DNA from: an uncultured Fibrobacterales bacterium
GTDB lineage: Bacteria; Fibrobacterota; Fibrobacteria; Fibrobacterales; CAWVXU01
Reading direction: 5' to 3'
Assembly (NCBI GenBank): GCA_963934255.1
Contig: CAWVXU010000069.1
Location: forward strand, 1-14,085
Length of the DNA stretch: 14,085 bases
Position 1 is the stretch's first letter, and the number at the start of each line of letters is the position of its first letter. A program made the position numbers and the translations under genes. Below, one piece after another: positions 1 to 14,085 of this stretch. Under the pieces are notes generated by a model. It did not search any database. It was not told the origin of the DNA and saw only the letters and a list, made by a program, of their open reading frames with translations.

Positions 1-234
1 CAACCAAGTACACCAATTCCAATTCCAATTGAAATTACTCCGGTATTTGAAACGCCATCGCTCAAGCCAATTCCAACTGTTTCAACAGCACATGAAATCA
101 ACCCTGTTGTAACACCAACCAGTGAAATTACTCCACTAGAAGCTACAGCTGAATTGGAAACCAACGAATCAGCGCCCTCAATTAAATATTTGAGACCACT
201 CGAAGAAATCGGATCTATAGAGCCAGCCCCTTAG
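1..234 (+). CDS. 3' end of a CDS with a low-complexity Pro/Thr/Glu-rich C-terminal tail (partial, function unknown)
   Basis: Frame 1 is open from base 1 to TAG at 232-234: QPSTPIPIPIEITPVFETPSLKPIPTVSTAHEINPVVTPTSEITPLEATAELETNESAPSIKYLRPLEEIGSIEPAP*. It has repeated EI(T/N)P motifs. Confidence 0.7.
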   Translation, partial: QPSTPIPIPIEITPVFETPSLKPIPTVSTAHEINPVVTPTSEITPLEATAELETNESAPSIKYLRPLEEIGSIEPAP

Positions 235-247
235 TTCTCAACCCATC

Positions 248-467
248 TTAAATATCCCAATGGTTGATAATCTCAACGCCACTTTTCTCAAAATCTTTGC
301 TGTTTCTAGTCAAAAGACACAAGCTATTCTCAATTGCAGTTGCGAATATAATCGAATCAAAAGCCGACACAGAAAACCCTTCATCAAGCCTTGAAGTCAA
401 GCTTCAACTTGATGACAAACAGAGATACAACCTGATCTGGATTGATAGTCTTCAGCATAAAGTTCAT
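248..467 (-). pseudogene. Degraded PIN-domain (VapC/FitB-like) toxin gene
   Basis: Manual minus-strand translation of 403->248 gives SLTSRLDEGFSVSAFDSIIFATAIENSLCLLTRNSKDFEKSGVEIINHWDI*. This matches the VapC C-terminal pattern D-x-x-I-A-A-T-A...L-V-T-R-N-x-K-D-F...G-V-x-x-x-N-P-W. An in-frame TGA sits at 406-404. A VapC-like N-terminus (MNFMLKTINPDQVV...) starts at ATG 467 in another frame, and the middle of the domain is missing. Confidence 0.7.
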
Positions 468-473
468 TGAGTT

Positions 474-644
474 TCAGATTTTGTTCCTGGTGAGGCAGTG
501 CTGATTGATTCTCTCAAGCCAGCACGATTCCTTGATGTCGTCCTTAATACGCAGGGGTCTAGTTGTGGGAATGATTTTTACAATTATATTATTACTCCTG
601 ATGGTCAGATTTTCGTTCTTTAATTGTTTGTCATATTTGTATAT
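474..644 (-). pseudogene. Possible remnant of the cognate antitoxin (Phd/YefM-like)
   Basis: An open minus-strand stretch reads IYKYDKQLKNENLTIRSNNIIVKIIPTTRPLRIKDDIKESCWLERINQHCLTRNKI* and ends just before the VapC-like ATG. ENLTIRSNNIIVKIIP loosely resembles the Phd 'ExVxITxxGxPVAxLVP' motif. There is no in-frame ATG. Confidence 0.25.
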
Positions 645-682
645 TAAGCTTAGATTAAAGTGGTCATTCAGGATAGTAATTA

Positions 683-1657
683 ATGAATATTCTCATTACA
701 GGTGCCTCAGGTTTCATTGGAACTCATCTTACCAAAGACTTGACCAGCCAAGGTCATCATGTCTATGCTATGAAACGCAATCATCATCGTTCTTCAAGCA
801 TTTCAAATACATCGCCTCATATTGTACCCAATAATGAGCCCTTCTATTGGAGCCCTTCTCAAAACCAAATCCATTACGACAAGTCCATCCTTATTGATGT
901 CGTCATCCATCTTGCCGGAGCAGGTATTGCAGACAAACGTTGGACACCCGCCCGCAAAAAGGTCATCTTAGAAAGCCGCACGCAAGGCACCCAACTTCTC
1001 GCCCAAACTCTGGCCGACCTCAGTCTCCAGCTCAGACCCAAACTATTTCTCTCCAGTTCAGGTATAGGCTATTATGGCAATACCGGTGACCAAACAGCCA
1101 CCGAAACCACATCAGCCGGCTCTGATTTTATCTCAGACATTTGCAAGCAATGGGAGGCTGCGACCCAGCCCGCTCAAGATGCTGGTATTCCTACAGTCCA
1201 TCTAAGGACAGGGTTGGTACTTAGCACTCAAGGTGGCGCTCTCTCCAAAATGCTCATCCCCTTCAAATTAGGGCTTGGTGGACGCATCGGAAACGGGAAG
1301 CAATATATGAGCTGGATTTCACTCAGTGATTACTTGCGGGCGATAACATTTCTTGTGAATCAATCTGAGGACAACGGGGAGGGTGACGGGGAGAGAATAC
1401 AGAACGCTGTTAATTTCGTTTCACCTCATCCCATTTCAAATGCAGAGTTTTCCAAACACTTAGCGAAGTCACTAGGGCGTCCATGTCTTTTTCCATTACC
1501 AGCAATCGTTTCCAAAATCATCTTAGGTGAAATGGCTGAAAGCCTTTTGCTGACGAGTAATAGAATAGTCCCACAAGTACTTCTTAATTCTGGATTTCAA
1601 TTCGAGGATATTGACTGCTTCCAAACATTAAAGAGTTTAAACGCCACAGGTCAATAA
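683..1657 (+). CDS. TIGR01777/YfcH family NAD-dependent epimerase-like oxidoreductase
   Basis: N-terminal Rossmann motif ILITGASGFIG. Family-typical motifs: VIHLAGAGIADKRWT, SSSGIGYYG, CKQWE, LRTGLVLS, PFKLGLGGRIGNGKQYMSWI, LGEMA. Confidence 0.93.
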   Translation: MNILITGASGFIGTHLTKDLTSQGHHVYAMKRNHHRSSSISNTSPHIVPNNEPFYWSPSQNQIHYDKSILIDVVIHLAGAGIADKRWTPARKKVILESRTQGTQLLAQTLADLSLQLRPKLFLSSSGIGYYGNTGDQTATETTSAGSDFISDICKQWEAATQPAQDAGIPTVHLRTGLVLSTQGGALSKMLIPFKLGLGGRIGNGKQYMSWISLSDYLRAITFLVNQSEDNGEGDGERIQNAVNFVSPHPISNAEFSKHLAKSLGRPCLFPLPAIVSKIILGEMAESLLLTSNRIVPQVLLNSGFQFEDIDCFQTLKSLNATGQ

Positions 1658-1960
1658 CAGAATCAAGATTCTAGTTCATCGGGTTTGTTCTTATGTTGAC
1701 TCATAAATAAACTCCCATATATCAGACCCCATATTGCCCATTGGCTACCTACCTCAAAGTAGAGGGGCTGTATCATGAACCCTCTATACAAGATAAGGCT
1801 TCAGAGTGTACTATGGAAGTCTCGAACCATTGTCTTAAAGAATTAAGAGATCGGTTTGTGACAGATGTTATATCCCCGCTACAAATAAAAATGATTATTG
1901 GTGATAATGATGGAGATTAAATAAAGTTAAATTCTGTTAAAATCAACTCAAAATATATAT

Positions 1961-2581
1961 TTGATGCAAATAAAAGGAGAGACCATCTTTAATTTAAAAT
2001 CAATGCTAGTTAAAGAGCAAGTAGGCTTTTTAAAAATTTCACGCGCTTACGATATCTTTGACCCAGATACTCAAGCCAAAATTGCTGTTGCCAAAGAAGA
2101 AACTAATATCGCTTTAAAATTGTTGAAGCTATTTGTGAACAAAGCAATGCTTCCAACAACTGTGAATGTCTATCAAGCAGACTCTGCAGCAGAAGGTGAA
2201 AAGGGAGAGTTACAATTCAGTCTCAAACGAGGTTTTGCTCTTTTAAGACCTAAACTTAAGATTTCAAATGCACAAGGCGAGTTTCTAGGTTACTTACAAC
2301 CTAAAATGTTCTCCATTGGTGGTGCCTTCAAAGTTTTTTCTCCAGATGATGTTGAAGTAGCCCGAGTCAAAGGTGATTGGAAAGGCTGGAACTTCAAATT
2401 TTTAGTAGGCGAACAAGAAGTCGGTCTAGTCACTAAGAAATGGGCCGGAGTAGGCAAAGAACTCTTTACCTCAGCTGACACATACATGATTGACATTCAC
2501 GGTGAAGTCAATGCTGCCAATACTATTCTTTTATTAAGCGCTGGACTTTGTATTGATCTAGTACTTAAAAGCTCTAAGTAG
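1961..2581 (+). CDS. Phospholipid scramblase / LURP-one (tubby-like) family protein; start uncertain (1961, 1964, 1985 or 2003)
   Basis: Motifs VKEQVGFLK...YDIFD, GDWKGWNFKF, VTKKWAGVGKELFTSADTY and LLLSAGLCIDLV are characteristic of bacterial scramblase-like proteins. Confidence 0.85.
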   Translation: MMQIKGETIFNLKSMLVKEQVGFLKISRAYDIFDPDTQAKIAVAKEETNIALKLLKLFVNKAMLPTTVNVYQADSAAEGEKGELQFSLKRGFALLRPKLKISNAQGEFLGYLQPKMFSIGGAFKVFSPDDVEVARVKGDWKGWNFKFLVGEQEVGLVTKKWAGVGKELFTSADTYMIDIHGEVNAANTILLLSAGLCIDLVLKSSK

Positions 2582-2590
2582 AGGTTAGAT

Positions 2591-3442
2591 ATGCAAGAGT
2601 TGAGTTATAAAGTTGCTAAGTCACAATTTTTTCAAAATTTTGTAACATTTGCCATTATTGTAGCAGGTTTGTTGGTAGGTATTTCAACTTACCACGATTT
2701 CTACCTGAAGCATCAAGGTCTATTGGATACACTCAATCTAATAGTCCTGATTATATTCATCATAGAGATTGCAGTGAAAATTGCAGCAGAAGGTAAAAAG
2801 CCATGGCTTTACTTTACTAAAGCATGGAATATATTCGACTTCGTTATTGTCACAGCAGCCTTCTTACCATTTGGCGGAAGCTCAATTGCAATCCTCAGGT
2901 TACTCAGGCTTCTTAGGGTACTTAAGCTCATCAAGGCGCTTCCTAAACTTCAAGTATTAGTGAGTGCGCTACTCAAAAGTATCCCTTCTATGGGGTATGT
3001 GAGCATTTTGCTTCTATTGCTCTTTTACATCTACGCAGTGGCTGCTGTTTTCTTCTTTGGAGAAAATGATCCTATCCATTTCAAGGATCTACAAACTTCT
3101 ATGCTATCGATGTTTAGAGTAGTGACTTTAGAGGATTGGACGGATGTGATGTATATCAATATGTTCGGTTGTGAGAGCTATGGATATGGTGGCTTTGAGG
3201 AATTCTGTACAGCGTCCAAATCAAATCCATTATTTAGTGCTCTATTTTTCGTTTCATTTGTTCTTGTGGGGACGATGATCTTCTTAAATCTATTCATTGG
3301 TGTCATCATGAATGGTATGGACGAAGCTCGTAAAGAGATGGAAGAGTCACAAGTGACTGAAGGTGGACAAGAGCATATTGTGCTTATTGAGAAAAAGATG
3401 GAAGAGCTTCTAGTCCTTTTGGCTGCGCTTAAAAACAAATAA
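2591..3442 (+). CDS. Bacterial voltage-gated sodium/calcium channel (BacNav-type 6TM ion transporter)
   Basis: Six hydrophobic segments, S3 WNIFDF, S4 voltage sensor ILRLLRLLRVLKLIK, pore loop FRVVTLEDWTDVMY, S6 LNLFIGVI, and a C-terminal coiled coil. SD GAGG lies upstream. Confidence 0.93.
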   Translation: MQELSYKVAKSQFFQNFVTFAIIVAGLLVGISTYHDFYLKHQGLLDTLNLIVLIIFIIEIAVKIAAEGKKPWLYFTKAWNIFDFVIVTAAFLPFGGSSIAILRLLRLLRVLKLIKALPKLQVLVSALLKSIPSMGYVSILLLLLFYIYAVAAVFFFGENDPIHFKDLQTSMLSMFRVVTLEDWTDVMYINMFGCESYGYGGFEEFCTASKSNPLFSALFFVSFVLVGTMIFLNLFIGVIMNGMDEARKEMEESQVTEGGQEHIVLIEKKMEELLVLLAALKNK

Positions 3443-3481
3443 GTCAACTATTCTCAGTTCAAATACATGAATATGAATGAA

Positions 3482-3515
3482 TAAAAAAGCTTAGCAACTC
3501 TGCTCAGCTTTTTTA
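3482..3515. terminator. Probable bidirectional intrinsic terminator after the channel gene
   Basis: Inverted repeat TAAAAAAGCTTAGCA-ACTC-TGCTCAGCTTTTTTA with one mismatch, flanked by A and T tracts. Confidence 0.7.
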
Positions 3516-3519
3516 TCAT
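3491..3519 (+). promoter_or_regulatory. Candidate sigma70 promoter for a leaderless arfB transcript
   Basis: TTAGCA (3491-3496), 17-nt spacer, TATCAT (3514-3519), then 6 nt to the arfB ATG. No SD sequence is present. Confidence 0.35.
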
Positions 3520-3525
3520 TAGACC

Positions 3526-3945
3526 ATGATCATCATAAACAATAGAATAAAGCTACTAGACTCTGATGTTCAGATTTCAGCCACTACCTCACAAGGGCCA
3601 GGCGGTCAAAACGTCAACAAGGTAGCCACAGCTATTCAGCTGAGATTTGATATTCCCAATTCAAGTTTACATGCCATCTATAAGAGCCGATTACTCAAAG
3701 CAAGTGACCAGAGACTCACTCAAGATGGCGTCCTGATCATCAAGGCTCAAAACCACCGATCTCAAGAAAAAAACAAATTTGAAGCCATCAGTAGGCTCAG
3801 AGATTTTTTTACCGATACCCTTCATGTTCCTAAGCACCGCAAAGAGACCAAGCCCACAATAAATTCTCAAAAAAAACGCGTAGATACCAAGCAAAGACGA
3901 GGCCAAACCAAATCACTCAGACAAAAGCCACGCCGGGACGATTAA
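3526..3945 (+). CDS. arfB: Alternative ribosome rescue peptidyl-tRNA hydrolase ArfB (YaeJ)
   Basis: SQGPGGQNVNKVATA GGQ motif, RSQEKNK, and a basic C-terminal tail PKHRKETKPT...KQRRGQTKSLR. 139 aa. Confidence 0.95.
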   Translation: MIIINNRIKLLDSDVQISATTSQGPGGQNVNKVATAIQLRFDIPNSSLHAIYKSRLLKASDQRLTQDGVLIIKAQNHRSQEKNKFEAISRLRDFFTDTLHVPKHRKETKPTINSQKKRVDTKQRRGQTKSLRQKPRRDD

Positions 3946-3985
3946 ACATTTCAAAGTTTCATACCCTCAAGAATGTTCATACGAT

Positions 3986-4419
3986 TCATTCAGAGCCAAA
4001 ATAAATCGGTGGAGGCAATAGTTTTTGTTTTCCATTCTCCAGGTCTCTGAGAACCATCGAGGCAATAGGGAAGTCTTTAAAATCAAATTCTGATAACTGA
4101 CTTTTACTTATAAGTTGAAGCTTAATTAATTCTTCGTTCAACTCTATAATAGAAACTCTACCAATAGCCTTTAAAGAATAGCACACTGACTAGGTGTTGC
4201 CCCTTGATCAACAAAGCCAGAAATAAAAGAAAACTGATCCTCATTGCAACCCCTCTTTCGAGCTAACACATATTGGTCATTGATTTTTACAATGACCACA
4301 ACTACCGGAGTGGGTGCATCCCAAAGTACATACCCGCAACTTTTACTACAAGCGAGTTTCTCACTAGAATCAAAAATGGCTGTGATAAGATCACAGCCAC
4401 ATTGAGGACAAAATTTCAT
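3986..4419 (-). pseudogene. Nudix hydrolase with N-terminal zinc ribbon, disrupted by an internal deletion/frameshift
   Basis: MKFCPQCG...C..CGYVLWDAPTPVV...LAR...SGFVDQGATPSQCAIL* stops exactly where REUxEE of the Nudix box should be. A C-terminal part (ELNEEL...) continues in another frame (4186-3986). Confidence 0.75.
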
Positions 4420-4447
4420 TTGAATTTCCCCAAGTATAAAGTCACAC

Positions 4448-5674
4448 TTACTTTAAGTTAGCATTTAAACTATCAAGCATTGGTTGACTACCGTCAGGCA
4501 TTTTATCTTGAGTGATTTCCCAAATAAGCACACCGTTTAAGTTCTTCTCGCTCACATAGCGGGCTTTAATAGCGATCGACTGAGGGTTTTCAAATCCAAG
4601 CTCACCTTTGACACTATTTATAGTATAAGTTGCGTAGGGTACTTTCGCTTGATCATCCCACATCATTTTAAGATCTTTTTCCTTTTCCATAATCTCATTA
4701 TATGAGGGTGCACCACCATCAGACCAGGTAGCTGTATCGGCTTGTTTAGGCCCAGACCAGGAACGGCCATAGAAAGCCAGTCCCATATTCATTTTCTCTT
4801 TAGGCACTCCGGCTTTCAACCACAAGTCCACACAAGCCGAAGCCGAACCCATATCTTTAGCATCTTTTCCATAAAGAGGGGAGTTCAAGCCAAATCTTTC
4901 TTCCCACGGACCGTGAAGGTCATAGGCCATCAGGTTAAATACATCAAGATTTTTCACTAATGCCGGTATATCATAACCTTGGCCAAGTCTCCAACCACTG
5001 CAAGGGACAGCTGCTGTGAGGCCTGATTTTTTACCCGTTTTCTTATTGTAGGCATCGATGGCAACTCGAAGTGCGGATGTCAATTTCACAAAGTTTACTT
5101 TATCAACCGAAGAGGCAAGTTTTGGAACATGGCCATCTGTTCCTGGGTATTCCCAATCAAGGTCAATTCCATCAAATCCATGTACACTCATTAATTTGAT
5201 CGCTTGATTGACAAAAACTTTGGTCTTAGCCGGACTCTTAGCAATACCGTAAAAATTCTTAGTTAAAGTCCATCCCCCCACAGATGCATAGACTTTTACG
5301 CCATTTTTATGCGCAATGGAGATGAGAGATTCTTTTTCAGCACCTTTTGCGTGAGTTGTGCACTGGGTGGTGACTTTATCTTCAGCGTTTATATTAGTTA
5401 GGCATTTCTTTTGGCCGGTTTGAGAGGTCGGTCCATATATTAGGATGTTGTCTATAGCGGCGACACCTTGAATACCCCCTGTGACATGTAATTTACCATC
5501 AGGCCCCGGAGCATAAAAGGAATAATCCAATTGGGTTATCATGTCCCATGCGACATCAGTTGGACTGTAGTGGTGAGCTTTCCAAGTGGGATAGTACCCG
5601 ACAATGTGTTTTTTTGCCCAAACAGCAGAGTATAATAAGCTGACAAGAAGGACTGCAATAATTTTTTTATTCAT
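4448..5674 (-). CDS. Secreted glycoside hydrolase family 18 chitinase
   Basis: Signal peptide MNKKIIAVLLVSLLYSAVWA. Motifs IVGYY, SVGGW, catalytic FDGIDLDWEYP, NLMAYDLHG, MGLAFYGR, WDDQAKVPY, GVLIWEITQD. Confidence 0.95.
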   Translation of the reverse strand: MNKKIIAVLLVSLLYSAVWAKKHIVGYYPTWKAHHYSPTDVAWDMITQLDYSFYAPGPDGKLHVTGGIQGVAAIDNILIYGPTSQTGQKKCLTNINAEDKVTTQCTTHAKGAEKESLISIAHKNGVKVYASVGGWTLTKNFYGIAKSPAKTKVFVNQAIKLMSVHGFDGIDLDWEYPGTDGHVPKLASSVDKVNFVKLTSALRVAIDAYNKKTGKKSGLTAAVPCSGWRLGQGYDIPALVKNLDVFNLMAYDLHGPWEERFGLNSPLYGKDAKDMGSASACVDLWLKAGVPKEKMNMGLAFYGRSWSGPKQADTATWSDGGAPSYNEIMEKEKDLKMMWDDQAKVPYATYTINSVKGELGFENPQSIAIKARYVSEKNLNGVLIWEITQDKMPDGSQPMLDSLNANLK

Positions 5675-5815
5675 TTAACACTCTTATTTAAATTCAAGGA
5701 TTGATGATTGATAAGAAAAAAGTGCCTGAGGACTAATTTTTTCAGTTGAATTTGTTAATTCAGGTCCATATTTTACAAATAATTGCATTTTTGTCCAAAT
5801 TACTTGATTTCTCCA

Positions 5816-5843
5816 TTGACACTAAAATTTGCTTTCTTAAATT
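5816..5843 (+). promoter_or_regulatory. Putative sigma70 promoter of the leader-act operon
   Basis: Perfect -35 TTGACA (5816-5821), 16-nt spacer, -10-like TAAATT (5838-5843), with AT-rich sequence upstream. Confidence 0.55.
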
Positions 5844-5872
5844 TATAGCGTCTGTTGAGAAGGGATATAATT

Positions 5873-6046
5873 ATGCGCATTTCTACAAACCAAGTATGTT
5901 TTTTTGAATCTTCGCATTTTTGTACCCAGGTTCAAAACGAATTTACCAATGTGTTTTTTACCCAATTTCAAAACGAATTTACCGATATGTTTTGTACCCA
6001 ATTTCAAAACGAAACCGATATGACAAACGCCCTTCAGCTATGCTGA
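5873..6046 (+). CDS. Putative Phe/Cys-rich repetitive leader peptide (57 aa) upstream of actA
   Basis: SD-like GAAGGGA (5859-5865) then ATG 5873: MRISTNQVCFFESSHFCTQVQNEFTNVFFTQFQNEFTDMFCTQFQNETDMTNALQLC*. Repeat units (36, 36, 33 nt) are multiples of 3. The stop codon lies in the terminator stem. Confidence 0.55.
   Translation: MRISTNQVCFFESSHFCTQVQNEFTNVFFTQFQNEFTDMFCTQFQNETDMTNALQLC
5918..6022 (+). repeat. Three tandem 36/36/33-nt direct repeats
   Basis: TTTTGTACCCAGGTTCAAAACGAATTTACCAATGTG / TTTTTTACCCAATTTCAAAACGAATTTACCGATATG / TTTTGTACCCAATTTCAAAACGAA---ACCGATATG. Confidence 0.95.
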
Positions 6047-6061
6047 GGGCGTTTTTTGTTT
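6025..6061 (+). terminator. Intrinsic terminator (attenuator-like) in the act operon leader
   Basis: Stem AAACGCCCT(T)CAGC-TAT-GCTGAGGGCGTTT running into TTTTTTGTTT, about 32 nt upstream of the actA ATG. Confidence 0.85.
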
Positions 6062-6093
6062 GATATGAACTAATTCGACCCAAAAGGACCGAT

Positions 6094-6663
6094 ATGAATA
6101 AGGAATGGCTAGACAATGCCTTAAAAGTAAGGCTGCCGATCATTTTAGTGGTTGTGCTCGTGACATACGTGCTCACCTTTTACATTTCAGCACCCGAAAG
6201 GACGAACATTGGTAATCAGCCAGTGCAGCCGATTCCTTTCTCTCATAAGTTGCATGCGGGTACTATGGAGATAGACTGTAAATACTGTCACGTGGGAGCC
6301 GAAAAGGGCCGTCACGCTGTAGTTCCCTCTGTTAATATTTGTATGAACTGTCACAAGCATGTGAAAACAGATTCACCACACATCAAAAAACTCACTAAAC
6401 ACTACGAAACAGGTGAGCCTGTTCCATGGAAGCGCATCTATCGGGTGCCAGAGTATGTTTACTTTGATCACTCTGTTCATGTGGCAAAAGGCTTCGACTG
6501 TTCTCAGTGTCACGGTGACGTGGCTGCTATGGATACGGTCTATCAAGCCCGTCGAGTAACTATGGGCCGATGTATTAACTGCCATAGAGGCGCTCATGAT
6601 GAGCAAACTGGTATCACTGCGGACGATAAAGGTCCAACAAACTGTTCTGTTTGTCACCGTTAA
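6094..6663 (+). CDS. actA: Alternative complex III pentaheme cytochrome c subunit ActA
   Basis: One N-terminal TM helix, QPVQPIPFSHKLHAG, five CxxCH motifs (CKYCH, CMNCH, CSQCH, CINCH, CSVCH), PEYVYFDHSVH. SD AAGGA. Confidence 0.93.
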   Translation: MNKEWLDNALKVRLPIILVVVLVTYVLTFYISAPERTNIGNQPVQPIPFSHKLHAGTMEIDCKYCHVGAEKGRHAVVPSVNICMNCHKHVKTDSPHIKKLTKHYETGEPVPWKRIYRVPEYVYFDHSVHVAKGFDCSQCHGDVAAMDTVYQARRVTMGRCINCHRGAHDEQTGITADDKGPTNCSVCHR

Positions 6664-6672
6664 GGAATAAAG

Positions 6673-9600
6673 ATGGATAAGAAATTAGAACAAGAACCAA
6701 ACTATTGGAGAAGCTTTGAAGAATTGCACGATAGCAATTCGTTTGCCAAAGCAACACAAAGTGAGTTTTCACAAGAAGCAACAGAGGCGCCAGTTCTAGC
6801 AGAAATGGCTCCTGTTGACCGTCGTAAATTCCTAGGTCTTATGGCCGCTGGTGCTGCACTTGCAGGCACGGGATGTTATAATTACCAAGACGGAGGTGAA
6901 GTACTTCCCTATAACAAAATGAACGAGCGCACTATTCCAGGTGTTGCTACTTATTTTGCTTCTACTATTCAATCAAATGGTGCGTCGCACGGTGTATTGG
7001 TTAAGTCCCGCATTGGTCGTCCTATTAAAGTCGATGGTAACCCTGAACACCCTGTGAACAAAGGCAAAGTTCCGGCTCAAGTACAAGTATCAATTGCTTC
7101 ACTTTATGATCCAGAGCGTTTGACACAACCCACTCACAAGGGTGAAGATATTAATTGGGAAACTTCTCTTAAGAAGCTTGCTGATAATTTAGAAGCAGCA
7201 GCTGATGAAGATAAAGACATAGTTCTTTATACCAATTCAGTTCTTTCTCCTTCTAAAGCTAAGCTTTTGAAAAAGATTAAAGAAAAATACCCAACTACAA
7301 AAATCATTTCTGCAGAACTTCACGATGAAGAATACATTACCAAAGCTTGGAAACAACTTTATGGTGTTGAGCAAGTACCAAGTATGTCTTGGGGCAAAGC
7401 TCGCGTGATTGTCGCTCTTGAAAATGACCTTTTACATTCAGAATCACACATGCATGAGCAACGCGCGTTTGGCAACAACCGTGAAGTCAAACGTGGTGAG
7501 AAAATCAACCGTTTGTACTCTGTAGAAGGTGACTTCTCAGTTACAGGTGGAGCATCTGATATTCGTCTTCGCCTTAACCCAACTTTACAACAAGCTTTCC
7601 TTCAAGCATTGCTAACTACTCTAGTTAAAGAACAAAATTTAGGGCAAGGTGTTGTCACTCGAGAGATTACAGCGTTGCTCAACGGACCAACTCTTGCTCA
7701 GTTTGCTGAGGCTCAAGGTTGGGATAAAAGTGTCGTTGAAGTTCTTGTAAAAGATCTTGTTCACTTCAGGCAGAGTTCTGTCATTGCAGCAGGGCCAAAG
7801 CTTTCGGAGAATGTTCAAATTCTTTCGCTTGCAATTAACCAAGTACTTGGTTCTACTAAGCTCTATAAGTTAGCCTCAGTTTCTACACCTTTGATCCCTC
7901 TTTCATCTCGTGAAGACATCATAAAAGTAGTAGCTCAAATGGCAGCTGGAAAAGTGGGAGTTGTTCTTCATTTAGAATCGAACCCTGTATTCCATTTACC
8001 TGTGGAACTAGATTATGCCAAAGCACTTGAAAGTGTAGATTATGTAGCGACTTTCTCGACGATCAAGTCTGAGACAGTGGCCAAATCTCACTCGGTTTTT
8101 GCAATCAATCATGCACTTGAATCATGGAATGATTTCTCAGACAAGCCTGGTGTATACTCGATTCAACAGCCTATGATCGCACCACTTTACAAGACTCGTC
8201 AATTAGAAGACATTTTACTAGCTCTTGGTGGACGTAAATTCCAAATTGGTGGCTATCGCAAATTTGTTAAAAACACTGCAGTAAATAATATCAGAAAAGA
8301 AATGGGTAGCATTCTACCTAGGACTCTCTTTTGGCAAACAACTGTCCATGATGGGTTTGTTCTCACTCCCAAATCTGAACTTCCTGCTTTAAATATTAAT
8401 TCTGAATCACTTGCTAAATCCTTGAAAAAACTTCCTAAGCCAGCTAATGGTTTTAATCCAGCTAATGGTTTAACCGTTATTTTCAAACGGGCCAGCGCAA
8501 TTGGTGATGGATCACTAGCTAACATCGGTTGGCTACAAGAGCTTGCAAACCCTATCTCCAAAATTACTTGGGATAACTACGCTGCTATGTCTCCAGCAAC
8601 CCTCAAGGAGCATGGATTCAAACAATACCCTAAATCAGGTGATGATTTCTACGAAATGATCAATATTAAAGTTGATGGTCGTCGAATTCAACTACCAGTT
8701 TATGCTCAAGCGGGCATGGCTGATGATGTTATCTCAATTGAACTTGGTTATGGTGAAACTGAAGTAGGCGTCATCGCTGAAGGTGTTGGTGCTAATGCAC
8801 AAAAGCTAATGGCTTGGGGCGGATCATTCGGCGCTTATATCATTGATGGTGTTAAAGCAACTTCAGCTGATGAATTCCAAAAACTAGCTTCGACTCAAGA
8901 ACACTATGCAATTGATGTTGCATCAATTCCTGAGCCAACTCCACTAGCTGAGCTGATTAAAGATGCTCACTTAACTCGTGGTGTTATTAAAGAAGGCACA
9001 CTTAAAGAGTATAAAGACAATCCTAGCTTTGTCAAAGACAAGTCACATATCCCCACTTATTCAATGGACCGCCCCCATAAATACGAGGGTGTGAAATGGG
9101 CTATGGTAGTTGACCAGAACAAATGTACTGGTTGTTCAGAGTGTGTGATTTCATGTAATGTCGAAAACAACATCCCAGTTGTAGGTAAAGCTGAAGTCCT
9201 TAAAGGACGTGAGATGCATTGGATGCGTATTGATCGTTATTACTCAGGTACTCCTGAGGAACCTCTTATGTCTACCCAGCCGATGCTTTGTCAACAATGT
9301 GATAATGCTCCTTGTGAAAACGTTTGTCCTGTAGTTGCTACAACTCACAGTCCAGAGGGTATTAATGAGATGACTTATAACCGTTGTGTTGGTACTCGTT
9401 ACTGCGCCAATAACTGTCCATACAAGGTTCGTCGTTTCAACTTCTATAACTTCCGTCTACAACTTGCAGATGGTTATCAAGAGAAACCAGCATTCTCACT
9501 TCTTCATAACCCAGAAGTCAGTGTTCGCTCTCGCGGTGTGATGGAAAAGTGTAATTTCTGTATCCAAAGAATTAATACAGCTAGAGCAGATTCTAAACGC

Positions 9601-9837
9601 GACAAACAAGAGTGGACCGGTCAAGGTGTTACTGTTGCTTGTCAAGATGCATGTTCTACTAACGCAATCTACTTCGGAAATATCAATGATAAAAATTCTG
9701 CAGTAGCCAAATTTAGTGCACATGAGCTTGGTTATAAAGTTCTTGAAGAGACGGCTGTTCGTCCTAATGTAACTTACGTTGCTAAAGTTCGTAACAACCA
9801 TCAGAAACCTGAAAAATCTGAAGGGAAAACTCATTAA
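6673..9837 (+). CDS. actB: Alternative complex III subunit ActB (molybdopterin-oxidoreductase-like domain fused to an Fe-S domain)
   Basis: YWRSFEEL and Tat motif DRRKFLG followed by a lipobox-like Cys (LAGTGC). GRPIKVDGNPEHP. Fe-S motifs CTGCSECVISC, CQQCDNAPCENVCP, CVGTRYCANNCPY, EKCNFC...ACQDAC. Confidence 0.95.
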   Translation: MDKKLEQEPNYWRSFEELHDSNSFAKATQSEFSQEATEAPVLAEMAPVDRRKFLGLMAAGAALAGTGCYNYQDGGEVLPYNKMNERTIPGVATYFASTIQSNGASHGVLVKSRIGRPIKVDGNPEHPVNKGKVPAQVQVSIASLYDPERLTQPTHKGEDINWETSLKKLADNLEAAADEDKDIVLYTNSVLSPSKAKLLKKIKEKYPTTKIISAELHDEEYITKAWKQLYGVEQVPSMSWGKARVIVALENDLLHSESHMHEQRAFGNNREVKRGEKINRLYSVEGDFSVTGGASDIRLRLNPTLQQAFLQALLTTLVKEQNLGQGVVTREITALLNGPTLAQFAEAQGWDKSVVEVLVKDLVHFRQSSVIAAGPKLSENVQILSLAINQVLGSTKLYKLASVSTPLIPLSSREDIIKVVAQMAAGKVGVVLHLESNPVFHLPVELDYAKALESVDYVATFSTIKSETVAKSHSVFAINHALESWNDFSDKPGVYSIQQPMIAPLYKTRQLEDILLALGGRKFQIGGYRKFVKNTAVNNIRKEMGSILPRTLFWQTTVHDGFVLTPKSELPALNINSESLAKSLKKLPKPANGFNPANGLTVIFKRASAIGDGSLANIGWLQELANPISKITWDNYAAMSPATLKEHGFKQYPKSGDDFYEMINIKVDGRRIQLPVYAQAGMADDVISIELGYGETEVGVIAEGVGANAQKLMAWGGSFGAYIIDGVKATSADEFQKLASTQEHYAIDVASIPEPTPLAELIKDAHLTRGVIKEGTLKEYKDNPSFVKDKSHIPTYSMDRPHKYEGVKWAMVVDQNKCTGCSECVISCNVENNIPVVGKAEVLKGREMHWMRIDRYYSGTPEEPLMSTQPMLCQQCDNAPCENVCPVVATTHSPEGINEMTYNRCVGTRYCANNCPYKVRRFNFYNFRLQLADGYQEKPAFSLLHNPEVSVRSRGVMEKCNFCIQRINTARADSKRDKQEWTGQGVTVACQDACSTNAIYFGNINDKNSAVAKFSAHELGYKVLEETAVRPNVTYVAKVRNNHQKPEKSEGKTH
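8440..8472 (+). repeat. In-frame tandem duplication (18-nt period) within actB
   Basis: CCAGCTAATGGTTTTAAT followed by CCAGCTAATGGTTTA, encoding PANGFN-PANGL. Confidence 0.8.
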
Positions 9838-11222
9838 TGTCTGAGAATATCCAATATTCTAAACCTCTCGAGCTTGTTGAAGGCAAAGATGGGTTCAAGG
9901 AGCTAGACGATTGTATCGCTGCTCCAGTGGAAAACACGATACCACCACTTAAATGGTGGATTGCATTCTTGATGGGACCGATAACTCTCCTATCATTCGG
10001 TGCAGTAGGTGTTTTCTTAACACTCAAAAATGGTACAGGCGAATGGGGTAATAATAACCCTGCAGGCTGGGCATTTCCAATTGTGAATTTCGTATTTTGG
10101 ATTGGTATTGGTCATGCTGGTACTCTGATTTCAGCTGTGCTATTCCTGTTGCGTCAGCAATGGCGAACAGCGATTGCACGATTTGCAGAAGCGATGACAA
10201 TTTTTGCGGTAATCACTGCGATGATTTTCCCCATCCTTCACACAGGTCGTCCTTGGCTTGCTCACTACCTTCTTCCTTATCCAAATGAACGTAATTTGTG
10301 GGTGAATTTTACTTCGCCTCTTGTATGGGATGTATTTGCAGTATCAACTTATGGTGCAGTTTCGATTATCTTCTGGTACGTAGGTCTGATTCCTGACTTT
10401 GCTATCATGCGTGATCGTACTAAAACGGGCCTTCGCAAATTAATCTACTCATTATTCTCACTAGGCTGGCGCGGATCAAACCGTCATTGGCAACACTATG
10501 AGAAATGCTACATGATTCTTGCGGGTATTGCTACACCACTTGTATTCTCTGTACATACAATTGTATCATTTGACTTTGCTACCTCTGTTATCCCTGGATG
10601 GCACACCACGATTTTCCCTCCATACTTTGTTGCAGGAGCGATCTTCTCTGGTTTTGCTGCGGTTGAGACAGCACTTCTTTTCTTACGTGTCTATTTCAAA
10701 ATGGAACACATCGTTACCATGAATCACCTCGAGCGCATGAATAAAATCATCATGATGACAGGTATGATGGTAGGTTATGCATATGCTATGGAATTCTTTA
10801 TCGCATGGTATGGTGGTAACCCGAACGAGCAGTTCGTATTTATAAACAGGGCAATGGGACCGTATGCTTGGGCATACTGGACAATGGTATCCTGTAATGT
10901 GATATTCCCACAAGTCTTCTGGTTCCGTCAGTGTCGTAGAAACATCCCACTCATGTTCGTCATCACTATTATCGTAAATATCGGTATGTGGTTTGAGCGT
11001 TTTGTTATTGTAATTACATCATTACATCGTGACTATCTACCCTCAAGTTGGGATTATTTTACCCCGACGTATGTTGACTTTTTCTTATTAATGGGATCTT
11101 TTGGTCTATTCACGACTCTAGTATTTCTTTTCGTACGAGTTCTTCCTGCAATAGCTGTTGCAGAGATTAAAGCCGTCGTTACCGGAGCTCAACCTTCCCA
11201 CCACGCTGAAGGAGAACACTAA
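9837..11222 (+). CDS. actC: Alternative complex III quinol-binding membrane subunit ActC (NrfD/PsrC family)
   Basis: NFVFWIGIGHAGTLISA, RFAEAMT, HTGRPW, NFTSPLVWDVFAV, SVHTIVSFDFA, WFERFVI. TAATG overlap with actB. Confidence 0.95.
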   Translation: MSENIQYSKPLELVEGKDGFKELDDCIAAPVENTIPPLKWWIAFLMGPITLLSFGAVGVFLTLKNGTGEWGNNNPAGWAFPIVNFVFWIGIGHAGTLISAVLFLLRQQWRTAIARFAEAMTIFAVITAMIFPILHTGRPWLAHYLLPYPNERNLWVNFTSPLVWDVFAVSTYGAVSIIFWYVGLIPDFAIMRDRTKTGLRKLIYSLFSLGWRGSNRHWQHYEKCYMILAGIATPLVFSVHTIVSFDFATSVIPGWHTTIFPPYFVAGAIFSGFAAVETALLFLRVYFKMEHIVTMNHLERMNKIIMMTGMMVGYAYAMEFFIAWYGGNPNEQFVFINRAMGPYAWAYWTMVSCNVIFPQVFWFRQCRRNIPLMFVITIIVNIGMWFERFVIVITSLHRDYLPSSWDYFTPTYVDFFLLMGSFGLFTTLVFLFVRVLPAIAVAEIKAVVTGAQPSHHAEGEH

Positions 11223-12493
11223 TGAATACTGAAAAAAAACTATACGGTGTAACAGCCTTATTCGATTCTCCTGACGATATTATGGCCGCAGCCGCAAAAG
11301 TACGCGACCAGAAATTTGAAAATTGGGATGTCAATACTCCTTACCCAGTTCATGGTATGGACGATGCAATGGGTATCCCACCTTCTAAATTAGGTTGGGT
11401 CACTATCGCCATGGCTATTTGGGGAGCGTCTTTTGCAATGTTCTTCATGTACATGATTATGACTCATATTTATCCACTAAACATTGGTGGTAAGCCTTTC
11501 TTCTCTCTCCCTGCTTTTGTGCCTATCACATTTGCATTCTCAGTTCTTAATGCCGTGATTGGTACTGTTGCTGCGATGCTTTTTTTCTTTTGCAAGCTTC
11601 CTTTCAATAACCATGCGCTTCATGATACATCATATATGTCTTCTGTTATTTCAAACCGTTTTGGGATTGAAATCCAAGCCAACAATAAGGGTTTTGATCT
11701 CGAAAAGGTAAAAGCGTTCTTGACTTCTATTGGTGGTAAAGAAATCACTGAACAATATGAGTGTGAAGTCAAACCTCTTGTTATTTCCTTACCTGGCGGA
11801 CGAGTGTTCCGTTGGAACGAAGGTTGGTTTGCCCTAATTTTAGTGATGGTTGCTCTTGGCGTGGGTGTTAAATTTTACGCAATATACAATCAGGTCTTGT
11901 ATGACCGAATCCCTTTTATTCACGTAGATGATCCGATTTCTGGCCTGTCTATTAACAAGATTGCTGGTGTAGAAGTTCCTATAGGTCCATTTACATGGCT
12001 CAGGGTTCAAGACAAAGAAAAATATGGAAGGACATCTAAGTTTTTTAAAGATGGACAATCCATGCGCGAGTCAGTTGGAGGGACAATTGCGAGAGGGTTC
12101 ATGCCTTACCAATTTAAAGGAAAACCTGCCCTTGCTGAAAAACACCTGACCAACCCACTTCCCATGGTCAAAAAAATAATGGATCGCGGTAGGGATGTAT
12201 ATAATACTAACTGTTCAATCTGTCATGGAGACTTTGGAGATGGTGATGGACGCGTCAAAAATTGGTCTGATAAAAAGGATCCAGGTGCTAGAAAGTATTT
12301 TGCGCCTCCTTCATTACATTCTGAAAAACTTACGCAAGCTGGAGATGGACTTATCTATCACATTATTACTGATGGACAGAATGTCATGCCTGCATATGCG
12401 AAGCAAATCACTCGTGAAGATCGTTGGAAAGTTGTTCATTACATACGCGCTCTCCAAAGGGCCAAAAATGCAAAGGATTCGGACTTAAAATGA
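11222..12493 (+). CDS. actDE: Fused ActD (DUF3341)-ActE (monoheme cytochrome c)
   Basis: N-terminal ActD motifs TPYPVHGMDDAMG and GGKPFFSLPAFVPITF, then an extra TM helix. ActE-like C-terminus: FFKDGQSMR..VGGTIARG, CSICHG, IITDGQNVMPAY, DRWKVVHYIRALQ. One continuous frame. Confidence 0.9.
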   Translation: MNTEKKLYGVTALFDSPDDIMAAAAKVRDQKFENWDVNTPYPVHGMDDAMGIPPSKLGWVTIAMAIWGASFAMFFMYMIMTHIYPLNIGGKPFFSLPAFVPITFAFSVLNAVIGTVAAMLFFFCKLPFNNHALHDTSYMSSVISNRFGIEIQANNKGFDLEKVKAFLTSIGGKEITEQYECEVKPLVISLPGGRVFRWNEGWFALILVMVALGVGVKFYAIYNQVLYDRIPFIHVDDPISGLSINKIAGVEVPIGPFTWLRVQDKEKYGRTSKFFKDGQSMRESVGGTIARGFMPYQFKGKPALAEKHLTNPLPMVKKIMDRGRDVYNTNCSICHGDFGDGDGRVKNWSDKKDPGARKYFAPPSLHSEKLTQAGDGLIYHIITDGQNVMPAYAKQITREDRWKVVHYIRALQRAKNAKDSDLK

Positions 12494-13713
12494 GTACTTT
12501 AGACTATACAAAAAAAGAATTGCCTAAAGGCATGATGACTATTGGGTCAATCCTACTTGCAGTAGGAATTGCCATGATAGCTGGTAACTTTTTTATGGAT
12601 ACTTCAGATCATCACAGCCGTTTTTGGTTGTTATACATCGTTATGTTTGTATCCCTAACCTCTGTTGCACTAGGAGCTATTTTTATTGTAGCCCTAGAAC
12701 ACTTGGCTGGCGCATATTGGTCAGTACCTAATAGACGTATTGTTGAGATATTGTCGTGGCTTTTCCCTGTTCTTATGATCCTGGGTTTGCCACTTCTGAC
12801 GCAAATGGATAGTATTTTCCATTGGACTCATCCTGGTGATGACCAATTGATTTTGCATAAAATAGCTTACCTCAACAAACCTTTCTTCGTCGTTCGTTAT
12901 TTCTTGTTTTTCTTTATTTGGATTGCCTTCACTTGGATGTTCCATCGAAACTCTGTCAAACAAGAAACGACTAAAGATCCTGCAATTACTACGACTAACT
13001 CTCGTTTAGCTGCTATTTTTATGGTCTTTTTTGGACTCACGCTTTCTTTCTTTGTGATTGATTGGGCTATGTCTCTTGAGCCTCATTGGTTTTCAACGAT
13101 GTTTGGTATTTACTATTTTTCTGGTACAATTACGGTTGGCTTTTCTGTGATGGCTTTATTCTACATTCACTTGAAAAACAAAGGTGTGCTTCACCCTAGA
13201 CTAGGTAAAGATCATCTCTACCCAATCGCTAATTTCATGTTTGCTTTTGCCATGTTCTGGACCTATATAGGATTTTGTCAGTACATGTTGATTTGGTATG
13301 CTGGAATGCCCGAAGAAACAATGTTCTTCGTTCCTCGTTGGGAAGGCGCTTGGAAAACTATGGCTATCGTTTTAATGATTGCAAAGTTCCCAATTCCGTT
13401 TGTGATTCTTGTCGGTCGTTATAACAAAACACGTGAGTGGGTTGTTAAAATCATGGCTTACTGGTTAATTATTTGGCACGTTATTGATATGTATTGGAAT
13501 ATTATGCCATCTCTTAAAGATCACTCAGTTAAAGTGGACCACCTTCTACAAGCTGAACCTGCCGTCGCATTTTCTTTCAATATAACTGATCTAGGGTTTC
13601 TAATCTTTGGATTTGGTCTTGTGATGGTCGTATTCTATCTTAAAGGTCGCAAAGGTAACATGGTTCCAATTGGTGATCCAAAACTTGAACACGGTTTGCA
13701 TTGGCACGCCTAA
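12490..13713 (+). CDS. actF: Alternative complex III membrane subunit ActF
   Basis: ATG 12490 overlaps the actDE TGA (ATGA). Motifs HKIAYLNKPFF, DWAMSLEPHWFSTMFG, FWTYIGFCQYMLIWYAGMPEET, PIGDP. About 10 TM segments. Confidence 0.93.
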   Translation: MSTLDYTKKELPKGMMTIGSILLAVGIAMIAGNFFMDTSDHHSRFWLLYIVMFVSLTSVALGAIFIVALEHLAGAYWSVPNRRIVEILSWLFPVLMILGLPLLTQMDSIFHWTHPGDDQLILHKIAYLNKPFFVVRYFLFFFIWIAFTWMFHRNSVKQETTKDPAITTTNSRLAAIFMVFFGLTLSFFVIDWAMSLEPHWFSTMFGIYYFSGTITVGFSVMALFYIHLKNKGVLHPRLGKDHLYPIANFMFAFAMFWTYIGFCQYMLIWYAGMPEETMFFVPRWEGAWKTMAIVLMIAKFPIPFVILVGRYNKTREWVVKIMAYWLIIWHVIDMYWNIMPSLKDHSVKVDHLLQAEPAVAFSFNITDLGFLIFGFGLVMVVFYLKGRKGNMVPIGDPKLEHGLHWHA

Positions 13714-13728
13714 GAAAGGGATTTTGAG

Positions 13729-14085
13729 ATGAAATTCAAAAGTTATTTAATCATCGCTTCTTGTATTTTTGCATTTGCGGTTTGCGGCATTTACTTTGTA
13801 TTTGGCCCTCAGCACAATGCGTACTTTCAGTGGCAACCTCACCATGGTCAAGACTTTGCTAAGTTTCCTCCTAACTTAAAGCAGGTTAAGGGTGAAGGTA
13901 CTCCAGGCGTAGATTTGGCTAAAGCCATAGTTACAACTCCTGCCCTGGTTAAGTTGGGTTCAGAAGTTTATATCAGTAACTGTACTGTCTGTCATGGTGA
14001 AAAAGGCAATGGTAAAGGTCCGGCAGGTGCTGCACTAGTTCCTGCTCCTCGAAATTTTCTTTCAACTGAAGGCTGGACCAATGGT
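13729..14085 (+). CDS. Membrane-anchored c-type cytochrome, ACIII-associated (partial, runs off the window)
   Basis: SD-like AAGGG then ATG 13729. Translation MKFKSYLIIASCIFAFAVCGIYFVFG...GSEVYISNCTVCHGEKGNGKGPAGAALVPAPRNF... contains one TM helix and CxxCH. Confidence 0.9.
   Translation, partial: MKFKSYLIIASCIFAFAVCGIYFVFGPQHNAYFQWQPHHGQDFAKFPPNLKQVKGEGTPGVDLAKAIVTTPALVKLGSEVYISNCTVCHGEKGNGKGPAGAALVPAPRNFLSTEGWTNG

Follow-up and report, generated by a model that had tools for sequence, protein, structure and literature searches.

A candidate translation-coupled attenuator in the leader of an alternative complex III operon from a marine Fibrobacterales bacterium

Introduction

In Escherichia coli, the leader open reading frame (ORF) pyrL runs into the intrinsic terminator located upstream from pyrBI, and coupling of translation to transcription is described as preventing formation of the hairpin, an antiterminator being unnecessary (PMC5021804, PMC4824070). 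According to the account given in PMC4824070, repression of an E. coli terminator is nearly complete when only a few bases separate it from a stop codon; terminators in the initial 100 nt of a coding region escape repression, whereas those further in are repressed. Both pyrL and mgtM are presented as unconserved leader peptides acting by coupling (PMC5021804, PMC4824070, PMC3641672). For Salmonella mgtM, the leader of mgtCBR, PMC3641672 describes an unconserved peptide together with conserved A residues, and NTP-dependent pausing is proposed there to set coupling. In the trp, phe, and his attenuators, the short leader ORF ends at a distance of over 20 nt upstream from the terminator.

We analyzed a leader located upstream from an alternative complex III (ACIII) operon in a 14,085-nt stretch of DNA, referred to below as the window, from an uncultured Fibrobacterales bacterium. 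As in pyrL-pyrBI, an ORF overlaps a terminator upstream from structural genes, and no antiterminator was found in the act leader. The dimensions differ: pyrL has 44 codons, a stem beginning 89 nt after the AUG (NC_000913), and a frame that extends through the terminator in full and ends 3 nt short of pyrB, whereas the act leader has 57 codons, a stem beginning 155 nt after the AUG, and a stop codon located in the 3' arm of the hairpin, 47 nt before the actA start. Unlike pyrL-pyrBI, the act leader contains tandem repeats, has no strong pause hairpin, and precedes a respiratory rather than a pyrimidine operon. The likeness to mgtM resides in an unconserved peptide combined with a preserved A-rich core, although mgtM uses alternative stem-loops and the act leader ORF directly overlaps an intrinsic terminator. 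The trp, phe, and his attenuators also combine a short ORF with a terminator and can be Phe-rich, but the act stop codon lies inside the terminator, no antiterminator is present, the candidate control codons are unconserved, and the score of the act leader with the Rfam Phe_leader family was 21 bits for a cut-off of 55. Finally, toxIN type III loci share the succession of promoter, 36-nt tandem repeats, terminator, and downstream gene; the act locus differs from them by the lack of a toxin gene or a predicted pseudoknot, and its repeats lie in an ORF preceded by a Shine-Dalgarno (SD) sequence. The act leader is not an attenuator of the trp, phe, or his type, a type III locus, or a member of an Rfam family, and the pause-hairpin and UTP features of pyrBI are absent. 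By analogy, it would work like pyrL-pyrBI. A literature search covering papers outside subscription found none on attenuation of ACIII operons.

Results

Organization of the locus

The host genome (2.67 Mb, 38.6% GC, 92% complete) was detected in marine runs. Pfam matches (Cytochrome_C7, Fer4, NrfD, and ActD plus cytochrome c) indicate that the ACIII operon is genuine (Table 1). The preliminary description of this DNA had placed a promoter, an SD-led ORF, and a hairpin overlapping the ORF end upstream from actA, and all of these elements were recovered. The promoter has a predicted start at about position 5850, the ORF contains ten Phe codons, all UUU, and four Cys codons, and the hairpin (-18.8 kcal/mol) is followed by U6-G-U3. 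The UGA (6044-6046) is within the 3' arm, and the next gene is actA, heading actB, actC, and actD-actE.

Table 1. Features of the act locus and of its leader in the window.
Feature	Coordinates	Strand	Basis or remark
GH18 chitinase-like gene, divergent neighbor	4448..5674	-	Silent and divergence control
Sigma70-type promoter TTGACA-16-TAAATT	5816..5843 (TAAATT 5838-5843)	+	10/12 consensus
SD-like AAGGGA	5860..5865	+	7 nt before first AUG of transcript
Leader ORF, 57 codons	5873..6046	+	Same frame and length in variants, unconserved peptide, putatively translated
36-nt tandem repeat, 3 copies	5918..6022	+	TRF score 157, x2.7
Repeat copies	5918-5953, 5954-5989, 5990-6022 (third with 3-nt deletion)	+	
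Intrinsic terminator-like hairpin (6025-6054) and U-tract (6052-6061)	6025..6061	+	Holds last codons and UGA of the ORF
actA SD AAGGA	6084..6088	+	Sequence, duplex energy
actA, multiheme cytochrome c	6094..6663	+	Pfam Cytochrome_C7
actB, Fe-S subunit	6673..9837	+	Pfam Fer4 families, size, position
actC, NrfD-type membrane subunit	9837..11222	+	PF03916
actD-actE fusion	11222..12493	+	PF11821 and cytochrome c domain
actF-like membrane subunit	12490..13713	+	Position only; no Pfam match

Several other features of the region were recorded. An Ion_trans voltage-gated ion-channel-like gene (2591-3442) and an ArfB-like RF-1 domain gene (3526-3945) are located upstream in the window. The spacer between the chitinase gene and the leader contains short inverted repeats (5747-5762 and 5654-5664/5777-5787) close to the promoter-like site of the chitinase gene (5797-5770, minus strand), and these may be recognized by regulators of the divergent pair. 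In actB, a tandemly duplicated 18-nt stretch (8436-8471) is polymorphic since one copy was missing in RNA run X8 (18-nt in-frame deletion). The cox genes of the host (G000:C30:21756-27305) are separate from the act operon. They share just 32-40% identity with their counterparts in G001 (L120, G001:C14), a genome in which sco-cox-act form one operon, the identity reaching 68% for ActA. As judged from these values, one set of oxidase genes may have undergone replacement.

Transcription of the leader

Promoter-like sites were no commoner in the window than expected by chance (32 versus 31.8 in shuffled sequences). RNA contigs were obtained from four of five available runs, corresponding to four studies: X8 (5850-5940, 5852-5940, and 5911-6149), X15 (6021-6297), X17 (5862-6019, 16 differences), and X19 (5862-6013, 14 differences, adapter at 5862). 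Leader RNA was present in three of the four runs, with left ends at 5850 to 5862 in three studies, and the two X8 contigs beginning at 5850 and 5852 match the predicted start. Contigs spanning the U-tract into actA were found in two of the four runs (X8, 5911-6149; X15, 6021-6297), such contigs giving neither strand, true ends, levels, nor proof of a single transcript and possibly reflecting DNA contamination. Genuine RNA cover of the chitinase gene and spacer (4900-5849) was absent in all four runs, the only 34-nt piece originating from an unrelated contig. Most simply, these data would be read as a single transcription unit whose leader includes a terminator.

The preliminary description missed a second promoter-like site, TTTATA-18-TATAAT (5842-5871). 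RNA initiated from the TATAAT (5866-5871) could start just inside the ORF, without its AUG. The leader contigs of X17 and X19, from two studies, share the left end 5862, which is the first G of the SD sequence, the X19 contig carrying an adapter at this position. The shared end would correspond either to a different start site or to a processed end in the variant; RNase J, a possible cause of such common ends, was not found in the host genome (92% complete). Contig depth, higher for the leader than for the act pieces in X17 and X19, was set aside because depth cannot rank genes.

The leader ORF

AAGGG was found upstream from 3.7% of the genes, versus 0.3% for the background. The duplex energy of the leader SD (-5.4) equals that of actA and is reached by 6.8% of intergenic ATGs, the host 16S anti-SD lying outside the assembly. 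Under a loose definition, SD-ATG ORFs reach intergenic hairpins that are not at gene ends in 10 of 122 cases in the genome, the leader ORF included, so that this ORF alone is not beyond chance. The codon-likeness of the leader ORF falls in the lowest 4% of the windows taken from real genes. The ORF contains 21.8% C and 13.2% G. The exclusive use of UUU is weak evidence: UUU accounts for 73% of the Phe codons genome-wide, and eight of the ten leader Phe codons lie inside a repeat.

Protein searches with the leader peptide returned only near-identical variants. Two further proteins, both long and repetitive, came from a profile search (P0025 and P0026, the latter unrelated), and an unrelated 295-residue protein (P0027) clustered with P0002. 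The best ESM Atlas match to the peptide (0.89) is a lead only. No relatives were found for an ORF antisense to the leader, and no second copy of the leader element was found elsewhere in the host genome.

A tandem repeat within the ORF

A 36-nt tandem repeat, also missed by the preliminary description, spans codons 16 to 50, i.e. 35 of the 57 codons. Each unit combines an invariant A-rich core with a U-run every 12 nt, hence a Phe at every fourth codon, and the repeat therefore accounts for most of the Phe pattern. The array is stop-free in all three plus-strand frames, and the other two frames are likewise Phe-rich. The hairpins formed by the repeats are weak (0 to -3.6 kcal/mol each), and no strong pause hairpin of the pyrBI type was found in the leader, the best repeat hairpin being the one at -3.6 kcal/mol.

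Comparison of variants revealed changes at unit positions 4, 5, 8, 12-14, 27, 31, and 34, with positions 12-14 changed in all three copies and the A-rich core (15-24) unchanged, these counts being small and the copies possibly converting one another. This pattern hints at A-run pausing or a protein-binding motif rather than at U-run pausing. The proposal that UTP would be sensed at the U-runs found no specific support, as the U content of the leader is 35% versus 32% for intergenic DNA and several U positions of the repeat vary.

The ends of repeats 2 and 3 (5981-5990 and 6014-6023) match the actA start context (6088-6097) over 9 to 10 nt, and an in-frame AUG or GUG closes each unit. On the basis of this similarity, the array may be derived from, or a mimic of, the actA initiation region.

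A protein binding the three motifs, in RNA or in DNA, might control termination or elongation, the ORF being incidental. This would fit the constant core and variable positions 12-14 in three motif copies and the near uniqueness of the arrangement since, among 24 intergenic TRF rows, a long array associated with a terminator occurs only here, besides one 23-nt doublet. However, no alternative structure joins the repeats to the terminator, a CAT_RBD antiterminator was absent from the genome (92% complete; positive control detected), and a single NusG is encoded. No ANTAR match was found either, the ANTAR control being silent as well. We regard control by such a protein as improbable, with a modest chance of being correct.

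The layout and the unit length also match those described for ToxI (PMC3401426), raising the possibility that a type III antitoxin array without its toxin, made up of a promoter, 36-nt repeats, and a terminator, was captured upstream from actA. The next gene is nonetheless the cytochrome gene actA rather than a toxin gene, no Rfam antitoxin match was obtained with E values up to 5, and the plasmids, phages, and viral contigs searched contained no match. A crude scan for two-stem pseudoknots detected at most two G-C pairs, and 191 of 300 shuffled sequences did at least as well. A ToxN search of the genome was performed with a control that remained silent. An origin as an antitoxin array is extremely unlikely.

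The terminator-like hairpin

The hairpin was the sole terminator-like element found by scanning the plus strand of the contig. The leader has a folding z score of -3.8, and the stop codon is located 19 nt inside the stem. No antiterminator was detected in the leader: pairing of the left arm with upstream sequences did not exceed 0.25 before the right arm exists, and the terminator pairs reached 0.99. An Rfam search of the leader returned five matches, none above the gathering score (best, 22.3 bits for cut-offs of 40 to 100).

The variants provided information on the hairpin at two pairs, deduced from protein sequences. At residues 56-57, P0001 has Leu-Cys, P0028 has Phe-Cys, and P0003 has Phe-Tyr, which implies a C to U change at 6038 followed by a G to A change at 6042. 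The loop-closing pair 6038-6042 would thus run C-G, U-G, and U-A across variants, with pairing kept. The replacement of Leu54 by Phe corresponds to a C to U change at 6032, still compatible with the partner G6047. The fixed position of the stop codon may follow from the hairpin alone.

Variation of the leader peptide and candidate control codons

Six variants of the leader peptide (P0001 to P0005 and P0028) were available from gene callers in close relatives. All six have 57 residues, with the proviso that a protein search can return only intact ORFs. P0003 differs from the leader peptide at 13 of 57 residues, for 3 of 189 in ActA and 20 of 408 in the chitinase (p = 2e-6), the three sequences presumably belonging to one 6,200-nt contig. 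The 18 listed substitutions of the leader RNA variants, read by hand, comprised 15 non-synonymous, 3 synonymous, and no stop changes; four of the 16 differences of X17 and three of the 14 of X19 are outside this list, and the listed changes of X17 agree with P0003 and P0028. Since 17.9% of synonymous changes are expected under neutrality, the pattern is near neutral, indicating that the leader peptide is unconstrained. The RNA variants contained no indels in the leader, U-runs included. The intact frame is not significant because 15 to 20 random changes would spare it about half of the time (P = 0.51-0.60 for no stop).

The preliminary description had suggested that the supply of Phe-tRNA or Cys-tRNA might be sensed through control codons. 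In favor of Phe, ten Phe residues are present in all six variants, only 8 of 931 intergenic ORFs of 40 to 99 codons are as Phe-rich, and UUU is the less favored codon in actB (UUU:UUC, 13:19) and actC (19:23). However, Phe and Cys positions are conserved no more than average: seven of the ten Phe positions are invariant, as are 39 of the 57 columns overall. Phe24 is encoded by UUC in the X19 RNA variant, two Phe residues were gained within the hairpin (codons 54 and 56), a location at which a stalled ribosome would act in the reverse sense, and the other two frames are Phe-rich too. Cys counts in the six variants were 4, 4, 2, 4, 4, and 3, the minimum of two being that of P0003, and only Cys41 is invariant. 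Sensing of either aminoacyl-tRNA is accordingly very unlikely.

An alternative in which the repeats arose by a recent duplication without selective value, the ORF is fortuitous, and actA has its own unrecognized promoter at about 6040-6085 would account for ORF statistics within chance, for the proportion of synonymous changes (3 of 18), and for the absence of the element from other ACIII loci (see below). The scan of the window revealed no promoter-like site between the hairpin and actA, and this alternative is also opposed by the contigs that cross the U-tract in two studies and by hairpin changes that preserve pairing. We consider it rather improbable, with a small residual chance.

Distribution of the element

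Beyond chance matches (best E value, 0.002 over 45 nt), no DNA homologues of the leader were found in 207 other genomes of the class, a tally that includes, as does that of the ActD family, the unpublished genome G171. Searches of viral contigs, plasmids, and phages returned no match, and an exact match to a 21-nt pattern in GTDB contigs (L001) is probably due to chance. In G001, the one other genome of the family, actA is located within the sco-cox-act operon after a 16-nt gap, without the leader. Closer ActA relatives (P0008 to P0013) have identities of 90-94%.

Among 110 actA-like loci, five with short upstream DNA were dropped and two were from the source organism. The remaining 103, of which 28 belong to a family without ActD, displayed a hairpin within 150 nt in three cases and the repeat in none. 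Within the phylum, 35 stretches were recovered from 45 other ActD-positive genomes, 29 of them containing actA. The repeat array was absent from all 29 loci, and a weaker hairpin, 150-310 nt upstream, was present in three. As judged from these comparisons, the element is a local invention limited to very close relatives rather than a general feature of ACIII operons.

Signatures of transcription-translation coupling in the host

A 12-nt stop-to-stem distance is said to have been used as a signature by Johnson et al. 2020. In runaway-transcription species, ribosome repression of terminators located near stop codons does not hold. A scan of the host genome detected 672 terminator-like hairpins. 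In a first version of the stop-to-stem analysis, 272 hairpins followed a gene and eight started at most 12 nt from the stop, but the controls were not distinguished in this way (E. coli, 2 of 16; a Priestia plasmid, 3 of 33). A second version was run per gene, within 60 nt, with the stem extended by A-U pairs and energy cut-offs of -7 kcal/mol for the controls (150 kb each) and -9 kcal/mol for the host genome. Gene-end terminators located at most 12 nt from the stop were then found in 10 of 219 cases for the host, 4 of 17 for E. coli, and 10 of 24 for the Priestia plasmid. The host median was 32 nt, and less than 5% of the distances were 12 nt or shorter, which points to coupling more strongly than the small E. 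coli sample does. The purine content of coding sequences, described as a second coupling signature (PMC13323073), was 51.6% for the host, 51.3% for E. coli, and 53.5% for the Priestia plasmid. From these two signatures, the host looks as if it couples transcription and translation. Its genome also encodes Rho. The scan additionally revealed two near-identical strong terminator-like hairpins in G000:C41 (about 19725 and 20754, plus strand), each located about 100 nt upstream from one of two paralogous AraC-like ORFs.

Because gene-end terminators avoid stop codons in the host, a ribosome translating the leader ORF should block the hairpin. Only three of the 219 gene ends have the stop codon inside their own terminator and, if the host is coupled as it appears to be, the position of the leader stop codon, 19 nt into the stem, does not correspond to an ordinary gene end. 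Either the leader ORF is untranslated or its translation suppresses termination.

The leader RNA could also be the product itself, i.e. a 210-nt small RNA or the message for a small protein with its own terminator, the act operon being fed by constant leakage. The leader has its own promoter and terminator, the variation of the repeat is position-specific, and a 10-nt stretch is common to the end of the third repeat and the start context of actA. The ends of the leader contigs from two studies just upstream from the hairpin (6013 and 6019) provide a weak hint in the same direction. On the other hand, ordinary small genes ending inside their terminator are rare in the host, the peptide drifts neutrally, in contrast to ActA, no Rfam family was identified, and supplying a respiratory operon past a constitutively strong terminator would presumably be expensive. 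This alternative is unlikely, although its chance of being correct is appreciable.

Discussion

We tentatively favor a pyrBI-like, translation-coupled attenuator of the ACIII operon, to which we assign somewhat less than an even chance, translation of the leader, termination in vivo, and regulation all being putative. The pyrBI-like logic put forward in the preliminary description agrees with the presence of leader RNA, the contigs extending into actA, the coupled-looking host, the lack of an antiterminator, and the conservation of the frame and hairpin in close variants. Its suggestion of Phe or Cys sensing found no support.

In the mechanism that we propose, RNA polymerase would start at about position 5850 and the ribosome would load at 5873, the 155 nt up to the stem leaving room for the ribosome to catch up. 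A ribosome keeping pace would cover the left arm, and the operon would be transcribed. If the ribosome lags, the hairpin would form and transcription would terminate, possibly with a contribution of Rho. An untranslated leader would also be open to Rho, because it is C-rich. In this model, the peptide as such would not matter, the position of the ribosome being decisive. The repeats would likely supply length and a pause sequence: a single copy would place the stem about 86 nt from the AUG, that is, inside the zone of about 100 nt before E. coli ribosomes catch up according to PMC4824070. The clustering of changes at unit positions 12-14 hints at a sequence motif, which pure spacing does not require. 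The signal would most likely be general translation capacity or an NTP-dependent pause, rather than Phe or Cys codons.

One form of this attenuation would link the leader to ATP: at low ATP, the polymerase would pause at the A-rich cores, the ribosome would catch up, the terminator would be blocked, and more ACIII would be produced. The polarity is opposite to that of mgtM, in which high ATP leads to read-through, and ATP sensing by the act leader is a guess that we regard as a long shot. If it were true, ATP would exert direct feedback on a respiratory operon, and a tandem duplication would have made the attenuator by pushing the terminator past the coupling distance.

The weight of these considerations is limited by the confinement of the element to one small marine lineage. 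If the attenuator is real, ribosome-coupled attenuation, known from operons for biosynthesis and transport, would also apply to a respiratory complex, and a short duplication would be the origin of such a switch.
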